From a virus, in IMG/VR virus record IMGVR_UViG_3300044844_000506, positions 47,613 to 111,612 of that record: a stretch of DNA of 64,000 nucleotides. One strand, given 5' to 3'. Below are positions 1 through 64,000 of the stretch, one piece after another. How positions within the stretch are numbered: the first letter of the stretch is position 1; each line of letters starts with the position of its first letter. The notes under the pieces were generated by a model, which was not told the DNA's origin, made no database searches, and worked only from the letters and a program-made list of their open reading frames with translations. The translations under genes were made by a program, and so were the position numbers.

Positions 1-83
1 TATTCTGGAGAATAATCGCTTCCAATGTCAAATGATGAAGTATTATATTCAGACAGACTTAATGTGTTAGATGATGTAGTCAT
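1..83 (-). CDS. 5' end of a hypothetical protein that runs off the window (possibly tail completion/terminator by synteny)
   Basis: ATG at 83 overlaps the TGA of the upstream neck gene (ATGA). The frame is open to the edge: MTTSSNTLSLSEYNTSSFDIGSDYSPE. Function is guessed from position only. Confidence 0.45.
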   Translation of the reverse strand, partial: MTTSSNTLSLSEYNTSSFDIGSDYSPE

Positions 84-598
84 TGTCCTATATCTATGTT
101 GCCTACGGAATCAGGAGTTATCAAGTTTGGTTTATCTACTATTTCTTCGTGACCTCTTAAGAACTTAGCAGTGCAAACATAATGATAAATTCCATAGTTC
201 TCGAATCCATCTTCTTGAACTTCATAAATCTCAAATTTTACTTTTTGAAACTTAGGCTCAATTACATCTCCAGGAATTGGAGGTCTATTTAAGGTCTTAA
301 TGATATATGCTTTATTAAAAGTAAATACCTGTTCAGATTCTAATTCCAAACCAAACTTACTAAGTTTTTCTTCAATTGCTTTAGGGTCATAGTGACCATG
401 AACTAATATAGGAACTTTAGAGATACTTTTTATTCTCTCTTCTAAGTAGACATCACTATAAGTTTTATCCTGATAGTATTTGTAGTATAACATTTCAGAT
501 CCAGATAATTTGATTAACTCATCGTCTACAGAGTTAAACATTTCTATATCAGGATTTTTTAAATCAAATAGATTTAACTTATAAGATCTCTCGGTCAT
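80..598 (-). CDS. neck / head-closure protein, T4 gp14-like
   Basis: 172 aa following the gp13-like gene. Has 'DELIKLSG..YY', 'LSKFGLE', 'RPPIPGDVI..FEIYEV' motifs typical of gp14-like proteins. Confidence 0.75.
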   Translation of the reverse strand: MTERSYKLNLFDLKNPDIEMFNSVDDELIKLSGSEMLYYKYYQDKTYSDVYLEERIKSISKVPILVHGHYDPKAIEEKLSKFGLELESEQVFTFNKAYIIKTLNRPPIPGDVIEPKFQKVKFEIYEVQEDGFENYGIYHYVCTAKFLRGHEEIVDKPNLITPDSVGNIDIGQ

Positions 599-601
599 TT
601 A

Positions 602-1471
602 TTAACCCCAAGAAATATACGGAGGCTCTTCAATCTCATCTACCAGTTCTCTCTCCAGCTTTTCCATTTCTGCTTGAGCTTGTTGAACTAATTCACCACC
701 GTTCAATTGTGCTCCACCAGCGGGAGAAGGTACTGTTTTATACTTACCTCTGATCTGTCCTAAAGTTTCTCTAGATACTGCCAAGGCATATCTATCAATC
801 CAATTAAGATAAGCAGGGTGAATAGTCTCTGTATTTAATCCTCTGAATATTACAATAACTTCTTCTCCACCATACTGAGGAGAAGGATATAACTGTAGAT
901 ATTTTCCATCTATAACATCCCAAGAGCCATCGTTACCTAATATTCTTCTAGTCATCTCTAAGTGGGATTGAAGCAAGTAAAAGTCTCCCATGCTAAAGTC
1001 TGAGAATAAAAAGTTTTCTTGGAAGTATTTAATGAAGAAATCGAACTCTAGTGTACCAGCTTGAGATTGAACACTAAGAAAGTTCTTTTTATAACCAACA
1101 TATTCTAGGTTATCTAGTATGTACTTAGGTAGTTCGTATAGATTTACCCCATAGACAGATTTAAATGCCATCATCTGGGTATTCCATCTAGGAGCATGAT
1201 AGCTTAATTTAGTAATAGCAGAATGGATAGCTTGTTTAATATTAAAATCAGCTAACTCAACTTTAATTACTGGATGACCTAATCTGCCTAACACATAGTT
1301 CTTAATTCCATTTTCAAAATCTGTAAACTCTGTTGATTCAGCAGCATCTACTTTACCTAACTTATCTCTATCAATTTGAGTGTTAGGTATAGTATCTGTA
1401 ACTAGATTTCCAGGAGATTTGCCGAAGCTATTTCCATATCCAGTTAATTCAGGTCTAATTGCTTCTGTCAT
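602..1471 (-). CDS. neck / head-tail adaptor protein, T4 gp13-like
   Basis: 'YVLGRLGHPVIKVEL', 'WIDRYALA..RETLGQIRGKY..P.GGAQLNG..L..QAQAE...LE' are gp13 signatures. Downstream of the capsid gene. Confidence 0.88.
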   Translation of the reverse strand: MTEAIRPELTGYGNSFGKSPGNLVTDTIPNTQIDRDKLGKVDAAESTEFTDFENGIKNYVLGRLGHPVIKVELADFNIKQAIHSAITKLSYHAPRWNTQMMAFKSVYGVNLYELPKYILDNLEYVGYKKNFLSVQSQAGTLEFDFFIKYFQENFLFSDFSMGDFYLLQSHLEMTRRILGNDGSWDVIDGKYLQLYPSPQYGGEEVIVIFRGLNTETIHPAYLNWIDRYALAVSRETLGQIRGKYKTVPSPAGGAQLNGGELVQQAQAEMEKLERELVDEIEEPPYISWG

Positions 1472-1474
1472 ACT

Positions 1475-1600
1475 TTACCCTTTACTAGCTAAATAAGCTC
1501 TCAATGCCTTCTTAAATTTTTTACCAGCAACTATATTCCTAGGTCTTTCCTCAAGAAGAAGTCGTTCGATTAATAATTTTAATCTAACTTTATAATTCAT
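1475..1600 (-). CDS. 41-aa basic peptide with capsid-targeting-like leader (not in the ORF track)
   Basis: Hand-translated: MNYKVRLKLLIERLLLEERPRNIVAGKKFKKALRAYLASKG. ATG overlaps the upstream TGA (ATGA). Stop is 3 nt before the gp13-like start. Confidence 0.7.
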   Translation of the reverse strand: MNYKVRLKLLIERLLLEERPRNIVAGKKFKKALRAYLASKG

Positions 1601-1758
1601 TTCTTTTTAGTCTTTTTAATTTCTGCTTTAACTTCTTCTACTACAGGTTCTGGCTGTACTTTTGGCTCTTCTTTAGCAGCTATTTGAGCAGCCTTTTGAG
1701 CAGCTTTAATTCTGTTTCTTTCTTGTAGTCGTAGGTGCATCATGTTTCTCGGGTTCAT
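1597..1758 (-). CDS. 53-aa charged hypothetical protein (not in the ORF track)
   Basis: Hand-translated: MNPRNMMHLRLQERNRIKAAQKAAQIAAKEEPKVQPEPVVEEVKAEIKKTKKK. Strong SD (GGAGG) upstream and ATGA coupling to the next ORF. Confidence 0.7.
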   Translation of the reverse strand: MNPRNMMHLRLQERNRIKAAQKAAQIAAKEEPKVQPEPVVEEVKAEIKKTKKK

Positions 1759-1897
1759 TGTTGTCCTCCATTAAAATTAAATTAGGAAAATTTAATAATT
1801 CATTTGACTCAAGTACTTGATTAGGGAAAACCTCAATTACTTGATTATTAACTGCGATTAAAAAAGGAAATCGGCATTTTGATTTGTACAAAAACAT
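1706..1897 (-). CDS. small hypothetical protein
   Basis: 63-aa ORF just after the capsid terminator and a CTATATATAAATA motif. Confidence 0.55.
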   Translation of the reverse strand: MFLYKSKCRFPFLIAVNNQVIEVFPNQVLESNELLNFPNLILMEDNNEPEKHDAPTTTRKKQN

Positions 1898-1913
1898 CTA
1901 TTTATATATAGCC

Positions 1914-1961
1914 TATAAAATAAGGATGGGCAGCTTTTTTTATTTAGCTGCCCATCCTTTT
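1914..1961 (-). terminator. intrinsic terminator after the major capsid gene
   Basis: 14-bp perfect stem AAGGATGGGCAGCT (1922-1935) / AGCTGCCCATCCTT (1946-1959), followed on the minus strand by ATTTTAT. Confidence 0.85.
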
Positions 1962-1980
1962 AAGTTACCCTACTTAGTTA

Positions 1981-3516
1981 TTAGACTAAGTTACCAATTG
2001 TCTTTCTGAAAGGCTGGTAGAGGTAGTTGCTGCTGGGACCGATGATTCTAAGAATTCTATAGAACTTAGCTTCGGGAGCGATTGCTAACATACCGTAACG
2101 AGTCATGATACCCTTACGAGGTTGGAATGTAGCAGGATCAACTACTGTGGGGAGGTTCTCAATTGGGATGTAAGGAGCGTAAACGAATCCTGTATCCATT
2201 GGACCAGAACCCTTATAACCCATGAGGATTTCGTCTTCGGGCCAGAGTGGGTCGATGTAAAGATCGAACTTACCACCGAGCTTGCCCTTGAACTGAATCT
2301 GAGTACCCATGTTTGATGGACCTTCAACCTTGGAACCACCATTACCACCCATACCACCACCGAGTTGAGCGGCAGTTTCGAGCATTGCACCAATGAGTGG
2401 TGAGGTAACAATCCAAGTACCAGGACCACGATGAGTGGTCTTGAAGATGTCCTGTGACATGAGATTTAATGTTGCCCACATATTCGACCAAACATGACCG
2501 ATGTGTTGTGGGCTAAAAGGTATTGCTGAAGATGTGAAGTCAATTACCCATACGTTCGTACCTGCACCTGAGGGGTTAGTTACACCAGTGATACCACCAG
2601 TGGTATTGTTGTAATCCCACATGAACTTAGCAGGATTGAAGGTATCTGCACCACCAGTGTTGCCGATTGACTGGCTATTAGCTAAGTCTAGTGCATTTCT
2701 GTACCAACCACCTAAGCCGTTAGCAATGTTGCTATCGTAAGCAATACCACGGAGGTTTTCGAGAAGCTCACGGTCGATTTCGAGACGGAGTTCGTTACCC
2801 ATGAGTTCAGTGAGTTCCTGTTCAAGATCAAGGTTGTGATAAGCCTTGAGATCCTGTGAAGCCTCAATTGTCCAGAGGGTACGCATCTTACGGGTACGAG
2901 CAACAACTGGCTGCTGTTCGATTGTAAGGTTTACTTCTGGAATAGCTGAACCTGAGAGGAATTCACCTGCTGAAATGCTGAAACCATGAGTTCTATCTGT
3001 TAGAGGCCAAGCAGCAATCTTACCACCGAATGTGGTCGAGGCTGAACCTCTTGTAGCACCATAAATAGTGCTCAATTGAACGTCATCATCACCATCGGCA
3101 CTATTAGCACCTACTGGGTTAGTTGTTAAACCACCGTAGGTTAACTGGTACTTGCTATAGACACCTTCTCTTGCTACACCGTATTGACGGCCAGAGCCAA
3201 GGTAGAATACCTGACCAACTGGACCCTGCATGGGCTGCTGAGAAACTATTGCGTTTGCAATTAGCTGAGGGTAAACTCTACGGATTAGAGGGAATGCAAA
3301 CTTCTGGAAGGTTCCAATTGAACCTGTTGAAGTTGCACCTTCAAAACCTGCTACGTTAGTTTCATCAATTCTCTTTGACTTCTCAAGAAGAATTGCCTTT
3401 GCTTGGTTCTCATAAAGAGTAGCTACGACTTTGCGAGTGTAAGAGTCATCAATGCCTTTTAATGCGGCACCCCACTTACCTACAAGGTCTTCGCCATTTT
3501 CAATTAATTCGCTCAT
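1981..3516 (-). CDS. major capsid protein, T4 gp23-like
   Basis: 511 aa. 'KWG..L', 'L.ENQ', 'PLIRRVYP.LIAN.IV..QPMQGP.GQVFY', 'TRKMRT.WTIE..QDLKAYH', 'LEIDRE', 'YAPYIP', 'DP.TFQP..G.MTRYG' are gp23 signatures. Confidence 0.97.
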   Translation of the reverse strand: MSELIENGEDLVGKWGAALKGIDDSYTRKVVATLYENQAKAILLEKSKRIDETNVAGFEGATSTGSIGTFQKFAFPLIRRVYPQLIANAIVSQQPMQGPVGQVFYLGSGRQYGVAREGVYSKYQLTYGGLTTNPVGANSADGDDDVQLSTIYGATRGSASTTFGGKIAAWPLTDRTHGFSISAGEFLSGSAIPEVNLTIEQQPVVARTRKMRTLWTIEASQDLKAYHNLDLEQELTELMGNELRLEIDRELLENLRGIAYDSNIANGLGGWYRNALDLANSQSIGNTGGADTFNPAKFMWDYNNTTGGITGVTNPSGAGTNVWVIDFTSSAIPFSPQHIGHVWSNMWATLNLMSQDIFKTTHRGPGTWIVTSPLIGAMLETAAQLGGGMGGNGGSKVEGPSNMGTQIQFKGKLGGKFDLYIDPLWPEDEILMGYKGSGPMDTGFVYAPYIPIENLPTVVDPATFQPRKGIMTRYGMLAIAPEAKFYRILRIIGPSSNYLYQPFRKTIGNLV

Positions 3517-3527
3517 AATTTTTTATC

Positions 3528-4154
3528 CTATTTATTAGGCATCAATGCCATTACATTCTCGTTGAGGAATGGATTAGAACGATCTAATCCGAATTGTTCA
3601 TCCTTAATTTGTTCCTCTGCAAGAATTAAGGCTTTTTCACTGGACTTAAACGGTCTTCGTGTATCGAGAAGTTCCTCAACTTGCTCAGTTAAAGGAACTA
3701 ATTGTTCTTCTAAAGTTGAGGCAGTCTTCTTGTACTTACCTGCTAACTTTCTGTACTTTTCTAATTCTGGAACTAAATTATTTAATTGTTCAATTAAAAT
3801 CTGATTTTCTTCAATGAGAGAATCTATCTGCTCATTTACTTCAGCTTCAGCTTCTAACTCTTGGTCATCTAATTCAATAGAATCTTCTAATCCTAATAAA
3901 GACTTAAGTTTACGGAATTGAGCAGCATCTCTGTGGAGATCACTTTCGTCCTCTAATTCCTTCTCAGCTTGTTCTTTTAATAGGTCTATGTTGCCTCTAA
4001 TAAAAGCTACTGTTTTAGCTTCTAATAGTTTTACTCTTTGTGTTACTTCCTCATTAATAAAACCTGAAATGAGGGTAGCTATTTCGTCTAAGCTATCCTC
4101 ACTTAAATTATCGGGAAGAAGATCACTTAATTTATCTAATTTATTTGCGTTCAT
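3528..4154 (-). CDS. prohead scaffold/core protein, T4 gp22-like
   Basis: Acidic coiled-coil protein of 208 aa directly upstream of the capsid gene, with many L-x-E sites. Confidence 0.75.
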   Translation of the reverse strand: MNANKLDKLSDLLPDNLSEDSLDEIATLISGFINEEVTQRVKLLEAKTVAFIRGNIDLLKEQAEKELEDESDLHRDAAQFRKLKSLLGLEDSIELDDQELEAEAEVNEQIDSLIEENQILIEQLNNLVPELEKYRKLAGKYKKTASTLEEQLVPLTEQVEELLDTRRPFKSSEKALILAEEQIKDEQFGLDRSNPFLNENVMALMPNK

Positions 4155-4214
4155 AGTTTACCTATCTGTATTTATTCTAGCTAACTTTATTTAAAGATTT
4201 TTTTTATTTTTTGT

Positions 4215-5237
4215 TTAAGAGTCTTCAAATTCACTAAGATGACCTCTTAACTGTTGTAAACTTCGATGTAACGATTGCCTAACTGTATCAGGATTACTAT
4301 TTAAAACTTTTGCTATTTGTATTGTATCATACCCTTTTAAATAATATAATTTAACTATGTTTTGTTGTGTTGGATTTAGTCTTGAGATAGCTTTACCCAA
4401 TTTAGCTCTAACTTCTGATCCAGCTATTCCAGAAGATGGATCTTCATATTCTTTAGGTCCAGAAATAGTAGATCCAAATTCTTTTTCAGTACCTGCTATA
4501 GGAGCATTTAATGAGCCTCCCTCTTTAGATCTAGCTCTTTTTTCTTGTGTATGATATCGTAAAGCATCTCCTACTCTAGCGTTTATAATTTTAGATAAAA
4601 ATCTAGGAAAAGATTCAACATTAAAATCTAGTTTTTCTAAATTTTGAAACCCTTCTTCAAATGCTTGTTGAACTATATCTTCAGCAGATACCTTTGATTG
4701 AAGACTACCTAACCTACTTCTAGCAAATGCAATTAACTTTTTACTATGTTTATTAAATAGTTTATTAGTTGAATCTTCATCGCCTAAGCTGTGAGCCTGA
4801 AGTAATTCATGATCTTCTTTGTCATGAGGAACATTTCTTTGTGCCGCTTTAGCAGCTTCTTTATCAGCTATTGCTTTTTTAACTACCTTTTCTGGAATGT
4901 CTTCAGATGGTGTTTCTGATTTAGGTTTTACTTTTTTAGGTGGAAGTTCTAATGGTACTTTCCAGTAGTCATCACTTTTATCTTTTTGATCTTCTGATTT
5001 CGGCTCTTTTTGTTCTGGCTTCTTAATTACTGGGGTAGCTGTAGGTTTTTCAACTTTAGGAGTAACTTTAGGTTCTTTAGTCTTTGGAGTAGGTTTTTTA
5101 GAAACAATCTTAGGTTTTTCTTTTTTAGGTAGAGGTTCTATTGGTTCTTCAATATCTTCTCCCTCATCTTCTTCAAGAAGAAACTCTTGAATTAAATGAA
5201 TTGAATTTTCGTCTAAGATATTTTTAAAACTAATCAT
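4215..5237 (-). CDS. ECF-type sigma-70 factor (region 2 + region 4) with an N-terminal leader and K/P/E-rich linker
   Basis: Region 2: 'GDEDSTNKLFNKHSKKLIAFARSRL...SAEDIVQQAF...FPRFLSKIINARVGDALR'. Region 4 HTH: 'AISRLNPTQQNIVKLYYLKGYDTIQIAKVLNSNPDTVRQSLHRSLQQLR'. Confidence 0.93.
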   Translation of the reverse strand: MISFKNILDENSIHLIQEFLLEEDEGEDIEEPIEPLPKKEKPKIVSKKPTPKTKEPKVTPKVEKPTATPVIKKPEQKEPKSEDQKDKSDDYWKVPLELPPKKVKPKSETPSEDIPEKVVKKAIADKEAAKAAQRNVPHDKEDHELLQAHSLGDEDSTNKLFNKHSKKLIAFARSRLGSLQSKVSAEDIVQQAFEEGFQNLEKLDFNVESFPRFLSKIINARVGDALRYHTQEKRARSKEGGSLNAPIAGTEKEFGSTISGPKEYEDPSSGIAGSEVRAKLGKAISRLNPTQQNIVKLYYLKGYDTIQIAKVLNSNPDTVRQSLHRSLQQLRGHLSEFEDS

Positions 5238-5238
5238 A

Positions 5239-6405
5239 CTAACAATTCCACTTTCTTAAAGCCTTGTTAATTCTGCTGTTAGGATCATTGGCTGTTTTTG
5301 ATGAGGTACGACTTCTTTTCATTCCACCCATACGAGCGCAGAATGATTTACGTCTCTTAGCAGATTTGCTGCCCTTTTTTAATTTAGATGGATCTGTAGT
5401 TACAGCAGTCTTTAATTTAGAACCAGGATTAGCTCTGCGGTATGCTTCAACTCCTTTTTGAGTTAAACCACCAGCTCTGCTTTTATGTACACCCATTTTC
5501 ATTTTGGGCATTACACCTTTACCTTCTACTAAAATGTTTTTTATGAGTTTGGTATAGGCTTCTACTAAATCTGCTTTAGATTTAACATCCATTACACATC
5601 TTTCAAATTTTTTAGGATCTCTTCCTTTACCAAGAGAAGCATTACACACTGCCCAAGGGTTTACTTTAGATGTGCGTTTAGCTTCATTAACAGGTTTACT
5701 AGGAACACAATTAGGTACTTTTCTCTTACCCTTCATCTTCATACCTACTTGCTGATATCCTTTCCAGCAAGGATCTTTCTTTTCAAAGATTTTAGAGATT
5801 CTATCATCCTTAACTGTATTTAATCTGGATTCAAGTAAGTTTAGTAATACCTTATTATTTAATGCAGCCTTTTTTGTTTTTTCTAGTAACACAGACTCAT
5901 TTACTTGAGATGGATGAGCACCTCTTGTTGAAGGATCCGCAACTAAATCAAATGTTACCGCACGGAAATCTTCATTAACTTCAAATTTGCCTGGAGAATC
6001 TTGACATGGCTTTAATGATCCAAGACCTCTACTGGAAACACCAATTCGTACTCCGTCCTTAATTAACTGTTGAGCTACTTTACCAGCAGGAGTATTTAAT
6101 AGTTGAGATTCCCCTATTAAAACATCTCCTTGCCAGTATAGCTTAGTTACCATGTGTGATGCGTTAGTTAATTTAACTGTTGGACTATCTGGGTGATCTA
6201 ATTCACCTAAAAGTCTATTTTCAGTTACTAATGGCATTAATCTGGTAACTTCTCTTTCTAAAATTGGTTTTGGGTAGCGTCTGTTATTCTTATTGAATTC
6301 TCCAGCACGACCAAAGATACCTCTAATCTTAATAGTACCAGACTCTGTAGACTCTGATATTACTTGAACTGGATCTAATCTAAAGTAATCAATAAGTAAT
6401 TCCAT
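5239..6405 (-). CDS. prohead maturation protease, T4 gp21-like, with a C-terminal extension of basic mini-domains
   Basis: 'NKNNRRYP..IL', 'LGELDHP', 'ASH', 'LNTPAG', 'GVSSRGLGS', 'FDLVADPST' are gp21 motifs in aa 1-170. An extension of about 220 aa follows. Confidence 0.95.
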   Translation of the reverse strand: MELLIDYFRLDPVQVISESTESGTIKIRGIFGRAGEFNKNNRRYPKPILEREVTRLMPLVTENRLLGELDHPDSPTVKLTNASHMVTKLYWQGDVLIGESQLLNTPAGKVAQQLIKDGVRIGVSSRGLGSLKPCQDSPGKFEVNEDFRAVTFDLVADPSTRGAHPSQVNESVLLEKTKKAALNNKVLLNLLESRLNTVKDDRISKIFEKKDPCWKGYQQVGMKMKGKRKVPNCVPSKPVNEAKRTSKVNPWAVCNASLGKGRDPKKFERCVMDVKSKADLVEAYTKLIKNILVEGKGVMPKMKMGVHKSRAGGLTQKGVEAYRRANPGSKLKTAVTTDPSKLKKGSKSAKRRKSFCARMGGMKRSRTSSKTANDPNSRINKALRKWNC

Positions 6406-6433
6406 TTTTTATCCTTTATATTTCTTATTAAAA

Positions 6434-6676
6434 TTATGCACCATAAAATGGTCTGCGTCTAATTGTAGCTCCAGTCGGACCTTTTTTTGGATTTCCTTCT
6501 ATAAATTTCTGAAATGCAGAAGGCTTTGGAGATTGTGGTTTTTTAGGTTTATCTCCTTTTTTATGATGTGGTAATGATGCAAATTCTCCTTTACCAGATC
6601 TAGGATCGTCTGAAGGATAATTAGCTTCAGCTAAAAGTAAATCATAAATATAGTCAAAATAATTTATTTTATTCAT
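6434..6676 (-). CDS. putative internal head protein (basic, leader-bearing)
   Basis: 80 aa. Leader MNKINYFDYIYDLLLAE, then a K/P-rich body. Confidence 0.6.
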   Translation of the reverse strand: MNKINYFDYIYDLLLAEANYPSDDPRSGKGEFASLPHHKKGDKPKKPQSPKPSAFQKFIEGNPKKGPTGATIRRRPFYGA

Positions 6677-6705
6677 AGGTTAACTTTCCCAAAGTAATTC
6701 TATAA

Positions 6706-7737
6706 TTATTCCTCCCAAGATTCTTCTTTATCTTTCTTGGCTCTCTCTCTTTCCATTTCTGATTGATAAGCCGCAGTAAGTTCAGCAGATTTCCCACCTT
6801 TAGCCTTAGCAGCAGCCGCTATTTCTTTAGATCGTAAATCTTGTAAAGCACGCTTTTTACGATCTCTTTCTGCTTGTTTTATAGCAGCGACGCCAGTTTT
6901 CTTGGGTTTTACTTTAGAAGAAACTACTTTACCATGTTTGTCTATTTCAATTGGAGTCATTCCACCTGATGCACTTAGTTTATGACCTAACTGCTTTTCA
7001 GCAGACGATAGTCTCTTTCTTCTTGATTCCAATGCCTTCTTTCGTCTACTTAATCTTGTTTCAGCCTCTTTTTCCATTTTAGGAAACTCTGAGGGACTGG
7101 CTTCTCTATAAGCCTGTCTAGCTTTTTTAAGTTCTTGTGCTTTTGCAGCTAAATCACCTTTAGCTCTAGCTGTTCCAGCACCTTTTTCTCCAGGTTTTAA
7201 TAACTTATCTTCTGTAGCTTCCTTATGTGCTTTTAATGCATCTCTTAATCTTTGTCTTGTTTTTTCAGATGCAGAAGAATATGCGTCTATTCTAGCTTTT
7301 CTACCTGCTGCTACTGCCTCTCGTCTCTTACGTCTTAATGATCCCTTCTTAGCTTTAGGATCAGAAGCTAATTTTGTTTTAGCTTCTTCTGCCTTAGATT
7401 TTTTAGACTGGTATTCCTCTCGTTTTTTTCTAATTGCTCTTAATTTAGCTTGCTCTCTTGATAGTTTTCTTTCGTGACCAGATACTCTTCTAGTAGATAG
7501 TCTAAGACCTTTTTCTACTTCTGACTCATAGGTATCCTCTGTTTGTCTTGGTTTTTTATATGATTGTTCACTTTCTTTTTGAGATAGAGGTTTATCTTTT
7601 TTTAAAGCCTCTGCTGCTTTTATATTATGTTTACGTCTTTCTGATCTTACTCCAAACTGTTTTTCTTTAATTGCATCTATCTCTTTTTGACTAAGTTCTA
7701 AAAGTAAAGAAGCAATGCTATTATATGTATTGTTCAT
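6706..7737 (-). CDS. putative internal head protein, very basic and helical
   Basis: 343 aa, K/R/E/A-rich. Leader MNNTYNSIASLLLE. Lies in the head cluster. Confidence 0.65.
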   Translation of the reverse strand: MNNTYNSIASLLLELSQKEIDAIKEKQFGVRSERRKHNIKAAEALKKDKPLSQKESEQSYKKPRQTEDTYESEVEKGLRLSTRRVSGHERKLSREQAKLRAIRKKREEYQSKKSKAEEAKTKLASDPKAKKGSLRRKRREAVAAGRKARIDAYSSASEKTRQRLRDALKAHKEATEDKLLKPGEKGAGTARAKGDLAAKAQELKKARQAYREASPSEFPKMEKEAETRLSRRKKALESRRKRLSSAEKQLGHKLSASGGMTPIEIDKHGKVVSSKVKPKKTGVAAIKQAERDRKKRALQDLRSKEIAAAAKAKGGKSAELTAAYQSEMERERAKKDKEESWEE

Positions 7738-7739
7738 GT

Positions 7740-8129
7740 TTAATAACCTTTTCTAGTTATTTTTTTCTTTTTAGCTTTAACTTTAGGAGTTCCTCCCATA
7801 TTAGTTCCGATACTCCCGCAAGTGGTCATTTCATCAATAAGGTTTTTAGCTTCTTGAATTAAATGCATTAACTTTTTAACGTATACTTCAGGATTAACTG
7901 TCTGATTGGATTCTCTTACGACAGGAGAAACTTTTTTAGTTGTCTTCTCACCAAATGAATGTTCTAATATAGTATTAGTATACGAATGAGGAACTGTTAC
8001 CTTAGATATATCAGGAGCATTAGGTCTTATAATACCTTGGGGAGTCGAAACAAGTTTTCCTTGTTTCGACTCACTTTTAAGTATTGATTCTGCTATATTA
8101 GCTATATCAAAATCTTTTTGCTTAGGCAT
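7740..8129 (-). CDS. putative prohead core/internal protein
   Basis: 129 aa with IAE, ILE, IQE and IDE sites and a basic C-terminal tail. Confidence 0.55.
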   Translation of the reverse strand: MPKQKDFDIANIAESILKSESKQGKLVSTPQGIIRPNAPDISKVTVPHSYTNTILEHSFGEKTTKKVSPVVRESNQTVNPEVYVKKLMHLIQEAKNLIDEMTTCGSIGTNMGGTPKVKAKKKKITRKGY

Positions 8130-8134
8130 AAAAA

Positions 8135-9013
8135 TTATCTTCGTGTAACTGGAGAAGCTCCAGTCATTAGATTTTTAAGAGTTCCGTGTAATCCACCTAA
8201 GTTAACCTTTGCTAATGCTTTAGATCTTTGTGGATTACTATGTTGACCAAATTCACTTACACCTTTTTTAAATTTAGGAGAAATGGCTCCACCTATTTTA
8301 GCTGCAACACCAGCGAGTTTACTTCCGCCATGACGAGCAGCGCCGACTCTTCTACCAGCTTTTTCCATAGCACTAACTTCAACTAGTAAATGAGCAATTT
8401 GTACATATGTCTCGTTCATTGGTTCGCCTTCTATTTCATTGTGTGTAAATCTCATGCCAACTCTCTTATATCTTTCTTCGGTTGCTTTACGTTTTTCTGG
8501 ATCAATAAAAGTTTGTGCTTTTTGTCCTGGAGCCGTCTGCTTTTTAAAATAACCTAAAGCTGTATTTTGCTTCTTACCCTTACTTTTTGTGATTTGAGCC
8601 TGTGTTGGTTGTGAACTCAATGTACCTGCTCTACCATGCATTAATCTATTTGTTTGGCGAGCTTTTAATAGGTCAGCATATGCTTTATTTCTGCCTTTCT
8701 CATCTTTACCTCTTACAGCTTTACCATAAGCCTTAACAGCTTCACCGTGCTTCATTTTTGCACCTTTTTGTAACTGCGCTTGTTTCCATTGGCCTCCCTT
8801 AGATCTTAAGGCAGAACCAATCTTCTTCATTCCCCCACCAACCATACCCTTTAATGCGGTTAAAAACTCTTGTAATAATTCCTCGTCTTCTAAGAGAATA
8901 GGAATGAGTTCTTGCTGGTGATCAAGAGGAACACCTTCTTCTGTGAGAAGAGCACTTAAATTTCTTTTCTCTTCTTCTAATAGAAGAGATTCTTTAATTA
9001 TGGAATAATACAT
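8135..9013 (-). CDS. putative internal head polyprotein (two basic modules)
   Basis: Acidic leader with repeated LLE/LTE/LQE, a basic module, an internal leader MNETYVQIAHLLVE, then a second basic module. Confidence 0.6.
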   Translation of the reverse strand: MYYSIIKESLLLEEEKRNLSALLTEEGVPLDHQQELIPILLEDEELLQEFLTALKGMVGGGMKKIGSALRSKGGQWKQAQLQKGAKMKHGEAVKAYGKAVRGKDEKGRNKAYADLLKARQTNRLMHGRAGTLSSQPTQAQITKSKGKKQNTALGYFKKQTAPGQKAQTFIDPEKRKATEERYKRVGMRFTHNEIEGEPMNETYVQIAHLLVEVSAMEKAGRRVGAARHGGSKLAGVAAKIGGAISPKFKKGVSEFGQHSNPQRSKALAKVNLGGLHGTLKNLMTGASPVTRR

Positions 9014-9019
9014 GGGGTA

Positions 9020-9373
9020 TTACTCCTCGTCTTCGTCTTCAGATTCTTCGTCGTACTCTTCTTCGTCGTACTCTTCACCATCGTCTTCTGATTCTTCTTC
9101 TGATTCTTCATCTGAATCGTCTTCTTCAGACTCTTCTAATGATTCATTTAGAGTATCTTCAACAGCAGTGAATACTTCTAACATAGCTGCGCTGTGCTCT
9201 AATAAAGCCTCTTCGCTGATTGGTTCAGCGAGATTTGATTGGCATAGAGGACAAACATGAGCTTCTGTTACGGGAGCCTGATCTGAGCATTCAGTTAATG
9301 CGTCTTTTTCAGTGGGTAGCCAGCTTGCACCCTCAGTAATAGCCTTTACATAATTTTTAGAAACGTGTGACAT
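9020..9373 (-). CDS. acidic prohead-core-like protein with CxxC
   Basis: 117 aa with CPLC and a poly-E/D C-terminus. Preceded by GGAG SD and CTAAATA. Confidence 0.6.
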   Translation of the reverse strand: MSHVSKNYVKAITEGASWLPTEKDALTECSDQAPVTEAHVCPLCQSNLAEPISEEALLEHSAAMLEVFTAVEDTLNESLEESEEDDSDEESEEESEDDGEEYDEEEYDEESEDEDEE

Positions 9374-9454
9374 AAATTCTCCTTAAGAGTAATCCTATCA
9401 TTATTTAGAATCCAATAAGATAAAATGAAAGAATATTTTATTTTTTGAATTATT

Positions 9455-10252
9455 TTAAGTACAGTCAAATGATCGTATAGTACCACCTTGGTTGCCAAAA
9501 TAAATAGGTCTTGATGCTGTACTTAAATAAAATGTTACTATTGTAGGACGTTCAAAGTATTCAGAAACGTAATTATTAACTGTAATAACATGAACACTAC
9601 TTAAATAAAAGTTAGTTACATCCCCAGTTAAAGTTATAACTCCAGTATTTAAATCTATTTTATATGGATAGGGGAAAGGGGGATCAACACTCATTATTTT
9701 AGGTATAGTTTCATCTTTAATGTCTTTTCCAGTATCTTCCTCTTTAATTGGAGTATAGTATTCTGGAACTACTGCTAATCTTCCAACAGAAGATAGCCAT
9801 GATTCGACATAAATTTTATTACAAGTTTGATATGTAATTAAATCAAGACTGTTAAGTTTATAATCTAAAACAGGAAGTCCAACGGTATAACCGATAGTGT
9901 TTTCAGGATCTTGTATATCTGTATATGCGTTAGCAGATTGACTCTGAGATACGGATACACCTTCATCTATCAATACATCTGTAGATCCATTATCACCTAC
10001 ATCTCCACATGAGATTTTATCTCCGTCTCTATGAATCCCTTTTCCATTAGCAAAAACTGTAGTAGATCCACCTAACACTGGACCCATTTGATGACAAGCT
10101 GGACCACAACAATGAGTTTGACCATAATTATCATCTATTCTAACAACAGGCTTATCATTAACAAAAACGTCTGGGGAACCATTTACTGAGAATGTTGGAG
10201 AGTAGCAGTGTCCCTGAGACACATCAGTTAAAGCTCTTATTGGTCTTGGCAT
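9455..10252 (-). CDS. PAAR spike-tip protein (gp5.4-like) with a C-terminal extension
   Basis: 'GHC', 'GSPDVFVND.PVVR..D', 'GSTTVFANGKGIHRDGD.ISCG' PAAR repeats in the first ~97 aa, then about 170 extra aa. Confidence 0.88.
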   Translation of the reverse strand: MPRPIRALTDVSQGHCYSPTFSVNGSPDVFVNDKPVVRIDDNYGQTHCCGPACHQMGPVLGGSTTVFANGKGIHRDGDKISCGDVGDNGSTDVLIDEGVSVSQSQSANAYTDIQDPENTIGYTVGLPVLDYKLNSLDLITYQTCNKIYVESWLSSVGRLAVVPEYYTPIKEEDTGKDIKDETIPKIMSVDPPFPYPYKIDLNTGVITLTGDVTNFYLSSVHVITVNNYVSEYFERPTIVTFYLSTASRPIYFGNQGGTIRSFDCT

Positions 10253-13200
10253 TATAGTAAGGATTCTTCTTCAGGTGGTACAGGAGGTCTTACAGGAACT
10301 TCTATAGCGTATGATAACTGGATATCTTGAAGCCCCTTACTAGATACAATTCTAGTCGGGTTTCTTCTGGATGAAGCGTCTTTATTTTTAGGGGATTTAA
10401 CATGATAAATTTTGGTGTTAGTTTTTTCACCATTTTTAAGTTTATTAATAACTTTAACATCCGCTCTTTTATTTAAAGTATACATATGCTTTCTGTCTAA
10501 TCTAGCTAATAAGTCATACCATGTAATCCCATTATCAATTTCATAATTCTCTTTAATTTCTTCAACTTTAATAACTGCGGCTCGGACTGGATCCAACTCT
10601 CTTTCTGGTATTTCTTCTGGATTCTTATATGTTTTAGTATAGTTTGTCGTATCTCCGTACCTGCAAATATAAGATTGAGTGCTATAATCTCCTGACTTAC
10701 TTTCACCTTCAGAATGTATGTAAGAGTTAAGAACCTCAAATGGGTGCTGTAACAGTCCGATATCGTTTAGCTTTTTATCTGGAGACATCTCCCATCTTAG
10801 TTCTCTAACATTCCAATCTTTTAACAATGAGTTAGCATTATAGAAGTTGTAGAAAGTTCTATTCGTTGGAGTTATTACTATAAATCTAGGAATTTTTCTT
10901 ACTAAGAAAGGATCAGTCTCATCATCTTTAAATCCAAACCCATCATAAGTTACATCTCTAAATGTAAATTTAAATGTCGTTCCACTAACAGAAGAATTAC
11001 TGTAATCAAAATAGTCCCATATAGGATCATCGTGGTTAATAGTTAACACTAACCAAGGGTATGCTCTATAAATGATATCATCATTTAAATCTTGAATATC
11101 TTGCTGGCTACTAGTTACGATATTATAATACGCATCTGTTTCTTTTATAAATGGGGAAAGCTCTGAATTATCATCAATTATTGTAGACGTATTTAATTGT
11201 AATATATAGTGGCTTAGTGGTGGATTAACACTGCTAGTTATTTCTACGTTTACATCTGGGCATGAAGCGGTTAAAAGAACCTGTTTATCAAACCCCAAAT
11301 GATACATAATTAAATGTTCATCATCATTTCTTAATACGTTAGCATTAGCTATATTTGATTCAGTTGGTATATTTATTTCTTCAGACGAGGTAATGTAACA
11401 CTGCAAAGTATCGTTGATAGTTAATTCTAATAGTACCTTGTTTCCAGATGAATCTAAAGCCTCAATAGAATCAGTGTTTTGAACATAAAAGTTTTCTTCC
11501 CCACTAGATGTAATAAAAACACATCTCTTGTTTATATCGGTAGGTAATGTATACCATAGATCTAATAAGTTTTTTGAATCATCTGTGTATTTATTTGGAT
11601 CTATAGAAAGCATTTTTTTGGGTATTAAAGACTCTCCATAGTTTCTATTCCTACTAACTGTTGTATCTATATCTGCTGATCGTGTAGAGATAGTTCTATT
11701 TGTAGCTAATGAAGATTTACTAATTCCATATCTAGATTTTTCTACTGAAGTAATATTAGGTCTAACAGTATTTACTAAAGGGATTTCTTTAGTTAATTCT
11801 TGAATATAGTCTGAATCTAGTTTATCTACCGAATCAGTTTCTATTGATCTACGAATAATATTAGAGATTTTAGTAGCATCTACAGGGACGCCATTAGTAT
11901 ATTTTAAATTATAGAGTCTTCTAAATGAACTATTTAAGCTATTTTTTATGTGGTCATCAGATATGTTAGTAGCATCTATTACTGCTTCTTCAAATGTTCC
12001 TGATTCTTTATTGATAATACGATTTATACTATAGTGGCGGATCTTACCAAATATGTTTGAGTTTTTTTCACCGTAAGTGGGTAAAAACTGAGATGGACTT
12101 AAAGAATATTTAGTATATTTTAGATCGTACTCACTTTCTGCGGTGTAACTTGATCTTGTAATTTGATCATAGTATTTTTTACCATCGCTAGTATTCAAGT
12201 TCCCAACAGGAGAATTTTCATCATAGTAAAGATTAGATATTATATTAGTGTCTATGTTTTCAGTATTAGAAATTGCTGTGAGGGTAATGGTATAAACAGT
12301 ATTAACTAATAAATTATTAAACACACAAGTATGAACATCATCAGGAACACTTAAATTAATTGTTTGAGAATTATTATTTTGATCTGTTAAAATAACTTGA
12401 GCAGTGGTATTTAATGGATTTTGTGTTGTTTGTTCTACAGTTTCAAAACCTACGTTTAATGATAGAGAGTTATTTGAAAAACTAAATAATGCTTCTTCAT
12501 TTAAAATTACAGGTATTTCTTCTTGTGGTTGTCCGTAATTAGGACATTGTACATCTACAGATAATTGATCAGATTGACCACCAAGTCCAAAAGACTGTAT
12601 ATTAACTCTATAATTTCTTAGAGGTATTAAACTAGGGTAATTTATACTTTGAGAAAAAGGAGAAACTGTTCCTATTAAATCAAAAGCATCTATAGTTTGA
12701 TTATTAAATAAATCAGTTATGATAACCGTAGAATCTGCTTGAATGTGCTGGTTAGTTGCTAAGTTAATTACTTCCCAATAAATGTTTAATACAGGAGAAT
12801 TATTTTGAATAATAATTTGTATGTCAGAATTAACAATCTCTAAATCATCTACTGGAGGTGTAGAATTAGTTGTGATTGTTCTTGTAATTGTTGCAGGATT
12901 ATACTGTACATATTGATTCCAATTTAAGTTTTTAGTAACAGTGATAGAGTAAGTATATTGTTCTCCAGGAGTTAAGCCATTAAAGTTTATAACGTGAGTT
13001 TTAGATAAATTATTATTGGTAACTTGAGCTAATATAACAGATGGGTTAGATGTTAAAAATATAAAAGCTGTAAGTCGAACTGTAAAATTTGATTGAGTAA
13101 TACAAGTTAAACTATTTTCTGATACTTGTTCTTGTGTTACAACTACAGTCAAATCTTCTTCATACGGTGGTAAATCAGGAGGAATAGGTCCACTAGGCTC

Positions 13201-13335
13201 AATAGGTTGTGGACCATCAGGAGGAGCGGGAGGAATAACAATACCGCCATCTATCCCACCAGGAAGTGGTGGGGGCAATTCCCCTGGAGGACCAAATCCA
13301 CAGGGAACTCGAAAAACAATATCTAAATCATTCAT
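10252..13335 (-). CDS. large baseplate/tail structural protein with FN3/Ig-like repeats
   Basis: 1027 aa. Pro-rich N-terminus, then three repeats of the type 'L.PG.QYTYSIT', 'LIP.RNYRVNI', 'LLVNTVYTITL'. In the baseplate operon. Confidence 0.55.
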   Translation of the reverse strand: MNDLDIVFRVPCGFGPPGELPPPLPGGIDGGIVIPPAPPDGPQPIEPSGPIPPDLPPYEEDLTVVVTQEQVSENSLTCITQSNFTVRLTAFIFLTSNPSVILAQVTNNNLSKTHVINFNGLTPGEQYTYSITVTKNLNWNQYVQYNPATITRTITTNSTPPVDDLEIVNSDIQIIIQNNSPVLNIYWEVINLATNQHIQADSTVIITDLFNNQTIDAFDLIGTVSPFSQSINYPSLIPLRNYRVNIQSFGLGGQSDQLSVDVQCPNYGQPQEEIPVILNEEALFSFSNNSLSLNVGFETVEQTTQNPLNTTAQVILTDQNNNSQTINLSVPDDVHTCVFNNLLVNTVYTITLTAISNTENIDTNIISNLYYDENSPVGNLNTSDGKKYYDQITRSSYTAESEYDLKYTKYSLSPSQFLPTYGEKNSNIFGKIRHYSINRIINKESGTFEEAVIDATNISDDHIKNSLNSSFRRLYNLKYTNGVPVDATKISNIIRRSIETDSVDKLDSDYIQELTKEIPLVNTVRPNITSVEKSRYGISKSSLATNRTISTRSADIDTTVSRNRNYGESLIPKKMLSIDPNKYTDDSKNLLDLWYTLPTDINKRCVFITSSGEENFYVQNTDSIEALDSSGNKVLLELTINDTLQCYITSSEEINIPTESNIANANVLRNDDEHLIMYHLGFDKQVLLTASCPDVNVEITSSVNPPLSHYILQLNTSTIIDDNSELSPFIKETDAYYNIVTSSQQDIQDLNDDIIYRAYPWLVLTINHDDPIWDYFDYSNSSVSGTTFKFTFRDVTYDGFGFKDDETDPFLVRKIPRFIVITPTNRTFYNFYNANSLLKDWNVRELRWEMSPDKKLNDIGLLQHPFEVLNSYIHSEGESKSGDYSTQSYICRYGDTTNYTKTYKNPEEIPERELDPVRAAVIKVEEIKENYEIDNGITWYDLLARLDRKHMYTLNKRADVKVINKLKNGEKTNTKIYHVKSPKNKDASSRRNPTRIVSSKGLQDIQLSYAIEVPVRPPVPPEEESLL

Positions 13336-13338
13336 CGT

Positions 13339-15618
13339 TTACTTTAAAGTAATTACGGATTGAGATGTGCCTTGAGCTAGTGTCTTAAAGAAATAAGTTG
13401 TTGGATATGCAGTAACTTTAAAAGATACTGTAGGATAGGTGCATACTCCCATGTAAGGAGCTTTAGTTGTAGCAGCACCTCCTAAGAAGTTAGATATAGA
13501 CATATTATTAGTTGATCCTGTAGGTAATCCCATATCTGAGTTTCTAACTACAAAACCAGAATACCCATAAGAATCTCTATTTAGCCTAGGTTCAAATCCT
13601 TGGCCTATTGCAATTACAGCATTGTTAGTTCTTGGGGTTACAGCACTCCATGCAACATAAATAATAAATCTATCAGATTTCTTTTCCACCCAAATTCCAG
13701 CGGAAGAGCCATCATCTAAGTTATATTGATTTCCTGATTCACTGCTTTTTTTAGTTTGAGGAATACAATTTTCAAATTGACACTCAACTGTATAATCATT
13801 CATCCAAGGAACAGCAGCTTTATCAATTATAATTTCCTTCTTACACCAATGCATACCCCAAGTTAATGTACTACCATTAACATAAACTCCAGTTCCTAAT
13901 CTTTTTTCTGCTGAAGATATACTATTTCCATTAGTACCAGAATCAAATTGACGATTTTGATTTAATAAATAAGTATTTATGTAGTCATTTCTTCTTTGAC
14001 CTTTATCAGTAGTTGATCCTGTTGGGGGGTTCATAGTCCAATATTCAGCATAATCCCAATCAGGTAAAACAGGAGCTTCAGAAAAAGGTAAGGCAGAATC
14101 TCCAATACCATTTAATTCTTTTGCTGCTAATCTGATAGCACCCTCAGGACCAAACTTTCTGCCTCCCCAAATTGTTCCACCAGCAACTACTCTAGGCTTT
14201 AAATCCTGAGATCCCCCTGATCCAGTATTAACAGTTTGAATAACTTTATCGTATAAGTCTCGTAATTCTCTATCTAATTGTGCTGTTCCTACTACGCTAT
14301 TAGCTGGAGAAATAGGAGGAGTTGCCATTAAAATACCAGCACGTTCGTTGTATGTTAATTCAGCAGTTCTAAAGAATGGTCTAATATCAATAACATCTGA
14401 TGGTGCTATGACTGGTTGACCACCTACATTTATAGTTGCATTCTTTCTTACTACTACATAGCAAACTGGAAATACAGATTGACCAACTAATTGAATATTA
14501 TCTGATTCTAGATTCTCAACAATATTTGGAGCCATATTCATCAGATCTTCTGGTGAAGGGAAAGATCCATGAATACCTAAACTCTTAAAACCATTATTAG
14601 TATTTTGTTGGTCTGCTACGCTTGCTAATATCTCAAATGGCTCAGATGGAGCACTTTCACTAATTACATAGTGAGTAGGGTTTCCTGGAGTATTAGATTC
14701 CTTGATGGTAAATAATCCAGCACCTTTAACTAAACCTAAAATAGGTTTGTTAATAGTTTGTGGTTCGTAAGTTGCACCAGGATATTTAGCAATTGTTGTA
14801 GACGATGCATCTATTGGATGTGAATAAATGAAAACTAAATCTATTCGGTAGTCAGCATCAATTAATTCATCTTCACCAGTATCACTATTTCTAACTTTAA
14901 AATCATTGGGATCGTATGCAGGTACTTCTAATGTTAGTTCTTCATCTACACTTACTACAGCTAATCTGCCTACACCTCTGTACATTCTGACTAATTCTGT
15001 AGATAATTTTTGAAGAACAGAAGGCTCTAGTAGTTGATTAATTATTAATGGAGTATAGTTTACCTTAGCATACAAAGGTAAATCGTAACTTCCTGGACCA
15101 GTTGAGATATTAGTATTAGCATTTGCATTATATGCTGTCTCTAATGTGCTTCCTTCAGGATAATCAGGTTGCCAAAAAGAAGTTTGTTCTGTTAAACCGT
15201 TCAAGAATAAAGCATCTCCAGCAACATTACTTCTAATTCTGCGAATGATTTCTTTTAAACTAGCGTAAGGAAAATCTGTAGTATTGTCATAATACTTTCC
15301 TACACCTGGAATCCAGTTTAACAATTTAAGACTCTGCATACGAGTCTTACCGTAAGCGTCATTTATACGAGCATGGTACTGACCAGGATTAACGTGAATT
15401 ACATTATCCGATCCATTTGCATAGGGTTTTAGTTCCTGGAATCCTGCTCTAGTTCCACTTTCATCTGTAATCCCTGAGTCAATTTGATCTTTTAACCATC
15501 TATCATTTTCCATTAGCTGCTGTAGAGGTAAATTATCTACAACATAATGATAAGGATCATTTGCTTTAAATACTCGGATAGGGTCTGTAAATTTGTGTGA
15601 GCTACTCTTAAATGTCAT
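13339..15618 (-). CDS. baseplate/tail structural protein
   Basis: 759 aa in the baseplate operon. 'FKANDPY..VDN.PL.QL..ND.WLKDQI' looks like a fibre-attachment N-terminus. Confidence 0.55.
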   Translation of the reverse strand: MTFKSSSHKFTDPIRVFKANDPYHYVVDNLPLQQLMENDRWLKDQIDSGITDESGTRAGFQELKPYANGSDNVIHVNPGQYHARINDAYGKTRMQSLKLLNWIPGVGKYYDNTTDFPYASLKEIIRRIRSNVAGDALFLNGLTEQTSFWQPDYPEGSTLETAYNANANTNISTGPGSYDLPLYAKVNYTPLIINQLLEPSVLQKLSTELVRMYRGVGRLAVVSVDEELTLEVPAYDPNDFKVRNSDTGEDELIDADYRIDLVFIYSHPIDASSTTIAKYPGATYEPQTINKPILGLVKGAGLFTIKESNTPGNPTHYVISESAPSEPFEILASVADQQNTNNGFKSLGIHGSFPSPEDLMNMAPNIVENLESDNIQLVGQSVFPVCYVVVRKNATINVGGQPVIAPSDVIDIRPFFRTAELTYNERAGILMATPPISPANSVVGTAQLDRELRDLYDKVIQTVNTGSGGSQDLKPRVVAGGTIWGGRKFGPEGAIRLAAKELNGIGDSALPFSEAPVLPDWDYAEYWTMNPPTGSTTDKGQRRNDYINTYLLNQNRQFDSGTNGNSISSAEKRLGTGVYVNGSTLTWGMHWCKKEIIIDKAAVPWMNDYTVECQFENCIPQTKKSSESGNQYNLDDGSSAGIWVEKKSDRFIIYVAWSAVTPRTNNAVIAIGQGFEPRLNRDSYGYSGFVVRNSDMGLPTGSTNNMSISNFLGGAATTKAPYMGVCTYPTVSFKVTAYPTTYFFKTLAQGTSQSVITLK

Positions 15619-15697
15619 AGTTTAACACCTCACGGGCATTATTTTGGTTTGGGGCATCAGCCACCTGGTTTTTTTGTTTTTATTCTGATTGTGCCCA

Positions 15698-18600
15698 TTA
15701 ATTTTTCCTTGACAAATCAAAGATATTTACTGACAACAATCCAAATCCATGTCCAATAGCTGAAGTAGAGAAAGACTCAGAGCCTTCAGTATTTCTACTT
15801 CTATAAATAGTGCAGAATGGTACTCTTCCTGATCTAGCGGTAGCTCCGTTCTTTGCATTAGCAAAAGTATCTGCTGCGGATTCATCAAGTCTAATTCTAG
15901 TTCTATAGGAAGAATCAATCATAGCAGAAGTTGTTAAGAAAGCTGAAGCAGATCCTAACGTCTTATAGATCGAGGATACTTCAGGTGCAGCACTTACTGA
16001 TCCAGAAGGATTGTATCCTTGTGCCCAAGTTTGATACGCAGAGTTATAAATTAAACCTGTGGTGTAGTAGTTTAAGAACTTAGCTGCACCATCAACTGCA
16101 ACCATGAGCCTGAATGGTCCGTAGTTTGTTCCTGCTGTAGCTCCTGAAGCTCCATAGAAGTCTAGAACACTTAGCCTACCTGTATCAGGGACCGTAGTTG
16201 GAGCAGCAGAGGCTGGAACTCCACCAGATAAGTATACAGCAGAAGGACCATAGTAACCTGCTAAACTTGGATATAAACCACTTACTGAACAGTAAGAAGC
16301 ATTTAAGAATGAGTCAGGGCCAATGTTCCATATTCTTAATAAATCACAATTACCACCAGAACTGACATCATACAAGATTCCTGAGGTATTATCCCATCCA
16401 CAAGGGAAGTGTACGTTCTTAACATTAACAATACTTCCATCAATGGCTCTTACACACATACCACCAGTAGAATACTTGAGTATATCTGCGTTAGCCCCAA
16501 CTAAATTCCAATCTAGTAATATACTATCAGTAGTTACTACGTTATTAGTTTCTAGTCCAGCGTTACCACCAGTTTCTCCAATATCATATCTTGTAGGAGT
16601 TCCTATTACAGCAGTTTCATCTTGTCCATTTGGATAAAACTGCATATAGCCAGCAGAAACATAAGTTTGAATGTTTAGTCCATTATTCTGATTATAGTCT
16701 GTTGATGAGGTTTGTGATGCGGGCCAGAAAGAATTAAAATCTCCTAAGTTTTCCATATTGATTATGGAATTCTTATTAGCAACTAAACAAGCTCTTGTTG
16801 AATGTAATTCAATCAAGCTATGATTAGTAGCTGATGATAGATCAAACGAGGATGCTAATATATTACCTTCATCGTCTCTGTGTGGTACAAAGTTAATTAC
16901 AGATCCATTCTCTGCTAGTACGTCAATACCTGCATTACAAATTAAAGTTGGACCTTGGAATTCAACTATTGAATTATTATTAGCATATACGTTTGCAGTG
17001 TATTTCTGTGCAGCATAGATAGGTGGACCTTGTAAGAACGAGATCTTACTACCATCACCAGCACAAACTAATTTAGAGTTATCACTTACGTTTGCAAGTA
17101 ATCCATAGATTACTTTATTAGATCCTGCAAATCCACTTTGATTATTTGTTATGTAAGGTCTAATAAGTTTAGCTGTAGAGTTATTTGAAATCTTTACTGC
17201 TGGAACGCTAATCTCATTTCCTAACTCCTCTACTGTTCCTGTAGAATACTTAACATAGAATGGACCGTACTTAGTTGGTAAACTTGCCCCTTCTGTGTAC
17301 ATTAACTGACTATTATTAAGATCTAAGTTTATTCCGTTACGATGGAAATACAACTGACCATAGCCATCTAAATCTACTGACTTAGTAAATTGATATAAGT
17401 CTGGGTTATATTGTATATGAGACTGATCAGCTTTTAATCCAGCAGTTTGATTATATTCAAATGTTCCTTCATTTAAAGATAAGTCAGATTCTACCATCCA
17501 CATTCCAATATCATTAGAATGCACATCTAGTCTTCCAGGAACTTCCATAGTAGATTCATTCATCTTAATTCCTATGTTGTTATGGAAAGATTGAATGAAT
17601 GTCATTCCTGATGCAGAAGTTACGTCTTTTCTTGAAGTTCCACCAGACCACTTAGAATTAATTAACTCAATACCATAGTAATTTTTAGTAGAATGAATTA
17701 TAGCCTCTACACCTGAAACATAAGGTGAACTACTAACAACAATATTACTATTTATTGCTCTAATGCCAGCAGATTTATATGAAGATTTAATTCTAGAAGT
17801 TACGAGTGTATAGTTACGCATTGAAACTATACCTCTATTGATTACTACTTCAGATGATGTAAATTTAAATCCTGCTTCTTTACAACGAATTGCTAAAGAG
17901 TTTTCTAATATTACTCTACTATTCTGAATATCAAAACCATTTACAGTATTGTGTTCTAAGTTTGATAGTTGTGCTAATCCACCATCTACGGCAAAATTTC
18001 TAATATAGATAGGTCCATTACAATTTGTAACATTTATTTGATTAAAATAGTTACCGTAGAAATAACCTGTAATTGGATAAGAGGAGACTGTTGCTACCTT
18101 AATATCAACTCGACCATTAGTTTCTACGTTAGTATTGCTACCAGTCATATAACTGTCATCTAACGTATTATAAGATTTAAAGTCTGCACTACTTGAGAAG
18201 TCTCTAGTTTCATCATACTCTAAAGGATTCAAAGAACTAGCATTAGCATTACTAAAAATTGTTGCACTTGTACTAGTTGATGGAACAGATAATATGGAAG
18301 AGCCTGGGCCTGTTGCAACTGCTAAATCTTGATATCCATGTGCTCTATTGTAATAAACAATACAATTTGATTTATTCCATCTAGTATCAGCAGATACATC
18401 AACTGAACTACAAACTTTTGTATTTATAGATACAGCACTTGTTGCAGCAAGTGTATCAAATAAATCACCTGAAGAAGGTTGTGAGTTAACACCAACTAAT
18501 ACAGTCTTAAGTCCTGTAGAAGTTTTACCATAAATTTTAGAGAAGTTTCGGTTTACTATTTCTAATCCACCGTTATCTTTAAATTTTAGGTTTCTTAAAT

Positions 18601-18964
18601 CTAAAGTACCTAAGTTTCCGAAACTAGCAACTTCAATAATTATAGGATGAGCAATAACTTCAGGTAGTGCTAAAATAGCTGCACTTACAGACTTATAAAC
18701 TAAACCACTTGATTCACCTGCAAATCCAGCATCAGCAGAAACAGCCATCATCATTCCAGGGATACCACTAAATCCATTAGCTGTAGGATACCCCATCTTC
18801 TCCCAAAGATAATGGGTACGCTCATCTAGATCATAGAGTGGTTCGTTGTCTTGTTCCCAGTTATAAAATGAACTGGAATCAAATTTTGTAACGTGATCTG
18901 TCCAGCTATTATAAAGAGAGGCTGTTCCGCTTGCTAAGTAAAGATCTGATGCTATAAATGCCAT
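15698..18964 (-). CDS. tail spike-like protein with a probable parallel beta-helix
   Basis: 1088 aa. N-terminal 'EPLYDLDERTHYLWE', then many 'N..GI...NS' turns suggesting a pectin-lyase-type fold. Confidence 0.6.
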   Translation of the reverse strand: MAFIASDLYLASGTASLYNSWTDHVTKFDSSSFYNWEQDNEPLYDLDERTHYLWEKMGYPTANGFSGIPGMMMAVSADAGFAGESSGLVYKSVSAAILALPEVIAHPIIIEVASFGNLGTLDLRNLKFKDNGGLEIVNRNFSKIYGKTSTGLKTVLVGVNSQPSSGDLFDTLAATSAVSINTKVCSSVDVSADTRWNKSNCIVYYNRAHGYQDLAVATGPGSSILSVPSTSTSATIFSNANASSLNPLEYDETRDFSSSADFKSYNTLDDSYMTGSNTNVETNGRVDIKVATVSSYPITGYFYGNYFNQINVTNCNGPIYIRNFAVDGGLAQLSNLEHNTVNGFDIQNSRVILENSLAIRCKEAGFKFTSSEVVINRGIVSMRNYTLVTSRIKSSYKSAGIRAINSNIVVSSSPYVSGVEAIIHSTKNYYGIELINSKWSGGTSRKDVTSASGMTFIQSFHNNIGIKMNESTMEVPGRLDVHSNDIGMWMVESDLSLNEGTFEYNQTAGLKADQSHIQYNPDLYQFTKSVDLDGYGQLYFHRNGINLDLNNSQLMYTEGASLPTKYGPFYVKYSTGTVEELGNEISVPAVKISNNSTAKLIRPYITNNQSGFAGSNKVIYGLLANVSDNSKLVCAGDGSKISFLQGPPIYAAQKYTANVYANNNSIVEFQGPTLICNAGIDVLAENGSVINFVPHRDDEGNILASSFDLSSATNHSLIELHSTRACLVANKNSIINMENLGDFNSFWPASQTSSTDYNQNNGLNIQTYVSAGYMQFYPNGQDETAVIGTPTRYDIGETGGNAGLETNNVVTTDSILLDWNLVGANADILKYSTGGMCVRAIDGSIVNVKNVHFPCGWDNTSGILYDVSSGGNCDLLRIWNIGPDSFLNASYCSVSGLYPSLAGYYGPSAVYLSGGVPASAAPTTVPDTGRLSVLDFYGASGATAGTNYGPFRLMVAVDGAAKFLNYYTTGLIYNSAYQTWAQGYNPSGSVSAAPEVSSIYKTLGSASAFLTTSAMIDSSYRTRIRLDESAADTFANAKNGATARSGRVPFCTIYRSRNTEGSESFSTSAIGHGFGLLSVNIFDLSRKN

Positions 18965-18974
18965 ATTTTATACT

Positions 18975-19547
18975 CTAGAAATGTATTGTCCATCTAAACA
19001 AAATGCTAAAATCATTAGTCTTTTCAAGACTTGTAAAATACCTATAAGCGACTAATACAGATTCTGTCGTAGCCTGCCCTGTTGGATTTTTCATGAAAAG
19101 CCCAATTTCATTTAGTGGTTCAGTTATATTTAGGGCATTTTCAGGTATTACTATATTAAATCTAACACTAGTAGCAGATGCTTTTTGTATGTTCTGCGCT
19201 GGTATGATTATAAATGGTTGATCTGTAACAACAGACCCGTTTTGATAATGACTATGTTGAGTAACAGGTAAATCTGTACCGCTTAGTTGATTAAAAGGAA
19301 CACAGGAGGCTAATTTAAAAGTAGAAACCCCGTAGTTTGAAGTTCCTGATATACCTAACTGAGAATACTTAATTTGATAGTCTAAAATATTAGTAGAGCC
19401 TAATTCACTAAATAAATGAGCTAGTCCGTAACCCATTCCAGATACAATGACGTTATGGTCTTTCCAATGGATCTCTTCTCGCCCATCTGAATAGACTTTA
19501 ATAATTTCTAAGTAGCCCCGTGTTTTTAAACTATCTTCTTTTCTCAT
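18975..19547 (-). CDS. baseplate anchor protein (P2 gpH-N / tail-collar-like domain)
   Basis: 'HNVIV..G..LA.LF', 'NEIGLF', 'LVAYR.F..LEKT.DFS..FRWTI.F'. Paralogous to the N-terminus of 19565..22036 and to 22033..23052. Confidence 0.65.
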   Translation of the reverse strand: MRKEDSLKTRGYLEIIKVYSDGREEIHWKDHNVIVSGMGYGLAHLFSELGSTNILDYQIKYSQLGISGTSNYGVSTFKLASCVPFNQLSGTDLPVTQHSHYQNGSVVTDQPFIIIPAQNIQKASATSVRFNIVIPENALNITEPLNEIGLFMKNPTGQATTESVLVAYRYFTSLEKTNDFSILFRWTIHF

Positions 19548-19564
19548 CTCTTATTTATATAGGG

Positions 19565-22036
19565 TTAAGGGTATATTTCATAGTAACCTAATCTGTTCAA
19601 AGTTAAAGTAGTTTGACCACTTGAATAAGTACAAATTACTCCAGAAACAGTAGGGCGTCTAAAATTATTTCCATTTTTTATTAAAATTTCAGAGGTAGCT
19701 AATGAACCATTAACATATCTAGAATAAATTATCTTAGATGGAATAGATTCTATATTACTTATATTTAGTATTCTGTTTTCCGTTGAGGGATAAAGCGTAG
19801 AAGATAAATTATAAATTTTTAATGGGTTAGTATTACTTATGTTAAAATCTGCTAAAATAGGATCAAAGTAAGGAGAGTTAATTGCTGCTCCTGTATTAAT
19901 TAAAGAATTAATAGCTGAAACCCATAAGGTATTAGCGGGCCTATCTATTTTCCAATTAAATACTCCTAGTCCTGAAGTAAGCAAACTTGAGCTATATTGA
20001 TTAAACGAAGCAGACATCTTTAATCTAAAATAAAAATAATTATCATTACCCACTACCATTGTTGAGGCTTCTGTTGGAAAATTTAAAGTAGCACTAGATA
20101 AGAAATTTAACATATCATTTTGATTTACCATTCCAAGATGGTGAGTGCCTGTTTTAATATCTACCTGCTTATAAACATCATCTCCACTTGCATCTTTACC
20201 TGGACCATAACCAATATTACTACTAACAGGTAATCCATCAAAAGCCGCTGAAACCATTCCAAGTCCTATCCACATATTTTCTATATCATCAGCAGATGAG
20301 ACTTGTAACTTATAATTAGAATGTATATTATTAGAAGATAACTCATGAGCTAATAAATTACTAGCATATGTAACAATATCACCCTGACTATCTTCAGGAG
20401 AATACATTACATAAAGCGGTAAATGCTTTAAATTATTAAACATTCCAGTAGACGCAACATAAGTACTAGCCACTAGATTAGATCCAACAGTAGTAGTTCT
20501 ATTATAAATAAATGGTGCATCGCTTGGAGTAAAAGATGATAACTCATTAGCAGAAACACCTGATCCAGCACCACCATGAGTTAATTCAACTGGTAGATAA
20601 TCTAAATTACCGCTACAATTATTCCAGAAAATTAAAACATCTCCTGCGGGAGCATTAGATTCATCTCTTCCAGGAGTATTCCAATAAGGAGACGCTGAAT
20701 GAATTGAAGAAGCTGCATATTTCTCCCATAATTTCCATGTATTAAATGTTCCACCTACAGAAGCTACGGCAGCGGGGCAAATAGCACTGGGATTAGCATC
20801 ATTTAATTGTGCAGCAAAATTTAAAGCGCATCCTCCACCTTGGGAGAATCCAACAAAATAAATTCTTGTTTTATCTATTGGATAATGATTAACTGTATAC
20901 TCTAATATTTTTTTAAATTGTTCAAAAACAATAATATTGTTCCAATTATTAGGAGTTCCCTTAGCATGAGGATAAATAGAAGATCCTGTTAAAGGTGGAT
21001 TTACTTCATCTTGTGGTGTACCAAAATAAGGTTGCCAATCTGGATCTAATGCAGAATTTGGCGGTCCCACTCTTCCGTGAGGAGCCATATAAAACCATCC
21101 TCTATCTAATACATCTTGATATAAAGTAGGTTTAACTATAGTTGGTGGATCAAAGAGTACTAAAGAGGAAAGAAGACCATCATACCATCCATTACTTACA
21201 GTAACATTTCCAGTAAGCCTCCATTGGTTTTGAGACTGACCAATACCATGAAATGCTACAACTAGTGGGGCACCTTGGTAATCATAAGTTGGAGGGATAC
21301 CAACTTCAAATCTATCTGGAAAATCAGTAGTAGTATTAAAATCACCTACACCACTTAACATATCAAAGGTATAATACCTTCTTTCATTTAATCCTAAGAA
21401 GCCTAAACTGTTATTACCTATATCCTCAACAGTTATTCTCCAAAGAATTACAAAACTAAAATCTGAAGTTTTAGTAATTGGCTCAAAAGATTTATACGCA
21501 ACTAATATTGGTCTGTTATTGTTAGGCGATCCATCTGGATTACTCATAAACAATCCAACCTCAGAAATAGGCATTGAGTTTGCCATAGTCTTATCAAGGA
21601 CTAAACGGGTAGAAAAGCCTTTAGAGGAAAAAATAGATCTACTCTTTGCATCTATACCTACAAAGGTGTTTACTTTGGTAGTGTAATTAATTGGAGAGAC
21701 AAAGTTACCATATTCTGCTACTACTTGATTTAGATTGACTATTTCTTGAATAGATCCGTCTCCACCTAATTCAGCAGCGGTTAATGCATCATCTAATTCG
21801 TAAAAAGACCTATTAATATAATTAGTTGTTGTAGGAAAATTTGCTGATAAGTTGCCAACTCCTACTTGAAAATATGAAATTTTGTAATCATCAAGGTCTG
21901 TTGATCCATAACCAGAAAATAAATTAGCTAAACCATAACCTAAACCTTCAGCTATGTTATTCTTAGAACGATGGACTATCTCACATCTACCATCGTCATA
22001 TTCTTTAATAATCTCTACTTCACCTATAAATTTCAT
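19565..22036 (-). CDS. baseplate anchor domain fused to an alpha/beta-hydrolase (esterase/depolymerase-like)
   Basis: aa 1-205 match the paralog above ('SEVGLF..NP','LVAYKSF..ITKTSDFSFVILWRI'). Then 'PLVVAFHG', 'APHGR', 'YPIDKTRIYFVGFSQGG' (GxSxG elbow). Confidence 0.8.
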   Translation of the reverse strand: MKFIGEVEIIKEYDDGRCEIVHRSKNNIAEGLGYGLANLFSGYGSTDLDDYKISYFQVGVGNLSANFPTTTNYINRSFYELDDALTAAELGGDGSIQEIVNLNQVVAEYGNFVSPINYTTKVNTFVGIDAKSRSIFSSKGFSTRLVLDKTMANSMPISEVGLFMSNPDGSPNNNRPILVAYKSFEPITKTSDFSFVILWRITVEDIGNNSLGFLGLNERRYYTFDMLSGVGDFNTTTDFPDRFEVGIPPTYDYQGAPLVVAFHGIGQSQNQWRLTGNVTVSNGWYDGLLSSLVLFDPPTIVKPTLYQDVLDRGWFYMAPHGRVGPPNSALDPDWQPYFGTPQDEVNPPLTGSSIYPHAKGTPNNWNNIIVFEQFKKILEYTVNHYPIDKTRIYFVGFSQGGGCALNFAAQLNDANPSAICPAAVASVGGTFNTWKLWEKYAASSIHSASPYWNTPGRDESNAPAGDVLIFWNNCSGNLDYLPVELTHGGAGSGVSANELSSFTPSDAPFIYNRTTTVGSNLVASTYVASTGMFNNLKHLPLYVMYSPEDSQGDIVTYASNLLAHELSSNNIHSNYKLQVSSADDIENMWIGLGMVSAAFDGLPVSSNIGYGPGKDASGDDVYKQVDIKTGTHHLGMVNQNDMLNFLSSATLNFPTEASTMVVGNDNYFYFRLKMSASFNQYSSSLLTSGLGVFNWKIDRPANTLWVSAINSLINTGAAINSPYFDPILADFNISNTNPLKIYNLSSTLYPSTENRILNISNIESIPSKIIYSRYVNGSLATSEILIKNGNNFRRPTVSGVICTYSSGQTTLTLNRLGYYEIYP

Positions 22037-23052
22037 ATAAAATAAATACTCCAGTTAATCTCCATCGTAGTACCTATGTTTAAGCCAGCATTAGTTCCTG
22101 AATCTTGTACCCTACAAATGTTTGTGTTAAATACTTTTTTAGCAAATAACTTATATACCCTTTTAGGGTATAGCGTATTTAATTGATCTCCTGTGCTCGG
22201 GAAAGATCCTCCATTTTTTAGTGTGTTTTCTATATCAATATACCACAGACCCATTGTTGATATTCCACCATATAGATTAGCTAATTTAAAATTGGTACTA
22301 TCTATTTTAGTAGAATACTTAACTTTACCTAAGCTACTAACTAATTCATCATCTGCTGAAACAGAGTTTACTACAAATCCTCCTAAACCATTTGACCCAT
22401 GTTTAGTAATAAAACCTCTCCAATCTATTGCAGAAAAAGTATTATAGTTTAATGTACTATTTAGAATAGTAGATGTAACAGTATTTAAACCAGAACTGTC
22501 TCTTAAAAAAATTCTAGCTCTAGCTGTTCCCGTGAAAATACTCGCATCCTCTGCATAACATCCAAAATAAGGTATAGAGGATATATTTAAAGAACTAAAC
22601 AGAGGAACAGCAGAAAGACCTTCTCTCCATAATCCAAAAATATTTAGATTCTGTTTATAATCTGGAATATATGGAAGTAAAGATGAGACTTCAGATTGAA
22701 GATGTCTATCTAATGGGTCAGGATACTCTGGAAGGCTGTTAATAGGTGCATAACTAGATGTGGCACCACTTGTATTATTTACATATAATTCAAATCTAGT
22801 TCCTGTGTAAACCGAACTCATTATACTTGATGAGTGTGAGTTAGTTGAGTAAGCAAATCCATCTTTACCAAATGAGATAGCTTGAACAGTATAATTTGAG
22901 GAGTCTAATAAAGCAGAAGCTGTGGGTATGTTCTGTAAACTTGGAGAGATGGTCATTATATCTGTTAATAATTCAGCACCTCCATCTACTATTAAGTTTT
23001 CGGATTCTAAAACTTTAACTCCATCATAGACTAATTCTACTACACCTCTCAT
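22033..23052 (-). CDS. baseplate anchor paralog (start revised to ATG 23052)
   Basis: 'MRGVVELV...ENLIVDGG..LL', 'MGLW', 'LFAKKVF', 'INWSIYF'. ATG 23052 is coupled (TAATG) to the upstream stop. Confidence 0.6.
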   Translation of the reverse strand: MRGVVELVYDGVKVLESENLIVDGGAELLTDIMTISPSLQNIPTASALLDSSNYTVQAISFGKDGFAYSTNSHSSSIMSSVYTGTRFELYVNNTSGATSSYAPINSLPEYPDPLDRHLQSEVSSLLPYIPDYKQNLNIFGLWREGLSAVPLFSSLNISSIPYFGCYAEDASIFTGTARARIFLRDSSGLNTVTSTILNSTLNYNTFSAIDWRGFITKHGSNGLGGFVVNSVSADDELVSSLGKVKYSTKIDSTNFKLANLYGGISTMGLWYIDIENTLKNGGSFPSTGDQLNTLYPKRVYKLFAKKVFNTNICRVQDSGTNAGLNIGTTMEINWSIYFI

Positions 23053-26000
23053 TAGTTTTCTACCTCTATGAACGAGAATGATGTTGGATATGTTCCATTG
23101 TAAGTAGCAGATACCCAACCAGGGTGTTCTCTATAGTTAACTCTGCTTCCACCTGATACCCCATAGGTAGAAGAAGTAATAGAAGCTACTCTACTTGCTT
23201 TATCATCTGAAATTGTTTTCATATAGTTTAAGCTCTTTAAAAGCAACTCAGGAGAATACTCTTCACTATAATTATTAAGAGTTTTATCTACTAGATTAAC
23301 TTCATCAAATAATATGTACTCATTAGAAGAGTTTTGTGGTATCTTAAAGATTTCTATTACATATTTCTGATTTACAGTATGAACTTGATTAAAGTTTTTA
23401 AAGTAAACTTGAGGAATCTTAATAAGTTGATTGAAGGTGTTAAAAGATACAGTCAAAGTGCTGAACAAGTCAGAAGTTAAATTTTCTAATGTTATTCTAG
23501 ATGCGGTTTGAGCTTCTTTATTATAGCACTGACCTGCATATCCACCAATTAAATCTAAAGGTACTTCTTGTCTTGGTTGATAACTAGTATGAATATATTG
23601 AAATATTTTACCATAAGTTAGTTTTGTTGGAATAGTAAATAATTCCCATTTATTATTTTTAGTCCAACACCAAACTAATCCATTTTGTGGTTCGGTATGA
23701 ATCCAAACTCCTATACCTCCACCACCCATACTATCTCCTGTTTCATATCCAGCAAAATACCTTACATTTAGCTCAAACTCATGTTCAGGAATTAAAATAT
23801 TAGATGTAGAACTTAGATGGTATATTAATCTGGGGAAACCGTTTACAGCTTTTTGTTTAACTATAGGATTTTCAATAGGGAAGGGTGAATAAGCGGTAGA
23901 CCTTTCTCTATTGTTAATGTAGTAATATCTAAATTCGTTATCCTGTGAAGCTCCTGAGGTTCCTACAATTTCTACATTATTAATAATGTCTTTATTTCTA
24001 TATTCTCTTCCAAACGCTAATCCTGTAGATACAATATAAGTTCCCCAAGTTGCTCCACTTACTTCACTGAGTATACCAGAACCGCTATTGTTGTTTATAG
24101 CTGATCCTTCATTAAATGAAGATGCAGTTATACTAGGATCTGTAACGGTTATTGCACTTCCAAATTGATCAAACTTAGAGTTATAAACTAATGAACCAAA
24201 AGTGTGGGAGAAGATATCTTTTCCACCACTAAGATTTAATGAAGCGTAGTTTATGTTGGATCGTCCAAAGAACTTTACCCAATCATTATAAATCTTGTGA
24301 ATTCCTCTTCCAAACTCAAAATCTTCGTATTGAGAGTAAGAAGAAATAGAGAAACTGGAGTTAGCTAAACTTAATGGGACATTCTTATAGTAAGTATCTT
24401 TTCCATAAGTAGCCCATCCAGCAGAGGTATTAAGATAATCAGTCCAATAATTTATTTCTCTATTATACAATACATCATGTACCAACTCAAAAATATCATT
24501 AGTGTCTTTTCTCATGATGTATCTTACACAACCAGTTGTATCTAATGCACTCAACCCTCTAGAAGGGAATGTAGAACTTACAGACACACCACTGTATACA
24601 GATGAAGAATTTAAGTTTTCACATTTAGAATAGATATCTGGTATTGAGCTTATTACAGGAATCTCTACGAAGGCATAGGCTGAAGGGATGTAGCCCAAGG
24701 GAAGATATCCAACATTACTAAGAGAGTGCTCTGTTGTAGAGGGCTGTAGCTGTAGAGGGGCGTTCCAACCAGTTCTTGTATATAACTCCTCTCTAGGAAG
24801 GACATAATGCAATGATCTTCGACGTATGCTATTTCTAGGTAAATTACCTAATCCAACAGACGTAGACATATAAGCATCTGTAAAATTATTTACTGCATCT
24901 CTTCCAAAGGTTTTTCCGAGAGCAGACATATTTATACCCGATGCATAATAACCTGGAACTAATCCAGATCCAGGATATGTCTCATTAATTGCAAAATTAA
25001 TTTGATTGCACTGAATTTCATCATAATCAGTATAATCATTTTGACCTAATATCAAATTAATATCAGGAATAGAATGTGCAGGAGTAAAAGTATTTACAGC
25101 CCTTACAGCTTCTTGTACGGCTAATGTAGAACTAGTATTTAAAGATCTATTATCAAATGTAAACGATGATGCAAATAAATCTAAATTAAAGTGGGATGAG
25201 TCTGCACTCCACAAACCAACGTAGTCTATTCTACTATTTTCAAATTCTTCTAACAAAGAATCGTAATTAGGTGGAGTTTGTAGTCCTGAATAGAAAAACA
25301 ACCATCTATTATCTATATGAGTATAATCTTCAGACTCTAATGTATATGTTAAAATATACTGCTCTAGATCCTCAGCAAAATCTTCTGAGACACCAAAACA
25401 AGAAACTCTATCTATTATTAATCTTACAAGTTCAGAAGTAATTTCTAAATCTTTGTAATAGTTTATTTCTTCAAATGGTGGGATTGGAAATATTCTGTCT
25501 CTATAATTGAATCTAAAGTTAGGATCATTAATATCCCACTGAACATTACCTAGTTTAAATAATTCAGGATATCTTCTAACACAATCAAGTAATATATGAT
25601 CTACAGCATAACGTAAGTTTTGATCTATACTCTTAGTAGAGTAATCGTTTACTCCTAAAGATCTAGCTAATTCAGGAGTCCAAGTATCAAAACTCTTAAA
25701 TAGTGGAGAAGCAGTAGCTAAGGCATAGTAGATTAAGTTTGGTATGTAAGATTCATGAAGTTCTAAAATACTTCCAGAAAGGTTCATGAAACTTTCAGAG
25801 AAGATAGAATCAATAGCTAACTGTAAAGATCTTTTGGTTCCCTTAGCTTTGTATATACTTACAGCGTTTCTAAGCTGTAGTCTCCATCTATTAGGATCAT
25901 AACCAAAAAGGTGCCACCCTAAAATCTCTGCTAAGTAAGGTAAATATTCATCAGGGCACTTATCAATATCATAAAGTGTTTCTAACTTAGCTAATTCATT

Positions 26001-26861
26001 GTCTACATCATGCTGTAAGTATGATACAGCTTTTAAAAACTTATAAAGAGGTCCACGACTTTCTAAACTGTCTAATAATGAGTTTGCTGAATTATAATCT
26101 GCGAAAGCATCTTTTATATATGTGCTCTTTTCACTCAAATAATCATCAGAATAAACTACGTCGGTTAGAGTTAGTAATTTGTCAAGCTGCTGAGTTCCAC
26201 TTGTATATGTCGTAGTTCCAGACAAGAATGAAGCCGGAACTAAACCAAGATTTTGAAATGTAGTACAAGTGTTGTAGTTTCTCCACAGGTAAGTCTCTAA
26301 TCCTTTTATTCCATCTTTTAGTGTTAGAGTATTTCCATAATAAAGTTCAGTTAGTTTATCTAGGACGTAAGAAGAAGGTGAATAATTAGTAGAACTAAAA
26401 TTTAAAAAGTAGAACCATCCGAGTCTATCAATTAAATATTCATGAGTTTTAGATGCTGTATTCTGTAAACCCGCTGAAGGATAGTTTAATCTAATTGAAG
26501 GTAAAAAGGTGCCGCTTAAGTACGATTTAAAGGTCGTACTGGTAGCGAAGTTCCCAAAGTTTTGCCCAAGCGGCACCAGGATTTCATCCTCAAAACCAAA
26601 AGGAGTAATATGAGTTAAATTGTTTTGAGGAATAAAGAAAGGACTAATACCTGACAAGGTATTAATTGAAGGGTAATTAGTCGTAGCTGAAACATTTATT
26701 ATACTTGAAATATTTTTAGCTAACAACAGGTGAGTATTAAGTAATTGATCTTCTAACTTTACACTGACCCCAGAAGAAATTATTTCATCATCCAAGTAAA
26801 ATCTTGGAGTTAAGATTTCAAAAACTTCTGCTTTATTGTGTTTGAAATAATTTTGAGTCAT
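23052..26861 (-). CDS. baseplate wedge protein with a P2 gpI / T4 gp7-like domain
   Basis: 'LYDIDKCPDEYLPYLAEILGW...WRLQLRNAVSIYKAKGTK' is the tail_P2_I-type signature. Follows gp6. Confidence 0.78.
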   Translation of the reverse strand: MTQNYFKHNKAEVFEILTPRFYLDDEIISSGVSVKLEDQLLNTHLLLAKNISSIINVSATTNYPSINTLSGISPFFIPQNNLTHITPFGFEDEILVPLGQNFGNFATSTTFKSYLSGTFLPSIRLNYPSAGLQNTASKTHEYLIDRLGWFYFLNFSSTNYSPSSYVLDKLTELYYGNTLTLKDGIKGLETYLWRNYNTCTTFQNLGLVPASFLSGTTTYTSGTQQLDKLLTLTDVVYSDDYLSEKSTYIKDAFADYNSANSLLDSLESRGPLYKFLKAVSYLQHDVDNELAKLETLYDIDKCPDEYLPYLAEILGWHLFGYDPNRWRLQLRNAVSIYKAKGTKRSLQLAIDSIFSESFMNLSGSILELHESYIPNLIYYALATASPLFKSFDTWTPELARSLGVNDYSTKSIDQNLRYAVDHILLDCVRRYPELFKLGNVQWDINDPNFRFNYRDRIFPIPPFEEINYYKDLEITSELVRLIIDRVSCFGVSEDFAEDLEQYILTYTLESEDYTHIDNRWLFFYSGLQTPPNYDSLLEEFENSRIDYVGLWSADSSHFNLDLFASSFTFDNRSLNTSSTLAVQEAVRAVNTFTPAHSIPDINLILGQNDYTDYDEIQCNQINFAINETYPGSGLVPGYYASGINMSALGKTFGRDAVNNFTDAYMSTSVGLGNLPRNSIRRRSLHYVLPREELYTRTGWNAPLQLQPSTTEHSLSNVGYLPLGYIPSAYAFVEIPVISSIPDIYSKCENLNSSSVYSGVSVSSTFPSRGLSALDTTGCVRYIMRKDTNDIFELVHDVLYNREINYWTDYLNTSAGWATYGKDTYYKNVPLSLANSSFSISSYSQYEDFEFGRGIHKIYNDWVKFFGRSNINYASLNLSGGKDIFSHTFGSLVYNSKFDQFGSAITVTDPSITASSFNEGSAINNNSGSGILSEVSGATWGTYIVSTGLAFGREYRNKDIINNVEIVGTSGASQDNEFRYYYINNRERSTAYSPFPIENPIVKQKAVNGFPRLIYHLSSTSNILIPEHEFELNVRYFAGYETGDSMGGGGIGVWIHTEPQNGLVWCWTKNNKWELFTIPTKLTYGKIFQYIHTSYQPRQEVPLDLIGGYAGQCYNKEAQTASRITLENLTSDLFSTLTVSFNTFNQLIKIPQVYFKNFNQVHTVNQKYVIEIFKIPQNSSNEYILFDEVNLVDKTLNNYSEEYSPELLLKSLNYMKTISDDKASRVASITSSTYGVSGGSRVNYREHPGWVSATYNGTYPTSFSFIEVEN

Positions 26862-28435
26862 TAGACAAATAGCATATTAATTGTAAAGTTATTTAGTTGA
26901 ATAATTTCATTCATTTCGACAACTACATCAGAATCTAAATTATCCACAGTGGCGTATCTTACTTCATCAAGTTTAAATATTGCTCTATTTAATTCAGAAA
27001 TAACTAAAGTTTTACCAAAATCAAAGTTATCTACATTGAAAAACTTAAATAGTTCCTGCTGAATCTTACCTTTAATAACTTCTTCTTTAGGCTTTAGTTC
27101 TTTATCTATTCTAACAGTCATAATGAGATCTAAAGTTCTTATTAGACCATCAACAATTACAACCTTTGTGTTCATGAGCCTCTTAGGTTCAATTGCTTGT
27201 AATAGATTCAATTTAAAAGCTGTAGTAGCTTGTTGAAGTTGAGTATTGGATGCTTTTTGAAGAAGATAGATATCTACTATATTTGCGGAACCATGTGCAG
27301 TTCTAGTAACCGCTCTTGCTTTTCCTGTAGCTCCTGTAGAAGTAACATAAGTGTTTGCAAAAGAAGTAAAGTCTTCTAAAGTTACAAGACGATCCTGTTG
27401 TTTAAAAGTATATGGAGCATATTTCTTTGCGTGTTCTACAGTCTCCGCATCTTGACCACCAGTAGCAATAGATATATTCTCGACTACAGCGGTGTAGCCT
27501 TCTGTTATATTTACTGAAGTGTTAATCGCTTCTGATTGTAGATTACCTCTGGATCCACCACCTACTCTATAAGTTACTACATATCCAGTATTTATTCCTG
27601 GAGAACTTCCCAATACTCCATCACCAAAGTTTACTGTTGCAGTTAGATCATCATTATAAACTACTTCAAAGATTTGATCCCCTGCACCAGAAGCAAATAA
27701 TAAGCTATCAACAAATCTCCATGCTCCAGATACCGAAACACCATCAGTGACGTATACCTGAACGCTATTTTGTATTACTGGAGTCTGTGATAATTGAATT
27801 CTCTTGATAGTCTGTGAATCTGTAAAAGATCCACTTTCTACGATTAAAGATCCTTCTAAATAAGCTAAATTAGTCCATACAGAACTTGTAGAAGAATCAC
27901 TTTCAGAAACTCCTAAACTTAAAGATGCATTTGAATTAAGATCTGCTATCTGACCATTTACAACTTTATATAATGTAAAGTTTAGTGGTCCTCCATCTTC
28001 AGGAGAAGCAATAGTAACAGTTCTTTGACTAGCAGGTACAGTAATTGTGGCAACTGTTGCTGGAGTATTTAATGTTAGCTTTGCATTGGCAGAAGAACCT
28101 ATTGGTCCTTTCATATTTACACCAATGAGTTGTAAAAGTTTACGAACATTATTTCTATTCTTAGCAGTTTTTAAGAATGCTTCTTGAGCTAACATATCTG
28201 CCTTTAAAGAGTTTACAGCAGCACAGTATGCTACAACTTCTACTAACATCATTCCTAAATCTGACTCTACAAAGTTTTGATACTCTAAAGGGTAAACAGC
28301 TTTAATATATTCAATAAGTCTATTTCTAAAAGTTAAAAAGTCTGTAGCAGCAAAATCAATAAAATCAGCCTTCTTGCCATCTGGAATATTAACTAATTTT
28401 AAATAATCTGATGTTACTTGTCCTGTGAATACCAT
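26861..28435 (-). CDS. baseplate wedge subunit, T4 gp6 / baseplate J-like
   Basis: 'DF...R..L..Y', 'ESDLGMML', 'FGDGVLG', 'YRVGGG..GN', 'ATGG.DAET', 'QDRLVTLEDF'. Confidence 0.92.
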   Translation of the reverse strand: MVFTGQVTSDYLKLVNIPDGKKADFIDFAATDFLTFRNRLIEYIKAVYPLEYQNFVESDLGMMLVEVVAYCAAVNSLKADMLAQEAFLKTAKNRNNVRKLLQLIGVNMKGPIGSSANAKLTLNTPATVATITVPASQRTVTIASPEDGGPLNFTLYKVVNGQIADLNSNASLSLGVSESDSSTSSVWTNLAYLEGSLIVESGSFTDSQTIKRIQLSQTPVIQNSVQVYVTDGVSVSGAWRFVDSLLFASGAGDQIFEVVYNDDLTATVNFGDGVLGSSPGINTGYVVTYRVGGGSRGNLQSEAINTSVNITEGYTAVVENISIATGGQDAETVEHAKKYAPYTFKQQDRLVTLEDFTSFANTYVTSTGATGKARAVTRTAHGSANIVDIYLLQKASNTQLQQATTAFKLNLLQAIEPKRLMNTKVVIVDGLIRTLDLIMTVRIDKELKPKEEVIKGKIQQELFKFFNVDNFDFGKTLVISELNRAIFKLDEVRYATVDNLDSDVVVEMNEIIQLNNFTINMLFV

Positions 28436-28437
28436 TG

Positions 28438-28884
28438 TTATCCTATTCTAACTGTAGTTTCAATTAAACTCTCTGGAGACTCTTTTAATCTTACAACTAA
28501 TGTAATTACGATTGCAGATATACCCTCTAAACTTACTGTATCCGAATTAATAACTTTTAATTTCATTATCTCTACAGAAGGAGCATAACGAGTTATTGAA
28601 GTTATTATTTCTTCTTTTATAGCTCTAAATGTTTCTTCATCTAAAGGCTGAAATAAAAATTTCTTTAAGTTACACCCGTAGTTTGGTAACATAACTCTTT
28701 CACCTCGTTCAGTTTTAAGTATTTGAGTTAAATTACCCCTAACTAAAGCTGTTCCCGTTTGTTTAGAAAAATAACCTCTTCCACCACCAATAGGGTATTT
28801 TAAACCATAGACTTTATTGTCTATGACTTTAATATCATTTTTAATAGTATTGGAAGATGATTTTCCGTATATTGAAATAGCCAT
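28438..28884 (-). CDS. baseplate wedge / sheath initiator, T4 gp25-like
   Basis: 'NL..IL.T..GERVMLPNYGC.L...LFQP' and 'I.RYAP.V' gp25 signature. Confidence 0.93.
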   Translation of the reverse strand: MAISIYGKSSSNTIKNDIKVIDNKVYGLKYPIGGGRGYFSKQTGTALVRGNLTQILKTERGERVMLPNYGCNLKKFLFQPLDEETFRAIKEEIITSITRYAPSVEIMKLKVINSDTVSLEGISAIVITLVVRLKESPESLIETTVRIG

Positions 28885-31496
28885 TAGATTTGTATATTCT
28901 TAAAGAATGGAGATTGATTACGATAATTATAATCTACCTCATTACTATCTAGTGCTCTAGAATAGAATTTAAAACTACCGACGAATCCCTTTAATCCACT
29001 TTCTATTCCCGAATCAGCACCCATGAAGCCACCTAAATTAACCGCTCCATCAGTAAATCCAGAGCCTATAATCCAAGGTGTAAAGCTGCTAACAGTAGGG
29101 CCATCTTCAAATATACTTAGTCCTGTGGAACTTAAACTATATTCAAAACTGTTACTTTGAACAAACGAGGGTATCTTGGGTGCTGTAAATGATTCTACGC
29201 CAAAGACCTCTGGAATGCTAGAAGTAGTCATCAACACTCCATCAAGATAAATCTTTACTGAGTTATCTAATGGAGCAGTTACTACTGCAACATGAACGAA
29301 TGCTCCAGAAGCATCTCCAAATTTTTTGCCACTAACTTCATAAGTTAGTGGAACTGAGCATTTAAGGGTTTTATATGTTGGAGATGCACAATCTACTGTT
29401 ATAGTATCTCGTATAAAACCAACATCGGATCCGTTTATAGATCTGGTAGGAGCAATATAGAAATGTATACCAGATGCTTCAACAGGATTAGATTCATTAG
29501 TTGAATCTGGAGTTAAATTATTAACTATCTGACGATCTCTTGTAAAACCACAAACCAAACCACGAACGGTTTCTACTCCATAATCGACTTGAGCATAAGT
29601 TGGATTTAAGTTCTGATTTATTCCGCCTGTGTTTTCACACCCAAATACAATTCTATGTAAAGTTGATGTACCCCAATAAGAGTCATAATATGTATTAAGT
29701 GTTGACGCTAAAAGATTTGGCATATGAACCCAAAAATCTACTGTACACCCCTCTTTTCTGTAGAATAGATCTTGGTATTCTTTTACTTCTGGCAATTTAA
29801 TTACAGATCCTAATCCATCTGGAGTATCTGTATCGTTATTTATTGTTACCATTCCCTTCAAATACGGAATGCCTAGTCCACTAATAAAAACATCTTGTGG
29901 TGAGTTAGCATATAGCTGTGCTGCTTTGTCTTTATTTGTTTTTGAAATACAGTTTAGTGTCGTATAAACATCTGAACCAGGAGTTGTAACATCTGATTCT
30001 AAGAAGTTATAAATTGCTATTAGATCTTTTGTTATTACTGAATCAGTCAAGCTGAGAACATTTCCTGAAGTGTTTTGACCTCCATATATTATAGATCCAG
30101 CACCAACTGGAGGAACAACTAAGTGATCTAAGGTTGCCACAGCTTGACCTTCTGCTGCTTTTACAAACTTAGGATTTAAAGGTAAAACAACCCCCGAAAC
30201 CTCTGCCTGTTTGAAAACTAATCTTCTCTGATTTTCGTATGCTACAGCTAAGTTAAGATTAGAAAGATAAGAAAAGTCATTAATAGGGATTTGACCAAAT
30301 TCAAAAACTTTTCTAGCTCCAACTAATGTAGGAGCCTTTACTGCAACCTCTATTTGTTTTTTTCTTTTGTTAATCTTCTTATTATGTTGAGAAGCAACAG
30401 ATTGAATTTGCTGTTTGGTATTTATTACCATAGCAGAATCTTCTGTATAACCTTGACTAATTAGTTCACTTATTTTTTTAGAAATGGAATCTAAATTTCT
30501 ATGCTTTTGTCCAAGTAGAACTTGTAAAAAGTGATCTGCTTCGTAATGTTTTTGTAACTCTAAACTATCATCTACTACGTCTGGATCAAAAATGGTATCA
30601 ATATATTTGTTTAGATCTTCTAAAGATACCATTTCACCTTTACCACCTAAGTTGGCATTATACTCAAACTTATATTTATCAGGTATAGAGAGGACACCTG
30701 ATACGGTAGGTAATCCACCTGTTTGTGAATCATAGTATAATCCATCAACTGAGAAAAGAAACTGACCCGATTTAGATTTTGGTGGACCAAACACTAATCT
30801 AAATACTGGCTCTTCAACTACAGAGCTAGTAGATACACCTGATGTAGTATTAAATACTGGTTCTAAACTTGGATTCTTAATTCTCTCTACTAGGATTGAA
30901 CCAATATCATTTAGAACTCTGTCAGCCTTAGCTATGAACTCTCTAGCCTCTCTTGCTTGAGCTATTTCTACTTCATACCTAGCTAATACTTCGGCTGTAG
31001 ATCTTTTAGAGCTAGATGGCCCTTTTTGTAAATCAAGATATAATTTATAAGAATCTAAACAGTCTTTTACCCCATTTAATATATTAGCAGCATTTTGATA
31101 GTTAGTGTATAACTGAGTACCAACTCCAAGTGCAAATCCTACTGCATCACTAATTTGACCAAAAGTTCCTGCTGCGTTATTTAGGTTATTGTCTAATTTA
31201 TTTTTAGACGAGTCTGAAAATAATCTGAATGATCCATTCTCTAAATCTATCTCTATGATGCCTGAATCTAATCTAACTTTATTTGCTAAATAAGCAATAG
31301 CATTATTAGCAGCTTGCTTACCTTCCTTGATTGAGTCTGCAAATGACCCTAATGCGCCTGTTGGAAGCAAGTTTAGAACATCTTTAGATATAGACAGTAA
31401 ACATTCAGGAACTCCGAATGCCATTCCTAAAGAATCTACAGGAGAGTTCCCTATACCTAGAGATCGTACCGCAGTGTCTAAATCAAATACGCCCAT
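28884..31496 (-). CDS. baseplate-associated protein with a C-terminal LamG/ConA-like domain
   Basis: 870 aa. 'CTVDFWVH', 'FVHVAVV', 'KIYLDG', 'GFVGSFKFYSRAL...EV..NY' are LamG-like motifs. Confidence 0.65.
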   Translation of the reverse strand: MGVFDLDTAVRSLGIGNSPVDSLGMAFGVPECLLSISKDVLNLLPTGALGSFADSIKEGKQAANNAIAYLANKVRLDSGIIEIDLENGSFRLFSDSSKNKLDNNLNNAAGTFGQISDAVGFALGVGTQLYTNYQNAANILNGVKDCLDSYKLYLDLQKGPSSSKRSTAEVLARYEVEIAQAREAREFIAKADRVLNDIGSILVERIKNPSLEPVFNTTSGVSTSSVVEEPVFRLVFGPPKSKSGQFLFSVDGLYYDSQTGGLPTVSGVLSIPDKYKFEYNANLGGKGEMVSLEDLNKYIDTIFDPDVVDDSLELQKHYEADHFLQVLLGQKHRNLDSISKKISELISQGYTEDSAMVINTKQQIQSVASQHNKKINKRKKQIEVAVKAPTLVGARKVFEFGQIPINDFSYLSNLNLAVAYENQRRLVFKQAEVSGVVLPLNPKFVKAAEGQAVATLDHLVVPPVGAGSIIYGGQNTSGNVLSLTDSVITKDLIAIYNFLESDVTTPGSDVYTTLNCISKTNKDKAAQLYANSPQDVFISGLGIPYLKGMVTINNDTDTPDGLGSVIKLPEVKEYQDLFYRKEGCTVDFWVHMPNLLASTLNTYYDSYWGTSTLHRIVFGCENTGGINQNLNPTYAQVDYGVETVRGLVCGFTRDRQIVNNLTPDSTNESNPVEASGIHFYIAPTRSINGSDVGFIRDTITVDCASPTYKTLKCSVPLTYEVSGKKFGDASGAFVHVAVVTAPLDNSVKIYLDGVLMTTSSIPEVFGVESFTAPKIPSFVQSNSFEYSLSSTGLSIFEDGPTVSSFTPWIIGSGFTDGAVNLGGFMGADSGIESGLKGFVGSFKFYSRALDSNEVDYNYRNQSPFFKNIQI

Positions 31497-31497
31497 T

Positions 31498-32391
31498 TTA
31501 GTTTAAATAAATTTTAGATCCTGTTATTTTAATATCAGCTTCAGAGGATATATTTACACCTTTGTCGCCAATGATATCTACTGTTCCAGATGACTTTAGC
31601 ACAATATGACCGTTAGATCCTTGTGCCTCTAAGTATATAGTGCCTGTGTTATCTTTAACAGTTAAGTTAATATCGCCTGTATTGGATGTAATATTTATAT
31701 TTCCAGGAGTAGAATCATTAGGCCCAGATCTTTGCGCTCCAGTAGATTCATTAATTATATTAATTTCTGTGCCATCTAATACAGTTAAATTCATTCTACC
31801 TTTTCTAGCAATTAAGTCTATAGAGCCATTACATTCTACTAATGCACTTCTTGCTCCTATTGAACTGTCTTCAGGTTTAACATCAGCAGATATTTTAAGT
31901 CCATCCCCGTGTTCATTAGTTAAAATAACACAGTCAATTTTAGGGCTATCATTTAAACTTAATTTTTTACCAGCAGCAGAAATAACTTCGGCTTTTGTAT
32001 TAAAGAATTTCTCATTATACTCCGCAGATAGAACTATCTTGTTTTGACTCTCATCGCTCATTGATACGCGCATGGGAGAGCCTCTAGCTCTATATAATTG
32101 ATTGTCTGGCAATCCTTTGTTCTTGGTTACTGTATCTGGATTGGATAGAGAAGCCGACATTGGAGGTGCGGTAGTAGTACACAAGTAATGCCACTGGTTA
32201 TCATTATCTGGTAAACATATTAAAACTCTAGATTTATTTGGCGGTATTGCTAATAAACCATTAAACTTACCAAGATAAGGAGAGGTATAATAAACTTGAT
32301 AAATGTTATCTGAATTATCATCTCTGACCCAGAGTAATCCTGTTTTTGTAATATCTGAGTTATTTTCTACTACTGCAATTTTTATATCCAT
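31498..32391 (-). CDS. central spike protein, gp5/VgrG-like (OB fold + beta-helix, no lysozyme domain seen)
   Basis: 'YTSPY...GLLAIPP..SRVLI' OB-fold motif and C-terminal 'G.I.L.S' repeats ending 'KIYLN'. Confidence 0.72.
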   Translation of the reverse strand: MDIKIAVVENNSDITKTGLLWVRDDNSDNIYQVYYTSPYLGKFNGLLAIPPNKSRVLICLPDNDNQWHYLCTTTAPPMSASLSNPDTVTKNKGLPDNQLYRARGSPMRVSMSDESQNKIVLSAEYNEKFFNTKAEVISAAGKKLSLNDSPKIDCVILTNEHGDGLKISADVKPEDSSIGARSALVECNGSIDLIARKGRMNLTVLDGTEINIINESTGAQRSGPNDSTPGNINITSNTGDINLTVKDNTGTIYLEAQGSNGHIVLKSSGTVDIIGDKGVNISSEADIKITGSKIYLN

Positions 32392-32392
32392 A

Positions 32393-35179
32393 CTATAAAC
32401 CTTCTAACTCTTCTGACTCATTATTTTTAACTTTTGCTAAAACATAAGGAGCAGGTTTCATATCGGCATTCTTAGTTAATGAAAAAGATGAATGTATTTC
32501 ATCTGGAGTTATAGTGTGTTTAAATCCTACTATATTCCAAACTCCGCTAAACATTCTAGATTGAATACTATTCATCGGTTTATTATATGTCTGATCATAA
32601 ACTTTTGCTTCATTTATAATCAGGTAAACAGGATAATTCATAACATGAGCCATCTTGTATATTTTAAAGAATGGAACGGTCTTGATATTGGCTGTAAATG
32701 GAACACGATTTAATTTATTAAACAATTCTAACTGTCTTTTTAAGACGCTACTCTTGATTAATTCATTAGTTTTATATGAAATGCCCACAGGTTTATCCCC
32801 TACAGTATTCATAACCATTTGAAATAATAAACTTTCACTTACTTCTGATTCAAATCCTTCTGGAACTTGACCGAAATCTGCTTGAATCTCTGTAGCATAT
32901 CTAGCTATTTCATGTGGACTATACTTATTGGCTTGACCTATGTAGTCCTTAATTCTATACTCAATATTATCTACAGTATATTCTTTACCCTTCATCAGTT
33001 CTTGTAAACCAGAAACAACATCACCTGCTGCTACCGAATAAGGAGATTCCATATCTAATAATGTTGGTGTGATTGCGCCATTAAGGAAATTAAAGTAAGT
33101 TCCTTCTATATCAACATCAATTCCTAATATATTAGAGTTCTTTACACCATGTTTAAAGACAGGAATTCTAAGATTCTTTTTAGGATTATCAACTATCTGA
33201 CCATCAGGATCTTGATATGCATACTCATCAGGTAAACTGTATACTAAATTATCATAAGTATCTTCTTCTGTTCTTAAGTCTAATACTATGGATCTCATTT
33301 CTTCTCTATAGTTATTATCCGTCATCCATACTGTATCAGTATTAAATAATCTACCTAAGTTTTGAGCAACTATATCTTCATTGCTTTTTTCTGTACCTGT
33401 AAATTGTGTAGCATAGAACCAGTTAGTTAAAAATCTACTTTCTCCATAAATAACTAAAGGCGAGGTTTGGTCAAACTCAAAATTTGGACTTATATATCTT
33501 TGTAAAGTTTTTTCAATTAATTTAACTATTTCAACATCTGATTCATAAAATAAATCAAATGATTCTAGAGACTCGTCAGAATTAGTTTTTAATCCAAGTT
33601 CAATTTTACCTAATCCATCTAAAAAAGTTTCTGTCTCATTTAATGTAAATGTTACCACTGATTTACTTATAGCAGTTTGTAAATGAGGATTTACTGTAGC
33701 TAAAAACATAGAGTCATCTAACACAATAGAAGATAACATATGATCTCTAAGTGCTTCATTGTAATCATTAATAAAATTAGCACCAGAACTTTTATTTGTA
33801 AGAGTTTTAGTTAACGCCCCTGTCTCATCTGGCAACAAAGCAATTATTGGGCCATTCTCTGTTAGACCAAAATCTAATGGCTTTAAAAAATCATTTAAAG
33901 CATTTGCCGTATAGTAAAAAGATGTCCCCATAAACTCTTCAAAAGATCCAGTTTTATCTGTGCCAAATACTAACTTTTTTGCTTGAGCTTGTAAGTTTCT
34001 ATCAATGTAATCTTGTAATACCATATCACCATAACCAACAGATAGATTCATTTGGCCTAACGTCATTAATCTTTCTTGAAAGTCTATAAGTACATTAGGT
34101 TTAGTATTTTTTATAGTTTTTTTATTAACTTCTATTTGCTCACGTTTTGCATTGTCTACATCAGGTAATAACACTAAAACATTTCTTTCAGGAACAGATA
34201 AGGATTTTGATAAATAATCTGTAATCACACCAGTGACAGTAGTATGTAAGCTCTTCTTAAGAGGATAAGAAGCGGTTATAGTTCTTCCCATACCTTTTAT
34301 AATTATTTTTTCTTGAGAACTAGTAAATGTTCCTGTGTCTAATGCTGTATAGGATACTTTTAAAACTCTAATTCCCCCATCACCATTATAGATATATTGA
34401 ACTCCCTTTAATTGACCATAAACAGGACCAGCCCAAGCATCAGGATTATCCCCTACTCCATAATAAAAATATACTTCAGGTTGAATATCTCTCTTTAGAT
34501 CTTTTATTTGATTTCTTAGCTTTTCTCTATAACCTTCTGCTGACTTAGCTACTTCTTGAATTAATCTTTCTCTTAAAGTATCTCTGGTGTTAGCTAAGTT
34601 TTGTAATTCTTTTTGTGTTTTTTCTGTTTCCTGCTTTTCTAGCATTTCATAAGCTGGTAATATATCCAATAAGTTTATATCTTTACCAAACTGATTAGTA
34701 GAATCTTTAAATTGTTTTTTTCTTGAAAATGCTTCTAAATCATTTTGAATTTTAGATATAGCATAGTTAGTTTTTTTTAATTCATTAGATACTTTTTTTA
34801 CCTCATCAGTTAATTTATACTCACTCTTGTCTAATAATTCTGTTAATCTGTAATATTCTTCTGCTACCTTTTTATTAGATCCTAATAAACTTTTTAATGG
34901 TAGTGCAAGTAAGTTAGATTCAAAAGTCTCTAATGGATCTATAAGTTCAACATCAATCTTAATTTCTTTTCCTGCACTTCCTTCAGAATAACCTAAGCAT
35001 TCATGAGTGAATGATAAAAAAGTATCTCCCTTATTATCAAATAGTACCCATTGATTTTCTCTAGCAAACTCAATAGTTTGACTAACAGTTTTATTACTGA
35101 TTACTCTGGCTAAAGCAGGGGTTTTTAATAATGCAATAACATTGCCAGTTCCAATAGATCTATTAACAGGATAAGACAT
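32393..35179 (-). CDS. baseplate hub-like protein (gp27/late-control-D position)
   Basis: 928 aa between the gp53-like and gp5-like genes. C-terminal 'FSGVWNIVGFKHTI....S.FSL.K' is typical of hub proteins. Confidence 0.6.
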   Translation of the reverse strand: MSYPVNRSIGTGNVIALLKTPALARVISNKTVSQTIEFARENQWVLFDNKGDTFLSFTHECLGYSEGSAGKEIKIDVELIDPLETFESNLLALPLKSLLGSNKKVAEEYYRLTELLDKSEYKLTDEVKKVSNELKKTNYAISKIQNDLEAFSRKKQFKDSTNQFGKDINLLDILPAYEMLEKQETEKTQKELQNLANTRDTLRERLIQEVAKSAEGYREKLRNQIKDLKRDIQPEVYFYYGVGDNPDAWAGPVYGQLKGVQYIYNGDGGIRVLKVSYTALDTGTFTSSQEKIIIKGMGRTITASYPLKKSLHTTVTGVITDYLSKSLSVPERNVLVLLPDVDNAKREQIEVNKKTIKNTKPNVLIDFQERLMTLGQMNLSVGYGDMVLQDYIDRNLQAQAKKLVFGTDKTGSFEEFMGTSFYYTANALNDFLKPLDFGLTENGPIIALLPDETGALTKTLTNKSSGANFINDYNEALRDHMLSSIVLDDSMFLATVNPHLQTAISKSVVTFTLNETETFLDGLGKIELGLKTNSDESLESFDLFYESDVEIVKLIEKTLQRYISPNFEFDQTSPLVIYGESRFLTNWFYATQFTGTEKSNEDIVAQNLGRLFNTDTVWMTDNNYREEMRSIVLDLRTEEDTYDNLVYSLPDEYAYQDPDGQIVDNPKKNLRIPVFKHGVKNSNILGIDVDIEGTYFNFLNGAITPTLLDMESPYSVAAGDVVSGLQELMKGKEYTVDNIEYRIKDYIGQANKYSPHEIARYATEIQADFGQVPEGFESEVSESLLFQMVMNTVGDKPVGISYKTNELIKSSVLKRQLELFNKLNRVPFTANIKTVPFFKIYKMAHVMNYPVYLIINEAKVYDQTYNKPMNSIQSRMFSGVWNIVGFKHTITPDEIHSSFSLTKNADMKPAPYVLAKVKNNESEELEGL

Positions 35180-35181
35180 AA

Positions 35182-35475
35182 TTATAATTTAGGTATTTTG
35201 ATTTGATCCCCGACATTTAAACCCTCAAAAGGATCTGAAATGTTATTAACTAACATTATTAACCACCAGTAACCTACAGAACCATAGAATACTTGAGATA
35301 TAATATCTGGTCTATGTTGTGCTCCTGCTGGAATGTATCCCACCTCATATTCAAATTGAGTATCTAAGTTTTCCACAAACTTATCATATGTATTAGATCC
35401 TAATGTTGTATAAATCGTTTGATTATTATGCAACATTTGAACTTTTCCAAAATCTAATCTATTTTTACTTATCAT
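35182..35475 (-). CDS. baseplate wedge protein, gp53/LysM-like
   Basis: 'RPDIIS..FYG...YWWLIM..NNI.DP...L..G..IKIP'. Confidence 0.88.
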   Translation of the reverse strand: MISKNRLDFGKVQMLHNNQTIYTTLGSNTYDKFVENLDTQFEYEVGYIPAGAQHRPDIISQVFYGSVGYWWLIMLVNNISDPFEGLNVGDQIKIPKL

Positions 35476-35478
35476 TCA

Positions 35479-36345
35479 TTAACCCTCACTGCTTTTTATA
35501 GGAAGAGGATCCATAGTTACAGAATACTTAGAATCTGGCTTAATAATAGCTTCCCAGCCTATTATATTATCTCTTGCTATTGGAGTATTAGGCTCATAAT
35601 CTGCGAAGTTGCCATGACGTAATTCCATTAAATCTAATGATACGTTTATTATTCTAGGAAGTAATGTGGCATTATCAAGTCCAGCATCATCATCTTTGTC
35701 TATGGTGTAACCATTGCATAAACAAGGTACACCTTGGTACATTACACCATGTGTAATTCTTATTATTGGTGGACCTTGATATACTGTTGTGGAATTATTA
35801 ACCACAGATGCTCTGATTAAGTTCAACCAATATACTATCACATCTATAATTTTACGATTAAATATGTTCAGGGATGCTGGGGATTCTTCATCAAAAAAAA
35901 CAAATCCACCTAAGTTAACCTTTGGTGGTGGTGATACTAAAGTTAAGTAATCATTATTAAACGCTTGTGCATCTGCATTAGTTACTTTATAATTATAATT
36001 ATCCGAAGGTTTACTTCCTACTTTAAAATCTTGTTTAGTTATTGTACCATCAGATTTAGAGTTCTTAGAAAAAGTAAGAGAAACTAAATCTTTAGATACC
36101 ATCTCTTGAATTAGAGGTAAAGTAATTTTAAAATCTAGTTTAATTTGTTTAGCATCTGAACCTGTGTAAGATACTATAGGACTTGATCTTCCTAGTGGTT
36201 GATACTTAACATAATTTGCTTTTTTTGATTCTGAAATATTTATATTTTCAAAAAAAGGTAATACCCTAATATCACCTCCAGGAAACTCAAAAGTGATTTT
36301 ACTACGTTCTTCTAATTTTTGATTTAATCTACCTTTTAATACCAT
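35479..36345 (-). CDS. tail tube initiator / baseplate protein (gp48/gp54-like position)
   Basis: 'ISES..ANY....LGRS.PI..Y.GS', 'GPP.IRI..G.MY..VPC', 'LPR.I.VSL'. Directly after the tape measure gene. Confidence 0.65.
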   Translation of the reverse strand: MVLKGRLNQKLEERSKITFEFPGGDIRVLPFFENINISESKKANYVKYQPLGRSSPIVSYTGSDAKQIKLDFKITLPLIQEMVSKDLVSLTFSKNSKSDGTITKQDFKVGSKPSDNYNYKVTNADAQAFNNDYLTLVSPPPKVNLGGFVFFDEESPASLNIFNRKIIDVIVYWLNLIRASVVNNSTTVYQGPPIIRITHGVMYQGVPCLCNGYTIDKDDDAGLDNATLLPRIINVSLDLMELRHGNFADYEPNTPIARDNIIGWEAIIKPDSKYSVTMDPLPIKSSEG

Positions 36346-36352
36346 AATTTAC

Positions 36353-38419
36353 CTATTCTGATTGTCTTACCCCTGTGAGAGGTGTTTTTCTTGTTTCAGC
36401 CTTTGGTCTAGTTTGAGCAGCTATTTTTTCCGTAGCTTCCGTCTGTCTTCTTGCTAATTCTAATCTTTCTTGATCCATTTCCCAATCATTTCTCAAATCA
36501 GCAGCTTCCACATCACCTCTTTTTCTTCCATTTGGAGCGTAAGTGAAATCAGGGGTTCCGTCTGAATACCTTCCACCAGCAAAATCTGCAAGATCTCCTC
36601 CATCTGGACCACCAGTCCAAGTTGTAAGCTCAACCTCTTTATTTCCAGATCGGGCTTTTTGTTGTTGTATATTCTTAGCACCTTGATTTTTTAATTCCTC
36701 AAGGTCTAATGATTTGTTAAGTTCCGAAATTTGTTCTTTAGTATTAGCTTGAGATTGTAATGAATCTGTAAGTTTCGAAATTTGTTTTTGAGCATCAGCT
36801 TGTTGGAAAGTTTTTTGTGCCCTTATTTTTTGTAATTGATTTCGTTTAGTATCATATTCTAAATTTCTTTCAATCATACTAGCTTTAGCTTGGTTAGCTG
36901 CTTCTTGATTTTGTTTTAATTTATCTTCTATAGATTGTAATCTGTCTGCCTCTTTTTTATCTGCTTTTTCTACAAGGTCCATTATACCACCAACAATAGC
37001 TATAGTACCTCCTACAACAAATGCACCTTTTGCAAATTTTCCTACATTCTTTAATAGAGATCCTGCTTTAAAAACATTTTTTCCAGATGCTTCAGCAGCT
37101 TTTTCTAGTGCACCTTCTGCTGCTTCTGTTGCGGCTTCTGCTGCCGCTTCTGCTGCTTCTGTTGCAGCTTTTGCTTTTCCTCCTTTGTTTAATACTTTTC
37201 CGAGTATTCCTCTACCTTCTTTACCTAGTGAATAAGTTTTAGATGCTAATTTAAGTCCTTCTGCTGCTGATATAGCTATTATAAGAGTTTTTAATAAATC
37301 TCTCTGCTCTACAGCAACATCAATCATTGAATCTGTTCCATTATATAAAAACTCTTGTTGCTTACTAAAAGTCTCATCAATAGAAGTTTGAAGTGTCTGA
37401 TTCGCTTTTTTTCTATCAGCCTCGTCTCTTGGTTGTCTTTGCTCAATTTTTGACATAGCATTAGCCATAAGACCTAATTTACCAAACATATCTTCCGTTA
37501 CAGCCAATCCTTGTACAGCTAAGTTATTCCCTGAAATAGCTGTCTTATTAAATGTTCTGGTGGTTTCTGCCGCTTTATTAGCTATCGTAGTTAATAGTCT
37601 AGCTTGTTCTTCTGGATTAGAAGATTTTAAAAATTTATCTACTTCTTGTTCAATACCTAATCTAACTTGATTAGGTAATGATTCTATGGTTGTCATTTCA
37701 GAAACGAACTGAGCTAAACTTTCTTCTGAACCTTCACCTAATTGAGCAGCCGCAATAGCTATTCCTTCTTGAAATGATCCTGCGGTATCTAATAAATTAA
37801 ACTTAAGTAACTCCCCTTGAACCCCTTCTAAAGCAGCAACTATAGTTTCAGTTTTAGTTCCATAAGTTGCTGAATTTGTTGAAACTGTTTTAGCTAAATT
37901 AGATAACTCCTCATTAGTCATACCTCCAAGTACCTGACTTTTTCTCATAGCACCAAACATTCTACGAGAATCTTGGTTTGTAAGAATCATGGTTGCCCCT
38001 AATTCTCTCATGCTATCTGGGAGATCAACAAAACCTGCCTCTAAACCTTGTAAGTTAGATTCTACTTGCTTTAAAAATCCACCAGTCCCTTGTATAAACT
38101 TTTCTTCCTTTCCTTTAGTTAAATCTCTAGAAGTTCTACCAAACGCTAAGGCTCTAGTTCGGTCTTCTATAGACTTAAACCCTGCTGCGGTAAGCTGTTT
38201 AAGCATTTGACCTGAACCAATAGGATTCATTGTAGCAGCATAATAATTAAGTCGTTGCTTAGATAATAATGAACCTAATTGTAATTCTTTTTTAAGTTGT
38301 TTTTCTTTCTCTCTACCTAATTTTAGGTTTTCTATTTCTCTACGAATTTCCTCTTTCTTGATCTGAGTCTCAAGTTTTTTTATGCGTTTTTCATCAATTT
38401 CTTCTGGTGTTGGAGCCAT
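36353..38419 (-). CDS. tape measure protein
   Basis: 688 aa, helical and A/E/K-rich, with a Gly/Ala hydrophobic segment (FVVGGTIAIVGGI). Upstream of the tube initiator and LysM genes. Confidence 0.7.
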   Translation of the reverse strand: MAPTPEEIDEKRIKKLETQIKKEEIRREIENLKLGREKEKQLKKELQLGSLLSKQRLNYYAATMNPIGSGQMLKQLTAAGFKSIEDRTRALAFGRTSRDLTKGKEEKFIQGTGGFLKQVESNLQGLEAGFVDLPDSMRELGATMILTNQDSRRMFGAMRKSQVLGGMTNEELSNLAKTVSTNSATYGTKTETIVAALEGVQGELLKFNLLDTAGSFQEGIAIAAAQLGEGSEESLAQFVSEMTTIESLPNQVRLGIEQEVDKFLKSSNPEEQARLLTTIANKAAETTRTFNKTAISGNNLAVQGLAVTEDMFGKLGLMANAMSKIEQRQPRDEADRKKANQTLQTSIDETFSKQQEFLYNGTDSMIDVAVEQRDLLKTLIIAISAAEGLKLASKTYSLGKEGRGILGKVLNKGGKAKAATEAAEAAAEAATEAAEGALEKAAEASGKNVFKAGSLLKNVGKFAKGAFVVGGTIAIVGGIMDLVEKADKKEADRLQSIEDKLKQNQEAANQAKASMIERNLEYDTKRNQLQKIRAQKTFQQADAQKQISKLTDSLQSQANTKEQISELNKSLDLEELKNQGAKNIQQQKARSGNKEVELTTWTGGPDGGDLADFAGGRYSDGTPDFTYAPNGRKRGDVEAADLRNDWEMDQERLELARRQTEATEKIAAQTRPKAETRKTPLTGVRQSE

Positions 38420-39006
38420 TATTTTTTCTTACCCTTTTTAATTGTATAAGCCTTTTTAGCAGGAGAAGATTTCTTAGTTTGCTTCTTGACGGTAAATTCG
38501 AATGTGGATTCTTCTTCCTCGTCTTCTTTTTGTCTAATGTAGTCTTCGGAGTATTCTGTTAAGGCTTCTATATCGTCTTGAGGTAGCTTTTTAACTACAA
38601 GATAAATCTTGTTAAGCTCTCTCATACTATTTAGCTTATAAGTGCGATAATTTAAAGATCCTAATAATGCCACTAAACCCTCTTGAACTGCCTGTCTTTC
38701 AGCTAATGCTGGTTTATTATAAAGTTTTCTTAGTATAAAACTAGTGACGAAAGTAGGTGCTTGTTCTATCCTAAAACAAGATAAAAGTTTATTTCCACGT
38801 TCAGATACATACCCTATTCTACCTAAATCATTTTTAACTACTAAGCAAAACCTAAATCCTGTATAACCATCTATAAGATTATACTTAAAAGCAATCACAT
38901 TTCCAGGTCTTAAGAATGCATAAGATGGAGTAAGAGCAGTAGTTTCAAACTCTTCTTGATTTAATTTCTTTAAAATAGATCTGATTTCTTTATTTAATTT
39001 AGCCAT
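38419..39006 (-). CDS. hypothetical protein, possibly gp2-like DNA end protector
   Basis: 'PGNVIAFKY...RF.LVV...YRTY' pattern is only loosely gp2-like. Confidence 0.35.
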   Translation of the reverse strand: MAKLNKEIRSILKKLNQEEFETTALTPSYAFLRPGNVIAFKYNLIDGYTGFRFCLVVKNDLGRIGYVSERGNKLLSCFRIEQAPTFVTSFILRKLYNKPALAERQAVQEGLVALLGSLNYRTYKLNSMRELNKIYLVVKKLPQDDIEALTEYSEDYIRQKEDEEEESTFEFTVKKQTKKSSPAKKAYTIKKGKKK

Positions 39007-39026
39007 AGGATCTCTATTATATTTAG

Positions 39027-39320
39027 ATGGATTCTATAGAAGCTGAATTAATAGATTTAATAGATTTGCTAAATTATACACTAAGTGATCAGTTTGTTGA
39101 GGCTTGGAGATATAAGTTTAGTGAAAAATTTATTAGACAGTTTCAATTAAAAGTTTTAACAACTTTAAAAGACAATAAACCAATTAAAATTAAAACTTTA
39201 ACTTATTTTTTAAGAAAAAATAACAAGTATTCCCCTGAACAGATAAAAAACTTCTACAGATCCATAAACATATCTTTATATAACCCCATCATTCAAGGAA
39301 ACATTCATGACGCTTTTTGA
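39027..39320 (+). CDS. hypothetical protein
   Basis: 97-aa ORF filling the gap, divergent from 39006. Confidence 0.65.
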   Translation: MDSIEAELIDLIDLLNYTLSDQFVEAWRYKFSEKFIRQFQLKVLTTLKDNKPIKIKTLTYFLRKNNKYSPEQIKNFYRSINISLYNPIIQGNIHDAF

Positions 39321-39378
39321 TAACGATTGGCTAGATTTAAACTTTAAACTAGATTATATAGAAAGTAGAGAACCAGGG

Positions 39379-40209
39379 TTAGGTGGTTGTCTTGTTTTGT
39401 GTTTCTTTGCTGCTGCTGCTATTTGCCTCGTTAGTACTCTGTTTTGATCTGGTTTCTTTATTCTCTTGAATCAAGCGGATAATAGTATTCTGATCCGTAA
39501 ATAGTGGGCATACATATTTAAACCCACACCAATCGCAAAACCGATTTCTAATAGGCTGGAAATCGGCTTTAGCTTTTTTTCTAATTGTCCAAACCTCATT
39601 CTTGATGTCTTGGATGAATTTAGACACTTGAGGATATTGGAAAGTTACATAAACAAAATTACCTGTAATAGGATAAAAGTGTCCACAGGTAATTTTGTTT
39701 ATTGGAACATTCCAATTTTTACTAATCGAAACAGCATAGCCTATTAGCTGCTTATCAGTAAAAAGCTCTAACTTAGTCTTTTCTCTCTTACTAGTTTTAT
39801 AGTCTACAATCATGATAGAGCCGTCTTCAGCTTTAAGAACTCTATCTATAATACCGATATAAGCAAAGTCATCAATCTTTAACTCTTCGTTTAGCTCAAT
39901 CCCGACAGTTTGTGCCTTTGAAATCTTAGAATTAAACTCAAAGAAGTTTTTTAGACACTTTGGAATAACCTTGTCGTAATCCTGATCGTACTTATAAGTT
40001 GGCTTAACTTCTTCAGCTATCTTAGTTAAATCTTCTAAGGAACTGGTGTTTACTCCCAACTCAAAGACTTTATGGATGTAGCTTCCAAAAGCCATAGCAG
40101 TGTCGCTTCTCTGCTCTGGCATCTTTTCATGATACCTCACATAGTACTTGTAAGGACATTCCCTGTAGTTATCTAGTTTGCTATTACTTGCTTGTACGAT
40201 GAAGACCAT
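39379..40209 (-). CDS. PD-(D/E)XK RecB/AddB-type exonuclease with Fe-S cysteines
   Basis: 'S.SKL..Y.ECP..Y', 'FGS.IH', 'GIIDRV', 'IVDYKT', 'QL..YA', 'CDWC.FK.VCP'. Confidence 0.9.
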   Translation of the reverse strand: MVFIVQASNSKLDNYRECPYKYYVRYHEKMPEQRSDTAMAFGSYIHKVFELGVNTSSLEDLTKIAEEVKPTYKYDQDYDKVIPKCLKNFFEFNSKISKAQTVGIELNEELKIDDFAYIGIIDRVLKAEDGSIMIVDYKTSKREKTKLELFTDKQLIGYAVSISKNWNVPINKITCGHFYPITGNFVYVTFQYPQVSKFIQDIKNEVWTIRKKAKADFQPIRNRFCDWCGFKYVCPLFTDQNTIIRLIQENKETRSKQSTNEANSSSSKETQNKTTT

Positions 40210-40243
40210 GCTTTTGTTACCTTTGGTTACATATAATTATATT

Positions 40244-41239
40244 ATGAACTCCATAAACTTAGTTGACTTTCTAGAGCCTTATCTGGTATCTAAGTTTACT
40301 AACTATAAACTTTCTGGTCAGAATTTTATGACTAATTGTCCTTTCTGTGACGATTATAAAAGAAAGCTAGGAGTTCATCTTGATACTGGTCAATACCATT
40401 GTTTTATTTGTGATGCTAGGGGAGAGTTTGTTAGCTTATACTCTAAGCTGGAAAACATCTCTGTATTTCAAGCTCAGATACAGCTAAATTATAAGACTTT
40501 CTTAGCAAAACCAAAAGAAGCTAACGCTAAGAAAGTTGTATCAATAAATTCTATCGAAGACGAGATTAACACCTTCGATACTGTGACTTTAGAATCTTTT
40601 GACAGTCCTGATTCTTTAGTTCAACAAGCATGGTGTTACCTATATTCTCGGAAGCTATTCGATTTACATAATCTAGATAATAATAGCTTCTATATTGGTA
40701 GACAGGGGAAATTTGACAACCGTCTAATAATACCTTATATCTACAAACAACATATTCTCTACTTTCAAGGTCGATCACTACTTGAAGGAGTAAAACCAAA
40801 GTATCTAAGTCTAGATGCATCTTACGGAGTTCGCGCCGCAGATATTCTTTATCCTTTTGAATTAAACTCAAAGGAAGTAGTAGTTTGTGAGGGTCCGATT
40901 GATGCTCGTTCATTACAACTTAGAGGAGTAAACGCTACCTGCACAACAGGATGCTCTATGTCCAACAACCAGATTGAAATTCTTAAGAACTGGGGAGGAA
41001 AAATCATCATCGGTTACGATAATGATAAAGCAGGACTTAGAGGCATTGAAGAGGTTGATAAGTTGAGAAGGAAAAAGAATATGCCACCTATTCACGTTTG
41101 TCATCCTCCAAAGCAGCATAAAGATTGGAATGCCGCACATATAGAAAATGTCAACCTTAGTGAGTGGGTGGCATCAAATACGTTTGAATATAAATTTGAA
41201 AATATTATAGAAGAAAAATTACGTCAGTTGGAAATGTAA
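40244..41239 (+). CDS. DNA primase (Zn finger + TOPRIM), gp61/DnaG-like; start revised to ATG 40244
   Basis: 'CPFC...CFIC', 'RLIIP', 'FQGR', 'PKY', 'EGPIDA', 'YDND.AG', 'KDWN'. The revised start avoids overlap with the divergent nuclease. Confidence 0.92.
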   Translation: MNSINLVDFLEPYLVSKFTNYKLSGQNFMTNCPFCDDYKRKLGVHLDTGQYHCFICDARGEFVSLYSKLENISVFQAQIQLNYKTFLAKPKEANAKKVVSINSIEDEINTFDTVTLESFDSPDSLVQQAWCYLYSRKLFDLHNLDNNSFYIGRQGKFDNRLIIPYIYKQHILYFQGRSLLEGVKPKYLSLDASYGVRAADILYPFELNSKEVVVCEGPIDARSLQLRGVNATCTTGCSMSNNQIEILKNWGGKIIIGYDNDKAGLRGIEEVDKLRRKKNMPPIHVCHPPKQHKDWNAAHIENVNLSEWVASNTFEYKFENIIEEKLRQLEM

Positions 41240-42148
41240 TAAGTCTGTAACAAATGTTTGATTTAGTATATCAAACTTAGCTTGTAGAGCGTATGTTCCA
41301 ACAACCGATCCCATATTACCTGCAAGAGCTTCTGGATGTGTTGCAAGAGCATTAGTATCAAAGTTGAAGACTAATGTATTATCGCTTGTAATTTCTATAG
41401 TAGAGCTAGTTTGTGCAAAAGACGATACTGTAACCTGTGCTGGTAAGTTTGGTGTTCCGTCGTTAATTTTTAGTATCTTAAATTGAGGATTCTGTATTAC
41501 GCTATCTCGGAAGATATTCTTAACTTCCTGAGGTAGATCTGTATTTCCTATAGTAATATCTGTTCCAACTTTTAAATCGACTTTTGATCCTAATCTTAGA
41601 TACTTAGGATGTAATTGGTTTCTAACTGTAAGTAGTAGTGGCTCATTTAATGTATAGAATGTATCATTAAATAAGTGGAACTTTTGAATTATTGTCTGCC
41701 AAGACCCTGATTGGAATAGCTTGGCAGTCCATACGGCAATATAGTCACCAACTGCGCTGGCGCTGTTTGCTACAGTGCTTCCTTCGTAAACACCTGATAG
41801 AGATGCTCCACCATCAAGAACTACAGCGTAGAGTCCTGTAGAAATCTTGAAAATACCACTAGCTGTAGACCCTGGAGTATAATTAGAAGCGTTAAATGCT
41901 GAGTTAGAAGTTAGAGTAGATGAATTAGCAAAATTCATCTTAGGAGTTAATCCAGATGTTAAAAGATTATCTGAGTTTAATACAGTATCAGGATAAGTAT
42001 TAGAAGATAGATCAAAGATAGTTATAGAAGAAATCTGGTAAGGATCCGTATAGATTCCACCATTTAAAAAGTAAGCACGGATACCTACCTTCTGTAAAAC
42101 AGAAGGTCTATTATTAACATCTACTATAGAATAACCGTTTATCTGCAT
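41219..42148 (-). CDS. hypothetical virion structural protein
   Basis: 309 aa, S/T/N-rich beta composition, downstream of the gp26/gp51-like pair. Confidence 0.55.
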   Translation of the reverse strand: MQINGYSIVDVNNRPSVLQKVGIRAYFLNGGIYTDPYQISSITIFDLSSNTYPDTVLNSDNLLTSGLTPKMNFANSSTLTSNSAFNASNYTPGSTASGIFKISTGLYAVVLDGGASLSGVYEGSTVANSASAVGDYIAVWTAKLFQSGSWQTIIQKFHLFNDTFYTLNEPLLLTVRNQLHPKYLRLGSKVDLKVGTDITIGNTDLPQEVKNIFRDSVIQNPQFKILKINDGTPNLPAQVTVSSFAQTSSTIEITSDNTLVFNFDTNALATHPEALAGNMGSVVGTYALQAKFDILNQTFVTDLLHFQLT

Positions 42149-42149
42149 A

Positions 42150-42338
42150 TTACTTCTTCATGTATTCTAGCTTCTTTTTACACTCTTCATGATAAAAGTC
42201 TATAAATAAACTTCTTTCAAGATAAGTAAGATCTTTTATATCTTTAAAACTGGAAAATCCAACTTTACTTATCAATATATAGGCTTCTTCATACAGATCT
42301 TTTAAGTTTAAATTATTAATTAGCTGATTGAAAAAAAA
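42150..42338 (-). CDS. gp51-like baseplate assembly chaperone ORF without its own ATG (probable -1 frameshift extension of gp26-like)
   Basis: Hand-translated: FFFNQLINNLNLKDLYEEAYILISKVGFSSFKDIKDLTYLERSLFIDFYHEECKKKLEYMKK. It begins at a T8 run right after an in-frame TGA. Confidence 0.65.
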   Translation of the reverse strand, partial: FFFNQLINNLNLKDLYEEAYILISKVGFSSFKDIKDLTYLERSLFIDFYHEECKKKLEYMKK

Positions 42339-43039
42339 TCAACACCTACATTCATAGTAACAGTGCTAATTTGTTCACATTCTTTATTACAACAGCTATA
42401 CTGAGCATCCGTTACCATGCCATAATCACTTAAAGATATAGAATTAATTAACATTTTAATATCTTTTAATGGGAATCTAGGATCACCTAATAATTCAGCA
42501 ATCTGAGCCTTATCTAAGCAATCGTCTACAGATTCAACAAATCTCCATAGGTTATCTACAGATACAACGTAGTTTTTATCATCTGATCTTCTTGGAGTTC
42601 TAACTTTAGCTTTTACGTTTGTAACTGGAAGTAATATCTCTCTAGGATCAGTAATAGTATCTTCAACAAAATTTATTGGCAACTGACTCATCTTAAAATC
42701 TAAGACGTTCTCTGTATTGCAATAAGGGCATTTAGTTGTTACTTTATAATTATCTCCATAAGATATTTCTCTAATCTTAAACAAGATGGCTAAAATATCC
42801 ATAGAAACTAATTCTTGAGGATCTACACCTTGAACACAGTTTTCTAAAAGATAGTCAATCGGGGATTCATTATTTGATCTTTGTAAAATCCCTGCTTCAT
42901 CTTTAAAAGCCATAGGACGGACTCTAACACCGTTTGCTGCATCAAATGACTTATAAAATATACCTTTAGAAGGTAACATAACTTTAAATGATAAGTCCTT
43001 TGGGATGTGATTAAGTAACTTATCTACTAGCTTTACCAT
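42320..43039 (-). CDS. baseplate hub assembly chaperone, T4 gp26-like
   Basis: 'LPSKG..Y', 'VRPM..KDE', 'D..AIL..IR.ISYG..Y', 'CPYC', C-terminal 'C..C...FF'. Next to uvsW as in T4-like phages. Confidence 0.82.
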   Translation of the reverse strand: MVKLVDKLLNHIPKDLSFKVMLPSKGIFYKSFDAANGVRVRPMAFKDEAGILQRSNNESPIDYLLENCVQGVDPQELVSMDILAILFKIREISYGDNYKVTTKCPYCNTENVLDFKMSQLPINFVEDTITDPREILLPVTNVKAKVRTPRRSDDKNYVVSVDNLWRFVESVDDCLDKAQIAELLGDPRFPLKDIKMLINSISLSDYGMVTDAQYSCCNKECEQISTVTMNVGVDFFSIS

Positions 43040-43198
43040 AAATTTAACTCCATTTTAACTTTTTTTAAGTTTTTGCCGGATTTTTTAACTCGGACATATA
43101 ATATATAGGATTGATTATAAACTGATTAATGTACTGTAGATACATGAATAAACCATATATAACTATAATATGTAAAGAAAGTTATAATTGATTTATTT

Positions 43199-44581
43199 AT
43201 GTTGATTAAGTGTGATGTATTAAAATCCCAAATATTTACAGATAATCCAGAATTACTTAAGTCTCTTTGTTCGTTGTATGCTTTTAAGGTTGAAGGTGCA
43301 GCATACTCACCACAGTACAAAAGAAGAGTTTGGGATGGAAAGAAACACTTCATTTCTGGTACTGGAGTATTTTCCACAGGGTTACTAAGTAGGCTACTAG
43401 AAGATTTAAATAGAATAAATATAAAGCCTAAAGTTGAAACCGATTTTGAAACTAGTAACCTTCCTGAGATTCCTGTAGAATTACAAAATTGGAAATTTAG
43501 ACCACATCAAGAAGAACTAATAAAAAGAGCTTTAGAGGTTAAAAGAGGTATACTGAAAGCTCCTACAGGATTTGGTAAGACCAGTGTTATTGCTTACCTT
43601 ATTGATAGATTTAAAGACAAGAATGTTTTAGTATTGTTTAACAGAACTCAGTTAATTACACAAACGTATGAGTTTTTAACTAAAACAATAAAAGTTCCTT
43701 ACAAGATAGGTTTAGCTTTTGGTGGAGTTGATGAAGGAAGTAATATTACATTAGCTTCTGTTCATAGTTTAGAGAAAGTTGTAGGAACTCCTGCTGAACA
43801 TCCAGATTTACTAATTGTTGATGAAGTACATGAATTCTGTAGCGGTAAGTTTACTAGTCAAGTAATTAATGCGTTTCCTTCAGCTAAATATAGGTTTGGT
43901 TTAACTGCAACTGTTCCTACAGATAAAGTAAAGTTATACACTTTAGAAGGAGCCTTTGGTCCTGTAGTATCTTCTGTAGGAACACAGGAATTAATTGATG
44001 AAGGTTATCTGGCTAAACCAGTAATACAAATAATTCCTGTAAGTTGTAGCTCTGCACCTTCTGATACAGTTTACATTGATTGGTACAAAGATTATATCGT
44101 AAATAACGATTACAGAAACAATCTTATTAAAACGATTGTTGTTAAAGCATTGGAGAAACCTAATGCTAAAATAGCGATCATTGCGAACAGCCTAGAACAC
44201 GCCGAGAAGCTGAATGATCTCTTACCCCATTCTGTCAAGCTGGAGGGCAAGAACTCGATCTCAGAGAGAACTGAGGCTATTCAGGAGTTTGTGGCAGGTA
44301 AGTATAGAGTGTTGATAGGCACAACGATCCTTCAAACGGGTATAGACATCAAAGAGATCACTCACTTAATTAATGCCAGAGGATTAAAGTCTGAGACTCC
44401 AACCATACAAGCCTTAGGAAGAGTCTTAAGAAAAGATAAAGATCCTAAAGTATACTTTTATGATTTCTTAGATGAAGATGGTTGGTTAATGGAAAAGCAT
44501 TCTAGATCTAGAATTAAAGCATACAAAAAAGAGGGACATATAGTAACTATTATGCCAAGGATCTCTGATGGAACAAAATAA
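43199..44581 (+). CDS. uvsW: superfamily 2 DNA helicase, UvsW-like
   Basis: 'WDGK', 'RPHQ', 'APTGFGKT', 'DEVH', 'GLTAT', 'TGIDI', 'QALGRVLR'. Confidence 0.9.
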   Translation: MLIKCDVLKSQIFTDNPELLKSLCSLYAFKVEGAAYSPQYKRRVWDGKKHFISGTGVFSTGLLSRLLEDLNRINIKPKVETDFETSNLPEIPVELQNWKFRPHQEELIKRALEVKRGILKAPTGFGKTSVIAYLIDRFKDKNVLVLFNRTQLITQTYEFLTKTIKVPYKIGLAFGGVDEGSNITLASVHSLEKVVGTPAEHPDLLIVDEVHEFCSGKFTSQVINAFPSAKYRFGLTATVPTDKVKLYTLEGAFGPVVSSVGTQELIDEGYLAKPVIQIIPVSCSSAPSDTVYIDWYKDYIVNNDYRNNLIKTIVVKALEKPNAKIAIIANSLEHAEKLNDLLPHSVKLEGKNSISERTEAIQEFVAGKYRVLIGTTILQTGIDIKEITHLINARGLKSETPTIQALGRVLRKDKDPKVYFYDFLDEDGWLMEKHSRSRIKAYKKEGHIVTIMPRISDGTK

Positions 44582-44795
44582 ACTACAAAAATTTATTGAG
44601 AATCAACTAGGTGAATTACATTCAACCGAAAAAGAAGAATTAGAATCTATAGTAAATACTATACAAGTAGTTGTAAATCAAAAAGTAATAAATGAAGATA
44701 CTTTAAGTGTATTAAAAAACGCAGAGGATTCAGTAAGAATCCTCCGTGATAAACTAGTAAATCGTTATATTAATTTACTTAAAACTACAAAATAA
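44568..44795 (+). CDS. small hypothetical protein coupled to the helicase
   Basis: 75-aa ORF overlapping the helicase stop. Confidence 0.55.
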   Translation: MEQNKLQKFIENQLGELHSTEKEELESIVNTIQVVVNQKVINEDTLSVLKNAEDSVRILRDKLVNRYINLLKTTK

Positions 44796-45773
44796 TTAGA
44801 ATGTAAATCCTTGGGATAATGGAACTTTCTTCCAGACTCTATATACTCCGTCAGTTGCCATCTTGAATATAGTGATTTCTCCTGATCCTGTGCAGTTACG
44901 GATATCAACTTTCTTAGTTGTATCATCGAGTCTTAGGCAAATACCATTGTTATGATCAAAAGTAACTCCATCAATACTTATCTCTTCTGGACCTGTCTGT
45001 TTATTTGATTTATTAGCAAAATCAAATAACTGTACGGAAGTCATCTTTGGATTTTTATATCCAATATAACCACCAGTCCAAGTTAGAGACTTACAGTATT
45101 CAATACAAACAGCAGCAAAGCTATCAGCCCAAGTTCCATCGCTTCTCTTAGCTACATTAGTTTGCTGTATTGTTCTAAGGAATGGATCTCTAAGTTCTAC
45201 AATACCGTTTGGTCCTGAGTCTTTTATTGATACTGCAAAAGCTGCTCTACCTGCACCACGAAGCTGACCTACTTCATCTCCGTGAATACTATTAACAATT
45301 ATCTGACGAGCGTTTGTCCATTTAGGGTCAGATCTATTTCCTGCTAATCTTATCTGTAATAGTTGTGCTGGAATATTCTTACCTGAGCAACTTTCGTATA
45401 CTGCTATTCCGCTTTCAATCTCATCATAGATTGCGTGCTCCTTCATATTAGTTGTAGGAGCATCTGGTCTGGTAGTATCGACAACTCTAACTCTTGTAGT
45501 AACTGGATTACGCAACATATGTCTGCGTACCCCCCACATCGTTATGGCTTTATCACCTTTATTAACTGTAATTAATACATCTCTTAATATAGGATTAGTA
45601 AAAACAGGAGACATATCGGAAATAACCCCTGCACGACCACCACTCATTATTATTTGAGTGTTTGTTAAAGAACAGTTAGAGGCTTGAGCGGATTTCCAAT
45701 AAACTCCATCTCTATCTGTTTGTGCAGTTAATATTACTAGTGGTTCTTGAGGTAATTGTGGTCTTGTTATCAT
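44796..45773 (-). CDS. hypothetical protein (beta-rich, possibly beta-helix)
   Basis: 325-aa ORF at the end of the fibre operon. No family recognised. Confidence 0.55.
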   Translation of the reverse strand: MITRPQLPQEPLVILTAQTDRDGVYWKSAQASNCSLTNTQIIMSGGRAGVISDMSPVFTNPILRDVLITVNKGDKAITMWGVRRHMLRNPVTTRVRVVDTTRPDAPTTNMKEHAIYDEIESGIAVYESCSGKNIPAQLLQIRLAGNRSDPKWTNARQIIVNSIHGDEVGQLRGAGRAAFAVSIKDSGPNGIVELRDPFLRTIQQTNVAKRSDGTWADSFAAVCIEYCKSLTWTGGYIGYKNPKMTSVQLFDFANKSNKQTGPEEISIDGVTFDHNNGICLRLDDTTKKVDIRNCTGSGEITIFKMATDGVYRVWKKVPLSQGFTF

Positions 45774-45774
45774 G

Positions 45775-45996
45775 TTATTTTACCAAATAAGAGAAAATAT
45801 AAGAAGCTATTAAGGATATAACTGATGCAACACCTAATAACCAAGACTTATATGCTTCAATTTTATTAAGTCTATCTTCTAATTCAATTAATTTATTAGA
45901 TTGTCTATGGCTTTGACTTATTAAAGCATCTAATTTTCCTTCTAATCTTCCAATTAAAAGTATTAAATCTGGGTCTAGGTTAGAGTTTGAGTTCAT
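45775..45996 (-). CDS. small membrane protein, holin/XhlA-like
   Basis: Coiled coil ('IGRLEGKLDAL...RLNKIE') then one C-terminal TM helix (WLLGVASVISLIASYIF). Confidence 0.6.
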   Translation of the reverse strand: MNSNSNLDPDLILLIGRLEGKLDALISQSHRQSNKLIELEDRLNKIEAYKSWLLGVASVISLIASYIFSYLVK

Positions 45997-46008
45997 AAAA
46001 ATTCTTTC

Positions 46009-46185
46009 TTATTTCCAAGTTCCGCTTACTTTTATATATGGCCTTGAATACGCATAAGTACCCATTTTATTAAAATAAACTGTAGTTCTTCTCCAAGTAC
46101 CGTTATCTTTTATCCACAAAAAGGTCACTCCTCCCGCTTGCGGGGTTGGAGGAGCAGCTTGCGGTGATAATAAAGTAAGTAACAT
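46009..46185 (-). CDS. 58-aa fibre-associated protein (not in the ORF track)
   Basis: Hand-translated: MLLTLLSPQAAPPTPQAGGVTFLWIKDNGTWRRTTVYFNKMGTYAYSRPYIKVSGTWK, with repeated 'WIK.NGTW / YIKV.GTWK'. Confidence 0.7.
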   Translation of the reverse strand: MLLTLLSPQAAPPTPQAGGVTFLWIKDNGTWRRTTVYFNKMGTYAYSRPYIKVSGTWK

Positions 46186-46188
46186 TTA

Positions 46189-46353
46189 TTAAGAGTGAGG
46201 TCTTAAAGTTGTTAGTGTGGTTTGAGTTTCTTGTAGCTCTAACTCATATTGATTGTATCTATCTAAATCACCTTCTGCGTATGAAGCAGCTTTAAGACTT
46301 TCTAAATAGATAACACGTTTTTCTAATACACTAATTATTTCTGATATCTTCAT
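46189..46353 (-). CDS. 54-aa helical protein (not in the ORF track)
   Basis: Hand-translated: MKISEIISVLEKRVIYLESLKAASYAEGDLDRYNQYELELQETQTTLTTLRPHS. Tightly packed between its neighbours. Confidence 0.7.
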   Translation of the reverse strand: MKISEIISVLEKRVIYLESLKAASYAEGDLDRYNQYELELQETQTTLTTLRPHS

Positions 46354-46354
46354 A

Positions 46355-47794
46355 TTAAATCACCATTTGTCTTAATAATGCTGTACCTGTATTAATTAAG
46401 AAATACATATATATAATTTTAGTTGCACCATCTGTATATGTAATGTCAAACATTGTATCCCCAGCAGCAGCAGCACCTTGAGTATAAAGCAAGGCTCCCC
46501 AAGGATCCATCTCAGAAGTTACAAAGTTATATCTAAAGAATCTACCTGTTGCATCCTTTTGAATGTATAGATAATCTCCATTATAGGAATATTTAGTTCC
46601 TGTACTAAAAGTCTCTACGTTAGGACTAAATGTAATACCGTTAGTCCACGCATTTGATGGGATATCATAATAATCTAATCCAACTGTACCTGCTCCTCTG
46701 AATGAGTATATTCTTCTACCATTAATTATTGCACTCTCAGAAGTCCAAGAACTATCAGTAGATCCCCAAACCCAGTGAGCACTACATCCCGTTCCTGCGG
46801 AACTAGTTCTTGCTGTTGCAGGAGACAGTGTAGTCCAAGTATTAGATGTAATAGAATATCTATACAAAGTGATTGCGTTATTACCAATATAATAAATGTA
46901 GTCATCATTACCTTGAATAGCGTACACAGAATCCGTGCTAGGGTTAGTTCCCCAAGAGGATCCTACCGTAATAACTGTGCCTGTGTTACTTGCGATAGAT
47001 CTAATTTGACCAGCACCTGTTCCAGATATAATTCTAATTTGATAATTGGTCCACTGGTTTGTAGTCCAAGACTTTCCTGAATCAGTTAGAGTTGTAGCAG
47101 CACCCGCAGTAGCTGTTCCTGAAGCAAAGTTTAAATAATCATTATTCATCCAAGATGGAGTTGTAATTAATTTACCATCAGTACCTAAAGTAGCGGCTAA
47201 TCCAGTTTGAGTTAAAGTAGTCCAAGTGTTAGTAGCATAATCATATTTTTTAAAAGAACCAGAAGCAAGAGTACCTGCACCTACAACATACCACACTGGA
47301 GTTACGAGTCTATAGGTTGTTGAAGCTGTAGGTGAGGATGAGAAAGCACTTGTGACTGTAATTGTAGCGTTTGTTCCAATAGTATTTGATGCAATAGTTC
47401 TTGTATCTCCAGCACCAGGACCACCAACTAGTTGAATACTATAACCTCTTAAATCTCTAGCTAAAGTTTGGTTGGTGATAAGCGTAGTAGTCGATCCACC
47501 TGTAGCAGTTAAAGTAAAAACTCCTGTGGTATTACCTGTACTATATGATCCAGCAACAGCAGCAGCACCACCTCCGAAAGTTCCCGCAAGAGCAGGGCTT
47601 GTTATTTGTATAAATCCATCTTCAGATGCATTATATAAATAAGACTCAGTGTTACTTCTTAAATAAAGTTGTTGCTGTCTGTAGTTTCTAGATGATGCAA
47701 GACAAGAACCACCTTGAGTGGCAAGAGGAGCAGTCGTAACATACTCCCATCTTTTCAAATCTAATATTTTTCTATTTCCGTTTGTTGTTGGCAT
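46355..47794 (-). CDS. receptor-binding/fibre-tip protein with Kelch-like propeller repeats
   Basis: Repeats 'KKYDYATNTWTTL', 'YRYSITSNTWTTL', 'YYDIPSNAW', plus two 'G.GAGQ/D.R.IASNT' inserts. Confidence 0.65.
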   Translation of the reverse strand: MPTTNGNRKILDLKRWEYVTTAPLATQGGSCLASSRNYRQQQLYLRSNTESYLYNASEDGFIQITSPALAGTFGGGAAAVAGSYSTGNTTGVFTLTATGGSTTTLITNQTLARDLRGYSIQLVGGPGAGDTRTIASNTIGTNATITVTSAFSSSPTASTTYRLVTPVWYVVGAGTLASGSFKKYDYATNTWTTLTQTGLAATLGTDGKLITTPSWMNNDYLNFASGTATAGAATTLTDSGKSWTTNQWTNYQIRIISGTGAGQIRSIASNTGTVITVGSSWGTNPSTDSVYAIQGNDDYIYYIGNNAITLYRYSITSNTWTTLSPATARTSSAGTGCSAHWVWGSTDSSWTSESAIINGRRIYSFRGAGTVGLDYYDIPSNAWTNGITFSPNVETFSTGTKYSYNGDYLYIQKDATGRFFRYNFVTSEMDPWGALLYTQGAAAAGDTMFDITYTDGATKIIYMYFLINTGTALLRQMVI

Positions 47795-47797
47795 AAT

Positions 47798-48241
47798 TTA
47801 GCTCACTGAAATATTTCTTCTTAATCCATCACCAGATATTCTCATAATATCTGTTATTTGCTGTAAAGCTGTTACGCTACCTATTTGTGTTTGATTAGAT
47901 AGCGTTGTTACAGTTGCTACCGTAGTTACGTTGGATAATGTAGGTAACGAGGTAATAGCTACGTTTGCACCTGTTTCTACGTTTACTCTCAATCTACCAG
48001 TAGTATCAGGTAATACTACTCCTATTGTTTTAGCTAGTGATTGAACAGCCATTCTAAGTGCTTCAATAGCTTCAACAAGTTCACCTGTTTCTTGTGTAGG
48101 CATAGGATTAGACTGCGATACATCTGTAGCTGTACCATCTGCTCCTACACCTATTTTTACTCTTTGATGCAGTACGCCACCTATATCGTCTGCTGCGACG
48201 GTAGCTCCTGTTCCTGGTGTGTATCCTATATTGTCTGCCAT
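47798..48241 (-). CDS. tail fibre-associated protein
   Basis: 147 aa 'MADNIGYTPG.GA.VAADDI.GV.HQRVK', T/V-rich repeats. In the fibre operon. Confidence 0.6.
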   Translation of the reverse strand: MADNIGYTPGTGATVAADDIGGVLHQRVKIGVGADGTATDVSQSNPMPTQETGELVEAIEALRMAVQSLAKTIGVVLPDTTGRLRVNVETGANVAITSLPTLSNVTTVATVTTLSNQTQIGSVTALQQITDIMRISGDGLRRNISVS

Positions 48242-48251
48242 AGTTTAATCC

Positions 48252-48701
48252 TTAGCTATAATTTATTTGTTTTGCATCAAAAGTATCTAATAAAGTTCCA
48301 GAATCACTATCATTATATACTGAAACTGTATCTAAAAAATTTGAATTATCAGGGTTTAATAATCCAAAAGATACATATTGGTTATTAGATACAGAAAAAG
48401 TTCCAGTATGATTTATTAATGTAAATCCAAGTGTTACTGGATCAGAGGCTGTTGGAGATCCTTCATAACCTTGATCAGTATTATTTACCTTATAATAAAG
48501 ATCATATAATCCTTGATCATATTCAACATGGAGAGTTATAGATGTATTTATTCCTGTAATTTGTTTTTCTGTATATGTAAAATCTCCAAACAAAGAATCG
48601 TAAATAACTTCTGACCAATCAACTGCATTAGGAGTGACATCGACTCCTTCCGCAGATTTCTTGGCTAACATACCAATCTTAAATGCCATTCCACCAAACA
48701 T
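48252..48701 (-). CDS. fibre-associated protein (start revised to ATG 48701, MFGGMAF...)
   Basis: ATG is coupled (TAATG) to the long-fibre stop. Confidence 0.6.
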   Translation of the reverse strand: MFGGMAFKIGMLAKKSAEGVDVTPNAVDWSEVIYDSLFGDFTYTEKQITGINTSITLHVEYDQGLYDLYYKVNNTDQGYEGSPTASDPVTLGFTLINHTGTFSVSNNQYVSFGLLNPDNSNFLDTVSVYNDSDSGTLLDTFDAKQINYS

Positions 48702-51700
48702 TAGTAGTTTTGACCTCCAATAAATCCATACCAAGTAGTTCCATTATCAGGTGATACGAAACTTAAAATATCAACTTTATTGTTAGTACTAGTTAATGTT
48801 GGTCCAGTACCACTAGGCCACTTAACCGATCCAGGCCAAGTAATTGTTCTTGCTGTTCCATCAGCAGTTAAAATAAGTGTAAATCCTTGAGCAGTATTAG
48901 CTCTAGAATCTGTATTACTTATGGTTAGAGAAGAAATATTTGAGTTTAAAGTTACAGTAAATACTTGTGCTGCATTTAAATCTAAAGTAAGAGAACTACT
49001 TGAAATACTAGGTGAAGACTTAGACTCTGAATAATCTGTCAATTTAACCGCACTAACATCACCACTCGTTGTTGTTAAGTTACCTGTAACACTAAATCCA
49101 TTAGGTGCTTGTTGTGCATTTAACGCAGAAGTAGCTGAAGTAGCATAAGTCCAAGTTAAAGTTCCTGATGGTAAATTAAGATATGTTGTGGCCGATACAG
49201 TTGGAATCTGTAATGAGTTTACATCAGTCTGTAAATAAATATCTCCATCCGAACCACCAGTAGGAGCACCACTACCGTATGTGTAAGCAAATAATGCTGC
49301 TGATGCAGTCCATTGGCTACCATTATACATTAATGCTTGACCAGCGGCAGGAGTTAATGTAGATGATATTGGATAACCAACTAATGCTGAAGCGTTCCAA
49401 ATAGCAGAAGTGTAATTAGCTCCAAGAGTTATAGAGTCTGTACCCTGAGATAATACTAAACCAGAAGCAGCAGAAATTGTTTGTGCTGCTCCTGTTTGGC
49501 TATTGATGGATGTAATTCCTCCCCCACCACCTCCAGCTACAGAGGATGCAGTCCATACAGTACCATTATAAACTAATGATTGACCTGTGGTTGGAACTAA
49601 CGTGGCTGATAGAGGAGATCCTCTTATTGCTGAAGCGTTCCATTGTGCAGTTGTATTACCAACTTGTTCAGCAGTAACAGAGTGAGGGTTATTTGTTGCT
49701 GCTATATGATTGGATACTGTTGAACTTAATGTAGCATTAGTAGAACTTAATACATACTGAGGATGATCGTTATCGCTTAATCCAAGTATGACTCCATGAT
49801 CAATCTCTGCTTGAGTAAAGTGGACTGTGCTTGAGGCTATGTGGTTAGATACTGTGGAGCTTAAAGTTGAGTTTGTCGAAGAAAGAACGTATTGAGGATG
49901 GTCGTTATCTCCTAGTCCACTTAATAAACCATGATCAATAGCACCTACGTTTAAGTAATTAGTCGCTGATACTGTAGTTGCTGCAAGTGTGCCAGTGACA
50001 CTAAATCCATTAGGTGCTTGTTGTGCATTTAATGCGGATGTAGCTGATGTAGCAGTTAATGCAGATGTTGGTAGTGCAGCAGGAACCCAGTTAGGAGCAT
50101 TGTAAGTTAATACATTACCTTCATCAGGAAGTGCATTAGTAACTGTTATACCACGAATAGCAGAAGCATTCCACTTAGCAACTGTGTTACCTAAATTTTC
50201 ATAAGTAGTTGCTGATACTGTAGTTGCAGCAAGTGTCCCTGTAACTGTAAATCCATTAGGGGCTTGTTGTGCATTTAACGCACTAGTAGAAGATAGTGCG
50301 TAAGTTGAAGAATATGCAAGTGTAGCAGAAGTAGCACTACTTACATTGAATGAAGATGGTGCATAATTCTTAAATGTGCTTGTAGTTAAATCATAAGCAA
50401 TTAAATCACGATTTGAAATACTAGAAGCTAAATTGAATCCCACAATATCATTAATATGAATTGGATTTGCAATATCAATTAATATTGATCCATTAATAGC
50501 TTGTTTTCTAGTAACTACACCTATGAATACTTCATCGTAAGGTGGAGTAGGTTTTACATTAGTAAGTCCACCACTTGGAGATAGGTATAGCTGATCTCCT
50601 TCGTTGTAACCATTTGTATTGTACTTATAAATAACACCTTTAGTAAGAACGTGACCAAATTCTCCCGTAGGAATATCATGTTCTACGACACCAATACATC
50701 TGCTCAAACTACCATTTGGAGCCTGTGGAACGTGATTGTTAGCAGCCGAGGCTGCTGTAATCAATACGTTGGCTCCTGTCGCTCCTGAGATTTTTACAGG
50801 AGTTCCTTTTGTTAATGTAGCACCTGTGCTATTCTTACAAACAACTACTACACCATATGCTCTATCGTAGTCTAAGGAATACCAATTAGTACCATTAGAA
50901 ATTACAGTTACAGACTCAGTTGGATCATAAAGAATAACTGTATTAGTAGCAGTTACTAATTCAGTACCTGAAATCGTAACTGATCTATAAGAACCACCAT
51001 CATCTACCTTTGAGAAAGTTATCATCTTGTTTGTGTAAGATGATGCTTCTGGTAGGTAAGCTGTTACTGATGTAGTGGTTGTATTTATAAGATAAGTATC
51101 GTAATTTCCACCAGCAGTAAATGATGTTATAGATGCACTGTTTACAGATGATACATTAGGTCTTACATTAAGATAATTAGTAGCTGATATTGTTGTAGAA
51201 CTAAGTGTTTGGAAATAGAAAGCCGCATTAGCTGAATCACCAGAAGAATTAATATAATTGGAATTAAGTGTTGCTAAATCCCAGTGAACTGCGGAAGCTA
51301 TGTGATTATTTACTAAAGAGCTTAATGCATTATTTGTCGAAGATAAAACATATTGTGGGTGATCATTATCTGCAAGACCTAAAATAGCACCGTGGTCAAT
51401 CTCTGCTTGAGTAAAGTGAACTGTGCTTGAGGCAATGTGACTCGATACTGTAGAGCTTAAAGTAGCATTAGTTGAAGACAATACATATTGAGGATGATCA
51501 TTATCTTCTAAACCAGTTAATGCCCCGTGGTCTATAACTCCACCAGTTGAACCACTAACTAGAATTACATCACCTACAGTGGATACATTTAAGTTTACTC
51601 CACTTAGAGTTCTAAATCTTAAATCTACTCCTACTTTACTTGAGAATGAAGATCCTGGACCTCCACCTATATTTGAAGCTGTATTAGCTTCTCCAGCAGT

Positions 51701-53038
51701 TCCACTTAGAATAGTTGAAGGCTGTATGTTTGTAAAAGTACTTGTAGATGAATTATAAACAATTAAATCGTTATTAGATATTGATGAAGCTAAATTAATT
51801 CCTACTATATCATTAAGGTGAGTAGGATTTACTATATCAATTAGAATTGAGCCATTTACACTCTGTTTTCTAGTTACAACACCTAAAAATACTTCTTCAT
51901 AAGGTGCAGTAGGCTTTACATTAGTAAATCCACCACTAGCTGCTAAGTATAATTGATCACCTTCGTTATATGAGTTTGTATTAAACTTATATAATATACC
52001 TTTAGTTAAGATATGCCCAAATTCACCATTTGGAATATCATGTTCAACTACACCTATACATCTACTTAATTGTCCATTAGGAGCAGCAGGAATATGATTA
52101 CTAAAAGCAGAAGTAGGAGATACTAATATGTTTGCTCCAGTAGCACCTGAAACTCTAACTGGAGTTCCTTTAGTTAATGTAGAACCAGTGCTATTTTTAC
52201 AAACAAATACTACACCATAAGATCTGTCGTAATCTAATGAATACCAACTAGTTCCATTAGAAATAACTCTAACTGACTCTGTTGGATCATAAAGTAAAAT
52301 AGTGTTTGTGGCAGTGACTAATTCTGAACTTGAAACTGTAACAGATCTATACGAACCACTATCATCTACTTTAGAAATAGTTATTACTTTATTTGTATTG
52401 GCAGAAGCAGCAGGTAAATAAAGTGTTACTCCTGTAGTAGTTGTATTAACTAAATAATAATCATAAACATTATTAGCATTTACAACACTAACAACTGCAC
52501 TATCAACTGAAGATACTTGAATTGGTGGAGTAGCACTTAATTGAATTAGATCTCCAACAGTTGAAACTCCTAAGTTAACACCGCTTAAAGTTCTAAATCT
52601 AAGATCTACGCCAAGTTTATAATCAAATGAGGATCCTGGACCTCCACCAATATTAGATCCAGTATTTGCTTCACCACCTGTAGCTCCTGGTGGAGTTGCT
52701 TGAGTCCACTTTGTTCCGTTCCATGTAAGTACTTGGTTTAGAGTTGGAGATCCTATATTAGTATCTCTTAAACTACTAATCGACTCAATACCAACTATTG
52801 TAGAAGTTAACCTCCAACCATTACCCATCAACGTATAAGCTGAAGTAGCTAATGGAACCGAAGATACTAATCCAGAAGTAGATGAACTAAATAAACCTAT
52901 AGTTTCTTTAATACCATCTAAGCTACTAGTTCCAGTTCCACCTACGGAAATAGGAATTACTTCACCAGCTTGGAACTCAATAAGAGTCCACTGCCCGCTT
53001 GAAAGCTGGTAGTAATGAATCGGGAGTTTTTCAGCCAT
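48701..53038 (-). CDS. long tail fibre protein with internal duplications
   Basis: 1445 aa, S/T/A/G-rich. 'QVLTWNGTKW', four 'DNDHPQY' repeats, and a C-terminal 'WPGSVKWP.G..PTLT...VDI.SF...GTTWYG' domain. Confidence 0.85.
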   Translation of the reverse strand: MAEKLPIHYYQLSSGQWTLIEFQAGEVIPISVGGTGTSSLDGIKETIGLFSSSTSGLVSSVPLATSAYTLMGNGWRLTSTIVGIESISSLRDTNIGSPTLNQVLTWNGTKWTQATPPGATGGEANTGSNIGGGPGSSFDYKLGVDLRFRTLSGVNLGVSTVGDLIQLSATPPIQVSSVDSAVVSVVNANNVYDYYLVNTTTTGVTLYLPAASANTNKVITISKVDDSGSYRSVTVSSSELVTATNTILLYDPTESVRVISNGTSWYSLDYDRSYGVVFVCKNSTGSTLTKGTPVRVSGATGANILVSPTSAFSNHIPAAPNGQLSRCIGVVEHDIPNGEFGHILTKGILYKFNTNSYNEGDQLYLAASGGFTNVKPTAPYEEVFLGVVTRKQSVNGSILIDIVNPTHLNDIVGINLASSISNNDLIVYNSSTSTFTNIQPSTILSGTAGEANTASNIGGGPGSSFSSKVGVDLRFRTLSGVNLNVSTVGDVILVSGSTGGVIDHGALTGLEDNDHPQYVLSSTNATLSSTVSSHIASSTVHFTQAEIDHGAILGLADNDHPQYVLSSTNNALSSLVNNHIASAVHWDLATLNSNYINSSGDSANAAFYFQTLSSTTISATNYLNVRPNVSSVNSASITSFTAGGNYDTYLINTTTTSVTAYLPEASSYTNKMITFSKVDDGGSYRSVTISGTELVTATNTVILYDPTESVTVISNGTNWYSLDYDRAYGVVVVCKNSTGATLTKGTPVKISGATGANVLITAASAANNHVPQAPNGSLSRCIGVVEHDIPTGEFGHVLTKGVIYKYNTNGYNEGDQLYLSPSGGLTNVKPTPPYDEVFIGVVTRKQAINGSILIDIANPIHINDIVGFNLASSISNRDLIAYDLTTSTFKNYAPSSFNVSSATSATLAYSSTYALSSTSALNAQQAPNGFTVTGTLAATTVSATTYENLGNTVAKWNASAIRGITVTNALPDEGNVLTYNAPNWVPAALPTSALTATSATSALNAQQAPNGFSVTGTLAATTVSATNYLNVGAIDHGLLSGLGDNDHPQYVLSSTNSTLSSTVSNHIASSTVHFTQAEIDHGVILGLSDNDHPQYVLSSTNATLSSTVSNHIAATNNPHSVTAEQVGNTTAQWNASAIRGSPLSATLVPTTGQSLVYNGTVWTASSVAGGGGGGITSINSQTGAAQTISAASGLVLSQGTDSITLGANYTSAIWNASALVGYPISSTLTPAAGQALMYNGSQWTASAALFAYTYGSGAPTGGSDGDIYLQTDVNSLQIPTVSATTYLNLPSGTLTWTYATSATSALNAQQAPNGFSVTGNLTTTSGDVSAVKLTDYSESKSSPSISSSSLTLDLNAAQVFTVTLNSNISSLTISNTDSRANTAQGFTLILTADGTARTITWPGSVKWPSGTGPTLTSTNNKVDILSFVSPDNGTTWYGFIGGQNY

Positions 53039-53044
53039 AAATTA

Positions 53045-53443
53045 CTATACTAAAGGATATCGGGGTACAGGATTTAGTTGTGTCTCGACACCGTAATTAA
53101 TCATTACTGTAGCAGTAGCAGAACCTAAGTTCCTTAATTCAAATGATGAAACGTACTTTCCTGCACCTAATGTTATTTGTTGACCAGGATAAATTAATGA
53201 TCCAATATAACCAGAAGCAGCAGTTAAGCTATTAGCATTAGCTATTACACCTATAGCAGAAGTAGGAATTAGACTGCTAGGAGTGAATAAGAAGGCACAA
53301 CCACTAGGAGAAGGTGTACCACTAACTACTACTTGGAATGTATTGCAAAGAATAGGAGTTCCAACTGAATTGTGACAAGTTACTTGCGTAGCTTGACCAG
53401 CAGTCATGCTACCATATTTTACATAACCATTAAAACCTTCCAT
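53045..53443 (-). CDS. hypothetical structural protein
   Basis: 132 aa, beta-rich, translationally coupled to the upstream gene. Confidence 0.55.
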   Translation of the reverse strand: MEGFNGYVKYGSMTAGQATQVTCHNSVGTPILCNTFQVVVSGTPSPSGCAFLFTPSSLIPTSAIGVIANANSLTAASGYIGSLIYPGQQITLGAGKYVSSFELRNLGSATATVMINYGVETQLNPVPRYPLV

Positions 53444-55299
53444 TAGTTATCCTCCTTTTCTTCTTCATCTTCATCTTCACCAGTCTCATCTTCATATTCT
53501 TCTTCACTTTCTACGTCATGAGATCCCTTAGGCTGATCAACATGAACCTCATCGTCACCTTCACCAGTATTAATATTTACTGTAGTATCATCTTCTTCTG
53601 AATCTTCAGAGCTATCGCCCATTTTTAGCTTAATATCATTAATTAGATTTTCTAGCTCTGACATAGTAGACATTAGTTGTTCTTTAGACATTTCTACTGG
53701 GGGTTCTTCCTCTTCTTCACCCTCCATGCCTTCCATATCCTCTAATTCATGATCTTGCATAGTATGTTGACCATCACCATCTCGGTCTAATCCACCCATA
53801 CCACCCATGTCACCACCCTCTTCATCCTCAGGACTCATTTCAACATTCTCTTCATCATCTTCCTGAGTATCATCTGATACATCTAGATTTAGATCATTAG
53901 CTAATCTTGAGTATCCATCCTGTGGAACAGGACTATTAGGTGTAGGTTGAGGAGATTGCATACCTTGAGGCATAGCATCACCACCTTGACCACCTAGAGC
54001 TTGAGTAGACTTAATCATCTTTAGAATGTTTACAACATTACCAAGATCATTAGCAATGCTATCAAAATCTAAGTATCTGCTAATTGCAGACTCATTAATG
54101 AATGAGTATCCACTTTCTTCAAAGAGAGTACAAATTATATCATTTACATCTATTGCTTCAATACCGTTCTTTTCTTTTAGAACTTCTATTGCTTCTTTGA
54201 TTACTTGCTTTTGAGCACTACCCTTAGGTAAAACTTTATTTAAAGTTTCAAATAAAACTATTTGAGTATTTAATAGACTACGGAATGAAGCTGGCTCTTT
54301 TAAGTTCTGGAAGTTAATACCATACTTTTCATCAAGAGTTTTAATTAATTCTCTCTTGATCGGCTTCTTAGCTTCGAATAATTGTGATGAGTAAGATTGT
54401 ATATCCTTGATGTTCACTACAGATTCAGATACATTTAATAAGGTATTAAACATATCAGTCATCTGCTTCTTGCTAAGTAGAGCAACATAAGGTATATCAG
54501 TTATAGCCTCACTTAATGCTTCTGCCTTTTCATCTTCATCACCGTTTATAGCATTGGCTAATGCTATAACCTTTGGATGGCTTGTCCAAATTAAATTGAA
54601 GTTTCTCTTGTTTTCTAATAATTCCTTTTTAATCAACTCTTGACGAGTGATTAATTCGTAGAGACTTACATTCTCATCTGATTCGCTTATTTCAAACTTC
54701 TTTGCTTCAGCAAGAGTCTGGTAAGTGACTTTAGGCATATTAAATGCTTCTGCGATTGTCTTTGAGAGAATAGCTGTGCTACGGATTTCACTAATGTTTG
54801 AGATCTTAGTCTTATTTACCTTTAAGAACTGAGTTAAAGAAGGAAGGATCTCCATTAAATTCTTAAATTGAGGTGTGGATAAAATATCTTTATTTTCTAC
54901 AACTGAGGCAGATTTAGACTGTAAAAGTTTGGATATTTTATTTAATTTAAGTCTTTCTTCCCATAAATTTAAAGTCTCAACTAAGTCCTTTTTACCGCTT
55001 GAGTAATTATCTCTGTAGAGATTACCTATTAGAGAGTTAACTTGTTTTTCAATTAGTTTGTTAAATTCTTGACTATCAAGGTAAGTAGAAGCCTCATTTA
55101 CCTCTAATTCTTCTAGTCCAGATTCTGTTACTATACCAGAAATTATCTTCTGATTTTGTGTAACAAACCAAACTTTTTCAGTATTATCATCGTACTTAAA
55201 TAATTCTACATTCTCTCTTAAAGAACGACCTAAGTAACTTGCAGTACGATATAAAGAAGCTAACTTCTTATCTCTATTTAAAATAACCTCATTTAACAT
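53443..55299 (-). CDS. putative prohead core/scaffold-type protein with an acidic tail
   Basis: 618 aa directly after the portal gene. Helical body, about 180-aa D/E/G/M-rich tail and many x-x-E sites. Confidence 0.55.
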   Translation of the reverse strand: MLNEVILNRDKKLASLYRTASYLGRSLRENVELFKYDDNTEKVWFVTQNQKIISGIVTESGLEELEVNEASTYLDSQEFNKLIEKQVNSLIGNLYRDNYSSGKKDLVETLNLWEERLKLNKISKLLQSKSASVVENKDILSTPQFKNLMEILPSLTQFLKVNKTKISNISEIRSTAILSKTIAEAFNMPKVTYQTLAEAKKFEISESDENVSLYELITRQELIKKELLENKRNFNLIWTSHPKVIALANAINGDEDEKAEALSEAITDIPYVALLSKKQMTDMFNTLLNVSESVVNIKDIQSYSSQLFEAKKPIKRELIKTLDEKYGINFQNLKEPASFRSLLNTQIVLFETLNKVLPKGSAQKQVIKEAIEVLKEKNGIEAIDVNDIICTLFEESGYSFINESAISRYLDFDSIANDLGNVVNILKMIKSTQALGGQGGDAMPQGMQSPQPTPNSPVPQDGYSRLANDLNLDVSDDTQEDDEENVEMSPEDEEGGDMGGMGGLDRDGDGQHTMQDHELEDMEGMEGEEEEEPPVEMSKEQLMSTMSELENLINDIKLKMGDSSEDSEEDDTTVNINTGEGDDEVHVDQPKGSHDVESEEEYEDETGEDEDEEEKEDN

Positions 55300-55328
55300 A
55301 ATTTAATCCTTCTTATTGTATATATGCA

Positions 55329-57188
55329 TTAACTACTTAAAGTTTTTAAGTTCTTAAGTTTTTCTTGTATTGATTTTAATGCTTTTACTTTAATTACATC
55401 AGATTCTGATAATAATACACTATCTAAGTATTTAAGTGTTTCGTTTTGAGGAGAGTCCATTCCTGCTGACCCTGGTTGTTGTTGAGCTATGTTTCCAGAT
55501 CTTCCCCCTACACCAACCATTCCACTATCTCCTACTTCTTGAGGCATTTCACCCCCAGCTTCGGGATTTGCTGCGCCCATCATTTGCTGTTGCATCATTT
55601 GTTGCTGCATAGCTTGATCTTGTTGCTTTTGCATTTCTTTAGCTTCTTGGTCTTCTAGTAACTTAAGTTCTTTACCAATTTCATCTGTGGACATTTCATA
55701 GTATTCTCTATAAACAGTTTCTTTAGAGAATAACCCGCTACCAAGAACAGCAGTTACAACTCTTGTCTTTGCCTCATCAATCTCTAATTTACGCTTGGTA
55801 TACATATCTGACGGATCAGGCATTTCAACTCTAAGTTCATTGATTAAAGATTGAGGGAATCCCTTTATCTTTAAATGCCTTCTTATTAATGCTTGTAAAC
55901 CAAATGTAAATTGATGCTGAACACGCATTACTGTTCTACCAAACTTAACGTCTAATTGACTTAAGTTTGCTTTTCTTTCAGCACCCTTATCTTTAGATTC
56001 TACGATGTAGTCTCTGGGAACCTTCATACCTCCTAAAACCTTATCTAGGAAGTACTTAACGTCATCTATGTCTCCTAAGTTCTGTGCTCCAGGAAGAACA
56101 TCAACTCTTGTTTCTTTATCTCCTCTATGTGGAATAAACAAATCTTCATCAACAGATAGAGGATTAAAACGCTCATCTATATTACCTGTGCTAGTGTTGA
56201 AGAACTTCTCTTTACGGAGTTTCTGCTTCATTTGATCTACGAATGTGGCAACTCTGTGAGAAGGAATGTTACCTGTGTTAATGTAGAATACTCTTCTCTC
56301 GGGTGCGCGTGAGAGTCGGTATACCAACATAGCATCTTCCATCAACTTTAGAGATCTAAATGCTCTAATTACTCCACCAGCTACACCACGACCATAAGGA
56401 TAGAATCTAGGATCTGAAGTGTGTAATCTAAAGTGTAGAATCTGATTCTTGTCTAGTGTAATATAGTTATTTCTAGCCATTGAATCGGATTGAGAACCGA
56501 AAGCTGACCAGTCAATAGTTTTTGGTATTTCCTGCAAGAATGCAGTTAAATAGCCATACATATTCTCAACACGAATTATAAAGTTAGGGTTAAGTATCTT
56601 AATTCTTTGAACACCTGACTTTGGATTATTTTCATCGACAATAATTTCTACGAAACAATCACCAAACTTAACCATGTTTCGTATAATGTCCCAATAATAT
56701 CTTTCTAAATCAACAGTTTTAAATAGTCTTTCTACTTCATCTTTCACTATTTGACTAGAAGATTTAATAACCCATCTTTTACCTTGAATATTTCTTTGGG
56801 TTGAATCGTCTGCGTATAAATCAAATGCGGATGAAATTTCAGGATATTCATCCATGCTCTCAAATTGACGATATCTTTCTTTTCTGGATCTTTCGTATTC
56901 AGGGATAAGAACTGTTCGAACAACTAATTCAGGACCATCATAAACCTGAGCAGTTTTAATCTTTACCGTATCAATACTAGTATAAGTATCGCCAGCTTGA
57001 GGAGCTTTCTCATAAGCCTTTTGATCTTGACCCTGTAAAGAGATGTATGGTTTTGCCGAAGTAGCAAAGAATTTGGCAAACCATCTACCAGCAGATCCTA
57101 AAGGGGTAAACCAGTTACCCGATCCTAGTATAGGTCCACCAAATGAGGTTTCCCCAGCTTCATTAATCATTTTTTTATTATCTGCCAC
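55329..57188 (-). CDS. portal protein, T4 gp20-like
   Basis: 'Y...E.MD..PEI..A.D..ADD', 'LKLMEDAMLVYRL.RAPERRVFYI..GN.P', 'EDLFIP', 'LPG..NLG.IDDV.YF...L...KVP'. GTG start. Confidence 0.96.
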   Translation of the reverse strand: MADNKKMINEAGETSFGGPILGSGNWFTPLGSAGRWFAKFFATSAKPYISLQGQDQKAYEKAPQAGDTYTSIDTVKIKTAQVYDGPELVVRTVLIPEYERSRKERYRQFESMDEYPEISSAFDLYADDSTQRNIQGKRWVIKSSSQIVKDEVERLFKTVDLERYYWDIIRNMVKFGDCFVEIIVDENNPKSGVQRIKILNPNFIIRVENMYGYLTAFLQEIPKTIDWSAFGSQSDSMARNNYITLDKNQILHFRLHTSDPRFYPYGRGVAGGVIRAFRSLKLMEDAMLVYRLSRAPERRVFYINTGNIPSHRVATFVDQMKQKLRKEKFFNTSTGNIDERFNPLSVDEDLFIPHRGDKETRVDVLPGAQNLGDIDDVKYFLDKVLGGMKVPRDYIVESKDKGAERKANLSQLDVKFGRTVMRVQHQFTFGLQALIRRHLKIKGFPQSLINELRVEMPDPSDMYTKRKLEIDEAKTRVVTAVLGSGLFSKETVYREYYEMSTDEIGKELKLLEDQEAKEMQKQQDQAMQQQMMQQQMMGAANPEAGGEMPQEVGDSGMVGVGGRSGNIAQQQPGSAGMDSPQNETLKYLDSVLLSESDVIKVKALKSIQEKLKNLKTLSS

Positions 57189-57199
57189 TTTATAATCCT

Positions 57200-58813
57200 T
57201 TACTTACCGTAAACCCATTTAATCTCATCATATGTTTTACCGCCAAAATATTTTCTCATATCTTGATTGTTACCTTTGAACATCGGCATAGGCTCGTAGA
57301 ATCCATCATCACTAAGTTTTGTTAGAGTTCCTGGAGAGTTTGTAATCATTTCTACTATGCCTTGAATGGATAAAGCTAAACTCATAATTAAATCGTCATG
57401 TTGACCATTATCAGCTTTAACTCTACCACTTTCATCAATAACAAAGGTTAATAATTCTTTTACTAATCTATCTGAATTTACTAAAATCTTTTTGCTTCTA
57501 ATGTATTCTTCCATTTTAGCAAAAAGCTGTTCTTTACTTTGAAATGTGGTTTGGAATCCATACTTACCGTTTTTATCCATCCACACATTTTCATATTGTT
57601 CTTTTTTAACTAAGTATTCAATTAAGTTATTACCTATACTGTTTCTCTCAGGCATTATCAATGCTGAATTATATCTTCTACCTTCCTCAGATAATATTTT
57701 AGCAAAATCATCTATAGAAGTCTTATTAGAGTAAAACTCAGCAACTTGTTGACCATTGTATACGTTTAATATTATGAACGCAGAATAGTCTCTTTCTCTT
57801 CCTAAAGCCGTATCTGCACCCATTACATATTGATGATAAGGTTCAGGCTCATGCCAAACTCTTAAACGATTATTATACTTAGTAGTATATTCTTTACTTG
57901 TGTTATCATTAAGTAAAGTTAAAGTTTCACCATCAATATAAGTTTCACCTGTACCTAAAAACTCTTTCTCAAACTCTTGTTTCCAGCGTTTAATTCCAAT
58001 GTTCTTTTTAGTTGCTTCTTCAAAGTGGTTAACATCGTATGTATCATCTCGTTCTCTTAACAAGCTGTATAACCACTCATAACGCGAGTCATATTTATAC
58101 TGAGGATGTTCTTGCCAATCAATATCAATTACGTTAAAGTTATTAAGACCTTTTCTAGCCTCTTCATACATTGTGTGGAAGAAGTTACCCATACCATTAA
58201 CAGTAGATAACATAAATACTCTACCACCTGTAGAGATGATTGGATAAACTGCTGCCCAAATATCTCCAATGCTCTCTACGAACGCTGCTTCGTCAATGAT
58301 TAAAAGGTAAGAAGATAGTGATCTACCTGAAGTCTTCTTAGCTGGTCTAGCCTTTACTTTACAACCAGTTACAAGCTCTAAAGTATGTTTGTTATCTCCA
58401 CCCTTTTTAATTGCAGGTTTTAAAAACGAAGGTAACTCATCATACATGATTTTAATTCTAGTTAAAACCTCTGTAGACTCAGTGTCACCAATTGAAAGAA
58501 TAGCAATGGTTTTATTTCTTTCAAATACTAGAATGTGTAATGCATAAGCACAAGCGATAGTTGTACATCCAGCTTGTCTAAATTTTCTTAGTAAATTGAA
58601 TCTATTTTTATCTAAGTTATCTATAATTCTACGTTGGAAGTCAAATAGCTCGAAGGGAACTAGGCCGAGTAGCTGGTGTTCCACTTTAACATAAGTCGAG
58701 ATAAAATAGGCTTTATCTCTTTTACATTTTAAGAACTCAGCTTTAAGTTCTTCTTTATTCATTTTAGTCCAGTGTTTTACATCTGGTTGGCTGAGATTAA
58801 TTTTATTTTCCAT
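57200..58813 (-). CDS. large terminase subunit, T4 gp17-like
   Basis: 'PF.LFDFQ', 'K.RQAG.TT', 'LIIDEAAF', 'LST.NG.GN.F', 'QEFE.EF', nuclease 'GADTA.G...DYS', 'ERN', 'HDDL'. Confidence 0.96.
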   Translation of the reverse strand: MENKINLSQPDVKHWTKMNKEELKAEFLKCKRDKAYFISTYVKVEHQLLGLVPFELFDFQRRIIDNLDKNRFNLLRKFRQAGCTTIACAYALHILVFERNKTIAILSIGDTESTEVLTRIKIMYDELPSFLKPAIKKGGDNKHTLELVTGCKVKARPAKKTSGRSLSSYLLIIDEAAFVESIGDIWAAVYPIISTGGRVFMLSTVNGMGNFFHTMYEEARKGLNNFNVIDIDWQEHPQYKYDSRYEWLYSLLRERDDTYDVNHFEEATKKNIGIKRWKQEFEKEFLGTGETYIDGETLTLLNDNTSKEYTTKYNNRLRVWHEPEPYHQYVMGADTALGRERDYSAFIILNVYNGQQVAEFYSNKTSIDDFAKILSEEGRRYNSALIMPERNSIGNNLIEYLVKKEQYENVWMDKNGKYGFQTTFQSKEQLFAKMEEYIRSKKILVNSDRLVKELLTFVIDESGRVKADNGQHDDLIMSLALSIQGIVEMITNSPGTLTKLSDDGFYEPMPMFKGNNQDMRKYFGGKTYDEIKWVYGK

Positions 58814-58831
58814 ACGCTATTATTATATAGT

Positions 58832-59530
58832 ATGCAGATAACAGACATAAATTACTATTCGTTTATTTGTTCGAAAGACGATAATTATAAACCTACTGCG
58901 GTACACTTATTTAACTATTTAACTGATGCAGGTATTAAAGTTAAAAGTTTAATTGGTAAGAACAGTATTTTCTCGGCTTATAAAGAAGGATTAGAAAAAG
59001 TTAATCCTAAAGACGATGACATTATTATTTTGTGTCACGATGACATTGAAATAATGTGTCCTCCCTCTACTTTATTCTTACACTTGAATAAGTGTCAATC
59101 ATTACCTGAGTGTGGATTTATAGGTGTAGCGGGTACTCGTAACTTTGATTTGCCTTGTGTTTGGTGGAACTGGGATAAGAAGTACGATCACTCAGGGGGA
59201 GTTTATCATGGAACTATGCTCAATCGTTATTGGACTAACTTCGGTCCTTATGGTGAAGTAGTAGTGCTTGATGGAGTATTCCTAGCTTGCACAGGAAAGA
59301 CTTTAAGATCAATTAAACTAGAACAACCAGAAGCATTTAGTGGTAACTGGGACTTCTATGACATTTATTATACTTTCCAAACTCATATAAATGGAAAGAA
59401 GAACTACACAGTACCAATTACAATAAGACACGAATCTCCTGGAACTCCTAGAGAAAGTTGGGATAGTAACAGAAGAGAATTTATTAAAATGTATAATGAG
59501 CAATTACCAAAGAAAGTAGAGTTAACATGA
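58832..59530 (+). CDS. GT-A fold glycosyltransferase-like protein (start revised to ATG 58832)
   Basis: 'SIFSAY..GL', 'IIILCHDD', 'GVAG', 'VVLDGVFLA', 'DFYDI', 'IRHES.G'. Confidence 0.8.
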   Translation: MQITDINYYSFICSKDDNYKPTAVHLFNYLTDAGIKVKSLIGKNSIFSAYKEGLEKVNPKDDDIIILCHDDIEIMCPPSTLFLHLNKCQSLPECGFIGVAGTRNFDLPCVWWNWDKKYDHSGGVYHGTMLNRYWTNFGPYGEVVVLDGVFLACTGKTLRSIKLEQPEAFSGNWDFYDIYYTFQTHINGKKNYTVPITIRHESPGTPRESWDSNRREFIKMYNEQLPKKVELT

Positions 59531-60090
59531 ATATTACAGAACAAATTGAAAAGTGTTGGTTTAGAACATTCTCAGGCAAGATTATTGATCCTGAAAATTT
59601 AAAGCCTGAGGACATTGATCCCGTAGATATTGCCAGATCATTATCTTTACAATGTCGTTACGGTGGTCAGATTGTTAGATTTTATAGTGTTGCAGAGCAT
59701 AGCCTAAATGTAATGCAAGAAGTTTCGAATCACATTGCAAGTATGATTCGAGTTGATAAGTCAAACATTATTCTAGGAGCACTACTTCATGATGCTAGTG
59801 AAGCCTATATGGCAGACATCCCTACTCCATTTAAGAAGTTGCTGCCAGATTATAAGAAGATGGAGAATAACGTGATGAGGGTTATTCACAAACGCTTTAA
59901 TATTGACCTTGATGTCTTTGAGGAAGAAGTGATTAATCGTTATGACAAGGCAGCATTAACATATGAGATGCCCAACTTATTTAACTATCCTGAAGCAAAA
60001 TCTACAAGCAAGTTAGAATATTATACACCTGACCAAGCCTTCTCGCTTTATCTTAACACCTTACTCCGTCTAGAAAAGGAAATGCAATGA
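59527..60090 (+). CDS. HD-domain nucleotidase (YfbR/YfdR-like)
   Basis: 'T.SG', 'DIA..LS..CRY.G', 'FYSVAEHS', 'LLHDASEAY..DIP.P.K'. Confidence 0.9.
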   Translation: MNITEQIEKCWFRTFSGKIIDPENLKPEDIDPVDIARSLSLQCRYGGQIVRFYSVAEHSLNVMQEVSNHIASMIRVDKSNIILGALLHDASEAYMADIPTPFKKLLPDYKKMENNVMRVIHKRFNIDLDVFEEEVINRYDKAALTYEMPNLFNYPEAKSTSKLEYYTPDQAFSLYLNTLLRLEKEMQ

Positions 60091-61118
60091 TTGAATTTAC
60101 TTATGATGATGTTCTTATTCTTCCACAATACTCTGAAGTTCGTAGTAGGAGTCAATGTGATATCTCTACTACACTAGAATCTAAGCATGGATTCAATGTT
60201 AAGGTAAAACTTCAGACTCCGATTATAGCCGCAAATATGGATAGTATTTGTGGGTATGAGATGGCTGATTATCTTGACTCAATGGGTGCTGCTGGCATTA
60301 TTCATAGGTATATGCCTGTTGAGGAGACAATCAAACTCATTAACATTTCAAAAATGAAAAACCTATTTTTATCTGTTGGTACATTAGATAATGATAGTGC
60401 TAGAATTGATTCTATTATTCGTTATGCTCCTGGATATGAAGAAGCTGTGCCAAATGGCAAGGTTCACATTTGCGTGGACATCGCACATGGGCACTCTATT
60501 GGTATGAAGGAGACGCTACAGTATATCCGTAATAAGGGATTTAAGAATTTATTAATTGGTGGTAATGTTGCTACAAGTGAAGCTGCTCAGGATTTAGTAA
60601 GTTGGGGTTGTGATGTTGTTAAGGTTGGTGTAGGGCCAGGGGCAGTTTGTTCGACTAGAACAAAGACAGGTGTAGGTAGACCTCAGTTTAGGGCAGTAGG
60701 TGAATGTTCTTATACTGCGGAAGTGCAAGTTATTGCTGATGGTGGATTTAAGTATGTTGGAGACTTTGCAAAGGCTATGGCATTGGGTGCAAAGGCTTGT
60801 ATGACTGGTTCATTCTTCGCAGGATGCGATTACACACCGAACTGGAAGTATGATGAGGACTTGCTAAACTATCGTGGAATGGCAAGTGCAGAGGCTCAGA
60901 AGGAGTTCAAGGGCAAGTTTAGTAATGCTGAGGGTATTTCAACTTACGTTAAGAATAAAGGATTAGGTAGCACAGAAAAGGTTCTTCATGAGATTCAGGA
61001 GGGGTTGCGATCCTCTATGTCTTATGTTGGGGCTTTGGATATGGGTCAGTTTGCTGCCAAGGCAAGATTTATCCATGTCTCGAATAACACTCTCTTAGAA
61101 AACAAGACAAGACTATAA
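60087..61118 (+). CDS. IMP dehydrogenase / GMP reductase family, no CBS domains
   Basis: 'TYDDVLILP', 'AANMD', 'VDIAHGHS', 'GNVAT', 'KVGVGPGAVC.TR..TGVG', 'IADGG', 'YRGMAS'. Confidence 0.93.
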   Translation: MIEFTYDDVLILPQYSEVRSRSQCDISTTLESKHGFNVKVKLQTPIIAANMDSICGYEMADYLDSMGAAGIIHRYMPVEETIKLINISKMKNLFLSVGTLDNDSARIDSIIRYAPGYEEAVPNGKVHICVDIAHGHSIGMKETLQYIRNKGFKNLLIGGNVATSEAAQDLVSWGCDVVKVGVGPGAVCSTRTKTGVGRPQFRAVGECSYTAEVQVIADGGFKYVGDFAKAMALGAKACMTGSFFAGCDYTPNWKYDEDLLNYRGMASAEAQKEFKGKFSNAEGISTYVKNKGLGSTEKVLHEIQEGLRSSMSYVGALDMGQFAAKARFIHVSNNTLLENKTRL

Positions 61119-61126
61119 TTGCGAGT

Positions 61127-61339
61127 ATGTTAAAAATTAGATATTATCAAGTGTATTCAATTAAAAACACAAAAGGGTTAGAGGAACCTGTATGTGTATG
61201 TTTAGATCTGGATAGAGCTAAGGATGTAGCTAACAGGTCTAACAAAGGATCTTATAGATATATTACAGCTAGACCACCATTTGAAGTGGTACTAATGGAG
61301 AGAGAGTATGAACCCGTTCCAAACAACATACAATTTTAA
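61127..61339 (+). CDS. small hypothetical protein
   Basis: 70-aa ORF in the plus-strand operon. Confidence 0.5.
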   Translation: MLKIRYYQVYSIKNTKGLEEPVCVCLDLDRAKDVANRSNKGSYRYITARPPFEVVLMEREYEPVPNNIQF

Positions 61340-61592
61340 TGAACAGCCAACGCACAGTTTCTCAGATTTCCGAATTATAAAATCGGATGTTTATGGTGAT
61401 AATCAGTTATCCATACATCAGCTTTTTTATGATATGGATGGTGAGTTACTGTACTATACTGACATAATAGAATTAAAAGCACCAGACTTAGAATCTTTAA
61501 TTAAAAATATGAGACACTATGCTCAGGCACTTGAAAGAGATGTTTTAAGTGAGAATGACCTACTTCAAGGTAAAGTAGTTTATGTAGCATAA
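61308..61592 (+). CDS. small hypothetical protein
   Basis: 94-aa ORF with GGAG-like sequence upstream. Confidence 0.6.
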   Translation: MNPFQTTYNFNEQPTHSFSDFRIIKSDVYGDNQLSIHQLFYDMDGELLYYTDIIELKAPDLESLIKNMRHYAQALERDVLSENDLLQGKVVYVA

Positions 61593-61617
61593 ACCTAAAA
61601 CATTGAGATAAGAATAA

Positions 61618-61648
61618 AAAAACCCTCTATATAAAATAGAGGGTTTTT
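61618..61648 (+). promoter_or_regulatory. RBS-occluding hairpin/terminator with an embedded late-promoter-like CTATATA
   Basis: AAAAACCCTCTAT (61618-61630) - ATAAA - ATAGAGGGTTTTT (61636-61648), directly before ATG 61649. Confidence 0.7.
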
Positions 61649-62920
61649 ATGTTTTATAATTTAAAGTATTTACTAATAGAAGGTTCCAGTAACTTAGGCA
61701 GACTTCAAAGACTGGAAAAAAGATTCAGAAGAAAACTAAGAAAAGCCAAAGAGCGTGGTGACACTATGGCTAAGATTAAAAACGTAAAAGCCTTAAGAGA
61801 CATTAAATTAAGACTTCAAGAAAGACTACCAAAGGATATGAAAAGATATCCACTCTTTAGCGGCGAAGATAAACCCTCACCTAAAAGAACAATTAAAATA
61901 AGGCCAACTAAAGTAAGACCAAGAGTATCTCTAGACGTAGAAGAAATACCCCGAATGCCAAAAGGAGGTATAGGTAGAAGAGATCTAGTCTATAACATTA
62001 AACACGGAGATAGGGATATAGGAAGCGGATCAGCAGATTTACATGGTAAACATCTACAAACAAGATTCGCATCCATTCAACCCAGTCATCAAGGTAAAGG
62101 AATATATACCGGAATCCTTAAATCACTTAAAAGAACATATAAACCAAAAACATTTAGACCAGATACAAGCCTAACCCCAGCAGCAAGAAAAGCATGGTAT
62201 AAAGCTACTAAAAAAACCTACGATGAATTTGGTAACTTAATTAAGGAATCAAAATTAAAAACTTATAACAGGTTAAGTAATTTATTAATAGAAGCAGTAC
62301 CTCATCATATTAAGTCTTTTAGGAGAAAACAAGCATTAGTCGGAAACCCTGAAAGCAGGTTTCATATGACTAGTCTTGGTGGTTTAAGAGGTATATTAAA
62401 ATCAGGTATAATAAATCCAACTCTAACACATAAATCTCTACATGGCTTAAACGCTGTTTATTTTGGTAAAAAATACCCAGATACAGCTTACGGACATGAA
62501 GGTATAGCTAGTACTAAACCAGGATTTGATAGAGCATCACCATTCCCAAAATCAGGAAAAGATCACTACTTAGCCCCAGACCCAGAAGTAGATCTAACAC
62601 CAGGTGGGACTAAACTAGATAAATCCAATACAGCATTTAATATAGATCCAAAAGATACAGAAACAATTAAACTAGCAAGACAAAGAGGTATGAGAGTAGT
62701 TTATAAAGATCCACAAAACATAAGAAAAATATATAACTACAGATCAGGTCAAAATACTATTGAAGATCCTCACTATACCAAAATGCCTATATACCCAACA
62801 CTAGGACATAAAGTAGGAGGACCAGAAAGCGTAGAAAAGTTAATAGGTAAACTAGCCATGAGAAGACATAGATCCGAAAGAAAGAAACTAAGAAAACAAC
62901 GTAGATTAGGTAATATTTAA
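61649..62920 (+). CDS. putative internal-head polyprotein: GNAT-like domain + ADP-ribosyltransferase-like domain
   Basis: Leader MFYNLKYLLIE. GNAT motif A 'SIQPSHQGKGIYT' and 'SLTPAARKAW'. Internal leader KTYNRLSNLLIE. 'FHMTS...L.GILKSG.I.P...AVYF' resembles the start of ART folds. Confidence 0.6.
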   Translation: MFYNLKYLLIEGSSNLGRLQRLEKRFRRKLRKAKERGDTMAKIKNVKALRDIKLRLQERLPKDMKRYPLFSGEDKPSPKRTIKIRPTKVRPRVSLDVEEIPRMPKGGIGRRDLVYNIKHGDRDIGSGSADLHGKHLQTRFASIQPSHQGKGIYTGILKSLKRTYKPKTFRPDTSLTPAARKAWYKATKKTYDEFGNLIKESKLKTYNRLSNLLIEAVPHHIKSFRRKQALVGNPESRFHMTSLGGLRGILKSGIINPTLTHKSLHGLNAVYFGKKYPDTAYGHEGIASTKPGFDRASPFPKSGKDHYLAPDPEVDLTPGGTKLDKSNTAFNIDPKDTETIKLARQRGMRVVYKDPQNIRKIYNYRSGQNTIEDPHYTKMPIYPTLGHKVGGPESVEKLIGKLAMRRHRSERKKLRKQRRLGNI

Positions 62921-62938
62921 CTAATAGTATTACCTACA

Positions 62939-63133
62939 CCCATAGGAGTCCCAGAGTTTTTTAAATTCTGGGATTTTTCTATTTATAGAAGTCCCTTAAT
63001 AATTAGGAGTCCCCAGGAGTCCCAAATTTTTTTTATTTTTTTTATTGGGATTATACCCATAGGAGTCCCATAACATTTTTTTATTTGGATTATAAATTTT
63101 TTATTTGGATTATAAATTTTTTTTATTAGGGAT
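62939..63133. repeat. AT-rich noncoding region with five (T/C)AG(G/A)AGTCCC boxes and a 20-bp tandem duplication
   Basis: Boxes near 62943, 62986, 63004, 63014 and 63060. TTTTTATTTGGATTATAAAT occurs twice at about 63078-63117. Hairpin TCCCAGA..TCTGGGA at 62949-62973 followed by a T run. Confidence 0.85.
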
Positions 63134-63172
63134 GTTAAAATAATAGTACTAGGTATATTGCGCGAATGACCT

Positions 63173-63208
63173 AAAGAAGCCGGAAAACCCCTTTCGAGAT
63201 TTTCCGGC
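63173..63208 (-). terminator. intrinsic terminator of the GC-rich minus-strand gene
   Basis: Minus strand reads GCCGGAAAATCTC-GAAA-GGGGTTTTCCGGC-TTCTTT, about 30 nt after the stop at 63240. Confidence 0.85.
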
Positions 63209-63239
63209 GTAGTATCACTCGCTCACGCTTTCGCCAGCG

Positions 63240-63650
<411 letters not shown>

Positions 63651-63705
63651 CGGTCGTAGCCTTTCGAGTGTTAGTGCAAGGGACTATCCCTTGCACGAAT
63701 CAGGG

Positions 63706-63731
63706 GTCGTATTCCGCGCGGAAACGTGACA
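63706..63731 (-). promoter_or_regulatory. candidate ECF-type promoter TGTCAC-N16-CGAC
   Basis: About 55 nt upstream of ATG 63650. The spacer holds the palindrome TTCCGCGCGGAA (63712-63723). Promoter function is inferred. Confidence 0.4.
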
Positions 63732-63747
63732 GGAATCCGAAAGAAAA

Positions 63748-63853
63748 AACCTAGGAAGTTGCAAATTGGTCGGGTCCGTGCGTAAGTACCTATCTAGCAA
63801 GGGGTTACGTTCGGATTAGGGTGATGTTAGGGTCGAATGCAACTTCCTAGGTT
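63748..63853. repeat. 16-bp perfect inverted repeat flanking an imperfect palindrome
   Basis: AACCTAGGAAGTTGCA (63748-63763) / TGCAACTTCCTAGGTT (63838-63853), with CGTAA..N19..TTACG at 63781-63809 inside. Confidence 0.9.
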
Positions 63854-63864
63854 ATTCGATTAGA

Positions 63865-64000
63865 AATAATCGAACTAATAATCGAACTAATAATCGAACT
63901 AATAATCGAACTAATAATCGAACTAATAATCGAACTAATAATCGAACTAATAATCGAACTAATAATCGAACTAATAATCGAACTAATAATCGAACTAATA
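63865..64000. repeat. perfect 12-bp tandem array (AATAATCGAACT)n running off the window
   Basis: 11 full copies plus 4 nt, with no spacers. Confidence 0.97.

Follow-up and report, generated by a model that had tools for sequence, protein, structure and literature searches.

An ECF-type sigma factor gene among the head genes of an uncultured phage with a T4-type head, and its possible delivery with the virion

Why would a phage carry a sigma factor gene between the genes for its prohead protease and its scaffold? The question is raised by the complete genome (111,612 bp, 143 ORFs) of a 112-kb uncultured phage with a T4-type head. The window referred to below is the whole stretch of 64,000 nucleotides analyzed here, and coordinates are those of the window unless given as genome positions. 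We consider it about an even chance that the phage packages this sigma factor (P0001) by means of an N-terminal leader, injects it with the DNA and thereby retargets the host RNA polymerase to three GC-rich elements in the genome. The fuller proposal, in which a free ECF sigma is loaded into the capsid by a T4-type leader, trimmed, injected and captures the host core enzyme for private promoters, falls somewhat short of an even chance. The structural genes around P0001, as well as the terminator that closes the operon, are the following:

1922..1959, minus strand, intrinsic terminator hairpin (14-bp stem and U-run) 3' of the capsid gene, closing the head operon
1981..3516, minus strand, major capsid protein of the gp23 family (Pfam Gp23)
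3528..4154, minus strand, gp22-like coiled-coil scaffold, located between the protease and capsid genes in 72 related loci
4215..5237, minus strand, ECF-type sigma gene, 340 aa (P0001), recognized from the open ORF, its translation, Pfam, TIGR02937, an AlphaFold2 model and PDB fold matches
5239..6405, minus strand, gp21-like prohead protease (Peptidase_S77) fused to a basic DUF6321 tail (Pfam and PHROG)
6434..9013, minus strand, four upstream head-operon ORFs (6434-6676, 6706-7737, 7740-8129 and 8135-9013)

The sigma factor and its place in the head operon

The initial annotation described a complete region 2 plus region 4 ECF sigma sited between the prohead protease and the scaffold genes and starting 1 nt past the protease stop. 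Both statements hold according to the ORF, the Pfam matches and the annotation of the neighbors: the gene order is protease, sigma and then, downstream, the scaffold and gp23-type capsid genes, with a single base separating the TAG that ends the protease gene from the ATG of the sigma gene. No minus-strand terminator-like site was detected in a scan of window positions 1-10500, the strong hairpin (-29.2 kcal/mol, z-score -5.4) being found only past the capsid gene. Given the 1-nt gap and the terminator located only after the capsid gene, the sigma gene is counted as a member of the head operon. T4-type late promoters (TATAAATA) number 14 in the window against 12.9 expected, which is no enrichment, and sigma-70-type promoters were matched less often in the head region than in shuffled sequences.

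The protease, when aligned to T4 gp21 (5JBL), has both the catalytic His (in ELDHP) and the catalytic Ser (in GVSSRG). Three of the four upstream ORFs encode basic, low-complexity, internal-protein-like products with leaders ending LLLAE or LLLE, and LLE is 6-fold over-represented across the head module (P = 4e-7). The probable maturation site of the capsid protein lies between RIDE52 and T, as judged from alignment with KVP40, in which the mature peptide starts after LNE62. Another candidate, LLE45, was dropped since it is not conserved in the alignment with KVP40 and the relatives, whereas [IV][DN]E is conserved across the clade. As the conserved capsid site is [IV][DN]E rather than LLE, the protease motif must be regarded as short and common.

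P0001 itself can be divided into four parts:

4221..4439, minus strand, sigma region 4 domain, residues 267-339 (Pfam Sigma70_r4_2; AlphaFold2 pLDDT > 90)
4518..4829, minus strand, sigma region 2 domain, residues 137-240 (Pfam Sigma70_r2; AlphaFold2 pLDDT > 90)
4833..5171, minus strand, acidic patch (residues 23-36) and K/P/E-rich disordered linker (37-135), from composition and model
5172..5237, minus strand, leader, residues 1-22 (MISFKNILDE NSIHLIQE FLLE), a candidate capsid-targeting and cleavage peptide

P0001 is a genuine ECF (group 4) sigma. Its residues 160-229 match Pfam Sigma70_r2 (PF04542; 34.8 bits, cut-off 24) and residues 279-330 match Sigma70_r4_2 (PF08281; 39.8 bits, cut-off 25.7); Pfam Sigma70_ECF is also above its cut-off, and the NCBIfam model TIGR02937 (sigma70-ECF) reaches 83.7 bits, its cut-off being 42.9. 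Matching models are limited to r2, r4 and ECF, which is the group 4 layout, lacking region 1.1 and region 3, and in the whole genome a region 4 match is found in P0001 only. The best PDB matches of the AlphaFold2 model are ECF sigmas such as SigW, SigE, SigH and SigL; residues 241-266, between sigma2 and sigma4, are disordered in the model. None of the defined ECF subgroups reaches its cut-off with P0001.

No close homologs of the full-length protein were found among 5.8 billion clustered proteins and 50,697 phage records, nor any homologs by a pattern search of IMG/VR. HMMER against 1.84 billion representative proteins returned only ECF domains of approximately 30% identity, leaving residues 1-135 unmatched. 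The many bacterial ECF (group 4) sigmas of 200 aa that share this 30% identity likewise consist of sigma2 and sigma4 only, joined by a short disordered linker, and the phage likewise has a bipartite GC-rich candidate promoter. The phage protein differs from them by its 135-residue N-terminal extension and by the lack of an adjacent anti-sigma gene, the flanking genes being those of the protease and the scaffold. A neighboring anti-sigma gene and an autoregulated promoter are usual among ECF sigmas, though not universal, and P0001 has neither.

The N-terminal leader and the variable slot

P0001 begins with MISFKNILDE-NSIHLIQE-FLLEE, in which the candidate (L/I)xE sites end at E10, E18 and E22 and a helix is predicted at residues 11-24 (AlphaFold2 model). 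The K/P/E low-complexity linker described earlier between this leader and the sigma domains is evident from composition, residues 37-135 comprising 28 K+R, 17 D+E and 16 P, and it is disordered in the model, where the extension past the leader has a pLDDT of 47-65 and no secondary structure until a helix at residues 116-134. An internal start that skips the leader had been named beforehand as an argument against packaging. The first 170 codons contain no internal ATG, GTG or TTG, so that translation can begin at codon 1 only and the leader is always made.

The N-termini of T4 IPII and IPIII are both MKTYQEFIAE, as had been stated in the initial annotation. In the T4 leader the targeting determinants are residues 4 and 7 and the processing determinants are residues 8 and 10, the latter Glu (PMC9026906), and MISFKNILDE agrees with the T4 peptide at all four of these positions. 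The pattern M-x-x-[YFW]-x-x-[FILVM]-[IL]-x-E, which was derived from T4 after the match had been seen, the capsid protein of the source phage being approximately 26-31% identical, is found once in the 143 ORFs, in P0001 alone, against an expectation of 0.038. In addition, the first 25 residues of P0001 contain four [LI]xE motifs where 0.27 would be expected (Poisson P ~1.7e-4), a density reached elsewhere only by the neighboring ORF 8135..9013; these two N-termini are the densest in the genome. These leader features exceed chance. The likeness to a capsid-targeting sequence is nevertheless uneven: the T4 pattern is matched at positions 4, 7, 8 and 10, but the resemblance to the leaders of related phages is modest. 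When the 143 N-termini were scored with a PSSM trained on the non-sigma leaders of relatives, the sigma leader obtained 5.4 bits and came 9th, whereas clear leaders score 9-13.5 bits; ORFs 6706 and 8135 took ranks 1 and 2. A separate ECF sigma (P0007, 254 aa), encoded on a 2-kb contig and not found in a search of viral contigs, starts with MQSFRTLLEK, much like the leader of P0001.

Whether related phages keep the sigma in its slot with a similar leader had been proposed as a check, and the few available cases agree with the reading: three or four sigmas of this kind are known, mostly from short contigs, and the only orthologs found, L002, P0057 and P0153, all have a leader, which ends LL[IL]E and is followed by an acidic linker. 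L002 is the one ortholog with known context, and there, too, the gene lies between those of the protease and the scaffold. Among these three L002-type sigmas the 25-residue leader is 80% identical against 71% overall, and the L002-type leader is thus under selection; it is out of register with the 10-residue T4-type pattern.

A gene between the protease and the scaffold is present in 7 of the 53 related loci, the slot otherwise being empty. Apart from the sigma of L002, the filled slots hold five distinct basic non-sigma proteins in six loci (L003 and L004 sharing one), and four of these five have an N-terminal leader whose last residues are LLE, LGE or IAE. Among the relatives, then, this position takes variable cargo. 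Identity to the L002 counterparts is 30% for the sigma, 81% for the scaffold and 91% for the capsid protein. T4 internal proteins also diverge fast (PMC3012670).

Candidate promoters and the sigma2-only factor

What could such a sigma read? Three copies of TGTCAC-N16-CGAC occur in the genome, where 0.085 are expected per shuffled genome. Each is embedded in a conserved GC-rich core of 36 nt, is oriented along the coding strand and falls outside the structural module:

63706..63733, minus strand, element CCTGTCACGTT-N5-GCGGA[AG]TACGAC, an ECF-like candidate promoter, one of three copies
genome 5518-5545 and 12685-12712, same strand as the copy in the window, the other two copies, both outside the window

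Two of the three copies are approximately 60 nt ahead of the next ATG. The blocks that they head are non-structural and comprise small ORFan genes, a pistol ribozyme with three tRNAs, and one GC-rich ORF. We infer that the elements are candidate promoters read by P0001. All of them are away from the sigma gene, which has no copy upstream of its own start. There are no copies of TGTCAC-N16-CGAC in five relatives without the ECF sigma, and other viral contigs contain no exact match to the 36-nt element; its absence from the L002, L003, L004, L022 and L024 contigs carries little weight, these being structural-module fragments. Of the Rfam families, none attains its gathering score at either copy outside the window, and near the copy inside it nothing credible matches with E up to 1. 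The ECF41 promoter is TGTCACA-n16-CGTC (PMC3426412) and has a similar layout, with the same TGTCAC and spacing, but the phage -10 is CGAC rather than CGTC. The likeness is confined to the promoter: membership of P0001 in ECF41 was rejected, as the protein stops just past sigma4 and has no C-terminal SnoaL-like extension.

The ECF sigma is absent from a CheckV-complete 130-kb relative and from four large fragments. Four of these five relatives have kept a second, smaller factor at 51-55% identity:

genome 39174-39527, sigma2-only ORF, 117 aa, candidate gp55 analog

With the ECF sigma missing from these relatives and the sigma2-only protein kept in four of them, late transcription in the group can do without the ECF sigma. 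Judged from this gene content, P0001 is an accessory factor and not the core late sigma. Similarly to P0001 as proposed here, T4 gp55 is a phage-encoded specificity factor for the host polymerase, but gp55 lacks region 4, and P0001, which has it, does not qualify as a gp55-type factor. The sigma2-only ORF is weakly similar to T4 gp55 (hhalign E = 0.07), has no tblastn match in phages and is a candidate for a better gp55 analog in this phage than P0001.

Packaged or ordinary sigma factor

Assembled into one scheme, the favored reading would run as follows. The sigma would be a late product, its gene sharing a transcript and translational coupling with that of the prohead protease, and the leader would take it into the prohead's scaffolding core, as for a T4 internal protein or Alt. 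The gp21-type protease would cut off the leader after Glu10, Glu18 or Glu22, and the mature protein (acidic patch, basic disordered linker, sigma2 and sigma4) would stay in the DNA-filled head, to be ejected with the genome and to bind the host core RNA polymerase in the new cell. Among the ORFs scanned, about one third of the 143 and including eight of the largest, none has a phage polymerase domain, and a delivered sigma would accordingly need the host core enzyme. Core and sigma together would be directed to the three private GC-rich ECF-like promoters, allowing immediate phage transcription independent of the host primary sigma. Targeting, cleavage, ejection and the reading of the elements by P0001 are all inferred steps.

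The main alternative, which we regard as unlikely though not negligible, is an ordinary, non-packaged sigma that serves late or very late genes in the cell where it is made, the extension being a disordered spacer or a regulatory region. Phage sigmas that redirect the host polymerase are indeed widespread, with no packaged example known (PMC7824862), the leader agrees only modestly with the local leader family, (L/I)xE is a short motif, and the three promoter-headed blocks may be expressed at any stage. However, the T4-type leader pattern occurs in just this one ORF of the genome, and the [LI]xE density is equalled by a single leader-bearing neighbor; the slot is filled in relatives by leader-bearing basic proteins, and the leader is conserved in the L002-type orthologs. 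An ordinary sigma also sits poorly with the absence of element copies from the structural genes and with the sigma2-only factor kept by relatives that lack the ECF sigma, one of them with a complete genome. Blocks of tRNA and ORFan genes are, as in T4, more typical of pre-late expression, which likewise counts against it.

Two further alternatives accept the leader but assign the protein another role. P0001 might be packaged and ejected without initiating at phage promoters, acting as a decoy in competition with host sigmas, as a titrator of a host anti-sigma or a defense sensor, or as a co-opted DNA-associated protein. All the evidence for packaging applies equally to such a cargo, the basic K/P-rich linker resembles the neighboring basic cargo proteins, and divergence as fast as that of the sigma (30% against 81-91% for the flanking proteins) recalls the arms race of T4 IPI* (PMC3012670). 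We nevertheless hold this to be improbable, because the two DNA-recognition domains are predicted to fold with high confidence, with scores like those of a normal ECF sigma, and because the private ECF-like element, present in three copies, is missing from the relatives without the ECF sigma. Processing of pro-sigmaE and pro-sigmaK couples transcription to the stages of sporulation, and by analogy the leader and linker might inhibit the sigma until the prohead protease is active, tying late genes to head assembly. The protease motifs on the N-terminal extension and the adjoining protease gene fit such a checkpoint, which is yet more improbable than a decoy: no element copy lies ahead of lysis or structural genes, T4 gp21 is not known to act outside the prohead core, and a sigma of approximately 35 kDa cleaved inside could not exit. 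T4 gp21 indeed cuts its substrates during prohead maturation, once they are inside the core (PMC9026906).

Delivery of the sigma with the DNA thus remains the favored reading, and it has partial precedents. Phage transcription is known to start in two ways, from promoters recognized by the host holoenzyme or by an injected complete polymerase (N4, phiKZ and crAss-like phages). If the proposal is true, a virion-delivered specificity subunit would be an economical third mode, in which a cargo of approximately 35 kDa retargets the host enzyme, and three private GC-rich promoters would not be read by the host's own sigmas. The position of the sigma gene among head genes would then be explained, and the T4 capsid-targeting system would be seen to carry regulators in addition to anti-restriction proteins and Alt. 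Leader, protease, sigma and 36-nt promoter would also make up a compact natural kit for orthogonal transcription control delivered by phage particles.

The virion polymerases of N4-like and phiKZ/AR9-like phages show that transcription machinery can be delivered with the DNA, making early genes independent of host factors, as is proposed for P0001. These phages deliver a whole polymerase, whereas P0001 would come alone. Mass spectrometry of purified phage Arash virions identified the annotated sigma Gp10 alongside RNA polymerase subunits (PMC10585845); that sigma comes with phage beta and beta', which again distinguishes it from P0001. T4 Alt, a head-packaged, gp21-processed and non-essential protein, reprograms the host RNA polymerase at the start of infection (PMC9026906), but it acts as an ADP-ribosyltransferase, modifying the alpha subunit enzymatically, while P0001 would replace the specificity subunit. 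The T4 internal proteins share with P0001 a short leader that is hydrophobic at positions 4 and 7 and carries an (I/L)-x-E site at 8-10; the gp21-type protease, gp22-like scaffold and gp23 capsid protein are common to both phages; and the T4 proteins are basic products of a variable, fast-evolving gene set, as P0001 is partly basic and its slot variable. In contrast to the small basic anti-restriction proteins of T4, P0001 is a two-domain ECF sigma, its gene lies within the head operon, and its leader is perhaps 22 residues long with three candidate cleavage sites.

The sigma gene and its transcription unit

The window covers bases 47,613-111,612 of an IMG/VR virus record (111,612 bp, 35% G+C) that carries terminal repeats and is rated complete. 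Its T4-type head module comprises a Gp23 capsid protein, a Peptidase_S77 prohead protease, a portal and a coiled-coil scaffold, whereas the replication genes, a family-A polymerase and a DnaB helicase, are of another kind. Capsid proteins of deposited phages share only 26-35% identity with the one encoded here, and more than 400 uncultured relatives are present in IMG/VR. Three adjacent genes of the head module are central here:

3528-4154, minus strand: scaffold
4215-5237, minus strand: ECF sigma factor
5239-6405, minus strand: prohead protease

The ORF at 4215-5237 translates to a 340-aa protein in which Sigma70_r2, Sigma70_r4_2 and Sigma70_ECF exceed the Pfam cut-offs and TIGR02937 scores 83.7 bits; no other ORF of the genome matches region 4. 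In the AlphaFold2 model (61 sequences) sigma2 (137-240) and sigma4 (267-339) are confident and joined by a disordered linker, and they are preceded by a short helix (11-24), disorder to about residue 115 and a helix at 116-134. Foldseek matches to the model are the ECF sigmas SigW, sigmaE, SigH, SigL, SigK and AlgU. These results confirm the initial annotation, which had placed a complete region 2 plus region 4 ECF sigma in the prohead operon.

The ORF run from 9373 to 1981 is dense, with gaps of 1-29 nt and a single 60-nt gap before the scaffold gene, and the sigma gene starts one base past the protease stop, as originally described. Since the genes are tightly packed, no minus-strand terminator-like site was found in a scan of window 1-10500, and a strong hairpin terminator 3' of the capsid gene (z = -5.4) closes the operon, the sigma gene belongs to the head transcription unit. 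When the protease is aligned to T4 gp21 (5JBL), the His in ELDHP and the Ser in GVSSRG are both present. LLE45 had been considered as the capsid maturation site and was withdrawn; judged by comparison with KVP40, whose mature peptide begins after LNE62, the clade-conserved site is [IV][DN]E (RIDE52 here).

The leader and the protease-scaffold slot

The internal proteins IPII and IPIII of T4 do start with MKTYQEFIAE, as originally stated. The main determinants in T4 are residues 4 and 7 for targeting and residues 8 and 10 for processing (PMC9026906, a review of Black's work). The sigma begins with MISFKNILDE, which has an aromatic residue at position 4, a hydrophobic one at 7, an aliphatic one at 8 and Glu at 10. 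Among the 143 ORFs, M-x-x-[YFW]-x-x-[FILVM]-[IL]-x-E is matched by the sigma alone (0.038 expected, a generous figure because the pattern was composed after the match had been seen). Residues 1-25 hold four [LI]xE motifs compared with 0.27 expected, a count reached otherwise only by the neighbouring ORF 8135-9013. The leader cannot be skipped by internal initiation, since no ATG, GTG or TTG other than codon 1 occurs among codons 1-170. A further ECF sigma (P0007, 254 aa, on a 2-kb Logan contig) has a 47-residue N-terminal extension, and its start, MQSFRTLLEK, closely resembles MISFKNILDE.

Hydrophobic leaders ending in LLLE or LLLAE head the basic, low-complexity products of the head-operon ORFs 6706-7737, 8135-9013 and 6434-6676, and two more ORFs are of this type, one of 129 aa that lies just beyond the window and one of 41 aa, unannotated, at 1475-1600. 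The LLE tripeptide is seen 11 times in head-module proteins (1.75 expected, P = 4e-7). A leader PSSM trained solely on non-sigma leaders from related phages was applied to the 143 N-termini; ranks 1-4 went to 6706, 8135, the 129-aa ORF and a 423-aa ORF at 61649. The best site of the sigma, SIHLIQEFLLE, scored 5.4 bits (rank 9). Together with the T4-type match, this rank indicates that the sigma leader is T4-like in residues 1-10 and belongs only loosely to the local family.

In 53 related loci having both protease and capsid genes, the protease is directly followed by the scaffold in 46, and a gene intervenes in seven.

Occupants of the protease-scaffold slot in related uncultured phage loci (locus; occupant; capsid identity where noted)
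L002; 255-aa ECF sigma; 91%
L003 and L004; common 334-aa basic protein starting MTNSFGQILVYESLGLSHLLE/AKK; 81%
L022, L024, L027 and L050; other basic proteins

Of the five different non-sigma occupants, four start with a leader ending in Glu. In L088, a close relative from a metagenome, the slot is empty and two leader proteins are encoded upstream of the protease. As its occupants vary among relatives, the slot resembles the internal-protein loci of T-even phages, which are variable too (PMC3012670).

The window and L002 sigmas share 30% identity compared with 81% for the neighbouring scaffolds. Two more L002-type members (P0057 and P0153) were found, and the 25-residue leader common to the L002-type sigmas, MNYLAYVKEL.E.EA.LN.LL[IL]EQM, shows 80% identity among them, compared with 71% over the entire protein, and so is maintained by selection. 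Relatives thus retain both features asked about at the outset, the head-operon position (L002) and a leader (L002, P0057 and P0153).

Candidate promoters and the role of the sigma

A GC-rich element, TTCCTGTCACGTT-N3-GCGCGGA[AG]TACGACCC, occurs in three intergenic copies on the coding strand, none inside the structural module:

genome 5545: first copy
genome 12712: second copy
genome 111345 (window 63706-63733): third copy
window 63240-63650, minus strand: 136-aa ORF with the third copy about 60 nt upstream of its start; GC-rich in a genome of 35% G+C, PT-repeat N-terminus, no family match
genome 11951-12036 (L082:11951-12036, a stretch outside the window), minus strand: pistol ribozyme (Rfam RF02679, 56.1 bits, gathering score 34.5)

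The layout is that of an ECF promoter, compare the ECF41 consensus TGTCACA-n16-CGTC (PMC3426412), although ECF41 has a C-terminal domain that the window sigma lacks. TGTCAC-N16-CGAC is expected 0.085 times per shuffled genome and was not found in five sigma-less relatives (413 kb); the element is absent from all other viral contigs searched. The genes downstream are ORFans with no PHROG match. The second copy is followed by a 168-aa ORF, the ribozyme and tRNA-Leu, tRNA-Arg and tRNA-Lys; lying between the ORF and the tRNA cluster, the self-cleaving ribozyme may separate mRNA from tRNA precursor. Downstream of the first copy, also outside the window, two near-identical intergenic elements of ~120 nt (genome 4616-4737 and 5095-5222) lie between small ORFs; each includes a terminator-like hairpin.

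No copy precedes the sigma gene, which is therefore not autoregulated. Production only with the head proteins, combined with candidate promoters heading non-structural blocks, would fit delivery to the next cell. We consider it an even call that the sigma is packaged, processed and ejected and reads private promoters. An ordinary unpackaged sigma is the less likely alternative. Against its simplest form, in which the protein would be the sigma for the structural genes, stands the result that neither region 4 nor an ECF profile gave a match in a CheckV-complete relative of 129,906 bp or in four large fragments, so that the phage group carries out its programme with no ECF sigma. Four of these five, the complete one included, keep a 117-aa protein (51-55% identity), encoded here outside the window:

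genome 39174-39527 (L083:19174-19527), plus strand: 117-aa ORF matching sigma region 2 weakly

It is a candidate gp55-like late factor, although its hhalign alignment, which spans the whole protein and the N-terminal portion of T4 gp55, is not significant (E = 0.07). Packaged-but-different and pro-sigma variants jointly take up the remaining probability.

The nearest precedent is Salmonella phage Arash: its purified virions yielded an annotated sigma (Gp10) alongside the beta and beta' subunits of the phage polymerase, although the authors consider carry-over an equally good explanation for the sigma (PMC10585845). Arash brings its own polymerase, whereas no RNA polymerase domain was detected here among the ORFs run against profile libraries, which were about one third of the 143 and included the eight largest. 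The literature search found no paper on a sigma factor loaded via a capsid-targeting sequence. Of the original proposal, the sequence and operon observations stand, and the reading of a packaged, injected sigma is supported in part. If the packaged reading holds, the protein would be T4-type head cargo, the sigma payload being what is new.

Other candidate cargo and the genome ends

Two further ORFs carry leaders:

1475-1600, minus strand: unannotated 41-aa ORF, MNYKVRLKLLIERLLLEE then a basic tail, downstream of the capsid gene
61649-62920, plus strand: 423-aa ORF starting MFYNLKYLLIE, leader PSSM rank 4 of 143

By its sequence the former is a putative leader-bearing mini-cargo. The latter has no Pfam, NCBIfam or PHROG match; leads from ESM Atlas suggest a GNAT fold (about 78-198) and a link to viral clusters with ART-PolyVal (score 0.82, a lead only), and it may be an injected effector resembling Alt, the head-packaged ADP-ribosyltransferase of T4. 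The protease (5239-6405, minus strand) carries a fused basic DUF6321 domain, as in L088. The domain forms a separate ORF in L002 (517-1267) and L003 (5909-6331) with an LLLE/K site before it, and appears to be a cargo module that the protease sets free.

The 127-bp 'terminal repeat' (window 63886-64000 and genome 1-127) is made up of a tandem 12-mer array (ATTATTAGTTCG). A nearby stretch next to it, genome 110533-110851 (window 62921-63239), contains several copies of the motifs GGGACTCCT and TTTATAATCCAAATAAAAAA, which look like origin iterons.
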